Below, piece by piece: positions 1 to 64,000 of a stretch of 64,000 bases of DNA. The translations under genes were made by a program, and so were the position numbers. The notes under the pieces are model-generated. The model saw nothing but the letters and a program-made list of their open reading frames with translations, had not been told where the DNA came from and ran no database searches. Origin of the DNA: Coleofasciculus sp. B1-GNL1-01 (GTDB lineage: Bacteria; Cyanobacteriota; Cyanobacteriia; Cyanobacteriales; Coleofasciculaceae); the NCBI GenBank assembly GCA_040220235.1, contig JAVJTO010000053.1, one strand, 5' to 3'. The first letter of the stretch is position 1, and the number at the start of each line of letters is the position of its first letter.

Positions 1-220
1 TAAATTCACTTAGTACCGTTGCATCAAATCCTGAATCCGTTAAGTTTAATCCCAAAGCATATTTCCAATCTATTCTACTCCTGACTGCATCGGCGGCTTG
101 TCGATCAGTTAAACCTTCCGCAAATTGCATTATGGTGATTATTGCTAATCGAGCTGGTGAGATGGCTGATTGTCCACATCGGACGGGAAATACATCCACA
201 AAGTCTTTGTCTTTATACTT
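1..220 (-). pseudogene. IS1182-family transposase fragment (5'-truncated, runs off window edge)
   Basis: Manual minus-strand translation KYKDKDFVDVFPVRCGQSAISPARLAIITIMQFAEGLTDRQAADAVRSRIDWKYALGLNLTDSGFDATVLSEF resembles the N-terminal region of IS1182-type transposases; no start/N-terminus upstream. Confidence 0.8.
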
Positions 221-805
221 CGCCCTCTTATGGAGTACAGTATTAGCCCCCTATCCCTGAAACTTCTAGATTGATGTTATACCTCATAGCAGAGGAAAGC
301 GCTGTATTTATTGCTCTGAGCCCCCTTTGGGGTTTGACCCCCCATTACCCCCTAGAGGGCGCAAGCTGATGGGGTTCCTCTCAACGTGAACCATGAATGG
401 ACGTGAAGGAATAGAGCAGCAGACTGATGGGGGTGAGGGGTCTGACCCCTGATTCGCCAGCAGTATCGTATATAGGGGAGGCGCTGCATACAACTGAAGT
501 TCCCTGTTGACAAATTGCTACACCGTATACCTATCTTGGCTTAGGGCGATTGGGTTTTTAGCTTCACTCTTGTCAAATCAGGCTCAGAGTAGGTATTGAG
601 TTCCCTGTAGTACCTTTGGAAGGTGGCAACTTCAGTGATATAGGGAGGTCTAAAAATAGCCTGGGCACACTCGCCGATATGACTTGATTCCCTTTCCCAC
701 ATTACTGCGTGAACGGCGAGCGCACCCAGGCTGATGAATAAACTCAACACAGACTGATCTCCTTACTCGTAGTCTAAACTCCAGTTAAGAAGGAACGTAT
801 CGCGA
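217..805 (-). ncRNA. Structured RNA segment, probable 5' part (DI-DIII) of a group II intron; no DV/DVI or RT ORF seen
   Basis: 19-bp stem 658-676/714-732 whose 3 mismatches are G-U pairs only on the minus strand; further stems 494-501/628-635 and 507-513/570-576; 5' end ..CGCGATACGTTCC resembles chloroplast-like class intron starts; DIII-like ..GTACTCCATAAGAGGGCGAAG at the junction. Confidence 0.5.
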
Positions 806-1084
806 AACTCTTGCCAGGGTTACATGGGGACGATTCTCAGGGGGTGGGCGCTAAAACCATTACGGGATAAGGCTTTCCCCTGGGTGTAGTACATCTGCAC
901 CGAAGAAACTTCAGTATAAAAGCGATTTTTATTTGCGTAAAACATACGCAAATAAAATCCCTCTTTGCTCTTTTCTTTTCTATCCCAGTATTGGGAGCAG
1001 AGGTTTACCTTAAATAAGAAAAAAAAGGTCGCACCAATTGTTCTGTTGGTTGCAAATTCTAACACCGTAGTCTTCACCTCAGTC

Positions 1085-1102
1085 TTAACATTGTGTTACA
1101 TT
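1085..1102. promoter_or_regulatory. HLR1-like direct repeat (possible RpaB site)
   Basis: TTAACATT-GT-GTTACATT fits (G/T)TTACAWW-N2-(G/T)TTACAWW with one mismatch; target gene unclear. Confidence 0.35.
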
Positions 1103-1116
1103 GTTGAGTTTTTTCT

Positions 1117-1290
1117 TGTCCACCTACTTATCTGACTTTTAGTCGGTTTTAGCTTAAATTCGTAGACCCGATTAAACAACTTGCATCACCTCCTTAATCC
1201 ATTATACAGCTATTTGACAAAACGTCAGAACGATTTATCAAATAAAAGCCGTCCTAGAAGGACGGGGCTTGTATCCCGGTTTTCCGGTCA
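1117..1290 (-). mobile_element. IS200/IS605 left-end remnant with the first ~20 codons of tnpB
   Basis: Minus strand TGAC-CGGAAAACCGGGATACAAGCCCCGTCCTTCTAGGACGGCTT hairpin, TATAAT, AGGAGG RBS, then TTG-FNRVYEFKLKPTKSQI (TnpB-like N-terminus), truncated. Confidence 0.65.
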
Positions 1291-1308
1291 TTTGTCCTTT
1301 GTCCTTTG

Positions 1309-1899
1309 TCAGAGCAAGTTTTCCCGACAGATATTCAACATCCGCTGATCATTCTCACTCAGTTGACCCACAGGTTGATACTGATCAAGCTTAACGGTGT
1401 AGGGATAGGTTAAGGATTCGTAAGTGCGATCGAGATTAAGCTGGCTCCCCGCCGCCGCTACCGCAGTTTCTTGCTGATTCTCAATCGTATGAGCTAAAGC
1501 GGTTTGGTCGTAGGGGTTGACAACTCGGAGATTCATCTGTTTAGATTCTAGAGTGCCATGAAAACAGCTAAATTCAGAGTGAGGTAAGTAAAGTGCCCCA
1601 ACTAGCTGTCCTTCATTGGCTTGAAATACAATATATTCTTGACCAATCTGATTGGGTTGAGAAGATTGACCGTAAAGGTACGTGCCATCTGGGATGGAAG
1701 TGGCTGAAGCGGATACAGTAGATGGATTCGTTTCTCCTGTAGAGTCCACGGTTTGCTTGAGTTGTTGAGCGACGGCTATAGGTCTACTAGAGACATTCAT
1801 TGTTAGTCCTACTGTGAGCAGTAACCCGGTTAGGGGTAAACGCCAAGAAAAAGATGGTTGACGTTGGGACTGAAAAAACTCAATGAATCGGCTAATCAC
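1309..1899 (-). CDS. Hypothetical exported/membrane-anchored protein
   Basis: 196-aa ORF, AGGAGG RBS, N-terminal hydrophobic segment, DGTYLYGQS motif, two Cys. Confidence 0.75.
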   Translation of the reverse strand: MISRFIEFFQSQRQPSFSWRLPLTGLLLTVGLTMNVSSRPIAVAQQLKQTVDSTGETNPSTVSASATSIPDGTYLYGQSSQPNQIGQEYIVFQANEGQLVGALYLPHSEFSCFHGTLESKQMNLRVVNPYDQTALAHTIENQQETAVAAAGSQLNLDRTYESLTYPYTVKLDQYQPVGQLSENDQRMLNICRENLL

Positions 1900-2302
1900 C
1901 GTGGTTACCTCCTTTAAAATAATATCGAAACACCCTTAAAAAATTTGGAATTTTATTACACAGTTGGTAGCCGCCCTAATTTGTTAAAGTAGATTTAAGC
2001 TAAAGTAGACGTTAGCAGGCATCCTTACTTTCTATCTAACCGTGAACCTGTCTCTGGTTTGCGCTGCCTTTATCCGGTTTCTCAACCGTCACAGTTTGTA
2101 TGGGCAAAATTACGCGGGTTTGTAATTGGATTGAACTATTCATCTCTCTCTAGTTAAACAATAATGGATGATGCTTCAGTGGCGATTCCCTCGAAGGAAT
2201 GAAAGTTAACTCACCCCGCAGAAGGTTTTTCTACGGACACAGTATTTTCAGGAGCTTCAATCGCTAGTCTGGGGATTGCTGAAGAAATTAATATTTTTTT
2301 AC

Positions 2303-2337
2303 AAAAAAAAGTGGTAGCGAATTTGTGCTACCACTTT
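2303..2337 (-). terminator. Rho-independent terminator downstream of the sigma factor gene
   Basis: AAAGTGGTAGC/GCTACCACTTT hairpin followed by a U-tract on the minus strand. Confidence 0.7.
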
Positions 2338-2464
2338 CATCGAATGTCGCCAACTTGAACGTTCGGAAATAGTCTTTGAGTTTTAACGGGTTTAAGCTTT
2401 AAGCCAGAACTTGAGTTCTTGGCTATGCCAACGTTTAGGGCGCTAAAGCGCAACTACAAACCAA

Positions 2465-3448
2465 CTAACTGGCGATGTATTCCCGTACCGTGGCATGGCG
2501 TCGTCTGAGTTGGGCTAAGGCTTGATGCTCTAACTGGCGTACTCGTTCGCGACTGAGATTGAGTCTCTGTCCGACTTTTGCCAGAGAGAGTTCATTCCCA
2601 TCTTCTAAGCCAAAGCGCAGTGCTAAGACTTCCCGTTGTTGGGGGGTTAATTCTGCCAGGAGATTATCTAAATCTTGGCGCAGGGATTCCTGGGTGGTGT
2701 AATGAACCGGAGTCGGTCCACTATCTTCCAACAGATCAGATAATTCTGTATCTTGGTTATCCCCTACCCGCACATCCAATGATACGGGTTGACGGGCGAT
2801 GCTCAAATACTCGCGAATTTGGGCAGGTTCTAAATCTAACTCTTGACCAATCTCCGTTGGTGTCGCGTTACGCCCCAATCTCTGAGACAACTCCCGTTGC
2901 ACTTTCTTGATCTTATTCAGCTTTTCGGTAATGTGAATCGGTAACCGAATCGCCCGGGCTTGTTGGGCGATCGCGCGAGTAATGGCTTGACGAATCCACC
3001 AGTACGCATAAGTAGAGAACTTATACCCTCGCGTTGGGTCGAATTTCTCCACCCCTCGCTCTAATCCCAGGGTGCCTTCCTGAATCAAGTCCAGGAATTC
3101 CATGTTACGCTTCTGATACTTTTTCGCGATCGCCACCACTAGGCGCAGATTCGCTTCGATCATTTTACGCTTAGCTCGCGTTCCCTGGTTTATAATTTTC
3201 TTAAGGGCTGATTCCTCTAAATCAACGTGATCTGCCCACTCCTGCATCGTCGGTTCGCGCTCTAAGGTTTCCGCTAAGGCTTCTTTTGCCTCCAAGAGCG
3301 GCATCATCTGCTGCACTTGCTTACCATAGACAATTTCTTGCTCATGGGTCAGTAGTGGCACGCGACCGATTTCATGCAGATAGGTGCGAACCATATCTGC
3401 CGAAAATGTGGGCTTGGTCGTTTTGGGTTTGGTGTTAACAGTGGGCAT
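2465..3448 (-). CDS. sigB: Group 2 RNA polymerase sigma-70 factor (SigB-type)
   Basis: Region 1.2 DMVRTYLHEIGRVPLL, region 2 ANLRLVVAIAKKY / DLIQEG / GYKFSTYAYWWIRQAI, region 4 SRERVRQLE; no region 1.1; likely start MPTVNT at 3448. Confidence 0.9.
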   Translation of the reverse strand: MPTVNTKPKTTKPTFSADMVRTYLHEIGRVPLLTHEQEIVYGKQVQQMMPLLEAKEALAETLEREPTMQEWADHVDLEESALKKIINQGTRAKRKMIEANLRLVVAIAKKYQKRNMEFLDLIQEGTLGLERGVEKFDPTRGYKFSTYAYWWIRQAITRAIAQQARAIRLPIHITEKLNKIKKVQRELSQRLGRNATPTEIGQELDLEPAQIREYLSIARQPVSLDVRVGDNQDTELSDLLEDSGPTPVHYTTQESLRQDLDNLLAELTPQQREVLALRFGLEDGNELSLAKVGQRLNLSRERVRQLEHQALAQLRRRHATVREYIAS

Positions 3449-4299
3449 CTGTGAGTAGTGACTCCGTAAACGAGCAATAAATCTGTCGCGGATTTTGACC
3501 TCAAAAGCAAAAGCTATAGCCATCTCTCACCTTGAGGATACGTGCGCGAAGCGGTTGTTTACATCTACTAAAAGATGTATAGACTCCTACCTGTATTGAG
3601 TTGGGCAGGAGATCGAACCGTAGATCAGGAGTTAAAGCGATTGACTCAGTTAATTGTCTCTTCGTTGATTCTGCGGCGTTTCCTAGCTGACTAAGCTCTG
3701 GGCTAGGAACAAGGCGAATGCGAAGTCAGTATGAGTTTGCCTTAACTCTATAGTATTACACCTTTAGACGACGGTAAAGAGGTAAAGGTTCAACATTTCG
3801 GAAAAATCATCCGGGTGTCGCATCTGCTACTTTTCCTCCTGACACCGACATGGTTTAACAGGTTGGCATTCTCTCCTAGTTACTATCATCGCCTAAAACA
3901 CCGAGAAACGGATAGAGTTGAATCGGGGAAATAACCGAACTGATTTGGGGATAGATATCCTCCCAATCCCCTAGTCTGGCACGATGCCTTTTTCGTTAAC
4001 GGGGATGGTTGAGGAGGTGAGGAGGTGAGCCAGGACAGATTCCCAGGAGATGAAACGCCCCTAATTTTATCAGGGTCATTAACCCTTTTTCCCTATTCTC
4101 CCCATCACTCCAATACCAAATATTCCTCCATCCTGTCGAGATGGAAGAGTTTTTTGGGCGCAACTCGATAATCATGAATCATAGCAGGAGTGAAGCCTAA
4201 ATCCAAGCCTCTATGTCAGAATATTATCATTTGCTGCCTCTTTGTCCTTTGTATTGCTTTTGTTCTAAGAACAATAACTCGCGATGCTCAGGCAACACT

Positions 4300-4941
4300 C
4301 TAGGAACTACTTTCCAGAGACGTTCCCACCACACAAGTCCGCTCTAACTTCGCACCATTTACATTGACGTCATCGAGTTCAGCACAAAGCAAATTCGCTC
4401 CCGTTAAATTCGCCCCTCCCAGATTCGCCCCGCGCAAATCCGCTTCCTCAAAATTGGCGTCACACAAGCTAGCGCCTTGTAAATCCGCTTGCGATAAATC
4501 CGCCCCCTTAAGATTAGCACTGTTGAGATTCGCCCCCCGCAGATCAGCACCTCGGAAATCGACGCCCTGAAGGTTGACACCCATAAGATTCGCGCCACTC
4601 AAAAATGCTCCCGCCAAGGATACCTGTGTCAAATTCGCGCCCATTAAATTCGCGCCTCGGAGATTGCTCCCGCGCAAATCCGCCCCAGTCAAGTTGGCTT
4701 GCATCAGATTAGCGCCCAAACAATTTGCCCGCACATCAGCCGACACCAATTGAGCGCACAGAAGTTTAGCGCCATCCAGACGAGCACCGTTGAGATTAGC
4801 TCTCGACAAATTCGTACCCACCAGACTAGCGCCTGCCAAATTAATCTGTTCCAGTTGGCTCCCAGACAAATCTTCGTCGTCTAGATTAGCACCTGAGAGC
4901 TGCTTAATTTTTCCTGCGCGAATTGCTTCGATTTCCATCAA
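4300..4941 (-). CDS. Pentapeptide repeat protein
   Basis: Continuous A(D/N)LxG pentapeptide repeats. Confidence 0.95.
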   Translation of the reverse strand: MMEIEAIRAGKIKQLSGANLDDEDLSGSQLEQINLAGASLVGTNLSRANLNGARLDGAKLLCAQLVSADVRANCLGANLMQANLTGADLRGSNLRGANLMGANLTQVSLAGAFLSGANLMGVNLQGVDFRGADLRGANLNSANLKGADLSQADLQGASLCDANFEEADLRGANLGGANLTGANLLCAELDDVNVNGAKLERTCVVGTSLESSS

Positions 4942-4962
4942 TTTTCCTGCGTGACTTAAACC

Positions 4963-6354
4963 TTAAGACGAAACATTGGATTGGGCTTCCTGGGGGGAAT
5001 GGGAATCAAGCAACCACATCCCTGCGGCTATTTTAGGTTGATTTGCCTGTAAACTCATACCCTGTTGCATTCCCATCACCAGTAGTTCTAGAGCCTCAAG
5101 CAGTTTTGGGTCAAATACTGTACCCGCTGACGCCTGACAGTCGTTAAGTGCTTTTGCCAAAGGAGTCTCTTGGGATTGATAGTCCTTGAGCCGCTGTTGA
5201 AATGTGGTCATCAGTGCTAAAATTCTCGACTCCAAGGGAATTTCATCATAAGCCAAACCATCCGGTTGTCCGGAGCCATCCCAATGTTCGGTTTGGTGGG
5301 TAATAATATTAGCAATTGCCTGTAATTGGGGCATGACCCGCAAAACCGTGGATTTTGGCATTGCCTCTTGTTGAGAAATCGCCTGTTGCTGCACCGTGGA
5401 TTTTGTCGGTTCTAGATCCTCATCTACCCCTTGTAACGGCGCGAGGCGATGCAGCAATCCCGCTAATCGCAGCCGTTTGATTTGCCACGCAGGTAAATCA
5501 AGCAATTGACCCATCGCTTCACAAAGGGTTGCCACTTCCGCCGCTGCCATGGGATTAGTTACATCAGCTTGATCGATGAGCTGTGCCATCCGCAAAAATG
5601 CCTGCACTTTATTAGACACTAAATTATTATCTAAGTCTTGCTCGGCAAGGGGCAAGTTCTGAAGTGGCTCATCCTCAGTTTGGTGTAATTCTTGTTCAAA
5701 GCTTTCGAGATATTCGACGACGCGAGACACAACCTCCCCAATATCATCGCGTTTTTTGCTACCGAAGGCTGCCGTGATCTGTTGTGCTTGGTCGGTTAGG
5801 CGCTGTTGTAACTGTTGATCGTAACCGCCAATGTGTGCGATCGCTAAATCGACTGTTTCCCGAACCAATTCCGGCTCAAATGTCCAGAACCCATAAAACT
5901 TGCGCTCCCGATCATCTTTGGGTGGTCCTTTACTGCCATAATCCTCAGCCGATAACTCTTGACATAAGACCATTGCTGTGTATGTCTCTGACATAATGAT
6001 CAAATGCCATTCTTGAGCCACTGGATCAGACGCATCTAAATCCAATAGTCTCACATTAGAGCGCTGGCTGGTGGGATGTTCCCCAAAACCAGTTTCCGCT
6101 GTCGCCAGAATTACCACTTGAGACGACTGTTCCGCTAAATCGCCATAGCGTTCTGCCTCTTGCATATACCATTTTCCCTGTTGAAATGCTGCAATTAGCA
6201 GAGGTTTTCCCTCTGACTCTAAGATGAAGTCTTCCAAGGCATGACACAGGGCAATCAGGGTGTTTTTGTGATAAACGCCAAAATTCAGCGGTCGCTTACC
6301 ACCGCGATGAGCTGTGTCTAACTTTTGTAATATCGAACCTTGCAGCATGATCAA
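4963..6354 (-). CDS. DICT sensory domain + degenerate HD-GYP domain protein
   Basis: N-terminal KNTLIALCHALED..AAFQ..EW..FYGFWTFEP (DICT-like); C-terminal EHWDGSGQPDGL..IPLESRIL..FDP (HD-GYP-like). Confidence 0.85.
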   Translation of the reverse strand: MIMLQGSILQKLDTAHRGGKRPLNFGVYHKNTLIALCHALEDFILESEGKPLLIAAFQQGKWYMQEAERYGDLAEQSSQVVILATAETGFGEHPTSQRSNVRLLDLDASDPVAQEWHLIIMSETYTAMVLCQELSAEDYGSKGPPKDDRERKFYGFWTFEPELVRETVDLAIAHIGGYDQQLQQRLTDQAQQITAAFGSKKRDDIGEVVSRVVEYLESFEQELHQTEDEPLQNLPLAEQDLDNNLVSNKVQAFLRMAQLIDQADVTNPMAAAEVATLCEAMGQLLDLPAWQIKRLRLAGLLHRLAPLQGVDEDLEPTKSTVQQQAISQQEAMPKSTVLRVMPQLQAIANIITHQTEHWDGSGQPDGLAYDEIPLESRILALMTTFQQRLKDYQSQETPLAKALNDCQASAGTVFDPKLLEALELLVMGMQQGMSLQANQPKIAAGMWLLDSHSPQEAQSNVSS

Positions 6355-6518
6355 ACCTTGTCTGAGGGGTTCAGGGGAAAGTGGGTGTAATAGAGACGTG
6401 CCATGGCGCGTCTGGGAGCAGGGGAGAATTTTAACCGATGATTTTATGTTAATTATGATACATTTTAGGGTTAAATTTCTCCAAGCTGTTCGAGTTAACG
6501 ATAAACGGATAGAATCAA

Positions 6519-8102
6519 CTACCCCGCTGTAACCAGTTGTTTAGGCGGCGTCTTAGCTGAGGCTTCAATCGGAGCCGCTAATGCATCCTCTAAATCCGCA
6601 CAGCCCAAGCGTTCCTCTAAAATTTTCATCACTTCGCGACCAAAATCATCGGGATTTTGCCGCCACGCTTGCAGACAAACCTCTCCAAAGAACGAGCCTA
6701 GGGGTTCGGGATTCCAGAGTAGCTTTTTCGCCGTCCAAGGCATTAAACTCATTGGATCATAGTCTTTTTCGAGAATATCGTTCTCAAAAGCGTAGGCTTC
6801 CAAATGAGTATGGGGTTGTAATCCGATAAAGAAGATCGCGGGTTCCACCTTGTCAGCACCAAAGATTCGCTCTAACTCCCGGTGATAGGCAATGGTTTGG
6901 CGAATGGTGTCTGGTCGCTCATCTATTACATTAAAGGAATAGTTGACCGAAACCAAGTCATTAAATCCCGCTGCTTTTAAATCCCGACAATTTTGCAGCA
7001 CGGTGCGAAGGTTGTACCCCATTCGCATCTTGCGAACTAATTCCTGGGAACCACTGGTAATACCGATTTCAAAGTAGTTCATCCCGGTTTTCACCATCAA
7101 GTCACATAATTCCGGGGTGAGATTATCGGCGCGAATATATGCCGCCCAGTGAATGTCTGTCATCCCGGAGTCGAGAATTTTCTGCAACAGTTCCACCGCA
7201 TCGTCGATAAACTTCCGCGCTGGGATAAACTGAGCATCGGTAAACCAGAAGTTGCGGATACCTCGGTCATAAAGCTGGCGCATTTCGGCAACTACTTCAT
7301 CAGCGGGATTGATCCGTACTTGTTTACCTTCGACGACGGTGTAGATGCAGTAGCAGCAGTTGTGGGGACAACCCCGTTTAGTTTGCACCCCAATATAAAA
7401 GTCGCTCTCTTGAAAATAATAATCAAACGCCGACCAGATGCTTTGGATATAGTCGTAATTACAAGCGGTTTTTTCTAGGGGAGTTGGGCGTTCATGAATC
7501 ATGCGATCGCGCGGCTGCGTATCACCCACCACATAACAGCGCTCATCAGCAAACGATTCACCCCGCAGGAGTTTCTCTAGCAGGGTTTCACCTTCGCCAA
7601 CGGAGACAATTGTCCCATTGGGTAATTTCGTCTTCAGTTGTTCATAAAATACACTAACCGCACCGCCGCCAACCATCAGACGTGCCTCTGGGTTGTAAGT
7701 ACGAGCGCGTTTAAGTCCCCGGCGAATCAATCCTAAATTACGCCACAGTTCATTGTAATAAGCGGCGGCTAAACGTAATCCACCGATCGCCCCGCGTAAC
7801 TTGACAAAGGGGTTACTGGCGTAGTAAAACTCGAAGGCATTTTGCAAAGGGTTCCCCCCTCTACCACCAACTGGCGCATAGATTTGAATATCGCGCCAGG
7901 AGAATACCAACAGCGTCGGTTGGAATTCGTCAATACAGGCGTCGAGCGATCGCGAAAAATCCAGGGGAGGTACAGTGCCTAAGTCAAAGATGCGCTGTTC
8001 TACCTCTGGGAAGAGTTTGTGAACGTGATCGGCTAGATAGACAACACCAATCGGGAAAATTGGGTTGCAGGGGAGGCGCACATAAAGAATTTTGGGTGAC
8101 AT
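6519..8102 (-). CDS. B12-binding radical SAM protein (cyanobacterial slr0320-like, PSII high-light acclimation family)
   Basis: RGCPHNCCYC CxxxCxxC motif; N-terminal cobalamin-binding-like domain; start MSPKILYVRLPCNPIFPIG. Confidence 0.9.
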   Translation of the reverse strand: MSPKILYVRLPCNPIFPIGVVYLADHVHKLFPEVEQRIFDLGTVPPLDFSRSLDACIDEFQPTLLVFSWRDIQIYAPVGGRGGNPLQNAFEFYYASNPFVKLRGAIGGLRLAAAYYNELWRNLGLIRRGLKRARTYNPEARLMVGGGAVSVFYEQLKTKLPNGTIVSVGEGETLLEKLLRGESFADERCYVVGDTQPRDRMIHERPTPLEKTACNYDYIQSIWSAFDYYFQESDFYIGVQTKRGCPHNCCYCIYTVVEGKQVRINPADEVVAEMRQLYDRGIRNFWFTDAQFIPARKFIDDAVELLQKILDSGMTDIHWAAYIRADNLTPELCDLMVKTGMNYFEIGITSGSQELVRKMRMGYNLRTVLQNCRDLKAAGFNDLVSVNYSFNVIDERPDTIRQTIAYHRELERIFGADKVEPAIFFIGLQPHTHLEAYAFENDILEKDYDPMSLMPWTAKKLLWNPEPLGSFFGEVCLQAWRQNPDDFGREVMKILEERLGCADLEDALAAPIEASAKTPPKQLVTAG

Positions 8103-8604
8103 TATAAATTTTATCTGGGGTAAATCGGCTTTTATGAACAGGATTGGCTCGGTTGAACTGGGCAAATCTCCAACCCAACTTGGATGAAAACCCGGTGTAC
8201 GTAGACGCTTAAGCCCTCACCGACCGGGAGATAAGAACACAGCCCCAGTCCAGCTTTCTCAGATATTTGATTTCTTTTTCACATAACTTAACTTTACTTT
8301 AACAAGATTGGGTTCTGACCTCAAGCGTATGCTATTTTTTTTCGTGGGGTTCATATCTGAGAGTCTGAGGGAGGTAGTCTAAGCAATCTTACCTAAGGCG
8401 TTCCAATTGAGGGTCTTAACCCTAGGTAGAAGTTCTCATCCCCAGGGATGGGATCAATTAGCCATTTAGCGGCGATCGCTGGGACGCGATTGGCGAAAAA
8501 CCCGCACAATTGGTAGTCGGGTTTACAACAGGGACTGGATCACAAGTGCTAAGTTAGGTGAAGTAATAACAATCAGAATTCATTTAGTACCTCACTCAGC
8601 AGTT

Positions 8605-8994
8605 ATGACTCAGATACTTGATCCCCTACCTTCTGATAATCAAACTCACATTGTCTGTTGCTACGTAAACGCCACGAGCCAGATTCAAATTGCTCGGATT
8701 ACAAATATTCCCAATTGGTATTTTGAGCGCGTGGTTTTTCCAGGACAGCGCTTAGTCTTTGAAGCCCTACCCCAAGCGCTATTGGAGATTCACACAGGCA
8801 TGATGGCAAGTGCGATTCTCTCGGATACCATACCCTGTACTCGCTTGCTTGTCGCTCAAGACGGTAATCCGGCGTCATCTTCTGACGCTAAAGCCGTTGT
8901 ACCACCGACTGATGATAACAAGTCCAGTGAAAAAACAATTAGTCATAATAGCCCAGCCAGCAAAGAGCGTTTAGCTGTGGCAACAGCTCATTAG
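8605..8994 (+). CDS. DUF1830-like protein
   Basis: CCYVNATSQIQIARITNIPNWYFERVVFPGQRLVFEA motif. Confidence 0.85.
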   Translation: MTQILDPLPSDNQTHIVCCYVNATSQIQIARITNIPNWYFERVVFPGQRLVFEALPQALLEIHTGMMASAILSDTIPCTRLLVAQDGNPASSSDAKAVVPPTDDNKSSEKTISHNSPASKERLAVATAH

Positions 8995-9099
8995 ATAACA
9001 AAAGCTATTAAAAAACAAAGATTAAGGGGGTTGTTCAGCCGAGCAACCTCTTACGTTACGATTGGGGCAGTAAACAGGCTAAATTTGAGGCATCAAGTT

Positions 9100-9534
9100 G
9101 TGAATCTGCCCGACTTTATCTGGTTGTGGAAAATAGCCGCTTGGTCAATGGGTTTGTCCCTCGCGGCTTATGGTCTGTTGGCGGTGACGGGCAGTGTTCT
9201 GTTCACGAAACGGCGCTCTCAACACCCCAAACCAAAATGGTTGCGACCTTTACACTACATCATCGGATGGGTAATGGTCAGTTTGGTCTTGCTGCTCCTG
9301 GGAATTGGTTTAGTGGGTACTATCGGTCATTATGGCAATCTCGGACATTCTGGACACTTGATTGCCGGATTAGCTGTCGTAGCGTTGGTTGCGGTGTCTG
9401 CCGCAAGTTCAACCCAGATTAGCCCCCAACACCCTTGGGCGCGGGCAGTTCATCTGGGAACCAATATTGCTTTATTTGTCGGATTTGCCTGGGTATCTTA
9501 TACCGGATGGCAGGTGGTGCAGAAATATTTGTGA
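9100..9534 (+). CDS. DUF4079-like membrane protein (His-containing TM helices)
   Basis: Four hydrophobic helices with His residues; probable GTG start MNLPDFIWLWKIAAWSMG. Confidence 0.8.
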   Translation: MNLPDFIWLWKIAAWSMGLSLAAYGLLAVTGSVLFTKRRSQHPKPKWLRPLHYIIGWVMVSLVLLLLGIGLVGTIGHYGNLGHSGHLIAGLAVVALVAVSAASSTQISPQHPWARAVHLGTNIALFVGFAWVSYTGWQVVQKYL

Positions 9535-9535
9535 T

Positions 9536-9635
9536 CAGAGGGAGCAGGGGGAGCAGAGGGAGCAGGGGGAGCAGAGGGAGCAGAGGGAGCAGAGGGAGCA
9601 GAGGGAGCAGAGGGAGCAGGGGGAGCAGGGGGAGC
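9536..9635. repeat. Tandem 9-mer array (CAG(A/G)GGGAG)n
   Basis: About 11 direct copies immediately after the stop codon. Confidence 0.95.
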
Positions 9636-9862
9636 GATATAATTGGGAAGGCGTTAGCTTATCCGGCAAGAAGCCCTACATTATGATGATCTTTGATTTC
9701 ATGTAGGTCGCTCACTTCACTAGATATAATCTCCTGAGAAGGTTGCCACAGCAGACAACGTTTAGCTGGAGAGGGTGTAAGTCTAGTAAAAAAAAGCCAG
9801 TACAAAAACTATCTAATATGTAGGTGGGACATAAGTCCTGTAGAATTTACAGGGAAACAAAG

Positions 9863-10216
9863 ATGAATAAATTAATTGGATTAGTGATCATTGCTGCCGT
9901 TGTAGTCGGAGCAGCTTTAGGTTGGCAGGGTATATCCCTTCCGTTCTTGGGAGGACTCTTTGGGGGTGAAAACCGCACAGCGAACCAAATCATTGAGTCA
10001 GTTCCAGACACGGCAACCGACCAAGGGGCAACACAACAACCTCAAACAGCAACGGGAACTCAGCCAACTCAGCCAACGGCTCAGGCGCCGGCGACGATTA
10101 ATCAAGCCCAAAATAATCAGGGTACAGCTCAAGCCCCTCAAACCACAGTGGGTCAAGCGGATACAGGCGCGGGTGAAGCGACCGAGGAGTCCGAACCGAT
10201 TACGGCTCTCTGGTAA
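9863..10216 (+). CDS. Hypothetical membrane-anchored Q/T/A/P-rich protein ending PITALW
   Basis: N-terminal TM/signal segment, low-complexity linker, C-terminal PITALW. Confidence 0.75.
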   Translation: MNKLIGLVIIAAVVVGAALGWQGISLPFLGGLFGGENRTANQIIESVPDTATDQGATQQPQTATGTQPTQPTAQAPATINQAQNNQGTAQAPQTTVGQADTGAGEATEESEPITALW

Positions 10217-10270
10217 CCTGATTGATCAAATCTGTACGGACTGGCTAGGGCGCGTCTAACGTTTTATCTA

Positions 10271-12214
10271 ATGAACTTTTCCAGTGATATTTTAATTGTG
10301 GGCGGTGGCGTGATTGGTTTGGCACTCGCCCTAGAGTTGAAGTGGCGGGGGGCGACAGTCACGGTATTAACCCGCGACTTTAAACAAGCAGCGACTCTAG
10401 CTGCCGCTGGGATGTTAGCCCCTCATGCGGAAGCCATTCCCGACAGTCCGATGCGGGAATTATGTGGGCGATCGCGATCGCTCTATTCCCAATGGTGTAA
10501 CAAACTGGAACAGCTTACGGGTGTGGCAACAGGATATTTGCCCTGTGGGATTCTCGCCCCAGTTTATGAAGAGGGTTCAGCCTCTCACCCGGATCGCGGA
10601 AATTGGTTAGATAAACAGGCGATTCATCTATATCAACCTGGTTTAGGGGCAGATGTGATTGGTGGTTGGTGGTATCCCGAAGATGGTCAAGTCGATAACC
10701 GAGCATTAGCACAAGCCCTGCGATTAGCGGCTCAAGAAATAGGGATTGACCTGCGCGAAGGCGTTACAGTTGAGGCAATTGAGCAGCAAAATCGTCGCGT
10801 TTGTAGTGTCAGAACCTCGATTGGTGAATTTCAAGCTGACCAGTATGTCTTAGCAACGGGGGCTTGGTCAAACGAGTTGCTACCTGTACCCGTGTATCCG
10901 AAAAAGGGTCAGATGCTGTCGGTACAAATACCAGTCAATCCCCATCAGCCCTTACCCCTGCAACGGGTGTTGTATGGACCCGATACCTACTTAGTTCCCC
11001 GTCGGGATGGGCGGTTATTGATTGGTGCAACCAGTGAGGACGTGGGATGGCAATCGGATAATACGCCAGCAGGAATTCACACCTTACTATCACGGGCAAT
11101 ACGGTTATATCCATCCCTACAGGATTGGTCTATTCGGGAATGCTGGTGGGGATTTCGACCCGCCACCCCAGATGAATGTCCGATCCTGGGAGTCAGCCCT
11201 TGTGAAAATCTAACCCTAGCGACGGGACATTATCGTAACGGTATTCTCCTCGCCCCTGTGACAGCCCAGCTACTGGCAGACTGGATGGAAACGCAAACCG
11301 CTGATCCGCTATTAGACCATTTTCGATACGATCGCTTTTATCATAAATCTTCCTCAAATTTAATGATCAGTTCTCCGATTACGTCCGTATCTCCCCAAAC
11401 CACCTCGGTTACAGAACCAGCGACATCTGATTCGTTAATCATTGCAGGTCGAACATTTCACTCCCGCCTGATGACGGGTACAGGGAAATATAGCACCATT
11501 GAACAAATGCAACAGGGGATTGCGGCGAGTGGGAGTCAGATTGTTACCGTAGCCGTGCGGCGGGTGCAAACCAAAGCCCCGGGTCATGAAGGATTGGCAG
11601 AAGCGCTGGATTGGACAAAAATCTGGATGTTACCCAATACCGCAGGCTGTAAAACCGCAGAAGAAGCGGTGCGGGTGGCGCGGTTAGGTCGGGAAATGGC
11701 AAAGTTATTGGGGCAAGAGGATAATAATTTTGTCAAGTTAGAAGTGATTCCCGACCCGAAATATTTATTACCTGACCCGATTGGCACTCTGGAAGCCGCT
11801 GAGAAACTGGTAAAAGAAGGGTTTGCGGTACTGCCGTATATTAATGCTGACCCCATGTTAGCTAAACGATTAGAAGAGGTGGGGTGTGTCACAGTAATGC
11901 CCTTGGGTTCGCCGATTGGTTCAGGACAGGGGATTAAAACGGCGGCAAATATTCAAATCATTATCGAAGAAGCGGGAATTCCTGTAGTCGTAGATGCGGG
12001 GATTGGATCGCCCAGTGAAGCGGCGCAAGCCATGGAGATGGGGGCAGATGCAATACTTGTGAATAGTGCGATCGCGCTAGCCAAAAATCCGGTGGCGATG
12101 GGGAAAGCGATGGGGATGGCGACTGAAGCGGGGCGTTTGGCATTTCTGGCGGGACGGATTCCGATTAAAAGTTATGCCAGTGCGAGTTCACCGTTGACGG
12201 GGACGATTAGTTAA
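10271..12214 (+). CDS. thiO/thiG: Bifunctional glycine oxidase ThiO / thiazole synthase ThiG
   Basis: N-terminal GGGVIG FAD motif and [14 protein letters not shown]-terminal [40 protein letters not shown]. Confidence 0.95.
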
Positions 12215-12306
12215 GATTGTCATTTGTCATTTGTTCTTTGTTCTTTGTTAGGGTTTGAGGATTACTTCGTCAAAATTAATCAAATCCCCAAAGTCGGGAG
12301 GATACT

Positions 12307-12861
12307 GTGATGACCGTAACTACCGCCAAATGGACGCTAGATGACTACCACCGCATGATTGAAGTGGGTCTTTTAGACAATCGTCATGTCGAACTGTTAA
12401 ACGGAGAAATTATTGAAATGCCCCCAGAGGGTCCCGAACATGCTTACCTGGGAGATGAAAGTGGGACTTATCTTAGCCAACTTTTAGGCGATCGCGCTAA
12501 AGTCCGGGAAGGTCGTCCTATTACCCTACCGAATAACTCTGAACCTGAACCTGATTTGGCGATCGTCAGACCTCTGGGACGAATCTATCGCCAGCGCCAT
12601 CCCTACGCTGAAGATGTCTTTTGGCTGATTGAGTTTGCTAACACCAGCCTTGCCAAAGATTTGGAGATCAAGCGCAGGGCTTACGCCACTGCTGGAATTG
12701 AGGATTATTGGGTTGTCAACTTAAAAAACCGACACCTGAAAGTGTTTCGTGAACCTGTCGATGGTGACTATACCCGCCAATTAACCCTGACGACGGGAGA
12801 AATTCAGCCCTTAGCATTTCCTGATGTAACGATTTACGTGCAACGGTTATTAGAGGGCTAG
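12307..12861 (+). CDS. Uma2 (DUF820) family endonuclease-like protein
   Basis: WTLDDYHRMIE..VELLNGEII..EPEPDLAIV..LIEFANTS..YATAGIEDYWVVNL. Confidence 0.92.
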   Translation: MMTVTTAKWTLDDYHRMIEVGLLDNRHVELLNGEIIEMPPEGPEHAYLGDESGTYLSQLLGDRAKVREGRPITLPNNSEPEPDLAIVRPLGRIYRQRHPYAEDVFWLIEFANTSLAKDLEIKRRAYATAGIEDYWVVNLKNRHLKVFREPVDGDYTRQLTLTTGEIQPLAFPDVTIYVQRLLEG

Positions 12862-12964
12862 AACCGCTTTTTAGCGACTATAACAATTTCTTATCCAAAT
12901 AAGAGAGTATTTATACTGAGAGTTTGTTACAATTCTATAAGTTGAGTAAAGAAGGTTATCATTC

Positions 12965-13144
12965 ATGCCATATACCACAGAAGAAGGCGGACGTTTAAAT
13001 AACTTTGCCCGTGAACCGAAAGTTTACCAAGCAGAACCACCAACCAAAACCGAGCAACGTAACTATGTATTTCTAGGAATTGCGGCTCTAGTTTTAGTTA
13101 GTGGATTAATGTACGTCGCTGTCTCTGTATCCAGCATTAGCTAA
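12965..13144 (+). CDS. psb34: Photosystem II assembly factor Psb34 (Ssl1498 family), 59 aa, absent from the ORF track
   Basis: Manual translation MPYTTEEGGRLNNFAREPKVYQAEPPTKTEQRNYVFLGIAALVLVSGLMYVAVSVSSIS*. Confidence 0.9.
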   Translation: MPYTTEEGGRLNNFAREPKVYQAEPPTKTEQRNYVFLGIAALVLVSGLMYVAVSVSSIS

Positions 13145-13275
13145 GTTCTGCGAATCCCTAAATCGGGAACACCCCTGTTAATCCAGCGATTTTGGACTAA
13201 CAATGAAGTGAAATCTGATCAAAGATTACGCGAAACATTCGTTCGATTTAGCCTAACTTGCCAAAATCAGTAGGG

Positions 13276-14082
13276 TCAGGGGTTTGCTTCCCCTTGCATC
13301 GCTTGCAATGCATTCATAACACTTTGATAACTGTCTGATCTGCCTTGTTCTTGGAAAAGTTCAGCCGCTTTCTGCAAATCAGCCGTGGCTTCTTCAATGT
13401 TCTCTAATTGGAATTGAGTCAGTCCCCGATTGTAATACGCTTCAGCAAAGGTGGGTTGCAGTTCAATTGATTTAGTATAATCAGCGATCGCGTCTTCATA
13501 TTGTTCCAAGCGATTGCGGGTTAGCCCCCGATTATAATAAAGGCGAGCATTTTCGGGGTTGATTTCCAGCGCTTTGGCGTAATCGTCGAGAGCCGCTTCA
13601 GAATTACCTAACTCGTCGTAAACATTGCCGCGACTAATATACGCCGTGTCATTTTCCGGGTTAATTTCGATCGCCTTCGTGAAATCCGCGATCGCTTTTT
13701 GATAATCCCGGCGCACAAAATGGGTATAGCCTCGGTTACTATAGGCTTGACTGAAATCGGGATTTAACTCAATCGCTTGGGTATAGTCATAAATCGCAGC
13801 ATCGTAATTACCCAGACTATGATAAGCGTAGCCACGATTATAGTAGGTATCCGCATCTTCGGGATTCAGTTGTAATGCATCGGCGAAGTCAGAAATCGCA
13901 CCAGCATAATCACCCTTTTCCAATTTATCGACGCCTTGGTTATACAGTTCCACGGCTGTTAACTCCTCTGACGAGGCTTCTTGCACAACCCTGATTGGCT
14001 GTTGAGCGTGAACCGCTTCGGAGAATCCCGTCAGGACAGTTATTAATCCAAAAATGGTCAGTATGCGATAGGTTGAGTTCAT
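13276..14082 (-). CDS. Exported tetratricopeptide repeat protein
   Basis: Signal peptide (..AVHA) then about six AYYNRG..AIADYTKAIEL repeats. Confidence 0.92.
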   Translation of the reverse strand: MNSTYRILTIFGLITVLTGFSEAVHAQQPIRVVQEASSEELTAVELYNQGVDKLEKGDYAGAISDFADALQLNPEDADTYYNRGYAYHSLGNYDAAIYDYTQAIELNPDFSQAYSNRGYTHFVRRDYQKAIADFTKAIEINPENDTAYISRGNVYDELGNSEAALDDYAKALEINPENARLYYNRGLTRNRLEQYEDAIADYTKSIELQPTFAEAYYNRGLTQFQLENIEEATADLQKAAELFQEQGRSDSYQSVMNALQAMQGEANP

Positions 14083-14174
14083 CGTTGTTTTGGTTTTTCG
14101 GTTTAATCTTAAGAGGGTTAAGCGTGAGAGTTTTACACTCTGCCGACGTAAACCTTCCCCAAGTGGTTCCTCGT

Positions 14175-14288
14175 TATAGTACTACGGCGATACATTAGGA
14201 TATTCTCCTGTTGCCTGTTGCCTGTTGCCTGTTGCCTGTTGCCTTTTCACCCAATTGTATTGTCCTAACCTCAATGCGTAGTGCTATA
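14175..14288. mobile_element. MITE-like element carrying an internal (CCTGTTG)n STRR array
   Basis: Terminal inverted repeats TATAGTACTACG / CGTAGTGCTATA plus inner TTAGGA/TCCTAA. Confidence 0.6.
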
Positions 14289-14383
14289 ACCTTAACCCTG
14301 TCCAAGCCAACATGACCTATCTTGATCATGAGTGTACCCGGAAGATGAGACAATAAGAATGCACCAATTCAAAGGATAAAAAG

Positions 14384-14923
14384 ATGCTCAAGACCATTGC
14401 CGCCATTTTGCTGCTAGTATTGAGCTTAAGTCTGCATGGCTGCACTGTCGGTGTTAGTGGACTGAAAAGCTATGTCGATACGGCTGACGGTTATGAGTTT
14501 CTCTATCCAAATGGTTGGGTGCCGATTAAAGTCACTGATGGACCCGATGTCGTATTTCGGGATTTGATCGAGCCAACCGAAAATGTCAGCGTGGTGATTA
14601 ACCCCGTTCCAGAGAATACAACCCTCACCGATTTAGGAACGCCTGGGAAAGTCGGTTACCAACTCCAGAAAAATGTGCTTTCGGCGGCGAATTCCAATCG
14701 TCAAGTTGAATTAGTTGATGCCAAAGCTCGCGATACGGGAGACAAAACCTATTATCTTCTTGAATATAGCGTCAAACTTCCCAGTCAAAATCGGCATGAC
14801 CTAGCCACAGCCGTGATCAGTCATGACAAGCTCTATACCTTGAATGCTTCAACCACTGAAGAACGTTGGGATAAAGTGCAAGACTTGTTTACCCAAGTCG
14901 TTAGTTCGTTTAACGTTTACTAG
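14384..14923 (+). CDS. psbP: Photosystem II PsbP (CyanoP) lipoprotein
   Basis: Lipobox LHGC; DGYEFLYPNGW, DVVFRDLIEPTENVSVVI, YYLLEY, LYTLNAST. Confidence 0.92.
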   Translation: MLKTIAAILLLVLSLSLHGCTVGVSGLKSYVDTADGYEFLYPNGWVPIKVTDGPDVVFRDLIEPTENVSVVINPVPENTTLTDLGTPGKVGYQLQKNVLSAANSNRQVELVDAKARDTGDKTYYLLEYSVKLPSQNRHDLATAVISHDKLYTLNASTTEERWDKVQDLFTQVVSSFNVY

Positions 14924-14977
14924 ATGAGGGGGTATTTGTCAAGATTAATGCAACAAATGACAAAGGACATAAGACGA

Positions 14978-15562
14978 ATGACAAAATTCGTTTTAGCCTC
15001 CGCTTCGCCAGCACGCCGCCGTTTATTGCAAAATGCTGGCATTGAACCCATCGTTTGTCAGAGTGATTTTGATGAATCTCAGGTTAAGGTTACTGATCCG
15101 GTAGAGTTGGTCAAGACGTTAGCATTGCAAAAAGCCCAAACCGTTGCGCCTAAATTTAACGATGCGCTAGTGTTAGGCTGTGATTCAGTGTTAAGCATTC
15201 AGGGTGAGATCCACGGTAAACCCGCCAATCCTCAAGAGGCGATCGCTCGGTGGCAAATGATGCGGGGTAAAGTGGGTGAACTCTATACTGGTCATGCCTT
15301 AATTGACTTATCCCAGGACAAAACAATTGTCCGTTGTGGGATAACACGAGTCTACTTTGCCAATGTTAGCGATCGCGCGATTGAAGCGTATGTGGCGACA
15401 GGTGAACCGCTTAAGTGTGCGGGCTGCTTTGCGCTAGAAGGGCGGGGCGGCTTATTTGTCGAAAAACTAGACGGTTGTCATAGTAATGTTATTGGTCTCA
15501 GTTTACCCCTGTTGTATCAGATGCTGAGTGAGCTGGGTTATCAGGTGACAGATTTTTGGTAG
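14978..15562 (+). CDS. maf: Maf-family nucleoside triphosphate pyrophosphatase
   Basis: [31 protein letters not shown]. Confidence 0.93.
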
Positions 15563-15566
15563 TCAA

Positions 15567-15618
15567 GGAACAGGGAACAGGGAACAGGGAACAGGGAACA
15601 GGGAACAGGGAACAGGGA
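15567..15618. repeat. STRR heptamer array (GGGAACA)n
   Basis: About seven direct copies; similar array at 39642-39669. Confidence 0.95.
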
Positions 15619-15704
15619 AGGTAGAGAGTAGAGGCGGAAGTTTGCTATAGTCAAAGCACTTTGAGTATATTGTTGAGCTGATATAGCTGGAGCAGATTAA
15701 TTAC

Positions 15705-16130
15705 ATGACAACCAGCGAAGAATTCAAACAGAAACTAAGGTCAGGAAACATTGGCGATGCCTTTACCCTAGCCTTGTCTGAATCGGTTGAGTTGGAAATT
15801 ACGACCTGGGTGGCTTCCGCCAATTCGCCACAAACAGAGAAGCCTGCGGCTAATTCCTGTATGCGTACCCGGATTAATATTGTGGAAGGCTCCATCGATA
15901 ATGAGGTAGGATCTCAATTTATCGGTAATGGTCCCTACACGGAACTACGCCAATTTCATACCCAGCAAGTTCAGGAAGGACGCCAGATTATCCAGAATAA
16001 TCTGGAAAACTTGCAACAACTCTTTACCGTGTTGACTCGTGTGCAATATCAACCCCAACAGTCAACCCAACCGCGACTTCGGGAGAACAATCCGGCGTTG
16101 TCGCCTTCGAGTCAGGATAATTTACCTTAA
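15705..16130 (+). CDS. Hypothetical protein (shared-domain cluster gene 1)
   Basis: 141-aa ORF with GGAG RBS; clear paralogue of the N-terminus of the next gene. Confidence 0.85.
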   Translation: MTTSEEFKQKLRSGNIGDAFTLALSESVELEITTWVASANSPQTEKPAANSCMRTRINIVEGSIDNEVGSQFIGNGPYTELRQFHTQQVQEGRQIIQNNLENLQQLFTVLTRVQYQPQQSTQPRLRENNPALSPSSQDNLP

Positions 16131-16257
16131 TCTTGAATATAAAGGATGCCCTGTCGGGCAGTTGTTGGCGTAAGGGGAAAGATTTCTTCCCCATGCATAA
16201 ATGACAGGGGCTTCCATATTTCCCCTTACCAACCCTAATTTTTTCGGTGAGTGTATT

Positions 16258-17745
16258 ATGGCGTCGAGTGAGGACTTTAGGCAACAACTTAAAGCAGGCA
16301 AGGTTCAAGAAGCGTTTGCTGGGGCTTTAGCGGAAGCCATTCAGTTGAAAATTACAACCTGGGTGGCGTCTGATGCTGAGGAACACGCCGAAACAGCCGC
16401 CCAACCCGGTTATCGCCTGCGGACTCAAATTAATACGATTGAGGGAGCGATCGCGAATGAGATTGGGGATCAGTTTATTGGCAATGGTCCCTATCGAGAT
16501 CTCCTCCCCTTTCATTTAGACCAGGTGGCGCAAGGCAATCAGCTTGTTGAGAATAATCTTAAAAGTTTGCAAAAGCTATTTGAGATTTTAATCGCGCTGC
16601 AAGATCAAAAGACAGGGTTGAGTGAGATAGAATACCCGCCCTTATCCATTCCCCCGCCAGAGACAGCCACCCCACCGGATGCGGGAGTAGCCGCCGCCGA
16701 ATTGACCGCCCAAACGCCAGATTTGACGACTCCGGATATTCAGGAACAGGTATCTCCTGAATCGACTCCCTCGCCAGAGACAACAACAGCTTGGGAGGAA
16801 CAAGAGGAAGACGAGGAAGAAGATGAGGATGACTCGGTGCTAGATTTGCTTGAGTCATTACCCCCTCCTCCACCCCCACCGCTAGAGGATGAAGAGTCCT
16901 CAATCACTGAGGAGGATGCGAGAGATGAATTCATTGAAGCCGAACCAGAACCGCTATCGGATCGCCGCGAAGCGGAGTTAGATGAGGAAGACTGGCAAGT
17001 TCTCAACGAAGATTGGGGAACATTGGAACTTGAGGAATTGAAGTCGCCCCCCTCGGCTGAACCGGATATCCCACCCCAAACCGACATTGAACCCACACCG
17101 AGGGAACCGGAATCAGCTAAAAAAATGCCCAGTTTGGACTCCTTAGCAGAACTCCAAGATACTGACGACGATACCGACTGGGATGACTGGGTAGTCGATG
17201 AACCAGAATTAGGCGATCGCTCTTTTGCCCAGATGGAGACGGATGAAGACTGGGGTGACTTAGTAGAAGACTTTGACCCCTTTGCTGCACCTCCACCTGT
17301 TGAGGAGTCTCCCCCGGAGTTAAATATTCAGGAAGACTGGGATGAATTTGCCGTTGAGGAACTTGAACCCTATTCTGATTTAACTGAGGTTGATAGTGAG
17401 ATTGAATGGTCAGACTTGAGTGAAAGCCAAACCACTGAGTCTACCAGTGATCCTCTGGAAGGGTTAGGTGCTTTACCAGAAGAGGCTGAGGAAAAAGAAC
17501 TGACGTCAGAATCATCTGATCCCATGGATTTGTTGGGGGATCAAAACCAATCTGCCGAAAATGTGAATGAGCCGGATTATGAATTCGAGGAACTCTCCTT
17601 GGACGAATTTTCCATGGACGATTTTGATCCCCTAAGCCATCCAGAGGAGGAGAATTGGGAGGAGAAATCCAAATCAACGCAGCAAGGAGAACCACCACCA
17701 CCTCCACCCCCTAGCTCCTTTCAGGATAAAAAACATGAACCCTAG
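16258..17745 (+). CDS. Hypothetical protein: shared N-terminal domain + long acidic, Pro-rich disordered tail (cluster gene 2)
   Basis: Start MASSEDF aligns with MTTSEEF of the upstream paralogue; D/E/P-rich tail. Confidence 0.85.
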   Translation: MASSEDFRQQLKAGKVQEAFAGALAEAIQLKITTWVASDAEEHAETAAQPGYRLRTQINTIEGAIANEIGDQFIGNGPYRDLLPFHLDQVAQGNQLVENNLKSLQKLFEILIALQDQKTGLSEIEYPPLSIPPPETATPPDAGVAAAELTAQTPDLTTPDIQEQVSPESTPSPETTTAWEEQEEDEEEDEDDSVLDLLESLPPPPPPPLEDEESSITEEDARDEFIEAEPEPLSDRREAELDEEDWQVLNEDWGTLELEELKSPPSAEPDIPPQTDIEPTPREPESAKKMPSLDSLAELQDTDDDTDWDDWVVDEPELGDRSFAQMETDEDWGDLVEDFDPFAAPPPVEESPPELNIQEDWDEFAVEELEPYSDLTEVDSEIEWSDLSESQTTESTSDPLEGLGALPEEAEEKELTSESSDPMDLLGDQNQSAENVNEPDYEFEELSLDEFSMDDFDPLSHPEEENWEEKSKSTQQGEPPPPPPPSSFQDKKHEP

Positions 17746-17907
17746 GGGAAGCAATGTAGAGACGTGCCATGGCACGTCTGGGAGCGGGGGGAGAGATTCC
17801 GACGGCGTAGAGCGATACAATTGAATGTTGAGTCACGAAGGTTTCCATTTTGGGGAAATTTCGGTAGATGATTGGATGACTGAACAGGTGTTCTAAAAAG
17901 GTGTGGG

Positions 17908-18711
17908 TTGATGACCAATCGCAATCGACAAGAGCATTCAGATGTACCCGCCTCTAAAACCCGAGGCAATAATTCGGGTGTGAATCGAAACATCAATCAC
18001 TTCTTGCAGTCGTTGGGTGACACACTGATCGACTTCACAGCGCTAGAAGTGAATACGATCGTGGTAGATCATATTAGTGGTCATAAGTTTATTGCCTGGG
18101 AAGCCTACCGGGATATTTATCCGATTTCGCCAGGGTATCTAGAACAACAAGGTATCCACGAATCATTACGCGATCGCTACCTGGAGTTACGTACCAGTCT
18201 AGAACGGGAGTATCGAGGGCTGTTGAATGATCCAACCTCGGAACTTCATGATCCGACGGTGTATGAGCAGGATAACTCCAGTTTCGCCCATGACTTTGAG
18301 CGTACTCCCACTCGTCTCCCCAATCCTCTGGATCTAAAAAGTCCAGAAACAATTGTTGCTATTCAACGCCTGTTAGGGAACTGTCGTTTTTTACGCGGGT
18401 TGCGTAAACTGGCGGAACTCAAAACCGCTTTGGATGATCGGAATCAGACGGTACTACGTTTAGTCTCTCAACAACCCGATCAAGTTGAGATGATTCAACG
18501 GATGATCGCCACGGATACGATTTGCGCTCAAACCGTGATTCAACTCGATGGCGATGTGATCAACCGTTATGATCAATCCCTGTTTCACCATCCCCAGAAA
18601 GAAGTCATTCTGCAAATTCACCGAGAAGGAGTCATCGCCAGTGAACGCCAATGGCGCGGACTGTTGGAGTTTATTATTGGTCTAATCAAAGCTACACTAC
18701 ATAAGTCATAA
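17908..18711 (+). CDS. Hypothetical protein (cluster gene 3)
   Basis: 267-aa ORF; LEVNT and QTVIQLDGDVIN..H motifs. Confidence 0.8.
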   Translation: MMTNRNRQEHSDVPASKTRGNNSGVNRNINHFLQSLGDTLIDFTALEVNTIVVDHISGHKFIAWEAYRDIYPISPGYLEQQGIHESLRDRYLELRTSLEREYRGLLNDPTSELHDPTVYEQDNSSFAHDFERTPTRLPNPLDLKSPETIVAIQRLLGNCRFLRGLRKLAELKTALDDRNQTVLRLVSQQPDQVEMIQRMIATDTICAQTVIQLDGDVINRYDQSLFHHPQKEVILQIHREGVIASERQWRGLLEFIIGLIKATLHKS

Positions 18712-18756
18712 GGTATAGCGCTGCACGCAGGGAAAAGGAAACAGGGTTTGACGTTT

Positions 18757-19506
18757 ATGAATCAGCATCCTCGTTTAGCATCGCCGTCTCACCTGCTTTC
18801 TCCACGTCAGAATTTAGCGATCGCCTCTTGTATCCAAATCGAGGTAGAACGCATTTCTCGCTCTCAGGTTCTGTTTCACGGAATTCGCTTCACGTTAGAT
18901 AAAGAGAGTTTACAACACATTCAACAGGCTCAACAGATGGGGAATTCGCTGAAGCTTTCCCGCCAATTGCTCACAGATTTGCGATATTTCGCTCTCATTG
19001 ATGACGAAAACCGTTGGCAATCGGGACTCAGCTTTTGTACCTACTATCAGCGCGGAAACTCCCAAGAGGCGCTAATGCGAAGTGTGATTGGTATGGATGG
19101 TGATATTATGCATCAAATCCAGCGCAATTGTCTAGAACGTCCCAAGTTTTCCCATCAGATTTCAGCGGCGCATTATTGGTTAATTGAACAAATCATGCAT
19201 CAGTTGCGTTTTGGTTCATTTCTGCCGTTAACTCGGTTAATCAATGGACTAGCTTTGGGATTGGCGTTGCTGATTGCTATGCTGCTAGTTATTCCCTTTA
19301 TCCCAGTTTTCCTGAATAGCCCTTGGATGCTAATCGCTGTTTTAATAATGGTGGGGTTATTTTATATTGGTTTTCGACGCCTATTTTATTTATTGCATCC
19401 CACAGCCCGGCGCTGGATGATGCGGCGAATTATGGCTGGATTTCTCTCCTCAAAACCCCGATCAAAGCGATTAGCTAGGCGACTTTTAAGCGGGTTGTTT
19501 TCCTAG
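18757..19506 (+). CDS. Hypothetical membrane protein (cluster gene 4)
   Basis: RSVIGMDGDIM..H motif, two C-terminal TM helices and a basic tail. Confidence 0.8.
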   Translation: MNQHPRLASPSHLLSPRQNLAIASCIQIEVERISRSQVLFHGIRFTLDKESLQHIQQAQQMGNSLKLSRQLLTDLRYFALIDDENRWQSGLSFCTYYQRGNSQEALMRSVIGMDGDIMHQIQRNCLERPKFSHQISAAHYWLIEQIMHQLRFGSFLPLTRLINGLALGLALLIAMLLVIPFIPVFLNSPWMLIAVLIMVGLFYIGFRRLFYLLHPTARRWMMRRIMAGFLSSKPRSKRLARRLLSGLFS

Positions 19507-19590
19507 AACACCGATCCAGTAATCGAAATCGATGGGAGTCTTCCGGAAAAACTGTAACCTAATGTAGTGAATATCCCCTCTTTTGACAAA

Positions 19591-19653
19591 GGGCGGGTTT
19601 TGTTGAAAGATTATTGGTAGATACCCAAATTAAACGGCTAAACCCGCCCCTAC
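19591..19653. repeat. REP-like palindromic element GGGCGGGTTT..AAACCCGCCCCTAC
   Basis: Inverted arms with variable loop; further copies near 29233, 35110, 46868, 47872, 47938, 50831, 56984. Confidence 0.85.
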
Positions 19654-19665
19654 AATGTTCTCTAA

Positions 19666-19722
19666 CAAATGACAAATGACAAATGACAAATGACAAATGA
19701 CAAATGACAAATGGCAAATGAC
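19666..19722. repeat. STRR heptamer array (AAATGAC)n
   Basis: About eight copies; related arrays near 12217, 36370, 43570, 46801, 50970, 55108, 60680. Confidence 0.95.
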
Positions 19723-19723
19723 C

Positions 19724-21790
19724 CTAAAACACATACTCCACTTCCACAATTTCTGTATATTCAAACTCATTCGGACTGGGTTTAACTAAATCATAATAAA
19801 CACCTCCCAGTTCCATGCGATCGCGATCGCACTCTGGTTTCGGTGAATTGTAAACCAGGACATATTCTCGCCCAATATAGGGTTCCATCTCTTGCGCCAC
19901 TTCTCCTCGCCATTGTGTTTTGGTGACTAACACAACTAACTGATTGGCTAACGTGGGCAGGGTTTGGGCAATTTGGCGGCGGTAAATTTCATCTAAACTA
20001 CCAAAGGGTGAATCCATAACAATGGGAAATGTACTGCTATCGGGTCCCATCAGCGCCTGTTCTTGAATCCAATCCCGCACCCGATCAATAATTCCGCCAA
20101 TAAATGAAAGGCTGAGAATTTGGTTCTCTCCCGTAGACGCCGCCACAAGTTCTTCATTTCCAGAGGTTTTTTCCACTAAGATTAATTCATAGTTCTGATT
20201 CAGTTTAGGCAGATAGGGGGTAAACGAAATACCTGTAAAAATCTCCTGAACTCGCCGTTCTAAAGACGTGCGAAACTGATTATCTAGTCGAGTTCTAACT
20301 TCAATCAATCGTTCAATCGCGTCCTGAGTTGCCGCAATCCGCCGCTGTGCCAAAGCCTGCTTTGCCTCATTCATTTGATGCTTGGAGATTTGCTTGACGA
20401 TGGCTTGGATATCTGTCGCCAATCGTTCAATTTGCTGCTGATTTGCGCCCTTTTCTAAAGTTAAATCCCGCAGGGTTGTATCAATTTCATCTAAGCGTTG
20501 TTGCAGTTTACTGATATCCTCATCCGGAAACGTGATCAGCTTCTTCCTAATATCATCCAATTGAGTTTCAATGCGAGAGAGTTCCGCTCGTTCTTGAGAG
20601 AGAATGATCTGTTGCTGATCCACCTCTGCCCAAAAATCGGGGATTTGCCGTTCAATTTCACCAACCTGTACCCCTAAGCGAATCGCGGTTTCTTCCACAT
20701 CAGCTAATCCCGCTTTATCCATCCAAGCGGCAACCTGTTGATAGGCTGGGGTTCCTTCCTGTAATTGAGTGCCACAGATACAATGCTGACTATGCAGTAA
20801 ATCTTGGACAAATTGCTGTTTAATCCCAACCGGAAGTTCGCCACGCGATCGCAAGTCTTCGACAATGGACTGAAACGCTGTGATTACTGGGGATAATAAT
20901 ACAGTATAGCTACGTGTAGACAGGGCGCGTTTAAGGTTATCTTTTGCCTGTTTAAGCTGCTCTCGATGTAATGTTTGTTGGGCTTCCAGTTCATCCCGTA
21001 GCTGTTGCAACTCTTGAGCGCCACCGAGTTCTAATAAGCGACTACTCAAGGTTTGCTTGACTTCATCATGGTGGGCTAATTCCTGTTCAATTTCAACTTG
21101 GCGATTTGCCAGGGTGTGACTTTTTTGTTCCAGTTGCTTTTGCTCTTTGAGTAGTTTTTTGGTTTGCGAATCGCCGATTAACGATAACTCAGCTTCCAAG
21201 GTTTTTCTGGCTTCCTTGAGATGCTTAATTGAGCGATTTAACACCTCAACGCCGAGCAATGTCTTCGTCGCTTCAGCAATGTCGGCTTTCTTATCAGATC
21301 GGGCAATTTTCTCGATGCGTTCTCCATCAAAGAAGAAGTATTGATGTAAGCTTGCAGGTAAGATACGCCCAATGATATCTTCTGGCAATTGTTGCGGTAG
21401 CAGCCAGCGACCATCATCATCGGCAATTTGCAAATATAACTCACTTTTCCCCTGTTCCACACCTGCTTCTGTCTTGTAGGCGCGGCAGAGTCGCTTTGCC
21501 TGATAGCGTTTATTCTGATGCTCAAACCCAATTTCCACCCAACATTCTACCGACTCTTTCCAAGCTGCTTCACTAATTGCCCGTTTATTCACCAATTGTT
21601 CTTGAGACGCGAACGCCGCCGTGAATTTCTCGTACAGTACCCAAGTGAAGCCATTTAATAGCGTCGTCTTTCCAGCACCATTGTTACCATGAATCACCGT
21701 TGTATTGCGATCGCCTGTTGCCAGAGTTATTTCGGGTGTCTTTCCATAAAACTGGCGAAAATTGCACAGCCGGATTGACCTCAGCTTCAT
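19724..21790 (-). CDS. SMC/Rad50-like ABC ATPase (DndD-like)
   Basis: Walker A GNNGAGKT, YFFFDGE, long coiled coils, central CICG hook, ASTGENQ signature, Walker B IVMDSPFGSLD. Confidence 0.9.
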   Translation of the reverse strand: MKLRSIRLCNFRQFYGKTPEITLATGDRNTTVIHGNNGAGKTTLLNGFTWVLYEKFTAAFASQEQLVNKRAISEAAWKESVECWVEIGFEHQNKRYQAKRLCRAYKTEAGVEQGKSELYLQIADDDGRWLLPQQLPEDIIGRILPASLHQYFFFDGERIEKIARSDKKADIAEATKTLLGVEVLNRSIKHLKEARKTLEAELSLIGDSQTKKLLKEQKQLEQKSHTLANRQVEIEQELAHHDEVKQTLSSRLLELGGAQELQQLRDELEAQQTLHREQLKQAKDNLKRALSTRSYTVLLSPVITAFQSIVEDLRSRGELPVGIKQQFVQDLLHSQHCICGTQLQEGTPAYQQVAAWMDKAGLADVEETAIRLGVQVGEIERQIPDFWAEVDQQQIILSQERAELSRIETQLDDIRKKLITFPDEDISKLQQRLDEIDTTLRDLTLEKGANQQQIERLATDIQAIVKQISKHQMNEAKQALAQRRIAATQDAIERLIEVRTRLDNQFRTSLERRVQEIFTGISFTPYLPKLNQNYELILVEKTSGNEELVAASTGENQILSLSFIGGIIDRVRDWIQEQALMGPDSSTFPIVMDSPFGSLDEIYRRQIAQTLPTLANQLVVLVTKTQWRGEVAQEMEPYIGREYVLVYNSPKPECDRDRMELGGVYYDLVKPSPNEFEYTEIVEVEYVF

Positions 21791-22032
21791 TGCACTTCTT
21801 CCTTGACAATTCTCAAGATGTCATCATTGATATGGCGGGGGGTCTTCATATAAAGTTTATCTTTTTCGGCTTGTAACACTCTCTCTATAATCCGACGTAC
21901 CTCTGGCGGCGCACTGGTAATGGGTTCTTGTACGTCCAAGATCGCCGCATTTCGATGATAGGCGGAACGCTTTTCCGATAAGATTCTGGAGATGGCTTGC
22001 GTGGCTATGTCCGGATATTTAAATGTCATCAC
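21787..22032 (-). CDS. Small hypothetical protein translationally coupled to the SMC-like ATPase
   Basis: 81 aa; its stop overlaps the ATPase start (ATGA). Confidence 0.75.
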   Translation of the reverse strand: MMTFKYPDIATQAISRILSEKRSAYHRNAAILDVQEPITSAPPEVRRIIERVLQAEKDKLYMKTPRHINDDILRIVKEEVQ

Positions 22033-22240
22033 CTGATCGGGGGTTGACGAAAATTAAAATTATTATTACTATTATATGTTTTTCCACATTTATTTTTGAC
22101 AGTTGTGTTGCCTTTACAGCTTTGTTAAGCTAATGTAATATGTAGTTAGTTTAAGCAGGGTGTTTGTTAGTGAAGAATTATGCATTTATTTAAACAAGCG
22201 CTGCAACATTTGCGTTTTAGGAGTAAAGTTGAAAACTGAT

Positions 22241-22285
22241 TTGAAAGTTTTGCTCTTGAAAGTTTTGCTCTTGAAACTTTTGCTC
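22241..22285. repeat. Three tandem 15-mers TTGAAA(G/C)TTTTGCTC
   Basis: Contiguous direct repeats in a divergent intergenic region. Confidence 0.9.
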
Positions 22286-22560
22286 ATAGTCGGTATTTTG
22301 TCCAAAGTACGGGTATAGGATTTTTAGTACAACTGGGTGATGCTTATGCTTTATCACCCTTGTACCTTTTATCGATATCACTCTCTACTATAACAATCCC
22401 AGACCAAATGGTGGGTAGGCTGGGTTGGTTATAACCGCATCAAGATTCATCAAAATCATCTGCATACAAACCAATTGAGGCACAGACAATCCCTCGGTTT
22501 CCCCAGGAGTCTATGCCACATCCTCATTGTTCAAATTAGACACAACGGTTAAGACCTCTC

Positions 22561-23751
22561 ATGAAAAAACCAATTTTTGCTCTAGGATTTACTGTATTTT
22601 CCTTCATGTTGCCCACAGAGACTTTAGCGGCTACATTCAGCAAAATGTATGTCTTTGGTGATAGTCTCTCAGATCCGGGTAATATTTTCAATGCCACAAC
22701 AGCTGCCAATAACCTACCGCCTGAACAAATACCTCCTGGTACTGAAATACCGCCCGTTGAACCTCCTGTTCCTCCCTACGACGAGGAGGGACGGTTTTCT
22801 AATGATTTAGTTTGGAGCGATTATTTAGCACAGGCTTTGGACATAGATCTCACACCTTCTACGGAATTATCTGTGCTGTCTCCCGATTTGCCTATCCCTT
22901 CTCCCATCACAATCATTAACGGTCAACCTCAAGTTAGCCCCTTCTTTAATGGTGCGACAGCTACCAACAGCGTGAACTTCGCCTTCGGTGCGGCGCAAAC
23001 TGGAAGCCAAGGGGTTGGTGAGTTGGGTGAACTGATACCGGGAATATTAACTCAGGTTGATTGGTTTGAAGATGATCTAGCGGTAGCGGATCAACAAGCC
23101 AATGAGGACGCACTCTATATTGTATGGGGAGGTCCTAACGATTACCAGCTTGTGTCTGACCCTGACCCGATGGAAACAGTAGGAAATTTAGCCGAAGCGG
23201 TACAAACACTCTATGATTTAGGAGCGCGTAATTTCCTTGTCCCGAACTTGCCAGATTTGGGTAAAACCCCTCGCGCACTTGATGCTGGCGAGGATGTATC
23301 CAATACCCTGACATTCTTATCTCAAACCCATAACACTCTATTAGACACAAGTCTAGCTAGCTTGAGCCAATTGGATAACATCAATATTGCACAGCTTGAT
23401 GCTTTTTCGCTCCTGAATCAAACCATCGCCAATCCAGAAGCCAAGGGTTTCACTAATGTCACCGACCCTTGCATTCATCCCCTCAAGGATGACGGTAAAT
23501 TAGATGGAACACAAGAGTTTGAAGTCTGTGATAACCCAGATGAGTATTTGTTCTGGGATGGTATTCACCCAACCACAGTTGCCCATGCACAACTCGCCGA
23601 CGATGCACTAGAAGCTCTAGATTCAGAACCCCAGTCGGTTCCTGAACCGGGTTCGTCCGCCGCATTTGGATTGTTGGGACTCGGTTGGTTCGCTCATAAG
23701 CAATTCAAGAAATCTCAGGCAAACTCTAAAACCAAAGAGGAGAGTAAGTAA
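22561..23751 (+). CDS. Secreted SGNH/GDSL hydrolase with PEP-CTERM sorting signal
   Basis: Signal peptide, VFGDSLSD, GRFSN, GPND, FWDGIHPT; C-terminal VPEP + TM + basic tail. Confidence 0.93.
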   Translation: MKKPIFALGFTVFSFMLPTETLAATFSKMYVFGDSLSDPGNIFNATTAANNLPPEQIPPGTEIPPVEPPVPPYDEEGRFSNDLVWSDYLAQALDIDLTPSTELSVLSPDLPIPSPITIINGQPQVSPFFNGATATNSVNFAFGAAQTGSQGVGELGELIPGILTQVDWFEDDLAVADQQANEDALYIVWGGPNDYQLVSDPDPMETVGNLAEAVQTLYDLGARNFLVPNLPDLGKTPRALDAGEDVSNTLTFLSQTHNTLLDTSLASLSQLDNINIAQLDAFSLLNQTIANPEAKGFTNVTDPCIHPLKDDGKLDGTQEFEVCDNPDEYLFWDGIHPTTVAHAQLADDALEALDSEPQSVPEPGSSAAFGLLGLGWFAHKQFKKSQANSKTKEESK

Positions 23752-23779
23752 TCATGTAGAGACGTTGCAGCCAACGTCT

Positions 23780-24748
23780 CTATATTTCAGAGAATAAAGG
23801 CATCGGCTTGGGTCTGGGTTCTTGGCAATCTTGCTGGGACGTGGGATAGAATTTGCGAGCGTAAATAACTTGAGTTAAGAGTTGCCAACCTTTCCGAGAA
23901 AACAAAGCGGGAAATAACAGGGAAAGCGCCTGATCAAATTTCCCTTGCTTGAAGCCCACTAAACTCCAGTACAATGTCAAAAAATCCTGAATATCTTGCA
24001 ACGAGGGCAGAGAATCACGATACTTGGGATGGACAAATTTATAAATTTTTTCTTTAATCGAGATATGCTTTTGCAGACGCTGTTGGAGGGAAAACTTGAG
24101 ATGATTCCCTTGATGCCATAACGTCCGGTAGGCTAAATGCTGATTGACTAAGATGGCATCTCCATATTGGGCAATTTTCACCCACGAGTCAATATCATCA
24201 TAGTTCACTTCAAAGCTGGAATCCCATCCCCCCGATTTGACAAAGGCATCTTTGCGAAAGGCAACTTGTACAGGTGTCCCAAAGGGAAGTTGCTCTAAAA
24301 GCATCCGATAATGAACCTCAGTCTGAGGCACATAATTGATGTTGCGATCGCTGATTGGTTGGGTACGTGATACTTCTCTACCATTCTCGTTAACTTGTAT
24401 CGCTTGACTAGAACAGAGAACGGCTTGGGGGTATCTGGCGATCGCCTTAGTTAATTCCTCAATACAATTAGAGGCAAGATAGTCATCATCGTCAATGGGT
24501 TTAATCCAATCCCCTTGCGCTAGCTTAACGGCGGCGTTCATCGTGGCGCAATGTCCCAAGTTAACGGGATTGCGGTGATAAACCACGCGATCGCCTAAAC
24601 TACGGATGTATGCCTCTGTACCATCAGAGGAACCATCGTCAGCAACAATCACTTCACAGGGTAACGTTTGTGCCAATGCTGATTCAACGGCTCGTTTCAG
24701 CAGAGACAAACGGTTGTAGGTGGTGATGACAATCGTAAATTTAAACAC
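23780..24748 (-). CDS. Glycosyltransferase family 2
   Basis: IVITTYNR, VADDGSSDGT, IDDDD. Confidence 0.93.
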   Translation of the reverse strand: MFKFTIVITTYNRLSLLKRAVESALAQTLPCEVIVADDGSSDGTEAYIRSLGDRVVYHRNPVNLGHCATMNAAVKLAQGDWIKPIDDDDYLASNCIEELTKAIARYPQAVLCSSQAIQVNENGREVSRTQPISDRNINYVPQTEVHYRMLLEQLPFGTPVQVAFRKDAFVKSGGWDSSFEVNYDDIDSWVKIAQYGDAILVNQHLAYRTLWHQGNHLKFSLQQRLQKHISIKEKIYKFVHPKYRDSLPSLQDIQDFLTLYWSLVGFKQGKFDQALSLLFPALFSRKGWQLLTQVIYARKFYPTSQQDCQEPRPKPMPLFSEI

Positions 24749-25639
24749 AATGCAAGATCCGCCTCGACTTATAGACCATTATCTAACAGGTTTTCTGAAA
24801 TTCCCATAAAGCCAGGATAAAGATTTAGGTATTTTCCACAATACCTATTGATACCCTTACTTAAGTGCATTTATCTCTTACCATAAAATACTCCCGATTC
24901 CCACCGATCTATTTACGTAAAATTACTGATATTTCAACGATTAAATAATAAACCTATCCTTTTTCGACTCAAGAGGCATCCGCCATTTTACGGAAAAAAT
25001 CAGCACGAAGACTTAATTGCCCTGTCCTTTGTGAGCATGAGGACAAGGGTACAGGAAATAGCGAACGGTAAGGATTTGACGCTTTTTAACATTTCTTAAC
25101 ACAACGGACAGTATTTATGTCTAGGTACTGACCGGACTTGATATGACCCAATACCCCCTCTGACCAAGTCCGTGAAAATCCTTACTGGACAGGCTTTTCC
25201 GTCTCTATCTGTTTTCACAAATCATGGAGACTAGCGATAGAGACGCGATCGCGTCGCCTTTAGCCGATGGATTGAGGAAAAAAAGTAACGAATTTAACCT
25301 AAAATACAATAAAGGGGGTTTTGATCATGCGCTCTGTCCCTGATTCCTCACGTCTGGCACGCCCAGAGCAACAACCCGCCAGGGATGCAAAAATCTTGTC
25401 AGCTCTCTTCAGCAAATCTCGGAGACTCAATCATGAAAGTATTCACACCGATTGACATGACGGCTACGAGTTCTTTAAGACTTGAAGCAATTCAACACTA
25501 TATTTTAGAAAAAATTAATAAATTTATAATGGCTCCTCTAATACAATTTTGGCGCTTCAGCAGTTATTATGGAGCGTTTATTACCCAGACAAATTCTCCA
25601 GAGAAATAATAAAATAAGTAAATTAACCCTAAAAACAGC

Positions 25640-27145
25640 TTAATTGGCTGGACAAGTATTTTTGGTTCGACGCTTCCAGATCCAACCTGGCTCAGGTTCA
25701 CTAATTTCTATCCAACCGTCTTCTTCTTTTCCAGTCAGAGTAAGTTGAGTATCTTTTGGGAAAACCGTCCCCGTTTTCTTGCGTCCAGACAACGAGCGTA
25801 AATTGGTGGGTGTGGTAACAATGACGCAACTCTGGGCGGGTTCAGGTTCAGGTGGATGGGTTTCAGATTCAGATTTAGGGAGATGGGTTGGCGGTTTTGG
25901 TAAAGGTGGATTTGTGGCTTCAGATTGAAGTTGATTCTGGGTGAGTTCTACATTGTTTTGCGGCGTCGTTGGCGATGTTGATAATCGGTTAATCCCCGAA
26001 ATCGCGATCGCGCCTAGGGCAAAAGCGCCTACCCCAATTAATATGGATACGGTGCGAGGCGAGTCAGCAATAGGACTTTGGGAAGACGAGGAACTGACAG
26101 GCGATGGGGAATGATTCACCGGAGCAACGGTTACTGTCTTCTGGTCGGAATTCGCAGATCGAGGTGCTGGGATGGTGGATGGCGGAGCAGTAGGAGTAGG
26201 ATTAGCGTGATGGGATGCGTTCAGGGAAGGTTTTGCCAGTTTCCCTAGAAAACGAAACGTTTCAGTCAGATAAAAACGTCCTTTATGGTTCACCAAGACT
26301 GCCCAATTTTGGGGGGCGTGAGGATGGGTGAGTGCCTGGAGTGCTTGCAGCGCCTCAGTTGCCGACTGATAGCGATACTTAAAATAGTGACGCACCATCT
26401 TCGTCACGATAATGGCTAACCCTGGACTAACTTCAGCATATTGTTGCCAGATGATCTCCCCCGTCTCTTGATCTTCAACCAACTGAGTTGGACTTAACCC
26501 CGTCAGCGCTTGGATAGCAATCATGCCTAACGCATAAATATCACTGTTGGGGCGGGGTCTACCTTGTCCCTGTTCACTCGGCATATAACCGGGCGTACCA
26601 ATACCCACAGTATCACTGACGGCGGCTTGAGCCATGATCGATGGCATTTGCACTTGCTTCACCGCGCCAAAGTCAACCAGAACCAGCTTATTATCTATCG
26701 CGTGGCGGATTAAATTATCCGGTTTGATATCTCGATGGATAACATGATTACTATGGACGAATTCCAGGATGGATAAAACTTCTTGTAACAGTTGAATCAC
26801 CTGGTCTTCCTGCCAACGTTGACCCGGTTGCAGTTCTACACTCAGGGGATGTCCGGCAATGAAATCCTGGACTAGGTAAAACTCTTGGTTATCCTCAAAG
26901 TAAGCTAACAACCGGGGAATCTGGTCATGAGTACCAAGCTTTTCCAGGGTTTCAGCTTCTCCATTAAACAGGCGTCTGGCAGTTTGCAGAAAGTCAGGTT
27001 CGCTGGTGGCAGGTTTGAGATGTTTAACCACACAAGTCGGGTTGCCAGGTCGGTGGGTGTCTTGTGCTAGATAAGTATGACCAAATCCACCTTGCCCTAG
27101 AACCTGAACCACTTGGTAACGTTGGTCTAGTAATGCGCCTATCAT
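25640..27145 (-). CDS. Membrane Ser/Thr protein kinase with extracellular SH3b-like domain
   Basis: LGQGGFG, VVKHL, HRDIKPDN, DFG, GTPGYMP; Pro/Ser linker, TM, TNLRS..GWIEI..GWI. Confidence 0.95.
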   Translation of the reverse strand: MIGALLDQRYQVVQVLGQGGFGHTYLAQDTHRPGNPTCVVKHLKPATSEPDFLQTARRLFNGEAETLEKLGTHDQIPRLLAYFEDNQEFYLVQDFIAGHPLSVELQPGQRWQEDQVIQLLQEVLSILEFVHSNHVIHRDIKPDNLIRHAIDNKLVLVDFGAVKQVQMPSIMAQAAVSDTVGIGTPGYMPSEQGQGRPRPNSDIYALGMIAIQALTGLSPTQLVEDQETGEIIWQQYAEVSPGLAIIVTKMVRHYFKYRYQSATEALQALQALTHPHAPQNWAVLVNHKGRFYLTETFRFLGKLAKPSLNASHHANPTPTAPPSTIPAPRSANSDQKTVTVAPVNHSPSPVSSSSSQSPIADSPRTVSILIGVGAFALGAIAISGINRLSTSPTTPQNNVELTQNQLQSEATNPPLPKPPTHLPKSESETHPPEPEPAQSCVIVTTPTNLRSLSGRKKTGTVFPKDTQLTLTGKEEDGWIEISEPEPGWIWKRRTKNTCPAN

Positions 27146-27498
27146 TATAATGTTGAATGTTGTCCGGACGTAAACGTTGCGCCTAATCAGCTTTTCAGGT
27201 AGAAGCTGTGTAATCCGGATTGCAGGGTTTTATCTCATGCGATCGGAACGGGGATTTGAATGTATGCTGAAAAGACAGAAAATGGTACGTCTCTATCCAA
27301 AAAAAGTCACTGATGCGAGAAAATACTACATTTTATGACAGGATACAGAGGTTCTGTGGGAGCGTCCCTCCTGATGTATGACGGCTTGATCACCCCTCAC
27401 AGGTGTTTCTAAATCAATGCACTAAGATTAATCTACGGGATGAGAGATTATAAAAAAACGTTTTTCGCCCCATATTCGCTTCCAGGACGTATCTAGGT

Positions 27499-29106
27499 AT
27501 GGCTGAACTCAAACTGCGCCTGCACCAAGGAAAAACCGAAAAAACGGTGACAGTAAATCAGGATGTATTTACTATTGGTCGCTTACCCGAGTGCGACCTA
27601 ACCTTGCCCTACGAGGGAGTATCCCGATATCATGCTCGGCTGTTGAAAACGGCAACCGACAACTGGATGATTAAGGATATGGGGAGCAAAAACGGGACGC
27701 TACTGAACGAACGTCAGATTACCTCGCCGCAACTGGTGAAAAACGGCGATGTGATTTGGTTGGGGGATGTCAGCCTTGTGGTTGTTTTAGCAACTCCGTC
27801 TCCACGAACCAACACAGTCCCCGTCGAACAGATACCCGCAGAAGCCACCATCCTTCGCAGTGTCAAAGAATTGCAACAGCAATGGATACAAGCCAAAGAT
27901 AAAGGGGATGAACTTAGCGTTAAGGACACAACCATTGCTCGGCTGAAGGATTTGGTCGAGATAGCCAAGGGTTTAAGTGGGGCTGAATCCATCGAAGCCA
28001 TTTTCTCACGGGTCAAGGATGTGGTCTTTCGCTATCTCGAAAGCATCGAACGGATTGCTTTATTGGTGGATGTAACGGGTACAAGGCAACTCGAATTACT
28101 CAATGCGGCATCCAGAAACATCAATCAGCAGCAAAGTTTAGCCGAGTCCAGTCATTGGATTAGTCGGAGTATCTGTCAAAAAGTCTTTACCGAAAAAGTC
28201 GCGATTCAAACCGCCGATGCTCAAGCTGACCAACGTTTTGAGGGAGAAGTCAGTATCCTGTACAAAGGAATTCGCAGTGCGATCGCGGTTCCCCTTTGGG
28301 ATGAAAATAAGGTAGTTGGGGTACTCTATGCCGACGCCCATCACTCATCAACCCATTGGACGCAAGAAGGCGAAGAAGACCTCAGCTTTTTTTCCACTCT
28401 AGCCAACCTCGTGGCATCCAGTGTACAACGCTGGCTCTTGACCCAGAAACTCACCAGCGAAGAAATGATTCGCCAACGGCTAGAACGCTATCACTCCCCC
28501 GCCGTGGTTCAGCAACTGATTGCCTATCGTACCTTACCCGATGGTCGTTTACCCGCCGCTGAAAGCGAAATCAGTATCCTATTTGCCGATATTGTCGGCT
28601 TTACAGCCCTCTCAGAACGCTTAAGTCCAGTCCAGATTGCTCAATTACTCAATAGTTTATTTGAGGAGATGCTACAAGAACTCTTTGCCTTTAATGGCAC
28701 CCTCGATAAATATATTGGCGATTGCATTATGGCATTTTTTGGCGCTCCTGAATCTCAACCGGATCATGCTGACCGCGCCTTGGCGACAGCGAAGGGAATG
28801 CTGAATCGTTTAGATAGACTAAATACGAATGGATTATTACTCGAACCCATACAATTACGGATTGCTGTGAATAGTGGAAAAGCCGTAGTGGGAGATGTCG
28901 GGAGTTCTCAACGGGTCGAATATACTGCCTTAGGCGCAACCATTAATTTGGCGGCTCGAATGGAAGCCATTTGCCCACCTGGAGAATGTGTGATCAGTGA
29001 AGATGCTTATGCTTTACTGACAAACAAGCAAGGATTGCAGCAAATGGGCGAGTATCGATTTAAAGGAATTGATCGACCGGTACAAGTTTATCAAACAAAG
29101 CGATAG
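27499..29106 (+). CDS. cyaD: FHA-GAF-class III adenylate cyclase (CyaD-type)
   Basis: FHA IGR..VSRYHA..DMGSKNGT; GAF IRSAIAVPL..VGVLYAD; cyclase FADIVGFT, DKYIGD, YTALGATINLAAR. Confidence 0.9.
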   Translation: MAELKLRLHQGKTEKTVTVNQDVFTIGRLPECDLTLPYEGVSRYHARLLKTATDNWMIKDMGSKNGTLLNERQITSPQLVKNGDVIWLGDVSLVVVLATPSPRTNTVPVEQIPAEATILRSVKELQQQWIQAKDKGDELSVKDTTIARLKDLVEIAKGLSGAESIEAIFSRVKDVVFRYLESIERIALLVDVTGTRQLELLNAASRNINQQQSLAESSHWISRSICQKVFTEKVAIQTADAQADQRFEGEVSILYKGIRSAIAVPLWDENKVVGVLYADAHHSSTHWTQEGEEDLSFFSTLANLVASSVQRWLLTQKLTSEEMIRQRLERYHSPAVVQQLIAYRTLPDGRLPAAESEISILFADIVGFTALSERLSPVQIAQLLNSLFEEMLQELFAFNGTLDKYIGDCIMAFFGAPESQPDHADRALATAKGMLNRLDRLNTNGLLLEPIQLRIAVNSGKAVVGDVGSSQRVEYTALGATINLAARMEAICPPGECVISEDAYALLTNKQGLQQMGEYRFKGIDRPVQVYQTKR

Positions 29107-29303
29107 CCTTGAATTGTGGATGAGTAGGGTGGGTTAGGCGGTATTTTCACAGAAGCGATAGCCCTTCAATGAACTATCTGCCGTAACCCACCGATGTTAA
29201 CTCGAAGGCGGTATTTTCACAGAAGCACCATCTCAGGGCGGGTTTTGTACAAAGGTTATCATCAATAGCGAAACGCAAGTCCCTAAACCCGCCCCTACAG
29301 CAA

Positions 29304-31088
29304 TCAAACCATGACCGCCCCACTGCTAGCTGGACTCGCCGCCATCGCCCCAGAATAGACTAAACCTCGCTGCGTATCCAGAGTGATAATCGCCCCATCC
29401 CGAATCCGCTGAGTCGCATTTTTCACGCCAACAATCACCGGAACTCCCAAACGCATTCCAATCACCGCCGCGTGACTGGTTAAACTATCTTCCTCCGTCA
29501 CCACTCCGGAGGCTTTACGCATGGTATCGACAAAATCCGCACTGGTTGACGGAACCACCAGGATTTCACCCGGACTAAAGTTGTTCACCTCTCCCGCACT
29601 ATACGCCACCCGCGCTAATCCACTCACTGACCCTTTACCAATGCCAATCCCTTGACCCAGGACAGCCGTGACCACTTCCACTTTAATTAAATCCGTGGAA
29701 CCCGGTACCCCTTGCAATGTCCCTGCTGTCATCACCACCAAATCTCCCTCGGCGACAAGCTGTTTTTCTTGGGCGACATTAATTGCGGCTTGGAAGGTTT
29801 GACCCGTTGAGGGTAAATCCAGCACCAATAGGGGGCGAATTCCCCACACCAGTTGCAATTGTCGCGCCACATCTACATGGGGGGTTACCGCCAGAATTGG
29901 AGTGGAGGGGCGAAACTTGGAGACATTTCGTGCTGTGGAACCCGTTTTGGTGAGGGTCATAATCGCACAGGCTTGTAACTGTTCAGCAATTTGACCCACC
30001 GCCTGAGATATCGCATTGGGAATTGAACGGCGGGTGTCTTCTAGATTCCGCACAATTTCCTCTTGTTCGATACGGGTGGCAATTTTTGCCATCGTGGATA
30101 CGGCTTCGACGGGATAGTTCCCCACGGCGGTTTCATTGGACAGCATAACCGCGTCAGTACCATCGAGAATCGCGTTCGCCACATCGGAAATCTCTGCACG
30201 GGTGGGACGCGGGGAATTGACCATACTATCCAGCATCTGGGTAGCGGTAATTACTGGAATTCCCAAACGATTGGCGGTGGTAATTAGCCGCTTTTGTAAG
30301 ATAGGCACATCCTCAGCGGGTAATTCTACCCCTAAGTCACCCCGCGCCACCATCACCCCATCGGCGAGGGAGAGGATAGCGTCCATTTGTTCTATGGCTT
30401 CGTGCTTTTCAATTTTGACAACAAGGGGGACATCTTTCCCGGCGCTGGTAATCAGTTCTTTTATCTCCAGGACATCCTGGGGATTACGCACAAAGCTAAG
30501 GGCGACCCAATCGACCCCTTGGTCTAAGCCAAACATCAAATCCCGGCGGTCTTTATCGGTGAGGGCACGAATGGAGAGATAGACACCGGGGAAGTTTACA
30601 CCTTTGCTATTAGAAAGTTTACCACCGACAACGACCCGACAATGTAAGGCGCGTTTCTCGCGATTAATCTCTTCGACCTGCATTTCGACTCTGCCATCAT
30701 CCAAGAGAATCGTGGCGCCGTTGGGGACTTCATCAGCGAGGGGGGGATAGGTAACGGAACTGATCTCCTGAGTCCCGATTAGGGGTTCACTGGTTAAGGT
30801 GAAGCGATCGCCTCGTTCTAGTGTAATCGAACCGTTCTCAAATTTGCCTAAGCGGATTTTTGGTCCCTGTAAGTCTTGCAGAATACCCACAGGTTGATTT
30901 AGTTCAAATGCCGTTTGGCGAATCAGGCGAATGCTACGCTGATGGTCATCATGAGTGCCATGGGAAAAGTTGAGCCGCAATGTTGTCGCACCTGCTTTAA
31001 TCAGATCTCTGAGTACCTCTGGATGACTGGTAGCAGGACCAATCGTGGCTACAATCTTGGTTCGACGCCGGGATGTGTACAGTTGCAT
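29304..31088 (-). CDS. pyk: Pyruvate kinase with C-terminal PEP-utiliser mobile domain
   Basis: RRTKIVATIGP, RLNFSHG, DLQGPKIR, MVARGDLGVE, ATQMLDSM; C-terminal TSHAAV. Confidence 0.97.
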   Translation of the reverse strand: MQLYTSRRRTKIVATIGPATSHPEVLRDLIKAGATTLRLNFSHGTHDDHQRSIRLIRQTAFELNQPVGILQDLQGPKIRLGKFENGSITLERGDRFTLTSEPLIGTQEISSVTYPPLADEVPNGATILLDDGRVEMQVEEINREKRALHCRVVVGGKLSNSKGVNFPGVYLSIRALTDKDRRDLMFGLDQGVDWVALSFVRNPQDVLEIKELITSAGKDVPLVVKIEKHEAIEQMDAILSLADGVMVARGDLGVELPAEDVPILQKRLITTANRLGIPVITATQMLDSMVNSPRPTRAEISDVANAILDGTDAVMLSNETAVGNYPVEAVSTMAKIATRIEQEEIVRNLEDTRRSIPNAISQAVGQIAEQLQACAIMTLTKTGSTARNVSKFRPSTPILAVTPHVDVARQLQLVWGIRPLLVLDLPSTGQTFQAAINVAQEKQLVAEGDLVVMTAGTLQGVPGSTDLIKVEVVTAVLGQGIGIGKGSVSGLARVAYSAGEVNNFSPGEILVVPSTSADFVDTMRKASGVVTEEDSLTSHAAVIGMRLGVPVIVGVKNATQRIRDGAIITLDTQRGLVYSGAMAASPASSGAVMV

Positions 31089-31254
31089 AAGCAGAAAACG
31101 GGATGAGTAGGCTCAACGGCAAAATAACCGATGGGCTGCATGATAGATCACATTAGCGGATGGGTCAGCTAAAGCCAAGATAAATGATTGTATCGCTGTC
31201 CTTTGCCATTTGTCATTGGTTCATGGTTTATTGTTGATTGGGGAATCTTCTTCC

Positions 31255-31341
31255 TCCATCTTCCCTATCTCCCCCATCTTCCCCATCTCCCCTATCTTCC
31301 CCATCTTCCCCATCTCCCCTATCTCCCCCATCTCCCCCATC
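31255..31341. repeat. Tandem 9-mer array (CCC(C/T)ATCT(T/C))n
   Basis: About nine copies; related purine-rich arrays near 41895, 43540, 54955-55062. Confidence 0.9.
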
Positions 31342-31386
31342 TAGTAAGGGTTTCATGCAATGTCTCTACAAGGGGACGGGATTTTT

Positions 31387-32481
31387 TCATTCCCCAGCTA
31401 AACTTACACGCACCATTGTTTCCTTGCCAGGACTACTTTCAATGGTTAATTCTCCCCCATGTAATTGAGCTAAACGCTGGGCGATCGCTAACCCTAATCC
31501 TGACCCTTGTTGTTCATAGAGTTTGCGCTCAAACTGCATGTAGGCTCCCAGATTGGCGATTTGTTCCGATGTCATCCCCCGTCCCTGATCAGTAATGGTG
31601 AGAATGACCCGATTTTGCTCGACGCGATCGCGAATACTAACGCTTGTTCCGGGTGGCGAAAATTTAAACGCATTATCAATCAGTTCTTCAATCAATTTTC
31701 GCAGATTCGGTTCCGACATATAAATCTTTGTTCCTTGCAGGTTTAACTCTAAATCTGCTTCTCGATCAACTTGTTTGGCTTTCTGATGAACGACCTCAAA
31801 AATTAGGGGTTGACTCTCACTTTTAACCTCACGACTCTGTAGCGCCTGAAGCCGTGCTGGATCATTTGCCATTAATTCCAGTTCAGCATAGAGTAAGAAA
31901 TTCTTTGTCAGCCGATATAACCGTTGACTGGATGTGTGAATATCTTGTAATATTTCTAGGGCTTCATCTCGGTCAATATCATCGTATTCATTGATAAAAA
32001 AACTAGATGAAGCGATGATTCCATTTAAGGGTGTATATAACTCATGGGGGAGGGAATGGCAGATTTGACCGCGCAACTCATCCAACTTCTTTTGAGAGTG
32101 TCGTTCCAGAACCCCTTGTTTCTCAAATCGCGCCGCGATCGCTCTCAGTAACGCCTCTCTGGTAAAGGGTTTACTTAAATAATCATCGGCGCCAGATTCC
32201 ATTCCCTGACGCAGATCGGCTTTAGCTGATTTAGCAGTGAGAAAAATAAAGGGAATCGCTTCAGTGGAGAGATTTTGGCGTAGCTGAGTTAACACCCCAT
32301 ATCCATCCACTTCTGGCATCATAATGTCACAGATAATTAAATCGGGTCGTTGCTGTTGCGCCAACTGGATGCCAGTTTTACCATTTTCTGCTAAAAGTAC
32401 CTCAAACTCTTCTGCTGATAACAGTTCATAAATGTTCTCTCGAATCCCTTCTTCGTCTTCAATAATTAAAATTTTACTCAT
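31387..32481 (-). CDS. Hybrid response regulator - histidine kinase (REC-HisKA-HATPase)
   Basis: IIEDE, CDIMMP, FLTAK, YLSKP; PHELYTPL, NAFKFS, DQGRG, GSGLGL. Confidence 0.93.
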   Translation of the reverse strand: MSKILIIEDEEGIRENIYELLSAEEFEVLLAENGKTGIQLAQQQRPDLIICDIMMPEVDGYGVLTQLRQNLSTEAIPFIFLTAKSAKADLRQGMESGADDYLSKPFTREALLRAIAARFEKQGVLERHSQKKLDELRGQICHSLPHELYTPLNGIIASSSFFINEYDDIDRDEALEILQDIHTSSQRLYRLTKNFLLYAELELMANDPARLQALQSREVKSESQPLIFEVVHQKAKQVDREADLELNLQGTKIYMSEPNLRKLIEELIDNAFKFSPPGTSVSIRDRVEQNRVILTITDQGRGMTSEQIANLGAYMQFERKLYEQQGSGLGLAIAQRLAQLHGGELTIESSPGKETMVRVSLAGE

Positions 32482-32555
32482 AAGTTTTACCTCTAAGCTT
32501 TTTATGTTTTGGTCACGGAGAATGAGACGATTCTTGTTTACCCCTCCTCAATCGG

Positions 32556-35500
32556 TTATCCGGAAATGACCGAACTGGGTAGAACCACGGTAAACGTTGT
32601 CCCCATACCAAGTTCGCTCTCAACGCTAATTGTACCCCCATGCCGATCAACCGCTTTTTTGACAATGGATAGTCCCAAGCCTGTTCCGGAAATATTCCCT
32701 ACATTAGTGCCACGATGGAATGATTCAAACAGGCGTTGTTGGTCGGTTTGAGAAATGCCGATGCCTTGGTCTTTGACGCGAAAAATTAATTCGTTACGGC
32801 GATAAGTAAGTTCCAGACAAACCGGACGATCAATTGGGGAATACTTCAGCGCATTTGATAATAAATTACCCAGAATATGACGCAGTAATTTCTCATCAAG
32901 GGAAATGGGTGTCAATTGCCCCTGATGGGTAAAGCACAACGAATGGTGGCGACCAATTCCCTGTTGAAACTCCTCGACCAACTGTTGACAAAATTGTCGT
33001 ACATCCATCTGAGCCGGGTTAAAGTCTAATTTTCCGGCTTCGGCTTTACCCAGCAAGAGGATATCATTTAGCATCTGAGTGATATGATGAACATTCGATT
33101 GAATCCGCTCAAAATGAATCTGTTTTTTCTCTTCTGTGAACTTCGAGGAATAATATTTTAATAATTCTGTCGAACTGAGGATTGTGGTTAAAGGCGTGCG
33201 AAACTCATGGGAGGTCATAGAAATAAACCGGGATTTGAGTTCATTGAGTTCCTGTTCTCGTGCTAAGGCTTGGCGAATTTCCTGTTCAGCTTGCTTATCC
33301 TCGGTGATATCTTCCGCAATTCCCACAATCCGGTAAACCTGTCCAGACGCATCATAAACCGGAAAGGCGCGATCGCGAATCCAACGCTGTTCACCTCCTG
33401 GCTGAATAATCCGATAGTCTTCGTGATACTCTCCCCTAGCCTGTTTCGTAAACGCGGCGATTACCCGATCTCGATCCTCTGGATGAATCGTTTCGATAAA
33501 GGATAAAGGATTGTCATAAATACTTTGACAACTACGACCCCAGATCTGTTGATAAGCTGGACTAACATAAATCATCTGGGACTTTGCCACATCTGTAATC
33601 CAAAACACCTCATGAATGTTCTCCGCAAGCTGGCGAAACCGTTGTTCACTCTCTTGTAGCGCCGCTTCCGTGCGCTTGCGATCGCTAATATCTTCGATCA
33701 CACCGACAAAATAGTCCAATTCCCCGGTAGATTTCCGCACCAATGAACCCCTGAGATTCACCCAAACAATTGAGCCGTCTTTGCGAATGTAGCGCTTCTC
33801 CATGGAGAATGTCTTAATCTCACCCGCTAACAACTGGTTAACATAGTATTTATCCCCATCAACGTCATCAGGGTAGGTAATATCAACAAAGGTTTTTGTC
33901 AACAATTCATCCAGCGTATATCCCACGATATCACAGAACGTTTGATTCACCCGCAAAAAGCGATCGTCCCATCCGGTATGGGTAATTCCCACCGTCACCT
34001 GTTCAAAGGTGGAACGAAATCGTTCTTCGCTAGTTCGTAGCGCCGCTTCCGTTTGCTGGCGTTGGGTAATATCGCGACAGATACAAATAAAATTACCCTC
34101 TGGGGTCAACGTTAGAGACACTTCCTCAGCAAACGTACTCCCATTTTGACGTAGCGCCACAGCTTCACCGCGCCAATACCCCTGTTGCTGCAAAATGGGG
34201 AAAATATCGCGCTCAAATCGCGTGATTTCCTCTGGAGTATACAGGTGTCGCCAAGACTTCCCCAGCAACGCTTCCGAGGTATCATATCCAAAGAGTTGAA
34301 CATGGGCGGGGTTGAGATAAGTATACTCCCCCTGAGCGTTAAGAATCGCAATTCCTTCTGTGGTGGCTTCAATCGCTGCTAACTGTTGTCGCAATTGGGT
34401 TTCTACCTGTTGACGTTCGGCAATTTCATGCTGTAATTGTTGGTTACTTTGCTGCAATTGAGCCGTGCGTTCCTCAACCCGACGTTCTAGTTCTTGTTTC
34501 GCCTGTTGCAGTTCTAGTTCCACTCGTTTACGTTGGATGAGTTCCGTTTGCACCTGCTCAAATAGGCTAGCTTGTTGAATCGCAATTCCTACCTGTACCG
34601 CTAACTGTTGCAGTAATTCAATTTCTGACGTTTGCCACTGTCTAGGTGCATGACAGTGTTGAGCCGTCAGCAGTCCCCATAATTCATCGTCTTTAATGAT
34701 AGGAACCACTAAATTGGCGCGAACTTTTAAGCTGGCTAAAAGTTCAACATGACAAGGGGAGAGTCCAGCGGTATAAATATCATCTGTAGCTTGGAAACGA
34801 CCGTTTTTGTACGACTCGACACTGGTTTGTTCAAAGCAGGGATCATGAACAACCACGCCAGACAGAGACTCCCATGCAGCACCCACCGATTCCACCATCA
34901 CTGTACCACTCCAGTCGGAGTGAAATCGATAAATTAGTACCCGGTCAACTTGAAGCCATTCTCGTACTTCTTGTAGGGTGGTTTTGAGAATTTCTTCAAG
35001 GTGCAGAGATTGACGAATTCGCGACGATATGCTGTAAAGTAGGTGTTCTTTGGTTGAGTGTTGAGTGTAGAGTGTTGATCCTTCGCCACCCTCGTAGGGA
35101 ACCTGGTTCGTAGGGGCGGGTTTAGGAATTTCCTTTTCGCTATTGATGGTATCGTTTGTACAAAACCCGCCCTGACTCAGTGTTAACTGCAACTGGGTAT
35201 CAGTTTGAGGAGTCAGTTCAGCGTTAACCGGAGAAATAGAGGGCAAAATTGGATTTAGAAACGATAACGTTTTGCCATTAAGGTTTATCGCCCGCAACCA
35301 GCTGTCCTGGTCAATCATCCCCTGCCATTCTCCCCGATTCCCTAAGACGACCAATTGCTGAGTGTGCCACTGTTGCATCCGTTGATAAGCTGTACCTAAA
35401 AAATCATCAGGGCGAATACTAAACCACGGCGAACTCATTACCGTTTGGGCATCAAGCTGTTGAAAATTTAAGGGTAATGTTTGAAACTGAACAATATCGT

Positions 35501-36227
35501 TGGCTGTAACAATCCCCATGGGAATAGGGGATTGACTAAACGATAAAAAATAGGACAAGTCTAAATCTGTAACCGTCTCCCCTTTTCCCTGTTCCCTCTG
35601 TCGAACAATCACCACGTAACCAACACCATGAGTTGCCATCAACTGAGCTAACTTTTGCACTGATGCTGTAGGAGGCGCACAAATCACCTGAGTTGTCATC
35701 ACTTCAGCAACAGAATGTAACCCCATTACATCCGTCATTTGTAGGAGGTGGTGCATTCTCTGGGGGGTGACAATTCCTAACAGATAACCACTCTCATTGA
35801 GTATGGGTAGATGATGAATACTATGCTGCTGGAACAAGTTGAGGATGATTGTTACATCTTGACAGTCTGATGCGTTGAGGGTAATTAACTGCGGAGTCAT
35901 CACATCAGCCGCCGTCAGTGCGTCTAAATTCATGTCAAACGCGGCTAACCGGACAAAATCTTGCTCTGTCAACAATCCAAGCAGTTGCATTCCCTGCATG
36001 ACTAAAACACAACTGGTTCTCGCCTGCTTCATTAAACGCCAATCCGGTAAGGGATGGTCACTCTCGGTAGACGTGTCTGATAAACAGGTGGTGCAATCAC
36101 ATCCAGCTTCTTGAGCAATCAGACGGATAACCTCACTCAAGGTTGTCTCAGGTGCAACACTCAAGGGATAGGGATCAATTACCGCCTCTAACGGTAATGA
36201 CGAGAGGGAGAGGTCTAGAAGTGACAT
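32556..36227 (-). CDS. Multi-sensor histidine kinase: CBS - cyanobacteriochrome GAF - 3x PAS - HisKA - HATPase
   Basis: CBS pairs (ADVMT, VAEVMT); GAF with DPCF and CH; PAS/PAC (DITQRQ, DISDRK, DITEDK); SHEFRTPL, NALKYS, DQGIG, GTGLGL. Confidence 0.93.
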   Translation of the reverse strand: MSLLDLSLSSLPLEAVIDPYPLSVAPETTLSEVIRLIAQEAGCDCTTCLSDTSTESDHPLPDWRLMKQARTSCVLVMQGMQLLGLLTEQDFVRLAAFDMNLDALTAADVMTPQLITLNASDCQDVTIILNLFQQHSIHHLPILNESGYLLGIVTPQRMHHLLQMTDVMGLHSVAEVMTTQVICAPPTASVQKLAQLMATHGVGYVVIVRQREQGKGETVTDLDLSYFLSFSQSPIPMGIVTANDIVQFQTLPLNFQQLDAQTVMSSPWFSIRPDDFLGTAYQRMQQWHTQQLVVLGNRGEWQGMIDQDSWLRAINLNGKTLSFLNPILPSISPVNAELTPQTDTQLQLTLSQGGFCTNDTINSEKEIPKPAPTNQVPYEGGEGSTLYTQHSTKEHLLYSISSRIRQSLHLEEILKTTLQEVREWLQVDRVLIYRFHSDWSGTVMVESVGAAWESLSGVVVHDPCFEQTSVESYKNGRFQATDDIYTAGLSPCHVELLASLKVRANLVVPIIKDDELWGLLTAQHCHAPRQWQTSEIELLQQLAVQVGIAIQQASLFEQVQTELIQRKRVELELQQAKQELERRVEERTAQLQQSNQQLQHEIAERQQVETQLRQQLAAIEATTEGIAILNAQGEYTYLNPAHVQLFGYDTSEALLGKSWRHLYTPEEITRFERDIFPILQQQGYWRGEAVALRQNGSTFAEEVSLTLTPEGNFICICRDITQRQQTEAALRTSEERFRSTFEQVTVGITHTGWDDRFLRVNQTFCDIVGYTLDELLTKTFVDITYPDDVDGDKYYVNQLLAGEIKTFSMEKRYIRKDGSIVWVNLRGSLVRKSTGELDYFVGVIEDISDRKRTEAALQESEQRFRQLAENIHEVFWITDVAKSQMIYVSPAYQQIWGRSCQSIYDNPLSFIETIHPEDRDRVIAAFTKQARGEYHEDYRIIQPGGEQRWIRDRAFPVYDASGQVYRIVGIAEDITEDKQAEQEIRQALAREQELNELKSRFISMTSHEFRTPLTTILSSTELLKYYSSKFTEEKKQIHFERIQSNVHHITQMLNDILLLGKAEAGKLDFNPAQMDVRQFCQQLVEEFQQGIGRHHSLCFTHQGQLTPISLDEKLLRHILGNLLSNALKYSPIDRPVCLELTYRRNELIFRVKDQGIGISQTDQQRLFESFHRGTNVGNISGTGLGLSIVKKAVDRHGGTISVESELGMGTTFTVVLPSSVISG

Positions 36228-36471
36228 GGCAAACTTCAGAAGTGTAACGATAGAGGAGTCTGGGGTCTTATCTTTTATCAAACGTCAACTCAACTGGATT
36301 TGACATCCGTATGTTTACGGACTCTGAGAACCCGATTATCCTCATTCACCGTATTTTTTCTGAGGGTTTGTCATTGGTCATTGGTCATTGGTCATTGGTC
36401 ATTGGTCATTGGTCATGGGTTATGGGTCAAGGTAAGTCGAGGTGTAGCCTATTTCCTGGCGCGTAGTGCTA

Positions 36472-36621
36472 TAAGCTGTCATGCATTTAAATTGGGTATT
36501 AGTAGCGAGCAAGATGCTCAATGTAGCGAGCAAGATGCAAAGCCTGCGGCATGGCTTCGCTTAACGCACTACAAGGGTGGGAGCCATTATTGGCATTAAG
36601 GTTGAAATGCCGAACAGCTTA
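36472..36621. mobile_element. MITE-like element
   Basis: Imperfect TIRs TAAGCTGTCATGCATTTAA / TTGAAATGCCGAACAGCTTA; internal TAGCGAGCAAGATGC duplication. Confidence 0.55.
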
Positions 36622-36826
36622 CTGGCGATGTGCCAAGCCAACTACGCCCTTTGTCCTTTGTTCGGAATCACTTCTCTTCCCTTCTACTCTCTGCTTTCTA
36701 CCTGTTGCTATATGTCCGAGTAATTGCGGAATCGGCAAATTATAAGTCCTATTTTTTTGTGTAATTTCCCGGAGGAAAAATAAGCCAACTATCTCTAGGA
36801 TTGATTTAGAGTCAAGGTGATGTTTT

Positions 36827-37018
36827 ATGCGGGTTCATCAACATTCTATTTTATTGGCAGAAGTGAAGCAACTGGTTGAGCAACTTCCGCTGGAAGACAA
36901 GGCTCAATTAGTTGAAAATTTGTTAACTGGAACTGATTCACCAGCGATTTTGGGGTGCTTGGATTTATCGAATTTGTTTTTCGCGATCGCGAGTTGGATT
37001 GCTACACGAGAGATATAA
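36827..37018 (+). CDS. Small hypothetical protein
   Basis: 63 aa, AAGGTG RBS, VEQLPLEDKAQLVENLL helical motif; co-oriented with the next two genes. Confidence 0.55.
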   Translation: MRVHQHSILLAEVKQLVEQLPLEDKAQLVENLLTGTDSPAILGCLDLSNLFFAIASWIATREI

Positions 37019-37028
37019 GCCAAAACCG

Positions 37029-37502
37029 ATGAGTAAGACCCCTTTTTCAGACCCCTTTTTTGCCCAAATTCCTGCGGAAACACTCAAGACATTTACGCCA
37101 GAACAGTTAGAGGCGATTAAATATGCCTTTAGTCCCCGCCCTTGGAAAACGCATCCGGTTGATATCCGCTTAACTTTACCGATTCTTGGATGTCGCTTTT
37201 ATCTCGTTTTGTTAGGCGGACGAGAATCGCGTTCTCCTCAACGGCGACATACTGAACGTTCTCAATTTCCGCTATGGACGCCTGCCAATATTGTATTGAT
37301 TACAGCTTTTTTTTCGTTATTGCTAACCTCCGGCTATGGCACAGTTTCAGTCTTTTTCACTTCCTTTAAATCCTTCAGTCTTCCCACCACCGCTTATCCC
37401 GCCAGTCTGCCCTGGATTACTAACTCAGAACAGTGTCAGAAAACCAATAGAACCTGGTCAGAAGGACAATGCTGGGACAGTGAACACAATCCTCTATTTT
37501 AA
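37029..37502 (+). CDS. Hypothetical membrane protein (paralogue A)
   Basis: FTPEQL..HPVDIRL..FYLVLLGGRESRS motif, TM, C-terminal C..W..CWD. Confidence 0.8.
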   Translation: MSKTPFSDPFFAQIPAETLKTFTPEQLEAIKYAFSPRPWKTHPVDIRLTLPILGCRFYLVLLGGRESRSPQRRHTERSQFPLWTPANIVLITAFFSLLLTSGYGTVSVFFTSFKSFSLPTTAYPASLPWITNSEQCQKTNRTWSEGQCWDSEHNPLF

Positions 37503-37589
37503 CCTGTTTTTTGTATTTTATTATTGAGATTTATCCGCTTACTTACATGACCTTGTTGTAAAAACTACATTCAGAAAAACTAACATTTT

Positions 37590-37982
37590 ATGAAATCGTC
37601 AAAACCTGATCCATTTATTGAACAATTTTTCGCTCGCATCCCCCCTAAAACCGCTGCTACATTTAATCCTAATCAACTGGATATCCTTAAGCAAACATTC
37701 GGGAATCGTGCCTCGAAAAAACATGCTGTTGATTTACGCTTATCGATGCCATTTCCGAAAGGAGGCTTTTACTGGGTGCTATTGATGGGGAGGGAAAAAC
37801 GTAGTCGCGATCGCATTCAGCAAGAACGTCATAAACATCCGCTTTGGACTGTTGCCAATGGTTTAGTAATTTCCGGATTTTTATTGATGATTGCCACCGC
37901 TTTACTCGGTACAGTTTTTATCCTGCAAGAGCGGACGGACGTTCCGACTAACTCAGAAATTAACAACGTTGTCAAGGAATAA
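37590..37982 (+). CDS. Hypothetical membrane protein (paralogue B)
   Basis: FNPNQL..HAVDLRL..FYWVLLMGREKRS motif, TM. Confidence 0.8.
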   Translation: MKSSKPDPFIEQFFARIPPKTAATFNPNQLDILKQTFGNRASKKHAVDLRLSMPFPKGGFYWVLLMGREKRSRDRIQQERHKHPLWTVANGLVISGFLLMIATALLGTVFILQERTDVPTNSEINNVVKE

Positions 37983-38142
37983 ATCAACGTAGGGGCGCAC
38001 TGACGTCATCTGTGTAAACTTAAGGTGAAAAATTTTTCCCTGTCAGAGTTTGAATCTCGTTGCCTTAATCTTAACTCCCCTTAATCCCAGGGCTAATTCA
38101 TTGTGATGAGAGAAAATTAATCCGTAGTTCTATTAAATAAAT

Positions 38143-38994
38143 CTAAAAAGGAAAACTTCCATTTTCACAAAGGCTAGGAGTGAGAAAATGCAGAGTCGCC
38201 AAAACACCCAGAATCGCACTGACAATTATACCTGTAGCAATTCGTTTAATTCGTACAAACTGGGCAAGCTGACTCGCCCAAATATATTCTCGGTGTTCTT
38301 GAAGTGGCAATGGTGTATTGTTATCCGATGCAGCTAACCAAGCTGTTGCTTCCCACAATTGTTTACCGCGTAGCAAATAGCTGCGATCTCTATCATGAGA
38401 GACCCAATCCCGCCAGAGTCCGTAGAATTTAGTATGTAATCTGGCGTCTTCTGGATTAATATTGAGAGCATCCAATAATTTGGTTAAGCAAACATCAAAG
38501 TTCTCTTCTGGAGTAAAAAACATCCAGTTTATGGCTCGCAAAGATAAGGGAACTGGATCAGGTTGCTCAATCACAATCGGAAAAATCCGTTTACCTTGAC
38601 TTAAAGCATACTCTAACTCTTGACCACAAACCTTAGATATTGCCGAGTTTTGGGTTAGCATAAATAAAAAATAATCAGAATCTTCAATCCCTCGCTTAAT
38701 TTCCTCCCACCACTCAACCGCTGGTGGAATATCTTCCCAATCTACCCAGATTTCATAATTCGGAGATAGAGCGGCGTAGAGTTTTTCAACGAATACTTTG
38801 TCCTTGTGGGAGTAAGAGAAAAATAGCATACTGCCACGTTCTTGAATGTCCGGTTTTCGGAAACTATCTTTGAGTAAAAACAGCAGCCTTTTGAGAAAAC
38901 GCGGGGGAGGAGAAGGAGGAATCGGAGTTTGAAGGCTAGTCATTTGATATCCAGAACTATACGATAAAGCTTGAATGGTTGGATACTTCACCAC
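38143..38994 (-). CDS. TIR-domain protein with C-terminal TM helix (start uncertain)
   Basis: FFSYSHKDKVFV..WVDWEDIPP..W..EI..GIE..S..C..ELEYA..KRIFPI; then HT..W..LLRGKQL..WL linker and TM. Confidence 0.88.
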   Translation of the reverse strand: MVKYPTIQALSYSSGYQMTSLQTPIPPSPPPRFLKRLLFLLKDSFRKPDIQERGSMLFFSYSHKDKVFVEKLYAALSPNYEIWVDWEDIPPAVEWWEEIKRGIEDSDYFLFMLTQNSAISKVCGQELEYALSQGKRIFPIVIEQPDPVPLSLRAINWMFFTPEENFDVCLTKLLDALNINPEDARLHTKFYGLWRDWVSHDRDRSYLLRGKQLWEATAWLAASDNNTPLPLQEHREYIWASQLAQFVRIKRIATGIIVSAILGVLATLHFLTPSLCENGSFPF

Positions 38995-39218
38995 AACTCG
39001 TAAATTTTCCGGTTTTTGTTAAACTTTCTTTATATTCTTGAGAGAATAAGTCGTGATGTATTAATTTTCTCTAAGTCATTAGTGGAGTTTTCTAGTATCG
39101 ACGGCTGTGTTCCTGGAAAAGGACTGAATTCGTGGGTGGAGGTGATTGAACCATAGGGAGATGTGCCAGAATCACACCTTCGGTAACCTGAACTTAAATT
39201 CGATTTAAGGAGAGAATA

Positions 39219-39611
39219 ATGCTGGAGAATGCCCAAACACACAATCAGACAACTCCGGAAGATGAAGCCAATCTGGATGCGATCGCCACTGACGCCACCA
39301 ACGCGATTAACCAACTCCCCACAGCCACACAGACGCAGCTTACAGGAACCAAAGAACTCCTGAGACAATTGCAGCGTATTATTGAGGCGGAGGATAACTT
39401 ATCGCCCCAAGACAAAGCCCAAGCCTTAGAACAGGTGAAGATACTCGCCGAAGCCGGGAAGAATCCCCAAGCGCCACAGAAACAGGAACAAGCCCAAACC
39501 GCCATTAGAATTTTACGCGGGATGATTGCCGAATTACCCAACGCCCATGACTTTTTAGAAGAGAGTACGCGGATATTACCCCAACTGGCGGAGATTTTTG
39601 GTATTAAATAG
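39219..39611 (+). CDS. Hypothetical all-helical protein
   Basis: 130 aa with AAGGAG RBS; LSPQDKAQALEQVKILAEAGKNP motif. Confidence 0.8.
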   Translation: MLENAQTHNQTTPEDEANLDAIATDATNAINQLPTATQTQLTGTKELLRQLQRIIEAEDNLSPQDKAQALEQVKILAEAGKNPQAPQKQEQAQTAIRILRGMIAELPNAHDFLEESTRILPQLAEIFGIK

Positions 39612-39963
39612 GGTTGGCTGAATAAGTATTGTGGTGAGGATAGGGAACAGGGAACAGGGAACAGGGAACGGTTTCATAGCGTAAAACGTTTTGTTCTCTG
39701 TCGGTTCTCTATTGGTTCCCTCCCATTGATATGGGGTGGGTTTGGGCGGGGTCAGATCAACGTATCTTTTAAGCTTCACTTGAATTTGCCTTGACCCCAA
39801 AACTCAATAAACACACCCCGAACAGGTGCGGTGAATACTACTCCAATAGGGTATTGAACCGAATCACTCCAGCCATCTAGTTTTTGTATTCTAAAACCAT
39901 AGTAAAGAGGTGGTTCTACAAAACCCCTGAAATACTCACTTCGTTTTTAGAGGGTTATACATT

Positions 39964-40401
39964 ATGGCACTGATTCGTTGGGAACCGTTCCGGGAAATTG
40001 ATTCCTTACAAACTGAAATGAACCGTCTGTTTGACAGCCTCACACCGACAAGCCGTTCTGAATGGGCAGGAAACTTTGTTCCTCCCGCCGAAATGCACGA
40101 AAATGGAGATGCGGTTTACCTCAAACTTGAAGTTCCAGGCATAGACGCCAAAAATCTGGACGTGCAAGTTACCGCAGAAGCCGTCTCCATTAGTGGTCAA
40201 CGCCAAGCTGAAACCAAGACTGACCAAAAAGGTGTTACGCGAAGTGAATTCCGCTATGGCAAATTCCAACGAGTAATTCCCTTACCTGCTCGAATTCAGA
40301 ACGATAAAGTGGAAGCCGATTACAAAGATGGCATCTTGATGCTAACTCTGCCCAAAGCAGAAGCCGAAAAAACCAAAGTAGTCAAAGTTAACATCGGCTA
40401 A
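39964..40401 (+). CDS. hspA: Small heat-shock protein Hsp20
   Basis: MALIRWEPFREID..MNRLFD; alpha-crystallin domain RSEFRYGKFQRVIPLP..ADYKDGIL. Confidence 0.95.
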   Translation: MALIRWEPFREIDSLQTEMNRLFDSLTPTSRSEWAGNFVPPAEMHENGDAVYLKLEVPGIDAKNLDVQVTAEAVSISGQRQAETKTDQKGVTRSEFRYGKFQRVIPLPARIQNDKVEADYKDGILMLTLPKAEAEKTKVVKVNIG

Positions 40402-40780
40402 TCTTAGCCAAACACTCGTATGGGCGCACTGACGTGCGCCCTATTTCCCTGAAAACCTATTGTTGAGAATGGCGCTAATTAATCGTTATGTAGGGTGGGT
40501 TAGGCGGGACTTAAAGTCAGGCAATAAACCTTTAATGGACTATCCGCCGTAACCCACCGATATTGGGAGCATGTTAGGGAAAGCACGCAATACTCCAGTT
40601 AACCGGATAAGTTAGGTTTCGTCCCTCAACCCAACCTACAAAGTTGACATGCATTCCCGATATTTAGGTAGCGATGTTTTATAACGGACAGAATTTATGT
40701 CCAGATACTTACGCCTTGAGCAAGGGCGCAAGGATGGTGCCCCTACGGATAGATTGGCAATAATCCAGGACAAATTACAA

Positions 40781-41839
40781 TTAAAGTAACTGACTAAATC
40801 TCGAATCCGCTTGTAGGGTTTTCAGTACCTGCTTAATTTCTTGGGTGCGGTCTTTTTTCACAATTAACGTCACCCCACCATCTCGCACAACCACCACATC
40901 TTCTAAACCAATTGTCACAATCACCTCATCCTGATCACTGGTATAAAGAATCGCCCCTTGGGTATCTTTCCCTACATGAGTTGCCAGTTCCACATTCGCC
41001 GCCTCTCCCTTGTGCAACCGTTCTAAAGCATTCCAATCTCCCAAATCATCCCAACCAAACGCAACCGGGAGAACATAAGCCAGTTGGGTTTTCTCCATTA
41101 AGGCATAGTCAATACTCGTTTTAGGTAGTTTAGAATAAGCAGCAACACCCTGGTTTTGCAACGGATTTATAATATCAGCCGCATGAGTTTTCAATTCCGC
41201 TAATACGACACCAGCCCGGAAAATAAACATCCCACCATTCCAGCTAAATTTTCCCGTCGCCAGAAATTTATCGGCTGTTTCTCGGTCTGGCTTTTCTGTG
41301 AATCGAGCCACCCGATAAATTGGTAAATTATTAAAGGTTCCGGCGGGTTCTCCTTGTTCAATATAACCGTAACCTGTAGAGGGGTAGTCCGGGGCAATTC
41401 CTAAGGTGACAATCGCCGCTTCAGTCGTCGCTAACTGAGTCGCCGCCTCAATCGTCTGCTGAAACGCCTGCTGATCCGCAATCCAATGGTCTGCTGGAAA
41501 AAAGCCGATCACTGCATCTTCTCCATAATGACGCGCAATTTCTAAGGTTGCCCACGCCACAGCAGGTGCGGTATCCCGCCCTTCGGGTTCAGCTAATATA
41601 TGCTCACTATCGAGTTGGGGTAACTGTTCTCGCACCCCGTCGGCTAATTGAGCCGATGTGATCACCCAGACATTCGCTGAATCTCCCGCCAATTGACTGA
41701 GACGGTCAGCCGTGGTTTGTAATAAACTCTTTCCACTACCATCTAAACTTAAGAACTGCTTGGGTCGATGCTTGCGGCTGAGGGGCCAAAACCGTTCACC
41801 TTTGCCGCCAGCTAAAATTACAGGTATTAATTGACTCAT
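40781..41839 (-). CDS. manC: Mannose-1-phosphate guanylyltransferase
   Basis: PVILAGGKGERFWPLSR..PKQFL, EPEGRDTAPA, TGYGYI, FTEKPD, SIDYALME, WDDLGDW. Confidence 0.95.
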   Translation of the reverse strand: MSQLIPVILAGGKGERFWPLSRKHRPKQFLSLDGSGKSLLQTTADRLSQLAGDSANVWVITSAQLADGVREQLPQLDSEHILAEPEGRDTAPAVAWATLEIARHYGEDAVIGFFPADHWIADQQAFQQTIEAATQLATTEAAIVTLGIAPDYPSTGYGYIEQGEPAGTFNNLPIYRVARFTEKPDRETADKFLATGKFSWNGGMFIFRAGVVLAELKTHAADIINPLQNQGVAAYSKLPKTSIDYALMEKTQLAYVLPVAFGWDDLGDWNALERLHKGEAANVELATHVGKDTQGAILYTSDQDEVIVTIGLEDVVVVRDGGVTLIVKKDRTQEIKQVLKTLQADSRFSQLL

Positions 41840-42024
41840 TGTCCGTGCTATTCTGATTGTCTGCTACATCCTAGCCTGGGAGAGCCGAGGGGCGGAGGAA
41901 GCTGAGGGAGCAGGGGAAGCAGGGGAAGCAGGGGGAGTGGGCTGGGTAACGCTATAATCCGGCAATAGATTCGGTGAACGTCAAAGAATCCAGAACAGTT
42001 GGTGTGTGGTGAGGGTAAAACAAC

Positions 42025-43485
42025 GTGTCGAACAGTTCCCAAACTAGCTGGAGTTTTCAAGTCTCCCATCCAGAAAGTTATCCGCGATCGCAGGGCGACT
42101 CTGATGTCGCTGAAAATGATACTGGGGATTCCCCGCCTCCCCCACCGCCAGAGGGTGATGGCGGAGAGTCCCATTCCGATGATCATTCAAATAAATCCAG
42201 TGGTGGTCGCTATATGCGCTGGTTTCTCTGGAGTGCGGCGTTTATCTTAACCGCTACAGTATCGGCTACCTTGGGCGCAACGGTTGCCCTAATTACCCCT
42301 CTGTCCCCCTTAATCGTGCCGCAAAATTTTGTCCCTGGCGCGAAAGAAAATTCCTGGCGACAAGCGTTTCGCTATGATTTAGCCCGACCGGTCAACATCC
42401 TGGTCATGGGAATTGACCGCGTTTCCGATAATGACAAAAACTCCTCCGACGTTTTCAGTGGTCGCAGTGATACTATGCTGCTGTTACGCCTCGACCCAAC
42501 AGAAGAGTCCGTGACGATGCTTTCCATTCCTCGGGATACCCAAGTGGAACTTCCGGAAGTAGGACTTGCCAAAATCAATGATGCCAATGTTGAAGGGGGT
42601 GCAGCGTTAGCTGCACGGGTGGTAAGCCGTACTCTGAATGATGCACCCGTTGATCGCTATGTGCGGGTAACGACGGATGCGTTTCGGGAACTGGTAGACC
42701 TGGTGGGGGGAGTGGAGGTGTTTGTTCCCTATCCGATGCAGTATGAGGATGTCACCCAGGATTTGTACATTGATTTAGAACCGGGATGGCAAACCTTAAA
42801 TGGAGACCAAGCCGAACAGTTTGCTCGATTTCGTAAAGACGGCTACGGCGACATTGGTCGAGTTCAGCGCCAACAAACGCTACTCAAGGCGCTGCGTCAA
42901 CGGTTGCTCAGTCCCAAGGTGCTACCGCGTTTACCCCAAATTATTCGGGTGATGCAGCAATATATTGATACGAATCTGAGCTTAGAAGAAATGCTGGCAC
43001 TGGTAGGCTTTGGCTTAGATTTAGACAAAGACGATTTTCAGATGGTACTCTTGCCCGGTCGCTTCAGTGATCCAGAGGAATATGTTGCCAGCTATTGGAT
43101 TATGGATTCTGCCGGACGCGATCGCGTTATGCAACAATACTTTCAGCAAACCCTTGACTGGAGTTCATCGGAGATTCGTCGTTCTCCCCAACGGTTGCGA
43201 ATTGCGATTCAAAATGCCACAGATGACCCGCAATTAGCTCACGAAGTTGCTCGATATTTGGCAAAAAACGACTTCTATAATGTCTACATCATACGGGATT
43301 GGCCCGATCAGGTACGCGAAACTCAGATTATTGTGCAACAAGGCGATTTGAAAGCAGCAACCACATTAAAAAGGGTTTTGCAACTCGGTCACGTCGAAGC
43401 CTCTTCCACAGGCGATATTGAATCCGATTTAACCATTCGTGTGGGTGAGGATTGGTTGATTCGACACCCAGAAGAGGAGGAATAA
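42025..43485 (+). CDS. LCP (LytR-CpsA-Psr) family protein with LytR C-terminal domain
   Basis: NILVMGID, RSDTMLL, LSIPRDT, FARFR, DIGRVQRQQ; C-terminal IQNAT..SDLTIRVGEDW; start uncertain. Confidence 0.93.
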   Translation: MSNSSQTSWSFQVSHPESYPRSQGDSDVAENDTGDSPPPPPPEGDGGESHSDDHSNKSSGGRYMRWFLWSAAFILTATVSATLGATVALITPLSPLIVPQNFVPGAKENSWRQAFRYDLARPVNILVMGIDRVSDNDKNSSDVFSGRSDTMLLLRLDPTEESVTMLSIPRDTQVELPEVGLAKINDANVEGGAALAARVVSRTLNDAPVDRYVRVTTDAFRELVDLVGGVEVFVPYPMQYEDVTQDLYIDLEPGWQTLNGDQAEQFARFRKDGYGDIGRVQRQQTLLKALRQRLLSPKVLPRLPQIIRVMQQYIDTNLSLEEMLALVGFGLDLDKDDFQMVLLPGRFSDPEEYVASYWIMDSAGRDRVMQQYFQQTLDWSSSEIRRSPQRLRIAIQNATDDPQLAHEVARYLAKNDFYNVYIIRDWPDQVRETQIIVQQGDLKAATTLKRVLQLGHVEASSTGDIESDLTIRVGEDWLIRHPEEEE

Positions 43486-43636
43486 TGCTGAGGGAGTTAT
43501 CAGTTATCAGTGAGCAGTTATCAGTTATCAGGAGTAGGAGGAGATGGGGGAGATGGGGAAGATGGGGGAGCAAATGACGAAGGACGAAGGACGAAGGACG
43601 AAGGACGAAGGACAAATGACCAATGACAAATAACAA

Positions 43637-44257
43637 ATGAATTGCCGACTTAACCAACAAATTCAATTCATTGTTGAAATTGACAAACTCAAGGGAATTC
43701 TTCGCCAAACCCGATTAACTGATGATTCTCGCCAGGAAAACAGCGCCGAACATTCTTGGCATTTGGCATTGATGGCGATTATTCTGGCGGAGTATGCACC
43801 TCCCCAGGTTGACCTGGGACGAGCGATAACGATGGTGCTGCTGCATGATTTAGTGGAAATTGATGCAGGAGACACGTTTTGCTATGACGTACAGGGAAAT
43901 CAGGATAAAGCGGTTCGGGAAGAAAAAGCCGCTACCCGGATTTTTGGCATGTTACCCGAAGACCAAGGGCAATCGTTGCGGGAAATCTGGGATGAATTTG
44001 AAGCCGTTGCTACGCCGACAGCCCGATTTGCCGTCGCTCTAGACCGTTTGCAACCCCTGCTGCTAAATCAACAGAATCATGGCGGAACCTGGCAGGTTCA
44101 TGGTATTACTGAACGCCAAGTGATGCAACGTATGGCACCTGTGCAAGAGGGTACACCTCAGCTTTGGGAATTGGTTGAGCAAATTGTGGCGGACTGTATT
44201 AAAGCGGGTTATTTACAAAATGCGCGATCACTCTCCACTGAGAGTCAAGTAGACTAG
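43637..44257 (+). CDS. HD-domain phosphohydrolase
   Basis: EIDKLK..R..ENSAEHSWH..LLHDLVEIDAGD..LDRLQP. Confidence 0.92.
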   Translation: MNCRLNQQIQFIVEIDKLKGILRQTRLTDDSRQENSAEHSWHLALMAIILAEYAPPQVDLGRAITMVLLHDLVEIDAGDTFCYDVQGNQDKAVREEKAATRIFGMLPEDQGQSLREIWDEFEAVATPTARFAVALDRLQPLLLNQQNHGGTWQVHGITERQVMQRMAPVQEGTPQLWELVEQIVADCIKAGYLQNARSLSTESQVD

Positions 44258-44267
44258 ATCATAAGAC

Positions 44268-45811
44268 ATCCTCCGTCGCAGGAAACTCCGTGTCCCTTCG
44301 CTTCGCTCGAGGGCAAGCTTTAGACCGGAGAGGAACGCGCGGTAGCGACTTGAGTCGCCTACTGCCCTTAAGTATGGTGAGGGTCATTGATGTATCTCTG
44401 AATGTTTTCAGCACGCTCCGTTGCCTGCAGTTGAGAAAAAATGGCTATTTGTCCACAAAGAAGGAAGGTTATGGCTAAGAACAAAAAGCCTAGGGGTGTA
44501 CAGCAAATGCGACTACATCCTGACGAAGAAACGAAAGCAATTTTGGAGTATCTATGTGAACAATCAGGAAAACTCTATAATATGGGTGTGTATTTTGCCC
44601 GTCAAACATTTTTTAAGGCAGGCAAACTCCTAACTGGAAAGTTTGACTTGATTTACTCCGAAGGTGTAGGAAAGAGTCAAATCGCCCAGTCTCTACCCTC
44701 AACACCAGCACAGCAAACACTATTAAGTGTCGCTGAAGTGTTTAAATCCTACAAAGGGTTACGTAAGCTTTGGCTTAAAGGGCAATTGCCGAATAAACCC
44801 AAGCCACCCGGCTATCTGAAAGGGTCAAAACTATTCAAGGTAGCTTATCCCAATTCAGGGGGACAGAAGCCTAAGCTAGTTGATTGTCAACTTCAGTTTT
44901 CCCTGGGTTTAACCGTTAGGCGTTGGTTTGGGATTGACAGCTTTAAGTTACCTGCTCCAACCAATCTTGATATCAACAAGGTCAAGGAATGGACTATTTT
45001 GCCTAAAAACGGTGTATTCTACCTGGAAGCTTCCTACAAACTACCCAAACAGGAAACATTCGTAGGTATTGATGACCAAGCATTAGCAATTGACTTAGGT
45101 ACGGCAGACAATCTGGCTGCCTGTGTTGACACCCTGGGTAACTCTTTTCTGATTGATGCCCGTGTCATGAAAGCATTTAATCAGTATTGGAATAAACAGG
45201 TTTCGACCAGGAAAGAGAAAAAGCCACAAGGGTACTGGGATGGATGGCTTGAGCGAGTGACCCGCAAGCGTAATCACCGGATGAGGGACGGTATTAACAA
45301 GGCGGCTCGATTGATTATCAATCACTGCCTAAAATATGGCATAAGCACAATTGTTTTGGGATGGAACGAAGGGTTTAAGGATAATGCCAATATGGGTAGG
45401 TTGAACAATCAGAAATTTGTTCAAATACCCCTGGGTAAACTTAAAGACCGATTGCAGCAATTGTGTGAGATTTACGGTATTCAGATGGTAGTCACTGAAG
45501 AAGCCTACACCAGCAAAGCCAGCTATCTTGATGGAGACTCCCTGCCTAAGTTTGGCGAAAAACCAGACGGGTGGAAAGCATCAGGAAGACGAATAAAGCG
45601 TGGTTTGTATCGCAGCAGCGATAGCTCAATTGTCAATGCCGATTTAAACGGCAGTGCCAATATTTTAAGAAAAGTAGCCAGAAAGTTAGGAATTGACCTA
45701 ATCCGACTGGGTAGGCGGTGTTCGACGACCGTAGCGAGAGTAAGATTGTGGCCTTTACCACAGTCTAATCTGTCAGCAGAATCCCCGTCACTTTAGTGCG
45801 GGGAGTGTCAA
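44268..45811 (+). mobile_element. IS200/IS605-family (IS1341-group, tnpB-only) insertion sequence
   Basis: Left end ..GAC|ATCCTCC with CTCCG..CGGAG hairpin; right-end hairpin TCCCCG..CGGGGA followed by TCAA; no tnpA. Confidence 0.85.
44471..45796 (+). CDS. tnpB: RNA-guided endonuclease TnpB
   Basis: KLYN..Y..RQ, RuvC-I AIDLG, EEAYTSKAS, RuvC-III NADLNGSANI; AAGGAAGG RBS before ATG 44471. Confidence 0.93.
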   Translation: MAKNKKPRGVQQMRLHPDEETKAILEYLCEQSGKLYNMGVYFARQTFFKAGKLLTGKFDLIYSEGVGKSQIAQSLPSTPAQQTLLSVAEVFKSYKGLRKLWLKGQLPNKPKPPGYLKGSKLFKVAYPNSGGQKPKLVDCQLQFSLGLTVRRWFGIDSFKLPAPTNLDINKVKEWTILPKNGVFYLEASYKLPKQETFVGIDDQALAIDLGTADNLAACVDTLGNSFLIDARVMKAFNQYWNKQVSTRKEKKPQGYWDGWLERVTRKRNHRMRDGINKAARLIINHCLKYGISTIVLGWNEGFKDNANMGRLNNQKFVQIPLGKLKDRLQQLCEIYGIQMVVTEEAYTSKASYLDGDSLPKFGEKPDGWKASGRRIKRGLYRSSDSSIVNADLNGSANILRKVARKLGIDLIRLGRRCSTTVARVRLWPLPQSNLSAESPSL

Positions 45812-45812
45812 T

Positions 45813-46796
45813 ATGTCTATTGTTGTGGCTCAAAATCTGAGCAAAATCTACCCCGTAGCGGTCAAACAACCCGGTATTAAGGGTACTCTCACCCACTTTC
45901 TGCGCCGAAAGTACCGCTCTGTCGTTGCTGTACAAAATGTTTCCTTTGAAATTGGCATGGGGGAAGTGGTGGGATTTCTCGGTCCCAATGGTGCCGGTAA
46001 AACCACGACCTTGAAAATGCTCACCGGACTTGTTCACCCTTCAGGGGGTGAGGTTAAGGTGGTGGGTCATAAGCCATTTCAGCGCGAATCCAACTTTTTG
46101 CAGCAGATTACCCTAGTCATGGGTCAAAAGCAACAACTGCTTTGGGACTTACCCGCATTGGATTCCCTGAGAATCAATGCCGCCGTTTATGGAATTTCTC
46201 ACAACCAGTTTCAGCGTCGCGTCGGAGAACTGGCAGAAATGTTATCCTTAGAAGCCAAACTCACGCAACCCGTGCGGAAACTCTCCCTGGGAGAACGCAT
46301 GAAAGCTGAATTGTTGGCGGCGCTTTTGCATCAACCCCAAGTCTTATTTTTAGATGAACCGACGTTGGGATTGGATGTTAATGCACAATTAGCGGTGCGG
46401 AATTTCTTACGCGAGTACAACCAGCGCACGGGAGCCACTGTTTTATTAACCAGTCACTACATGGCAGATATTACAGCATTGTGTCAGCGAGTGCTGCTAA
46501 TTTATGAAGGGCAAATGATTTATGATGGCAGCTTGGAGGGACTCCTCAATCGCTTTGCTCCCTATCGGGAGGTGAAAGTAGAACTGGCTCAACCTTTGTC
46601 AAAAGAGGAGTTATCAGGTTATGCAGAAATAGAGGCAATCGATGGGTTAGCAGTACGTTTCCTCGTACAGCGTGAAAAGCTGACAAGTACCGTGGCTCGG
46701 ATTTTGGCGGATTTAGAGGTGATAGATTTAACGGTTAGTGACCCCCCCATCGAAGAAGTCATCGGTCGGGTTTTCCGAGCCGGAGTTGTTTCGTGA
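45813..46796 (+). CDS. ABC exporter ATP-binding protein
   Basis: GPNGAGKTT, LSLGER, LFLDEPT, TSH. Confidence 0.95.
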   Translation: MSIVVAQNLSKIYPVAVKQPGIKGTLTHFLRRKYRSVVAVQNVSFEIGMGEVVGFLGPNGAGKTTTLKMLTGLVHPSGGEVKVVGHKPFQRESNFLQQITLVMGQKQQLLWDLPALDSLRINAAVYGISHNQFQRRVGELAEMLSLEAKLTQPVRKLSLGERMKAELLAALLHQPQVLFLDEPTLGLDVNAQLAVRNFLREYNQRTGATVLLTSHYMADITALCQRVLLIYEGQMIYDGSLEGLLNRFAPYREVKVELAQPLSKEELSGYAEIEAIDGLAVRFLVQREKLTSTVARILADLEVIDLTVSDPPIEEVIGRVFRAGVVS

Positions 46797-47010
46797 TTTT
46801 TGGTCATTGGTCATTTGTCATTTGTCATTGGTCATTTGTCATTTGTCCAGAAATTAATCATTTGGACAGGGCGGGTTTAGTGACATTAGCGTGAGCAAAA
46901 AACGATAGTAGTGAAACCCGCCCCTACATAGAAAACTTTTTTCTAGTCATTAATTATTTACCTTCCCCATCTCCTCCACCACAATACTGATTCAGCAGCG
47001 TCTAATTACT

Positions 47011-47799
47011 ATGAAGCGATTAATTAATACCAGTAAGATATTTCTGTCTGTTTACTATGCTCACATGTTGGAATACCGGGCAGAACTTTTTTTTTGGATA
47101 CTTTCCAATAGCTTGCCGCTGATTCTTATGGGGGTTTGGATGCAGGCATCTCAAGCCGGGGAGTTTGAACTAACTCCTGAAGAATTTATGCGTTACTTCC
47201 TATCCGTTTTTATCGTTCGCCAGTTTACTGTGGTGTGGATGATTTTTGATTTTGAAAGGGAAGTGGTAGAGGGCAGACTATCTCCTAAACTCCTGCAACC
47301 CATTGATCCTGTATGGCATCATGTTGCAGGTCATTTATCTGAACGCTTTGTTCGCCTACCTTTATCGGTTGTACTTTTAGGTTTATTCTTTCTCCTCTAT
47401 CCCCCAGCATTTTGGTTACCTGGTTTGGGTGATATACTATTATTTATATTCATCACAGCCATGGCATTTGCCCTACGATTTTTAATCCAATATACCTTTG
47501 CCTTATTTGCATTTTGGACAGAGCGAGCCACTTCACTAGAACAATTTTGGTATTTATTCTATTTGTTTCTGTCAGGAATGATGGCACCATTGGAAGTCTT
47601 TCCTCCTACAGTCCGAGCCGTTGCCGAATGGACACCTTTCCCTTACTTGGCTCATTTTCCCGCCGCGTTGTTAGTTGGGCTACCTGTTAATTTTATCCAA
47701 GGAATTTTGGTTATGGTGGGTTGGGGATTGTTATTTTTTGGCGTCAATCGCTGGTTGTGGCGCAAGGGATTGAAGCAGTATTCGGGAATGGGAGCGTGA
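47011..47799 (+). CDS. ABC-2 type permease (DUF990-like)
   Basis: Six TM helices, LEYRAE, EGRLSPKLLQP, FLSGMMAPL. Confidence 0.9.
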   Translation: MKRLINTSKIFLSVYYAHMLEYRAELFFWILSNSLPLILMGVWMQASQAGEFELTPEEFMRYFLSVFIVRQFTVVWMIFDFEREVVEGRLSPKLLQPIDPVWHHVAGHLSERFVRLPLSVVLLGLFFLLYPPAFWLPGLGDILLFIFITAMAFALRFLIQYTFALFAFWTERATSLEQFWYLFYLFLSGMMAPLEVFPPTVRAVAEWTPFPYLAHFPAALLVGLPVNFIQGILVMVGWGLLFFGVNRWLWRKGLKQYSGMGA

Positions 47800-48049
47800 G
47801 ATGGGCGGAGGTGCAGGGGTGCTGGGAGCCTGGGGAAGTAGAGACGTGCCATGGCACGTCTGGAAGATGAGGGTGGGTTGAGTAACATTAGGGTGACAAT
47901 AAACGATAATAACCAAACCCGCCCCCTACACATCGGTCAGGGCGGGTTTTGAACAAACCTTATTATCCACAGCTAAAAGAAAGTTCCTCAACCCGCCCCT
48001 ACAAATCATTTGCCCTGAGCCAAGTTAAGGGTTCCCTAATCTCTAATCA

Positions 48050-48355
48050 CTATTTTTGATCAAATTTGGCAACAGCATTTTGGAAGGATTGCTGTAAATC
48101 CAGCCAAGCGGTTTCTACTCCAGTTTTGATATCTTCCCAAGCATCTTGACTAGCCGCCTGGAGTTCTTCCAGTTTCTTTTGTACGGCAACCTGTTTGGTT
48201 TGCAATTCCTCAATCTGGCTATTGTACTGAATCTTAGCATCAGCCTGGGCTTGGGCTGCCTTGGCTTTCATTTCGTCAACCTGAGCATTCAGCTTGTTTA
48301 ACTCAGCTTGCACTTTTTCTCGGTATACCTGTTGCTGTTCTGGTTGGGTAGCCAT
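48050..48355 (-). CDS. Small coiled-coil protein (sll1863-like)
   Basis: YREKVQAEL..KAKA..AWEDIKTGVETAW; GAGG RBS. Confidence 0.85.
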   Translation of the reverse strand: MATQPEQQQVYREKVQAELNKLNAQVDEMKAKAAQAQADAKIQYNSQIEELQTKQVAVQKKLEELQAASQDAWEDIKTGVETAWLDLQQSFQNAVAKFDQK

Positions 48356-48617
48356 AAGAATACCTCATTAACGTCAAAAATTTGCCTCAAAAAGGCTGGG
48401 TACGCCTCAAAAAGGCTGGATACAACCATAAATGTTTAATTCCTTACTCATTATAGAGTGACTTGTCGAGTTCATGCATCTATCTCTTGAATGATATAAT
48501 CCAATTCTGTCTTCTATCTAGCGAGATAACTAATTTGTTGTAGCGTCTGATACGCTCAGTTGCAATAGGGGTAACCTACTTGCCCCGATTTGTTTGCAGT
48601 GACTATCCAACGGGAAA

Positions 48618-50048
48618 ATGGCAGAACAAGCTCTAACGCAGGATACCTATGCCGATTCCTACAAACACCGGGGTCGCAATTGGTGGAATAAGCTCACCGC
48701 CTTAATTGCATGGGCAAATATCCTGCTGGCATTATTCAATCTCAGCTATATTCCATTGCGGGATGTTTATGTGCGAGAATTTCCCGCGATCGCAACATTC
48801 TATGATCCGGTCAAAAGTATTGAGCCTCATCCGGATACCCAACGTTATCTCCAAACCGTTGATGCTTTAACCGTACAACTCTCCCAGCAAGGACTACAAG
48901 CACCGCCAACCGAGCAAGTCTTGCAAGAGTTGCGCCAACAAAGTAATGACCTGATTGAAGAGAATCCATTTTTGGCAGCCAATAAGTTTGGCACATTCGC
49001 TAAATTGAAGCGGCGGATGCGGGATCATTTGAATACGGAATCAGCCAAGCAAGCCTTTGCGCGATTTTGGCGACAGGAGTATCTGGTGCAAGTGGGTTGG
49101 GACAACGCCCTCTCATTCTTTAACAGCGATATTCGACCGCTACTGAATAGTAATTATTTTCGACCCACCGACGAAAATGGTCAACTCGTGGATAACTTCT
49201 GGCGTATTGACCTTTATTTTATTGCCTTTTTTGGGATTGAGCTTTTATTCCGTACCTTCTTCATGTCTCGACGCCAAGAGAAGTTGACATGGGGAGATGC
49301 CCTCTGGCGGCGCTGGTACGACATGCTGCTGCTGCTTCCCACCTGGCGCTGGTTACGGATTATTCCGGTATCTGTGCGATCGCATCAATCGGGATTGTTC
49401 AATATGGAGCGAATTTTAGCACAAGTCACCCATGAACCAGCAGCATATTTGGCAGATCGGGTATCCATGTTTTTAATGGTGCGACTGATTAATCAAACCA
49501 AAGATTCTGTTGATAAAGGAGATATGGCGCGTGCCATCTTGCAACCTGAGACGTATGTTCAAGTTAGCGATATTAATAAAGTCGATGCCATCACCGATCG
49601 CCTCTTAGAACTCTCTATTTATAAAGTTTTACCCCAAGTTCAACCCGATTTACAGGCATTATTGCATCATAGTCTCAAAGGAGCGCTACAACAGTCAGAT
49701 TTTTACACCGGATTGCGACAAGTTCCGGGAATGAAAGGGTTGCCCAAAGAGGTTATGGAAAACCTTGCCAATTATTTAGCCCAAGCCACTTATGAAGTCT
49801 TAGCCACCTCCTACTCTGATCTGCAAGGGCGACAACTATTTGACCAACTGAGTCACAATTTTAAGCATGTCCTGCGGGAAGAACTACAGGATGAGGCAAC
49901 CCAGTTAGAACTTCAGTCGTTGCTGTCTGACTTGTTAGAAGAATTGAAAATTAATTATGTGCAGCGTTCAACTGATGAAGATCCGGAAGCCACTTTAGAA
50001 GAAGCCGATCAACTGCGTCAAGAGATGGAAACTCCCCCAACTCAGTAG
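48618..50048 (+). CDS. Hypothetical membrane protein with voltage-sensor-like S1-S4 motifs
   Basis: 476-aa ORF; FxxE..R, WYD..LLP, RWLRI motifs. Confidence 0.8.
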   Translation: MAEQALTQDTYADSYKHRGRNWWNKLTALIAWANILLALFNLSYIPLRDVYVREFPAIATFYDPVKSIEPHPDTQRYLQTVDALTVQLSQQGLQAPPTEQVLQELRQQSNDLIEENPFLAANKFGTFAKLKRRMRDHLNTESAKQAFARFWRQEYLVQVGWDNALSFFNSDIRPLLNSNYFRPTDENGQLVDNFWRIDLYFIAFFGIELLFRTFFMSRRQEKLTWGDALWRRWYDMLLLLPTWRWLRIIPVSVRSHQSGLFNMERILAQVTHEPAAYLADRVSMFLMVRLINQTKDSVDKGDMARAILQPETYVQVSDINKVDAITDRLLELSIYKVLPQVQPDLQALLHHSLKGALQQSDFYTGLRQVPGMKGLPKEVMENLANYLAQATYEVLATSYSDLQGRQLFDQLSHNFKHVLREELQDEATQLELQSLLSDLLEELKINYVQRSTDEDPEATLEEADQLRQEMETPPTQ

Positions 50049-50145
50049 TTCTCCATGAGTGATGAAATTGCCCTCAATATCGTGGACAATCAACGATAAG
50101 CGACGATTTCAGTGTTAAGTTTTATAGAGTAGAAACGCGATCGCA

Positions 50146-50817
50146 ATGGATTATCCTGATATTGATATTGCTCCTCTGATTGATCATGCCCTCCTCTCGC
50201 CCACGGCGACACCCGAACAGGTAGAAAAATGTTGTCGTCAGGCAGATCGATTTCGGTTTGCCACAGTCTGTGTCTATCCAGTCTATGTCAAACTGGCGGC
50301 GGAACTCTTACATAACAAAGCTCCCAACGTCTGTACCGTGATTGGCTTTCCCACTGGCGCTACTACAACTGCGGCTAAACTCTACGAAGCCCAAGAAGCG
50401 GTAGAAAATGGCGCGACTGAATTGGATGTCGTGCTTCATTTAGGGGCATTAAAAACGGGGAACACTGATGCTATCTATCGCGAAATTGCCCAAATCTGCG
50501 AGGAAACCGGGCAAACCGTCAAAGTTATCTTGGAAACAACGCTTTTAACTGACACTGAAAAACAACTCGCCGCCGAAATTTGCATTGATGCTGGAGCGCA
50601 ATTTCTCAAAACCAGTACAGGTTGGCATGGAGGTGCAACGGTGTCAGATGTCAAATTCTTGAAAGACTTGACAAAAGGACAAATCGGAATTAAAGCTTCA
50701 GGAGGTATCCGCACCATCGAACAAGCGTTAGATTTAGTCATAGCCGGAGCAACCCGACTAGGAACCTCTCGTGGACCAGAGTTGTTGCAACAGCGTGAGG
50801 AAAAAGATGAAGAATGA
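50146..50817 (+). CDS. deoC: Deoxyribose-phosphate aldolase
   Basis: [47 protein letters not shown]. Confidence 0.97.
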
Positions 50818-51014
50818 AAAGGTACAGTCTGTAGGGGCGGGTTTAGGGATTAATATTGATTGTTGTTATCAACGTTTCTACAAAACCCGCCCTGACCGAG
50901 GTGTAGGGGGGATTTGACGACTAACATTTTTTGCCACCCAGATGTGACTAAACCCACCCTGACCAATAAACCATGAACTATGAACCATGAACCATGAACA
51001 ATAAACCATGAACC

Positions 51015-51884
51015 ATGACAAAAACCTATAACGCCACTGGAATTAATCTAAAAAGTATGCCGCTAGGTGAAGCCGATCGCCTAGTCACGATTTTAACGCC
51101 AGAGTGGGGATTGATTCGGGTAGTGGCACCAGGTTCCCGCAAACAGAACTCGAAATTGGCGGGTAGAATGGGCTTGTTTGTCGTGAATCAGTTACTGATC
51201 TACAAAGGGCGATCGCTTGATAAAATTACTCAAGCTGAAACCTTGGAATCCTATCCGGGATTGGCGAAGGATTTAGGGAAACTAGCAGCTAGTCAGTACC
51301 TAGCGGAATTAGTCTTGTGTCATGCTCTAAGTGAGCAACCCCAAGCCGAATTGTACGCTTTATTTAATGAGCATCTGCGGCGATTGGAACAGTTACCCCC
51401 ATTAAGCAGCAGTTCCTCCGGTACATCCCTCCTTTTGGCACACCTTTGCCAGGGGATTTTTCACCTATTGGCGTTAGCTGGGATTGCGCCGCAAGTGCAA
51501 CAGTGTTGTATCTCTCAGCACCCGATTCAGCCTGATTTTACGGATCAGAATTGGCACGTCGGGTTTAGTGTGGAGGCGGGGGGAACCTATACTTTGGCAG
51601 TAGAGGCATCTCAACCTGAGAATCGGTTCCATCCCGTTACTAACCGTAGTCAGGGAGTGGCTCAATCCCCTTTACCCCGCTTAACCTGTAAACTGAATGC
51701 CGTTGAATTGACAATAGTACAACAACTCGCGGCGGCGGAGTTATCCCAGGCATCCCTAGGCGCGATCGCTCCCCTCTGGGTAAAAGTGGAGCGCATGTTA
51801 CGGGATTATGCCCAGTATCACTTTGGTCGTTCCATTCGTTCAGCTACGTTAGTAGACGCCTTGGCGATGTCTGCCGAATCATAG
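51015..51884 (+). CDS. recO: DNA repair protein RecO
   Basis: [21 protein letters not shown]...VAPGSRK OB-fold N-terminus; follows deoC. Confidence 0.93.
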
Positions 51885-52082
51885 ACCCGCCATACATAAT
51901 TTACGGACACCGCGTATCTTTAGACAAGGGCGAGTCGAGACAGGTTAATTCTCACACCGCCATATTTGTGCAGCGACTCGCCCCTACAACCGCACTAATC
52001 CCGAACATCCTGCAAATCATGGCAATCGATTCCCTATAAATAATTTGTGGTCTAATTTAGCATCTGTCCACAAACGAACATA

Positions 52083-52166
52083 GACGGTTTTTACGGCGAA
52101 AGCCGTCCTCCACGAAGTCAAAAGCCCACACTCTACCTGGATAGAGGTGAACCCTGGGTAGTTCAC
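52083..52166 (+). mobile_element. Orphan IS200/IS605 right-end / reRNA-like remnant
   Basis: GACGGTTTT..AAAGCCGTC stem, then GAAGTCAAAAGCCCAC..GGGTAGTTCAC, resembling tnpB 3' ends; no tnpB ORF. Confidence 0.4.
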
Positions 52167-52276
52167 ATGCGATGATAGAGAAAGTGTAGTTTCATACAAA
52201 ACCGATCAAAATACCTGGAGTGGACGATTCACCCATTGGGGTTGATCAGCCACAGCAGCCAACTGAAGAGTAAAGA

Positions 52277-53722
52277 ATGCGATTATCTGAATCTGAATCC
52301 AAACGAGTTAACCAACATCCTGTCCAAAAAAAGTCATCGTCTGCGACTAAGCGCAATTATCGAGAACCTCACCAGCCGCCGCGTCAAACAGAGAACATCC
52401 CAGCGAAAACGGCTGAACCGACTGCTGAAGCAGGCAAACGGGGGTTTGTACCCGTTCTGAAAAATGGTAATTTCTTAACCTTATGGAGTGGTCAGGTTTT
52501 TTCTCAGCTTGCCGATAAAATCTATCTGGTGTTGATGATTGCCTTGATTGCTAGCCACTTTCAGGCGGCGGGAACCAGTATCAGTGGTTGGGTTTCAGCC
52601 TTGATGATTGCCTTCACGATTCCGGCTGTCCTGTTTGGTTCCCTGGCGGGGGTATTCGTGGATCGCTGGTCAAAAAAGGCGGTACTTGTCTCAACGAATC
52701 TGCTGCGAGGTGTCTTGGTTTGGTCAGTTCCGGCGGTGTTATGGCTGACTCAGGATTGGAGTCCCATCTATAAGTTGCCCGTCGGCTTCTATGGCTTGTT
52801 GATTATTACATTCTTGGTGTCCACCTTAACCCAGTTTTTTGCTCCGGCTGAACAAGCGGTTATTCCGTTGATTGTCAAGCGTCATCATTTGCTCTCGGCG
52901 AATTCCCTTTATACCACGACGATGATGGCATCCTTGATTATTGGATTTGCCGTAGGTGATCCGTTATTAGCCTTGACCGATAAATTGGTGGCGCAGTTAG
53001 GGATTGATTGGCAATTTGGCAAGGAATTGGTTGTCGGTGGGGGGTATGCGATCGCGGGATTGTTGCTGCTAGTGCTGAGAACAGGTGAAAACACTGAACC
53101 GACTGAAGGTGAAACTCCTCACGTTTTTGCCGATATCTGGGATGGACTGCTTTATCTCAAACGGCAACGGCGCGTCCGCAATGCCATGATTCAATTAATC
53201 ATTTTATTCTCCATTTTCGCCGCCTTAGCTGTGTTAGCGGTACGACTCGCCGAAACCCTTCCAGGGATGAAAGCCTCCCAATTTGGTTTCTTGTTGGCAA
53301 TGGGTGGTATTGGAATGGCTGCTGGTGCGGCGATTCTGGGGAATTGGGGTCAGCATTTTACCCACAATCGCTTGAGTCTCTATGGATCAATCGGCATGTC
53401 AGCAGCGCTAGTGGGATTATCGGTATTTACTCATAGTCTCTGGATGGCGTTAGGAATGACCGCCCTGTTGGGGATGTGTGGCGCGATGGTAGGGATTCCC
53501 ATGCAAACCACGATTCAAGCCGAAACCCCGGAAGAGATGCGGGGGAAGGTCTTTGGACTGCAAAATAATGGCGTGAATATTGCCCTGAGTCTGCCCTTAG
53601 CCTTAGCGGGTTTAGCCGAAACCTGGCTGGGTTTAACCCCTGTCTTATTCAGTTTAGCCATAATTGCGATCGCGGGAGGGGGCATAAACTGGTATATTTC
53701 CGATACAGGATCAGCGAGGTGA
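52277..53722 (+). CDS. MFS transporter (MFS_3-like)
   Basis: About 12 TM helices, AGVFVDRWSKK, QFFAPAEQA, MRGKVFG. Confidence 0.93.
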   Translation: MRLSESESKRVNQHPVQKKSSSATKRNYREPHQPPRQTENIPAKTAEPTAEAGKRGFVPVLKNGNFLTLWSGQVFSQLADKIYLVLMIALIASHFQAAGTSISGWVSALMIAFTIPAVLFGSLAGVFVDRWSKKAVLVSTNLLRGVLVWSVPAVLWLTQDWSPIYKLPVGFYGLLIITFLVSTLTQFFAPAEQAVIPLIVKRHHLLSANSLYTTTMMASLIIGFAVGDPLLALTDKLVAQLGIDWQFGKELVVGGGYAIAGLLLLVLRTGENTEPTEGETPHVFADIWDGLLYLKRQRRVRNAMIQLIILFSIFAALAVLAVRLAETLPGMKASQFGFLLAMGGIGMAAGAAILGNWGQHFTHNRLSLYGSIGMSAALVGLSVFTHSLWMALGMTALLGMCGAMVGIPMQTTIQAETPEEMRGKVFGLQNNGVNIALSLPLALAGLAETWLGLTPVLFSLAIIAIAGGGINWYISDTGSAR

Positions 53723-53760
53723 ACCCACGCTGACCAATAGAGACTCACGATTCAACTTGA

Positions 53761-54924
53761 ATGCATATCGCCTGGATCGGAAAAAAATCACCCTTTTGTG
53801 GCAATGTTACTTATGGTCGAGAAGTGACAAATGCTTTACTAGACCGAGGATACCAAGTTAGTTTTCTCCATTTCGCCCAAGAGGAAACCGCCGCAGATCC
53901 CCTGTGTTTGGGTTGTCAGGAGGTCTCCCTCCCTTGTTTGTACAAGTCCCAAGTTTATACAATTCCCTCACCCAAAGCGAGTAAGGTTTTAAAACAGGCT
54001 TTACAGCAACTGCGCCCGGATTTAGTCCATGCGTCTCTTACTTTGTCTCCCTTAGATTTTCTGCTTCCAGAAATCTGTGAAGACCTGAATTTACCCCTGG
54101 TTGCCACATTTCATCCCCCCTTTGATGGCAAACGCCGCAATTTAAAGTCGGGTACCCAACTGGTTGCTTATCAACTCTATGCCCCGTTTTTGGCACATTA
54201 TGATCGCGTAATTATCTTTTCTCAACTGCAACGGGATTTGCTGGTGCGTTTGGGAGTTCCTCGCCATAAACTCGCCGTAATTCCCAATGGAGTTGATGTG
54301 CAGAAATATGCTCCTGGCACATCGAGTTTGAAATTAAAATTTGATGCCCAACGTCTTTTTGTTTATCAAGGTCGCATTGCTACAGAAAAAAATGTAGAGG
54401 CGTTACTCAAGGCGTGGAAACAGTCGGAAATGGGCGATTGCTGTAAGCTTTTGATTGTCGGGAATGGACCTCTGGTTCCCACGTTAAGACCTTTTTATGA
54501 TAGATACGATGGGATTCTCTGGTTAGGATTTGTGGCAGATGAACAGCAGCGGATTGAGATTCTGCAAGCCGCCGATGTATTTATTTTGCCGTCGTTATTA
54601 GAAGGACTCTCCTTATCATTACTCGAAGCCATGGCTTGTGGTTTGGCTTGTGTCGCCACCGATGCGGGGGCGGATGGTGAGGTTTTAGAAGGTGGTGCGG
54701 GTATTATTCTTAATACCCATCGGGTCACGTCTCAATTGAATACGCTATTGCCCTTGTTACGAGATCATACGGAATGGACAACGCTTCTGGGTCAAAAAGC
54801 TAGAGCTAGAGTTTTAGAACGCTATACCCTGAGTGGGAATATTAGTCAATTAGAAATTTTATATAAAGAGGTGTTGAAAGGGACTCAGACTTGTGCGCCC
54901 CACACAAGTACCTCATCGTTATAA
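53761..54924 (+). CDS. Glycosyltransferase family 4
   Basis: IPNGVD, GRIATEKN, FILPSLLEGLSLSLLEAMACG. Confidence 0.95.
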   Translation: MHIAWIGKKSPFCGNVTYGREVTNALLDRGYQVSFLHFAQEETAADPLCLGCQEVSLPCLYKSQVYTIPSPKASKVLKQALQQLRPDLVHASLTLSPLDFLLPEICEDLNLPLVATFHPPFDGKRRNLKSGTQLVAYQLYAPFLAHYDRVIIFSQLQRDLLVRLGVPRHKLAVIPNGVDVQKYAPGTSSLKLKFDAQRLFVYQGRIATEKNVEALLKAWKQSEMGDCCKLLIVGNGPLVPTLRPFYDRYDGILWLGFVADEQQRIEILQAADVFILPSLLEGLSLSLLEAMACGLACVATDAGADGEVLEGGAGIILNTHRVTSQLNTLLPLLRDHTEWTTLLGQKARARVLERYTLSGNISQLEILYKEVLKGTQTCAPHTSTSSL

Positions 54925-55426
54925 GCAATGCCAATGCGGGAGAGGGGGAGGGCAGAGGGAGCTGGGGGGCAGAGGGAGCTGGGGGAGCTGGGGGAGCTGG
55001 GGGAGCAGAGGGAGATGAGGGAGATGAGGGAGATGAGGGAGATGAGGGAGATGAGGGAGATAGGGAAGTTAACTCAAAATGCTTACCTGTTCCCTGTTCC
55101 CTTACGAATGACCAATGACCAATGACCAATGACCAATGACCAATGACCAATGACAAATGACCTAAATCACTCTGTTGGATGAGTCCAATGGGTGATGTTG
55201 AAGTCGTTACTCTTGTCATATCGTAAAGAAAGGTTACATTTCCCTTATCTGCCAGACGTATCGTGGCACGTCTCTACATCAATTCCCTATTTCTCCCAGC
55301 TTCCCCCACCAACCGCCTGGTCAAGATTGCGCTACAATGTAAAGTAGTGTTAAGTAAAGTAACCAGATATTCATCAACTTAATCTTTACAAAACTAGCGA
55401 CCTCGATCCGTCCAAGAGGAATAACA

Positions 55427-56926
55427 GTGACTCAGACAGCACCAAATCCCAAGAAAAGCCAGTTAAATCGTTCTCCTATCGCCAAGCCTGCCGAACTCAA
55501 ACAGGATGTCGATATCGTCTTCTATCTACCTGAAGCAGAACCCGACACTTATGAACAGGATGCAGGTTCCTCTTCCCTACCTGGAACTGAGAACGCCCAA
55601 AAAGGCTGGCTATCTGGCGGGAAAGGGCTGTTTTTAGGCATCGGGATTGGTGTCCTCTTAGCGTTAGGGGCGACGCGCTTAGTCTCGTCTCAACAAGCAG
55701 ACGCCCCAACCGCAGCCCCCCCTGTCGCCACATCATCTGCCCCTAGTCAAAGCGTAACTGTAGCCCAAGTGACATCCGAGAGTGTCAACCGCCGCTTAGA
55801 CGCCACTGGAAGTGTCGCCGCTTTTGAAATGAGTCCCGTCCTGTCTCAGGCGACAGGGTTGCAGATTCAACAGGTGTTGGTGGAAGAAGGACAAGTTGTC
55901 AAAACTGGACAATTGTTAGCCCGCCTCGATGATTCGGTACTCCAGGCACAATTAAGTCAAGCCCAAGCCTCCGTCGCCCAAGCAGAAGCCCGCCTCGCGG
56001 AACTCCGGGCGGGTTCCCGTAGCGAAGAAATTGCCCGGGCTAAAGAAGCGGTGAGAAGCGCTGAATCTGCTGTTGCAGCCGCTGAGTCAGACTTAGAATT
56101 AGCCAGAACCCGGGTCGATCGCAATAAAATACTCCAAGCTGAAGGGGCGATTGCCCGCGATCGCTTAGATGAAGTCTACAATCAAGAACGCAGTAGCCGT
56201 TCCCAACTAGAACAAGCACAAGCCCGGTTACGAGAAGCCAACCAGCAACTTGCCCAACTTCAGGCTGGACCTAGGCGGGAAGTGATTACTCAAGCCGAAG
56301 CCCAACTCGCCCAGGCACAGGCACAGGTACAATCCACGATGGCACAACTCAACAACACCCGCATCGTGGCTCCTGTGAGTGGTAAAATAGCCGAACGCAA
56401 TGCCCGTGTGGGAGATGTCACCTCTGGTTCCCAAACTCTATTCAAAATCATCGAAAATGGACGTTTAGAACTGATTGCCACTGTTCCTGAAACCCAACTT
56501 CCCCAAATTAAACCGGGACAATCGGTAACGATTACCTCTGACGCAGATAGTAGTTTACAACTGTCGGGTAAAGTTCGGGAAATTGACCCGATGATTGATG
56601 AAGCCTCCCGTCAGGCGCAGGTGAAGATCGATTTACCTGCCTCAGCATCATTAAAACCGGGTATGTTTTTACGGGCGTCGATTACCACCTCAGCCGCCCA
56701 AGGGTTAACGTTACCTGCCAAAGCTATTTTGCCTCAAAGTGACGGTAGTGCGATCGCCTATATAGTGCAACCCGATAATACGGTTAAAGCCCAGTCTGTA
56801 GAGGTGGGTGAACTTCTGAGTGATAATCAGGTGGAAATTAAAAGTGGGTTGTCTGTAGGCGATCGCGTGGTGGTTAAGGGTGCCGCTTATTTAAAAGATG
56901 GTGATCAGGTTGATGTTGTTAATTAG
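55427..56926 (+). CDS. RND efflux periplasmic adaptor (HlyD/AcrA-like)
   Basis: TM anchor, lipoyl halves VEEGQVVKTGQLLARLD and IVAPVSGKI, long coiled coil, LKPGMF. Confidence 0.93.
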   Translation: MTQTAPNPKKSQLNRSPIAKPAELKQDVDIVFYLPEAEPDTYEQDAGSSSLPGTENAQKGWLSGGKGLFLGIGIGVLLALGATRLVSSQQADAPTAAPPVATSSAPSQSVTVAQVTSESVNRRLDATGSVAAFEMSPVLSQATGLQIQQVLVEEGQVVKTGQLLARLDDSVLQAQLSQAQASVAQAEARLAELRAGSRSEEIARAKEAVRSAESAVAAAESDLELARTRVDRNKILQAEGAIARDRLDEVYNQERSSRSQLEQAQARLREANQQLAQLQAGPRREVITQAEAQLAQAQAQVQSTMAQLNNTRIVAPVSGKIAERNARVGDVTSGSQTLFKIIENGRLELIATVPETQLPQIKPGQSVTITSDADSSLQLSGKVREIDPMIDEASRQAQVKIDLPASASLKPGMFLRASITTSAAQGLTLPAKAILPQSDGSAIAYIVQPDNTVKAQSVEVGELLSDNQVEIKSGLSVGDRVVVKGAAYLKDGDQVDVVN

Positions 56927-57140
56927 TGTAAGTTGTAGGGGATAATGTTTCAAATGTGCCATGGTACGTTTGGAATCAAGGCTGTAGGGGCGGGTTTTAC
57001 GGATAACGTTTGGCAGGGAACTTTTAACTTAACTAAACCCGCCCTTGATGCTAAACGGCGCTAATACAGTCAGGAACTCCACGGCTAAGAGACGCGCCAT
57101 GGCGCGTCTCTACAAATATCGCAGTTTTGTACATGGGAAG

Positions 57141-57512
57141 ATGAATAGTCAGAGTTATCTGGATTTGCCCGTCTATCAGTTAGCCTTCAATGCAGCGATG
57201 CAAATTTTTGAGATAAGCAAAACATTTCCCGCCGACGAACAATTTTCATTAACGGATAATATCCGCCGTTCCTCACGTTCTGTCTGTGCCAATCTAGCAC
57301 AAGCTTGGTGCAAACGACGTTATGAAGACGAATTTGTTGTTAAGTTGAATGACTTGGAAGCCGAAGTGTCTGAAACTCAGACATTACTTGATTTTGCGGT
57401 AAAATGTGGTTATATAAATCCAGAAATTAATCGAGACATTAATCAAAGTTATAAGCAAATTTTGGAAGCGTTGGTGAATATGATTAAGAATCCATCTCTC
57501 TGGCTGATGTGA
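57141..57512 (+). CDS. Four-helix-bundle protein (23S rRNA IVP-like family)
   Basis: SYLDLPVYQLA..FPADEQFSLTDNIRRSSRSVCANLAQAW..EVSETQTLL..CGY. Confidence 0.88.
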   Translation: MNSQSYLDLPVYQLAFNAAMQIFEISKTFPADEQFSLTDNIRRSSRSVCANLAQAWCKRRYEDEFVVKLNDLEAEVSETQTLLDFAVKCGYINPEINRDINQSYKQILEALVNMIKNPSLWLM

Positions 57513-57561
57513 TACTAACGTTAGATCGGCGCTAAAGCGCAACTACGTACAAACGAAGTTT

Positions 57562-60500
57562 ATGTCTTTTAACCTATCCGCTTGGTCAATTAAAAAACCT
57601 GTTCCGACGATTGTTTTATTCCTAATTTTGGGTATCTTTGGTTTGGTGTCCTTTTTTCGCTTAGGAATTGACAGTAATCCGAATATCGATATTCCCGCCG
57701 TGATGGTGACGGTTACCCAAGCCGGTGCGGGACCCACAGAATTAGAAACTCAAGTCACTAAGAAAATAGAAGATTCGGTGGCGGGGTTAGGAAATATTGA
57801 TGAACTCACCTCCACTGTCACGGAAGGGAGTTCCACCACTACCGTTAGTTTTGTCCTGGGAACGGATAGCGATCGCGCGACGAATGATGTGCGGAATGCG
57901 GTTGCCCAAATTCGTCAGGATTTACCCCAAGATGTGAATGAACCGATTGTCAAGCGCCTAGAGTTTGCGGGCGGTTCGGTTATGACATACTCGGTGGCGT
58001 CTGAGACGCGATCGGTGGAAGAATTAAGTGATTTAGTCGATCGCACGATTAGCCGCGCCCTGCTGAATGTACCCGGAGTGGCGCAAATTGACCGTTTGGG
58101 GGGTGTGGATCGGGAAATTCGGGTTGATCTTGATCCGAGTCGCTTGCAAGCTTATGGGATTACCGCCACCCAAGTCAATGATCAAATTCGCAATTTGAAT
58201 ATTGACTTACCCGGAGGGCGGGGAAATGTCGGCGGAAGTGAGCAAAATATTCGGACTCTGGGAAGTGCAGAAACGGTTGCGGAATTACGAAGTTATCGGA
58301 TTGTTCTCCCCAATGGCGCGACGGTTCCCTTATCTAGTTTAGGGGAGGTTGAAGATAGTTTTGCCGAACAGCGACAGGCGGCGTCGTTGAATGGGGAATC
58401 CGTGGTGGCTTTTTCAGTGCGGCGGAGTACGGGTAGCACCTTAGTCACCGTGGAAGAAGGGGTGCGTGAAGCTGTTTCAGAATTGGAAAAAACCCTACCA
58501 GACGATGTAAGTCTGGAACTGATTTTCACCCGTGCCGATGCGATTCGGGATTCCTATCAAGCCACGATTGATGCCTTAATTTTAGCCTGTATTTTAACAG
58601 TGATTGCCGTCGGTTTGTTTTTGCGGGATTGGCGAGTCACACTGATTACGGCTACAGCGTTACCCCTGTCAATTATTCCCACATTTGGGGTGATGAAACT
58701 GTTGGGGTACACCTTAAACGGGATGACATTATTGGCATTAGCCTTAGCCGTGGGGAACTTGGTTGATGATGCGATTTGTATGATTGAAAACATCGACCAA
58801 CATTTAGATATGGGCAAAAAGCCCTTTAACGCTGCATTGGATGCTTCACGGGAAATTGGTTTGGCGGTGGTGGCGACAACTGCCACGATTGTGGCGGTGT
58901 TTCTTCCGGTGGCATTTATGGGGGGTGTACCAGGTCAGTTTTTCCAACCCTTTGGGGTTACGGTGGCGGTGTCTACGATGTTTTCTACATTGGTGGCTTG
59001 TACGATGACACCGATGTTGAGTGCCTATTTGCTGAAATCGAAAGGGAATAGGGAACAGAGAACCCTTTCAGGGCAGGCAGGGAACGGGGAACAGGGACTT
59101 AGAAAAAAACGAATTCACCCTTACCGCAATCTACTCACTTGGGCATTACGTCATCGGATTACAACCTTATTAATTGCGGTTGCTTTCTTTATCGGTAGTT
59201 TACAACTGGTGCCGTTAATTCCCAAGGGGTTATTTGATAGTGGGGATACGGGGTTGAGTACAGTGATGGTTGAACTTCCCCCTGGATCAACCTTGAGTGA
59301 AACTGAAGCGATTATGCAACAACTCAACCAGTCGTTGCAAGAAAATCAGGCGGTTGAGAAGGTTTTTACGACGGCGGATCAGATCAATTCGGGTACAGTC
59401 TACGCCAACCTGGTACCTAAAGATGAACGCGAGGTTTCCCAGCAGGAATTTGAACAACAAATGCGCCAGGTGTTCCAAACCATTCCGGGGGCGCGGATTA
59501 GTTTCCAAAGTCAAGGTGCTGGGGGAGGAGGAAAGGATTTATCCATTGTTCTCAAGAGTGAAAATGCCCCAGCGCTGACGCAAACGGCGGAAACGTTGGA
59601 AAAGCAGATGCGCGATATTCCGGGATTGGTGGAAGTCACTTCCAGTACCAGTTTAGTTAAGCCGGAAATTGTGATTCAGCCTGATCCAGAACGGGCGGCA
59701 GATTTGGGGGTGTCTGTGGGTGCGATCGCCCGAACGGCATCGTTAGCGTTAATTGGCGATAATGAGTCGAATCTGGCAAAGTTTGATTTAGCGGATCGGC
59801 AGATTCCAATTCGGGTACAACTTGATCCAGAAACTCGCGCCGATATTAGTACGCTGAAAAATTTACAGGTTCCCAGTCAAACCGGGAATTTGGTTCCGAT
59901 TAGTGCCGTTGCTGATATTCGTTTAGGAAGTGGTCCAGCGCAAATTGACCGTTTTGATCGCAATCGTCAGGTATCGGTGGAAGCGAATTTAGAGGGGATT
60001 TCTCTAGGCGATGCGTTAGAAAAGGTGAAAGCATTACCAGCGATGAATCCCCTCCCGCCCGATGTGGCTGAGGAACCGGCTGGTGATGCCAAGATTATGC
60101 AGGATATTTTTACCCGATTTGCGACAGCATTAGGGGCGGCGATTCTCTCGATTTATGCGATTCTGGTGTTGCTGTATAGCAATTTCTTGTATCCATTTGG
60201 GATTTTAGTCGCCCTACCGTTATCGATTGGTGGGGCGTTACTGGGGTTGTTAGTCACGCAGAAAGAGTTGGGCTTGTTTGCCTTAATTGGGATTGTACTG
60301 CTGATGGGATTGGTGACTAAAAATGCAATTTTATTAGTAGACTTTGCTTTGGCGGGGATAAAAGAAGGAAAACCCCAATTTAAGGCAGTTGTTGAGGCGG
60401 GGGTGTCTCGGTTACGCCCAATTTTGATGACCTCAGTGTCTACGATCGCGGGGATGATGCCCATCGCCTTAGAATTAGGTGCAGATGGTGAAGTACGCAG

Positions 60501-60648
60501 TCCCATGGCGATCGCGGTAATTGGTGGGTTTACGACTTCAACCTTGTTAACCTTGGTGGTGGTTCCCGTGTTATTTACTTATGTGGATAACTTATATCGC
60601 TGGATTCGCGGATTATTTGGGGGAAAGAAAAAGCCGGTTCAGTTATAA
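57562..60648 (+). CDS. RND efflux transporter permease (AcrB/AcrD/AcrF family)
   Basis: GNLVDDAI..ENI, TPMLSA, KNAILLVDF, RLRPILMT. Confidence 0.96.
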   Translation: MSFNLSAWSIKKPVPTIVLFLILGIFGLVSFFRLGIDSNPNIDIPAVMVTVTQAGAGPTELETQVTKKIEDSVAGLGNIDELTSTVTEGSSTTTVSFVLGTDSDRATNDVRNAVAQIRQDLPQDVNEPIVKRLEFAGGSVMTYSVASETRSVEELSDLVDRTISRALLNVPGVAQIDRLGGVDREIRVDLDPSRLQAYGITATQVNDQIRNLNIDLPGGRGNVGGSEQNIRTLGSAETVAELRSYRIVLPNGATVPLSSLGEVEDSFAEQRQAASLNGESVVAFSVRRSTGSTLVTVEEGVREAVSELEKTLPDDVSLELIFTRADAIRDSYQATIDALILACILTVIAVGLFLRDWRVTLITATALPLSIIPTFGVMKLLGYTLNGMTLLALALAVGNLVDDAICMIENIDQHLDMGKKPFNAALDASREIGLAVVATTATIVAVFLPVAFMGGVPGQFFQPFGVTVAVSTMFSTLVACTMTPMLSAYLLKSKGNREQRTLSGQAGNGEQGLRKKRIHPYRNLLTWALRHRITTLLIAVAFFIGSLQLVPLIPKGLFDSGDTGLSTVMVELPPGSTLSETEAIMQQLNQSLQENQAVEKVFTTADQINSGTVYANLVPKDEREVSQQEFEQQMRQVFQTIPGARISFQSQGAGGGGKDLSIVLKSENAPALTQTAETLEKQMRDIPGLVEVTSSTSLVKPEIVIQPDPERAADLGVSVGAIARTASLALIGDNESNLAKFDLADRQIPIRVQLDPETRADISTLKNLQVPSQTGNLVPISAVADIRLGSGPAQIDRFDRNRQVSVEANLEGISLGDALEKVKALPAMNPLPPDVAEEPAGDAKIMQDIFTRFATALGAAILSIYAILVLLYSNFLYPFGILVALPLSIGGALLGLLVTQKELGLFALIGIVLLMGLVTKNAILLVDFALAGIKEGKPQFKAVVEAGVSRLRPILMTSVSTIAGMMPIALELGADGEVRSPMAIAVIGGFTTSTLLTLVVVPVLFTYVDNLYRWIRGLFGGKKKPVQL

Positions 60649-60751
60649 CTAGGGGCTGCTGAATAAGTGTTGTGGTGGGAATAGGCAATGGGCAATAGGC
60701 AATGGGCAATAGGGACTAGGCAATGGGCAATGGTTTCGAGTCCCTGTTGAG

Positions 60752-61942
60752 TCAGGATTCTTCTGCGATCGCGGGATAGGGAAATAATTCGCGAAATCCC
60801 TGCCTTCGCTGTTGTGGAGACTCCGGAGTCAAATAACTCCACAGGGTTTCCCAATAAAAAAAGGATACACCATCAAAGGCGCGATCGCGAACCGCTTCAA
60901 CTTGGGCTTGAATTTGTTCAAAGGGAATCGGATCACCTAAGGTTCCCGTTAAAATGCCAATACTTACTGGAATTGTCCGCCGCGCCATGCGTACTGCGGG
61001 TTGATTAAGTTCCGCCGTAAAACGACTCAACTCATCCCGATAAACCTGTAACACGAGTTCATCTACCCAACCCCGTTGTACCCAGGTTTGCCAGTCTTGT
61101 AGATAATGTTGATAAGCAAAGGCTTGGGGATTAGGTGAAAGTGAGATAATACAATCCGGTTTAATCGATTTAACTGTCTGGACAATCTCTCCCATAAACT
61201 CGCTAATCTTATTCGCCCGCCAGCGCATCCATTCACTATTTAATGGCGAATTCGGGGGAGGATTCCCATAATGTTCTTGCTGATAACGCTCAAGCGTATA
61301 AGGATCATAACCCAATTCCACAGGCATCCCAAAGTGATCATCCAACTGAATCCCATCCACATCATATTGGCTGACTACTTCCTTAATTAGATCCAGGATA
61401 AGCTGTTGTACCTCTGGATGTAACGGATTCAGCCATAAGAGTTGGGGATTCTCCGGATCAGATTTTTGAGTTAAACCCTGAGTTATCCAGCTAGGATGAC
61501 GCCGCGCTAATTCAGAATGAATCGTTGTCATAAATCCATACTCAAACCAAGGAATGACCCGTAACCCTTGGCGATGTCCCTGCTGTACAATTTCTGCTAA
61601 AACATCTCCATTGAGTCGCATAATCCTCAGCAAAGGTTCTTGTGTCGCCACCCTACTCGGATAAAAGGTATGCCCTCGATTCCAAACCACCGGATACACC
61701 GTGTTAAAGTTCAGTTGAGACAATTGCGCGATCGCTCGGTTAATTCCCCACGGTGAAAACAATACACCACTTGCCACATTTGTCAACCAAACCCCTCGAA
61801 TTTCTGTGATTTTTGTTGGTGTTTGAGAACGGGCTAAGGATGGGGAAAATAAAATTGATTTAGCAACCAGTAGGACAATACTAAATACCAACCCTAATGT
61901 GAGAAAAACCCTGAATCTATGTTGACGTTTGTCACTCGTCAT
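60752..61942 (-). CDS. Glycoside hydrolase-like 10 (GHL10/DUF187) protein
   Basis: EIRGVWLTN, NTVYPVVWNRG, IPWFEYG, YDVDGIQLDDHF. Confidence 0.9.
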   Translation of the reverse strand: MTSDKRQHRFRVFLTLGLVFSIVLLVAKSILFSPSLARSQTPTKITEIRGVWLTNVASGVLFSPWGINRAIAQLSQLNFNTVYPVVWNRGHTFYPSRVATQEPLLRIMRLNGDVLAEIVQQGHRQGLRVIPWFEYGFMTTIHSELARRHPSWITQGLTQKSDPENPQLLWLNPLHPEVQQLILDLIKEVVSQYDVDGIQLDDHFGMPVELGYDPYTLERYQQEHYGNPPPNSPLNSEWMRWRANKISEFMGEIVQTVKSIKPDCIISLSPNPQAFAYQHYLQDWQTWVQRGWVDELVLQVYRDELSRFTAELNQPAVRMARRTIPVSIGILTGTLGDPIPFEQIQAQVEAVRDRAFDGVSFFYWETLWSYLTPESPQQRRQGFRELFPYPAIAEES

Positions 61943-62217
61943 TCTCTATGTCTTATGTCTTATGTCAAGGGATTAACATTATATCCGGAAACCGTAGGGG
62001 CGCACGTCAGTGCGCCCCTTTTTACACCAATGTACTGGCGTGGCATACCTTATTTGATGAATTAGATTCGGCTTGTAGTAGGGAACTTTAGCCCTATATT
62101 CGGTTGGGTTTCCTGTCGTCAACCCAACCTACAACCTATTCCACAATTTTAGCTGTGTCAGTCCAGTATGCCCGATTTCACACCGATGTACGCCCGATTC
62201 TAGGATATCAATTTTCG

Positions 62218-63117
62218 TCAAACAGCCGCTGAGTAAAGAAATTGGTTGTTGGCTTGAAATCCCACGCCCTGGTTGTTGGCTTGAAATCCCCCCCCATGAC
62301 TAACGTGCATATCGTTAATATCTAAACCATAGAGCTTTGCACCTTCCAAATTGGCATCTAGCAACTCAGCTCTTCTGAGGATTGCCCAGGTTAGATTCGC
62401 ATTCTCCAGATTCGCTTGAGCCAAATTAGCGCCGCTTAAATCTGCCCCTTGCAGATTCGCCCAATCCAGTTTAGCCGCTTCTAAATTAGCGGCAATCAAA
62501 CTTGCGCCTTCTAAATTCGCCCGACTTAATCTCGCGCCTTGGAAATTCACTCCTTCTAAATCAGCACCCGCTAAATCTAAATCTTTTAACCAGGCGTAGC
62601 TGAGATTGACAAAACTTAGGGCTGACCCATAAACTCTCGCACCAATCAGCCTTGCTTCCGATAAATTCGCCCATTTGAAATTCACGCCAGTTAAATTCGC
62701 ATCCCGCAAATTCACCCGTTCTAACTGCGCTCCGCAAAGATTTGCCCCCCATAAGTTAGCCCGTCGGAGGTTTGTACCATTCAATATTGCCCCACTGAGT
62801 TTAGCACCCGTGAGCTTTGATTTGACCATAAAAGCACCATTGATATTGGCTTTAGTCAAATCAGCGTCAACCAGTTTGGCATCGCTCATCTTAACGTAAT
62901 TAAGATTCGTCCAATTCATCTGAGCGCCACTCAAATCAGATTTGAGTAAAAATGCTCTGGTCAAATCTGCTCCTCTGAGATTCGCCCCCGTTAGGTTAAC
63001 TCCGATTAACATAACTCCCCTGAGGTTAGCCCCACTGAGGTCAATCCCTGTGAATTCTCGATTTCCTTGTTCGTACAGTTTGAGAAGTTGTCTAACGTTC
63101 ATAGCTACAACGTCCAC
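62218..63117 (-). CDS. Pentapeptide repeat protein
   Basis: [13 protein letters not shown]-cap followed by A(D/N)Lxx repeats. Confidence 0.95.
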
Positions 63118-63555
63118 TAAGTATTTATGATTTGGGCAAAGTTGAATGGATTGATAATTTTAATGGATTCTCTTTCTACTTTAATCCTAATAGTTAATGA
63201 ATAAACCTTCTTTGAAAAAATTTACGTTTCTACCCAACGTCCTCAAACTGTAAGTACCTGGACATAAATTTTGTACTCTGTACTAATAAATGTTAATAGG
63301 ACTTCGCAAAATTTTAAAATCCTTAACGTTATCAAAATTTTCCTGTCTGACTTTACTAATAAAGATTATACTGCTATACGATGGCAATTTCGCCCAAATC
63401 GCTGCCTTCTTTATCAAGCTTAAAGAAATTGTTGAGTAATATTAAACTTCAACACTGTACCCCTAACAATTCAGATTACACTGCAATACTTGTCATACAC
63501 CCTATAATGTTAAATTTGCCATTAATATGCTGATATAGTGGTGATTATAAAATCT

Positions 63556-64000
63556 TTATGCCAAGGATTGAATTTGACCCGCTTGAACAGAAAGAATTTG
63601 CGAGGAGTTCAACCACTGAGAATCAAATGCGCCTAAGTGAGTGGTTGTAATCAGGGTTTGAAATCGGTCTTGAATCGCATCTAAAAGCTGATTTTGGCGG
63701 TTAGGATCAAGTTCTGCCAAAACATCATCCAGTAATAACAAAGGCGGTTCACCCACAACCTCTTCAATCAGCTTTAATTCTGCCAATTTGAGTGCCAAAA
63801 CCAACGTTCGTTGCTGTCCTTGAGAACCATAGGAACGAGCAGGCGTTTGATTAATTGTAAATTCCACATCATCTCGATGTGGACCAACCAGAGTTATCCC
63901 CTGACGCTGTTCGGGAAAACGACGATGGTGGAGTTTATCTAAAAATGCCTGCTGAACACCTTCTGGGTCATCTTTCTCCAGGTTGACATTTGGCGCGTAG
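63556..64000 (-). CDS. recF: DNA replication/repair protein RecF (3' part; 5' end outside the window)
   Basis: Frame open to the edge: ..[33 protein letters not shown]. Confidence 0.95.

Follow-up and report, generated by a model that had tools for sequence, protein, structure and literature searches.

Closest described systems

Small alpha-beta-beta-beta-alpha domains are known from the eukaryotic SRP9/14 and COMMD proteins, in which paralogues form mixed dimers or rings. Polar landmark proteins, such as PopZ and HubP/FimV, join a folded assembly or anchoring domain to a long, acidic, proline-rich disordered arm. The YbaB/EbfC family is represented here by Pfam PF02575 and by the PDB entries 1pug, 1j8b, 3f42, 1ybx and 5yrx, the last three of which we take to be family members. 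Linkage of YbaB to recR was reportedly noted by Lim and coworkers in 2003. YbaB/EbfC proteins are described as a DNA-binding family in PMC2665219. According to PMC11480477, YbaB is a tight dimer, and shares the topology alpha1/beta1/beta2/beta3/alpha'/alpha2 with STIC2. YbaB-like folds also serve as protein-binding adaptors or chaperones near membranes, as reported for chloroplast STIC2 and for the YbaB-domain protein EspL of mycobacterial ESX-1, a chaperone stabilising its partners (PMC11480477 and PMC6319747).

The four-gene locus

The window, a stretch of 64,000 nucleotides from Coleofasciculus sp. B1-GNL1-01, hosts at 15705..19506 four co-oriented ORFs, as described in an earlier, sequence-only reading of the region. 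The features are the following:

14384..15562, + strand: psbP and maf, usual upstream neighbours in cyanobacteria (context, outside the system)
15705..16130, + strand: gene 1, type A, bare domain of 141 aa, predicted helix-helix-strand-strand-strand-long helix (pLDDT 85.6)
15864..15959, + strand: shared motif of gene 1 (R54-H85), pattern match
16258..17745, + strand: gene 2, type A paralogue with a 375-aa tail, from BLAST to gene 1 and tail composition
16420..16515, + strand: shared motif of gene 2 (R55-H86), pattern match
17911..18711, + strand: gene 3, type B, domain split by a helical insert (pLDDT 82.0)
18529..18621, + strand: shared motif of gene 3 (Q207-H237), pattern match
18757..19506, + strand: gene 4, type C, domain ahead of a predicted two-helix membrane hairpin and a basic tail, from sequence profiles and TM prediction
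19078..19173, + strand: shared motif of gene 4 (R108-H139), pattern match

The same reading had assigned to all four proteins a motif ending in a histidine 23-24 residues past a glycine, and the spacing is as claimed (Gly62-His85, Gly63-His86 and Gly214-His237, 23 residues; Gly115-His139, 24 residues). The pattern matches 4 of the 9,955 stop-to-stop frames of at least 100 aa in the genome, all 4 being genes 1-4, but it was fitted after the fact, and independent tests carry more weight than this count. The exact regular expression is no family signature, being found in 2/70 rows of the broad A alignment, 5/65 of B and 3/55 of C. An upstream strand attributed to genes 1-3 is present in these; it is not confined to them, as gene 4 carries the stretch SGLSFCT, which in profile comparison aligns with the GG-x-I-x-T strand of C proteins.

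The four proteins are specialised as had been described, and bare, acidic-tailed, insert-bearing and two-predicted-TM-helix forms are all found. In the alignment of A proteins, Thr34 and His85 (gene 1 numbering) are the sole invariant residues. The most probable start of gene 2 is 16258 rather than 16201, because family alignments begin there and related strains replace 16146-16245. Its 375-aa tail is proline-rich, contains 33% D/E for a net charge of -110, and features recurring DEDWGD-like words. Gene 2 homologues (n=83) range from 242 to 2075 aa, and DEDW occurs in 50/83 tails; the acidic tail is optional, and found only in cyanobacterial loci. The insert of gene 3 (~145 aa, helical, about 18076-18510) lies between strands 1 and 2 in the AlphaFold model, and R165, K166, R219, H237 and W248 are conserved. 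The predicted hairpin of gene 4 spans about 19234-19377, and the C-terminal tail is basic (net +11 in 42 aa); domain and tail are both predicted to be cytoplasmic, on the same side of the membrane. TTG codons at 17908 and 18748 are alternative starts for genes 3 and 4, respectively. Promoter and terminator scans gave chance-level results (7 vs 6.4 and 4 vs 4.2, respectively).

Relationship among the four proteins

Pairwise BLAST among the four detects only the genes 1-2 pair, 49% identical over 117 aa. Profile-profile comparison with broad profiles yielded probabilities of 97.5% for A versus B without its insert (93 columns), 97.2% for B versus C (59 columns), 90.2% for A versus C (50 columns) and 97.8% for C versus the gene 4 family (127 columns). 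The direct comparison of A to the gene 4 family is weak (49.5%), and gene 4 is therefore joined to the family via C and B. The motif is in register in all three family-profile pairings (P 0.003, 0.0004 and 3e-5). The profile comparisons show the four genes to be remote paralogues of common ancestry, built on one domain of about 100 residues; divergent paralogy, as proposed in the sequence-only reading, is borne out by HMM-HMM probabilities of 90-99% with broad profiles. In a core-domain tree, obtained by a quick search on 55 columns, A is set apart from B and C (support 99), while the relatives of gene 4 fall with C (90) and those of gene 3 with most B (88); types A, B and C would therefore predate the cyanobacterial copies. 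No usable contacts emerged when 357 A-type sequences (Meff 233) were submitted to direct-coupling analysis (top z 4.6).

Predicted fold and comparison with known families

AlphaFold models of genes 1 and 3 feature the same helix/three-strand/short-helix/long-helix fold, and the same experimental structures turn up as matches of the two, so the predicted topology agrees with the kinship claimed for the two. The order of elements is that of YbaB and STIC2, the short alpha' of gene 1 not being called as a helix of at least 4 residues. The best whole-domain structural match is YbaB/EbfC for gene 1 (Z 5.9, rmsd 3.3, 80 aligned residues) as well as for gene 3 (Z 6.5, rmsd 5.4, 85 aligned residues). 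Chains of the YbaB family rank 1, 2, 4, 5 and 8 of 413 for gene 1, and 1, 5 and 7 of 48,161 for gene 3. All these superpositions (Z 4.4-6.5, rmsd 3.3-7.2 Å) are below the trust level of the tool (8), and Foldseek E values exceed 1. Comparison by hhalign with 27 YbaB sequences gave probabilities below 1%, and PF02575 matches none of the four proteins or of 208 family members, a count to which the distant C-type proteins do not contribute as a set. The models thus point weakly to YbaB/EbfC as the nearest fold, with no sequence homology. SRP9/14 and COMMD assemblies are among the weak Foldseek matches; SRP chains reach no more than Z 2.3-2.4, and the 50 matches listed include no COMMD protein.

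The domain resembles YbaB/EbfC in topology and size. Unlike YbaB/EbfC, the module brings together in a single operon three or four paralogues of distinct form, and features a predicted membrane anchor, a helical insert, an acidic tail and an invariant Thr/His pair. YbaB is near-universal (61/61 genomes), whereas the module is patchy, and a canonical YbaB is encoded elsewhere in the same genome. Linkage to recR was not found, recurring neighbours being psbP and maf in cyanobacteria, and none in distant loci. STIC2 and EspL each act as one protein alongside larger machinery, an insertase and a secretion system respectively, but no such machine recurs beside the module. Gene 2 resembles PopZ and HubP/FimV in joining a folded domain to an acidic, proline-rich arm; it differs from them in lacking homology in Pfam scans, and in that the arm is optional and restricted to cyanobacterial loci.

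The module has no sequence match in Pfam, NCBIfam, PHROG, PADLOC or PDB, and the earlier statement that no characterised family is recognisable thus holds for the libraries searched. PADLOC (2023 library, proteins of the window) returned only a JetC coiled-coil match (E 0.012). PDB searches with six profiles gave nothing significant; the best match overall, to the N-terminal portion of anthrax lethal factor (broad A profile, E 0.013), is attributed to chance, since this protein is absent from the listed matches of the fold searches. ESM Atlas provided no usable match for genes 1 and 3, and Foldseek nothing at E 0.001 against PDB (genes 1 and 3) or viral models (gene 3). GerW/YtfJ (PF09579) gave no Pfam match, and a probability below 1% in hhalign against a single YtfJ sequence. 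A gas vesicle GvpA paralogue operon was discarded, as no Gvp family appeared in any Pfam or NCBIfam scan. A role as eCIS accessory was similarly discarded: tail-tube genes (PF06841) occur in 9/24 module genomes, and 19/28 tube genomes lack the module. In the literature outside subscription papers, no paper was found on the Synechococcus PCC 7002 tags, the Azospirillum tags or accessions, the motifs, or YbaB-like operons.

Gene order and distribution

Gene order and strand are invariable across 99 cyanobacterial loci, 65 of which host the full gene 1-2-3-4 series. Gene 1 or gene 2 is absent in 18/99, some of these being contig ends; several lineages have the long-tailed form alone as their A, and 5 loci with genes 1-2-3 yielded no C. 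The upstream neighbours are maf in 54/99 and psbP in 41/99 loci; neither recurs beside distant loci. In one sample of 201 genomes of the phylum, A is found in 24, B in 20 and C in 19, nested in the same genomes, and A occurs without B or C in 4/24; the module was not found in the other 177, most photosynthetic families included. The spread is patchy, with 7/24 genomes in one family and 0/8 and 0/10 in neighbouring families.

Outside cyanobacteria, the A-B-C core is found on Azospirillum chromids, and is complete in 58/81 distant loci ranging from 35 to 75% GC. In distant loci B has A upstream in 63/64 cases with room, and C downstream in 60/62; the gene downstream in locus L291 is a second B. 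B and C are naturally fused in two loci, L278 and L300. Candidates for a shortened B, sought at 30-99 aa, were all fragments. The core is made of three genes, A (bare), B (insert) and C (two predicted TM helices), extends far beyond cyanobacteria and is not specific to them. The linkage expected from the first reading is conserved, the genes adjoining in cyanobacterial and distant genomes alike.

Expression

In Synechococcus PCC 7002, standard growth yields transcripts of A1305-A1307 about as abundant as those of psbP and maf, the transcript falls along the operon, and no induction above 1.5-fold is seen in 7 conditions (PMC3468840 supplement). In a PCC 7002 co-expression network the three genes are split over modules 0, 3 and 0 (PMC5062996 supplement), which counts against a one-complex reading. 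Metatranscriptome contigs were dismissed as evidence of transcription, since in three runs coverage is just as even over the flanks as over the genes, a pattern resembling DNA carried into the library; a fourth run shows shallow patches only.

Proposed assembly and alternatives

The reading that we prefer, and give a slightly better than even chance, is that the four paralogues, with their predicted YbaB-like fold, form a hetero-oligomeric scaffold tethered at the cytoplasmic face of the membrane via the predicted hairpin of gene 4. A hetero-oligomer is proposed because the order is fixed in distant bacteria, B-C fusions exist, and the nearest fold forms dimers. The domains would pair through sheets and long helices as in YbaB, but in mixed fashion, B beside C and A beside B. 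The common Thr, Gly and His positions would be structural rather than catalytic; invariance in A is limited to Thr34 and His85, and the His, 85% conserved in C, is missing in some members, which argues against an enzyme. B would be the working end, in which the basic residues R165-K166, R219 and K59 (gene 3) may bind an anionic partner, plausibly a lipid head group, a nucleotide, a nucleic acid or an acidic peptide. R165, K166 and R219 are 95-99% conserved in cyanobacterial B, and R124-K125 and R149 97-100% in distant B. The gene 2 tail may be an addition made in cyanobacteria, serving as a disordered arm for docking in which Trp-containing repeats recruit clients, and the complex would mark a site on the membrane in the manner of polar landmark proteins. 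A bolder version, tentative and on the whole unlikely, sees an undescribed cross-phylum membrane machine made entirely of one new YbaB-like superfamily: C would nucleate at the membrane, B read an anionic signal, and A extend into a ring or lattice, the disordered acidic arm of cyanobacteria (up to 2,000 residues) making of it a landmark that forms condensates at the plasma membrane or the thylakoid.

A self-contained operon with patchy spread, a small two-TM component and variable context outside cyanobacteria may also suggest a membrane-acting defence or stress effector, in which A and B hold the two-helix C inactive in chaperone-like manner until phage infection or damage sets it free to form membrane-disrupting oligomers. 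EspL is a chaperone precedent (PMC6319747), and ThsB-TIR, integrase and PD-(D/E)XK genes are found as single neighbours. These are, however, just 3 of the 93 neighbours scanned, among which none is conserved so as to indicate a pathway, and the neighbour scans did not place the module in defence islands or on mobile elements. The site by psbP-maf is fixed on the chromosome across many cyanobacterial families, viral contigs host no relative, plasmid matches are confined to Azospirillum chromid-size replicons, PADLOC and PHROG gave no match, and none of the 7 conditions in the PMC3468840 supplement, phage not among them, induced the genes above 1.5-fold. On balance a defence role seems rather improbable. 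That the complex is an extended polymer, ring or shell, with A as filament, B as cap and C as nucleation point at the membrane, instead of a finite scaffold, is quite improbable. In its favour, the predicted fold combines long amphipathic helices with a three-stranded sheet whose edges are open, the strand 1-2 loop of distant A proteins is extended with alternating hydrophobic residues in the alignment, and A comes first in an operon whose transcript falls along its length in PCC 7002, but transcript levels are modest, near those of psbP and maf (PMC3468840 supplement), and several lineages have only long-tailed A.

The DNA-binding nature of the nearest fold (PMC2665219) and the conserved basic residues in B could also fit a nucleoid anchor, in which DNA is bound by YbaB/EbfC-like tweezers while C fastens the chromosome to the membrane. 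In Azospirillum the module lies downstream of parA-parB in the same orientation, but this adjacency does not recur among the other loci examined; the domains are net acidic (-4, -6 and -5) and the gene 2 tail reaches -110, although charge by itself does not settle DNA binding, the genome has a separate canonical YbaB, and sequence homology to YbaB is lacking, all of which make such an anchor very unlikely. Least credible is an adaptor in membrane-protein biogenesis comparable to STIC2, a YbaB homologue binding Alb3/Alb4 insertase tails in chloroplasts. STIC2 shares the topology (PMC11480477), a membrane anchor is predicted, and psbP adjoins in cyanobacteria; the latter linkage may be positional inertia, and the module was not found in the 177/201 phylum genomes mentioned above, yet present in non-photosynthetic Azospirillum.

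The module suggests that assemblies of mixed composition, tethered to a membrane, can be built on a YbaB-like fold. Its three genes hold the same order in filamentous cyanobacteria, in Azospirillum and in dozens of bacteria from soil, sediment and water, but match no family in the libraries searched, and may thus encode a membrane machine that has so far been overlooked; newness applies to the family and the gene system, and the function could prove of a known kind, such as defence. The module is readily testable, being present in two genetic models, Synechococcus PCC 7002 (homologues A1306 and A1307, with A1305 assigned by position) and Azospirillum brasilense Sp7 (AMK58_RS24010-24020). The NCBI label of A1305, 'surface protein SdrI, putative', is not adopted here, as it likely reflects a low-complexity match.

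Four homologous genes of three types

The motif that the sequence-only reading had proposed for the four co-oriented plus-strand ORFs (genes 1-4, window 15705..19506) was found in all of them with the spacings it had given, and the corresponding pattern matches genes 1-4 only among the 9,955 long frames of the genome. Profiles were needed for paralogy, because BLAST joins only genes 1 and 2. Profiles of the cyanobacterial families place the motif in register, weakly, in every pairing. Gene 3 deprived of its insert aligns with the gene 1/2 family over 80 columns, first strand included, and an HMM made from gene 1/2 sequences only recovers gene 3 homologues at E 2e-7 (2,302 ORFs). Type A denotes the bare domain (gene 1, and gene 2 with an added acidic tail), type B the domain with an insert (gene 3), and type C the domain followed by two predicted TM helices (gene 4). 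When distant members are added to the family profiles, the profile probability is 97.5% for A versus B core, 97.2% for B core versus C and 90.2% for A versus C; it is 99.3% for B versus gene 3, 97.8% for C versus gene 4, and 49.5% for A versus gene 4 directly. A quick core tree, based on few columns and with the careful search unfinished, sets A apart from B and C, and groups gene 3 with B and gene 4 with C. The four genes are homologous, and form three subunit types arranged in a fixed order, B and C being fused in two loci.

The family is unmatched in Pfam, NCBIfam, PHROGs, PADLOC and PDB sequences, the Atlas gave no usable match, and literature searches retrieved no paper on it. Source names of the members are 'hypothetical' or blank, except for one fragment and one SdrI label. 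Judged from these comparisons, family and gene system are rated new, which says nothing of their function.

Distribution in cyanobacteria

Of a sample of 201 genomes, 24 yielded A-type genes, 20 yielded gene 3 and 19 yielded gene 4 (the latter two counted by single-protein queries), and the sets are nested. Twenty loci of this sample, together with 79 taken from the 80 best among 248 GTDB matches, make up a set of 99 loci, a few counted twice and many broken by contig ends. The order g1-g2-g3-g4 is found in 65 of these 99 loci, g1-g3-g4 and g2-g3-g4 in 9 each, g1-g2-g3 in 5, and one or two genes in 11; order and strand are constant throughout. The maf gene is present in 54/99 loci and psbP in 41/99. 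Carriers include Spirulina, Moorena, Symploca, Prochloron, Phormidium, Picosynechococcus, Nostoc, Anabaena, Cylindrospermopsis, Cyanobacterium, Desertifilum and Geitlerinema.

The module outside cyanobacteria

A weak tblastn match (E 3) pointed to a chromid of Azospirillum brasilense, where three hypothetical genes stand side by side. One is of type A and scores 56 bits with the gene 1/2 HMM, another is of type B, and the third codes for a small protein that has the motif strands and is hydrophobic in its C-terminal part. Metagenome loci were retrieved with homologues of the Azospirillum B gene, the best 80 of 164 matches being kept. Among these best matches, A lies upstream of B in 63 of the 64 loci with room, and C downstream of B in 60/62, a count partly circular, as the C HMM was seeded from those same loci. 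The complete A-B-C trio is found in 58 of 81 distant loci, some of which are near-duplicates, at GC 35-75%. A C HMM built leaving out the window's family recovers 76/87 gene 4 homologues. Two loci (L278, L300) feature A, B, and then a single-frame B-C fusion:

L278:2402-3655, B-C fusion protein, 418 aa, after a separate B gene
L300:3809-5035, B-C fusion protein, 409 aa, after a separate B gene

Two tandem B genes lie at a contig end in L291. No recurring neighbour was found beside the distant trio; 93 of 125 called neighbours were scanned with Pfam, and are mainly metabolic or transport genes. In two Azospirillum loci (L236:2805-4677 and L318:933-2805) A-B-C is directly downstream of an HTH-ParA/ParB pair on the same strand, an arrangement not seen in the other loci. 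In one metagenome locus (L287:4585-6694) the module and a contractile-injection tube gene are arranged divergently; across whole cyanobacterial genomes, co-occurrence of the two is absent. The A-type open frames L265:951-1934, L274:144-806 and L300:2188-2958 have 100-215 additional residues before the domain, which may reflect either misplaced start calls or true N-terminal extensions.

Conserved residues and the acidic tail

Type B is the most conserved of the three. Among 65 distant members, R95, K125, W127, Q137, G144, D145 and R149 never vary, and 106 cyanobacterial members keep R165, K166, R219, H237 and W248 at 95-100%. Only Thr34 and His85 are invariant in type A; in type C, GG, Q-x-D-G-D and the His are kept at 75-95%. 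Gene 2-type proteins measure 242-2,075 aa, and their tails (median 30% D/E, 3% K/R) carry recurring DEDW, EDWG and DWGD words in 46-50 of 83. No long C-terminal tail was found in distant A genes, which suggests that gene 2 is a cyanobacterial duplicate to which an arm was added. In the 2,075-aa homologue (L034:7934-14161) the acidic tail consists of long, near-perfect tandem repeats that include Trp-containing units.

Predicted structure

The AlphaFold2 model of gene 1 (pLDDT 85.6) has the order H3-12, H16-27, E29-35, E52-58, E63-68, H79-115. That of gene 3 (pLDDT 82.0) has H21-41 and E44-50, a helical insert, and then E204-211, E216-220, H222-226 and H230-265; in these models, gene 3 rebuilds the gene 1 domain around its insert. 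In the hydropathy profile of gene 4, an unbroken hydrophobic stretch (~155-215) is long enough for the predicted two-helix membrane hairpin, and is followed by a tail of net charge +11. Foldseek gave no significant match. VIA-align ranked YbaB-family chains 2, 5, 6 and 11 for gene 1 in a first look, topped by a helical GRIP domain, and 1, 2, 4, 5 and 8 of 413 in a second; for gene 3 they ranked 1, 5 and 7, in alignments spanning the insert. Z-scores against these chains are all below 8 for both models, and profile comparison with YbaB detected no similarity. The modelled folds of genes 1 and 3 thus look YbaB-like, but by sequence the proteins do not qualify as YbaB family members.

A possible scaffold

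We lean, by a little, towards a membrane-tethered hetero-oligomeric scaffold. The domains would pair as mixed YbaB-like dimers, a putative basic patch on B would bind a ligand, and the acidic arm of gene 2 may dock clients. PopZ and HubP are analogies for such a scaffold. Precedents for YbaB-like folds acting on proteins near membranes are STIC2 and EspL, as described in PMC11480477 and PMC6319747, respectively. Against the scaffold stand its loose stoichiometry, the weak structural Z-scores and the absence of a co-expression module. According to data of PMC3468840, Synechococcus PCC 7002 transcribes its homologues A1305-A1307 during standard growth, with shares of 1.9e-4, 9.8e-5 and 8.2e-5 (psbP 9.0e-5, maf 1.0e-4); their ratios never exceed 1.5 across seven conditions, and in heat shock they drop together with neighbouring genes. 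A network study (PMC5062996) assigns them to different modules. Reads for the window's organism do not establish that the genes are transcribed.

Of the other roles considered, a defence effector is unlikely. Assembly into an open polymer is more doubtful, tethering of the nucleoid ranks below it, and service as an insertase adaptor is the most improbable. The scaffold remains the preferred reading.

Surroundings of the genes in the window

The source is a Coleofasciculus-type cyanobacterium: records named Coleofasciculus contain proteins that share 97-100% identity with gene 3. Genes 1-4 are flanked by psbP-maf on one side and on the other by a convergent gene, which is not a conserved neighbour:

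19724-22032, minus strand, DndD-like SMC-type ATPase (TIGR03185, 168 bits, under the cut-off of 246)

This gene overlaps an upstream 81-aa ORF, for which neither Pfam nor NCBIfam gave a match. Farther away, the translation of a 647-aa ORF (10271-12214, plus strand) suggests a ThiO-ThiG fusion, in which glycine oxidase is joined to thiazole synthase. Between genes 2 and 3 lies a 50-bp element (17745-17794) with about 166 genome-wide matches of at least 30 bp. Tandem heptamers are found on both flanks of the cluster, six GGGAACA at 15573-15614 and six TGACAAA at 19670-19711.
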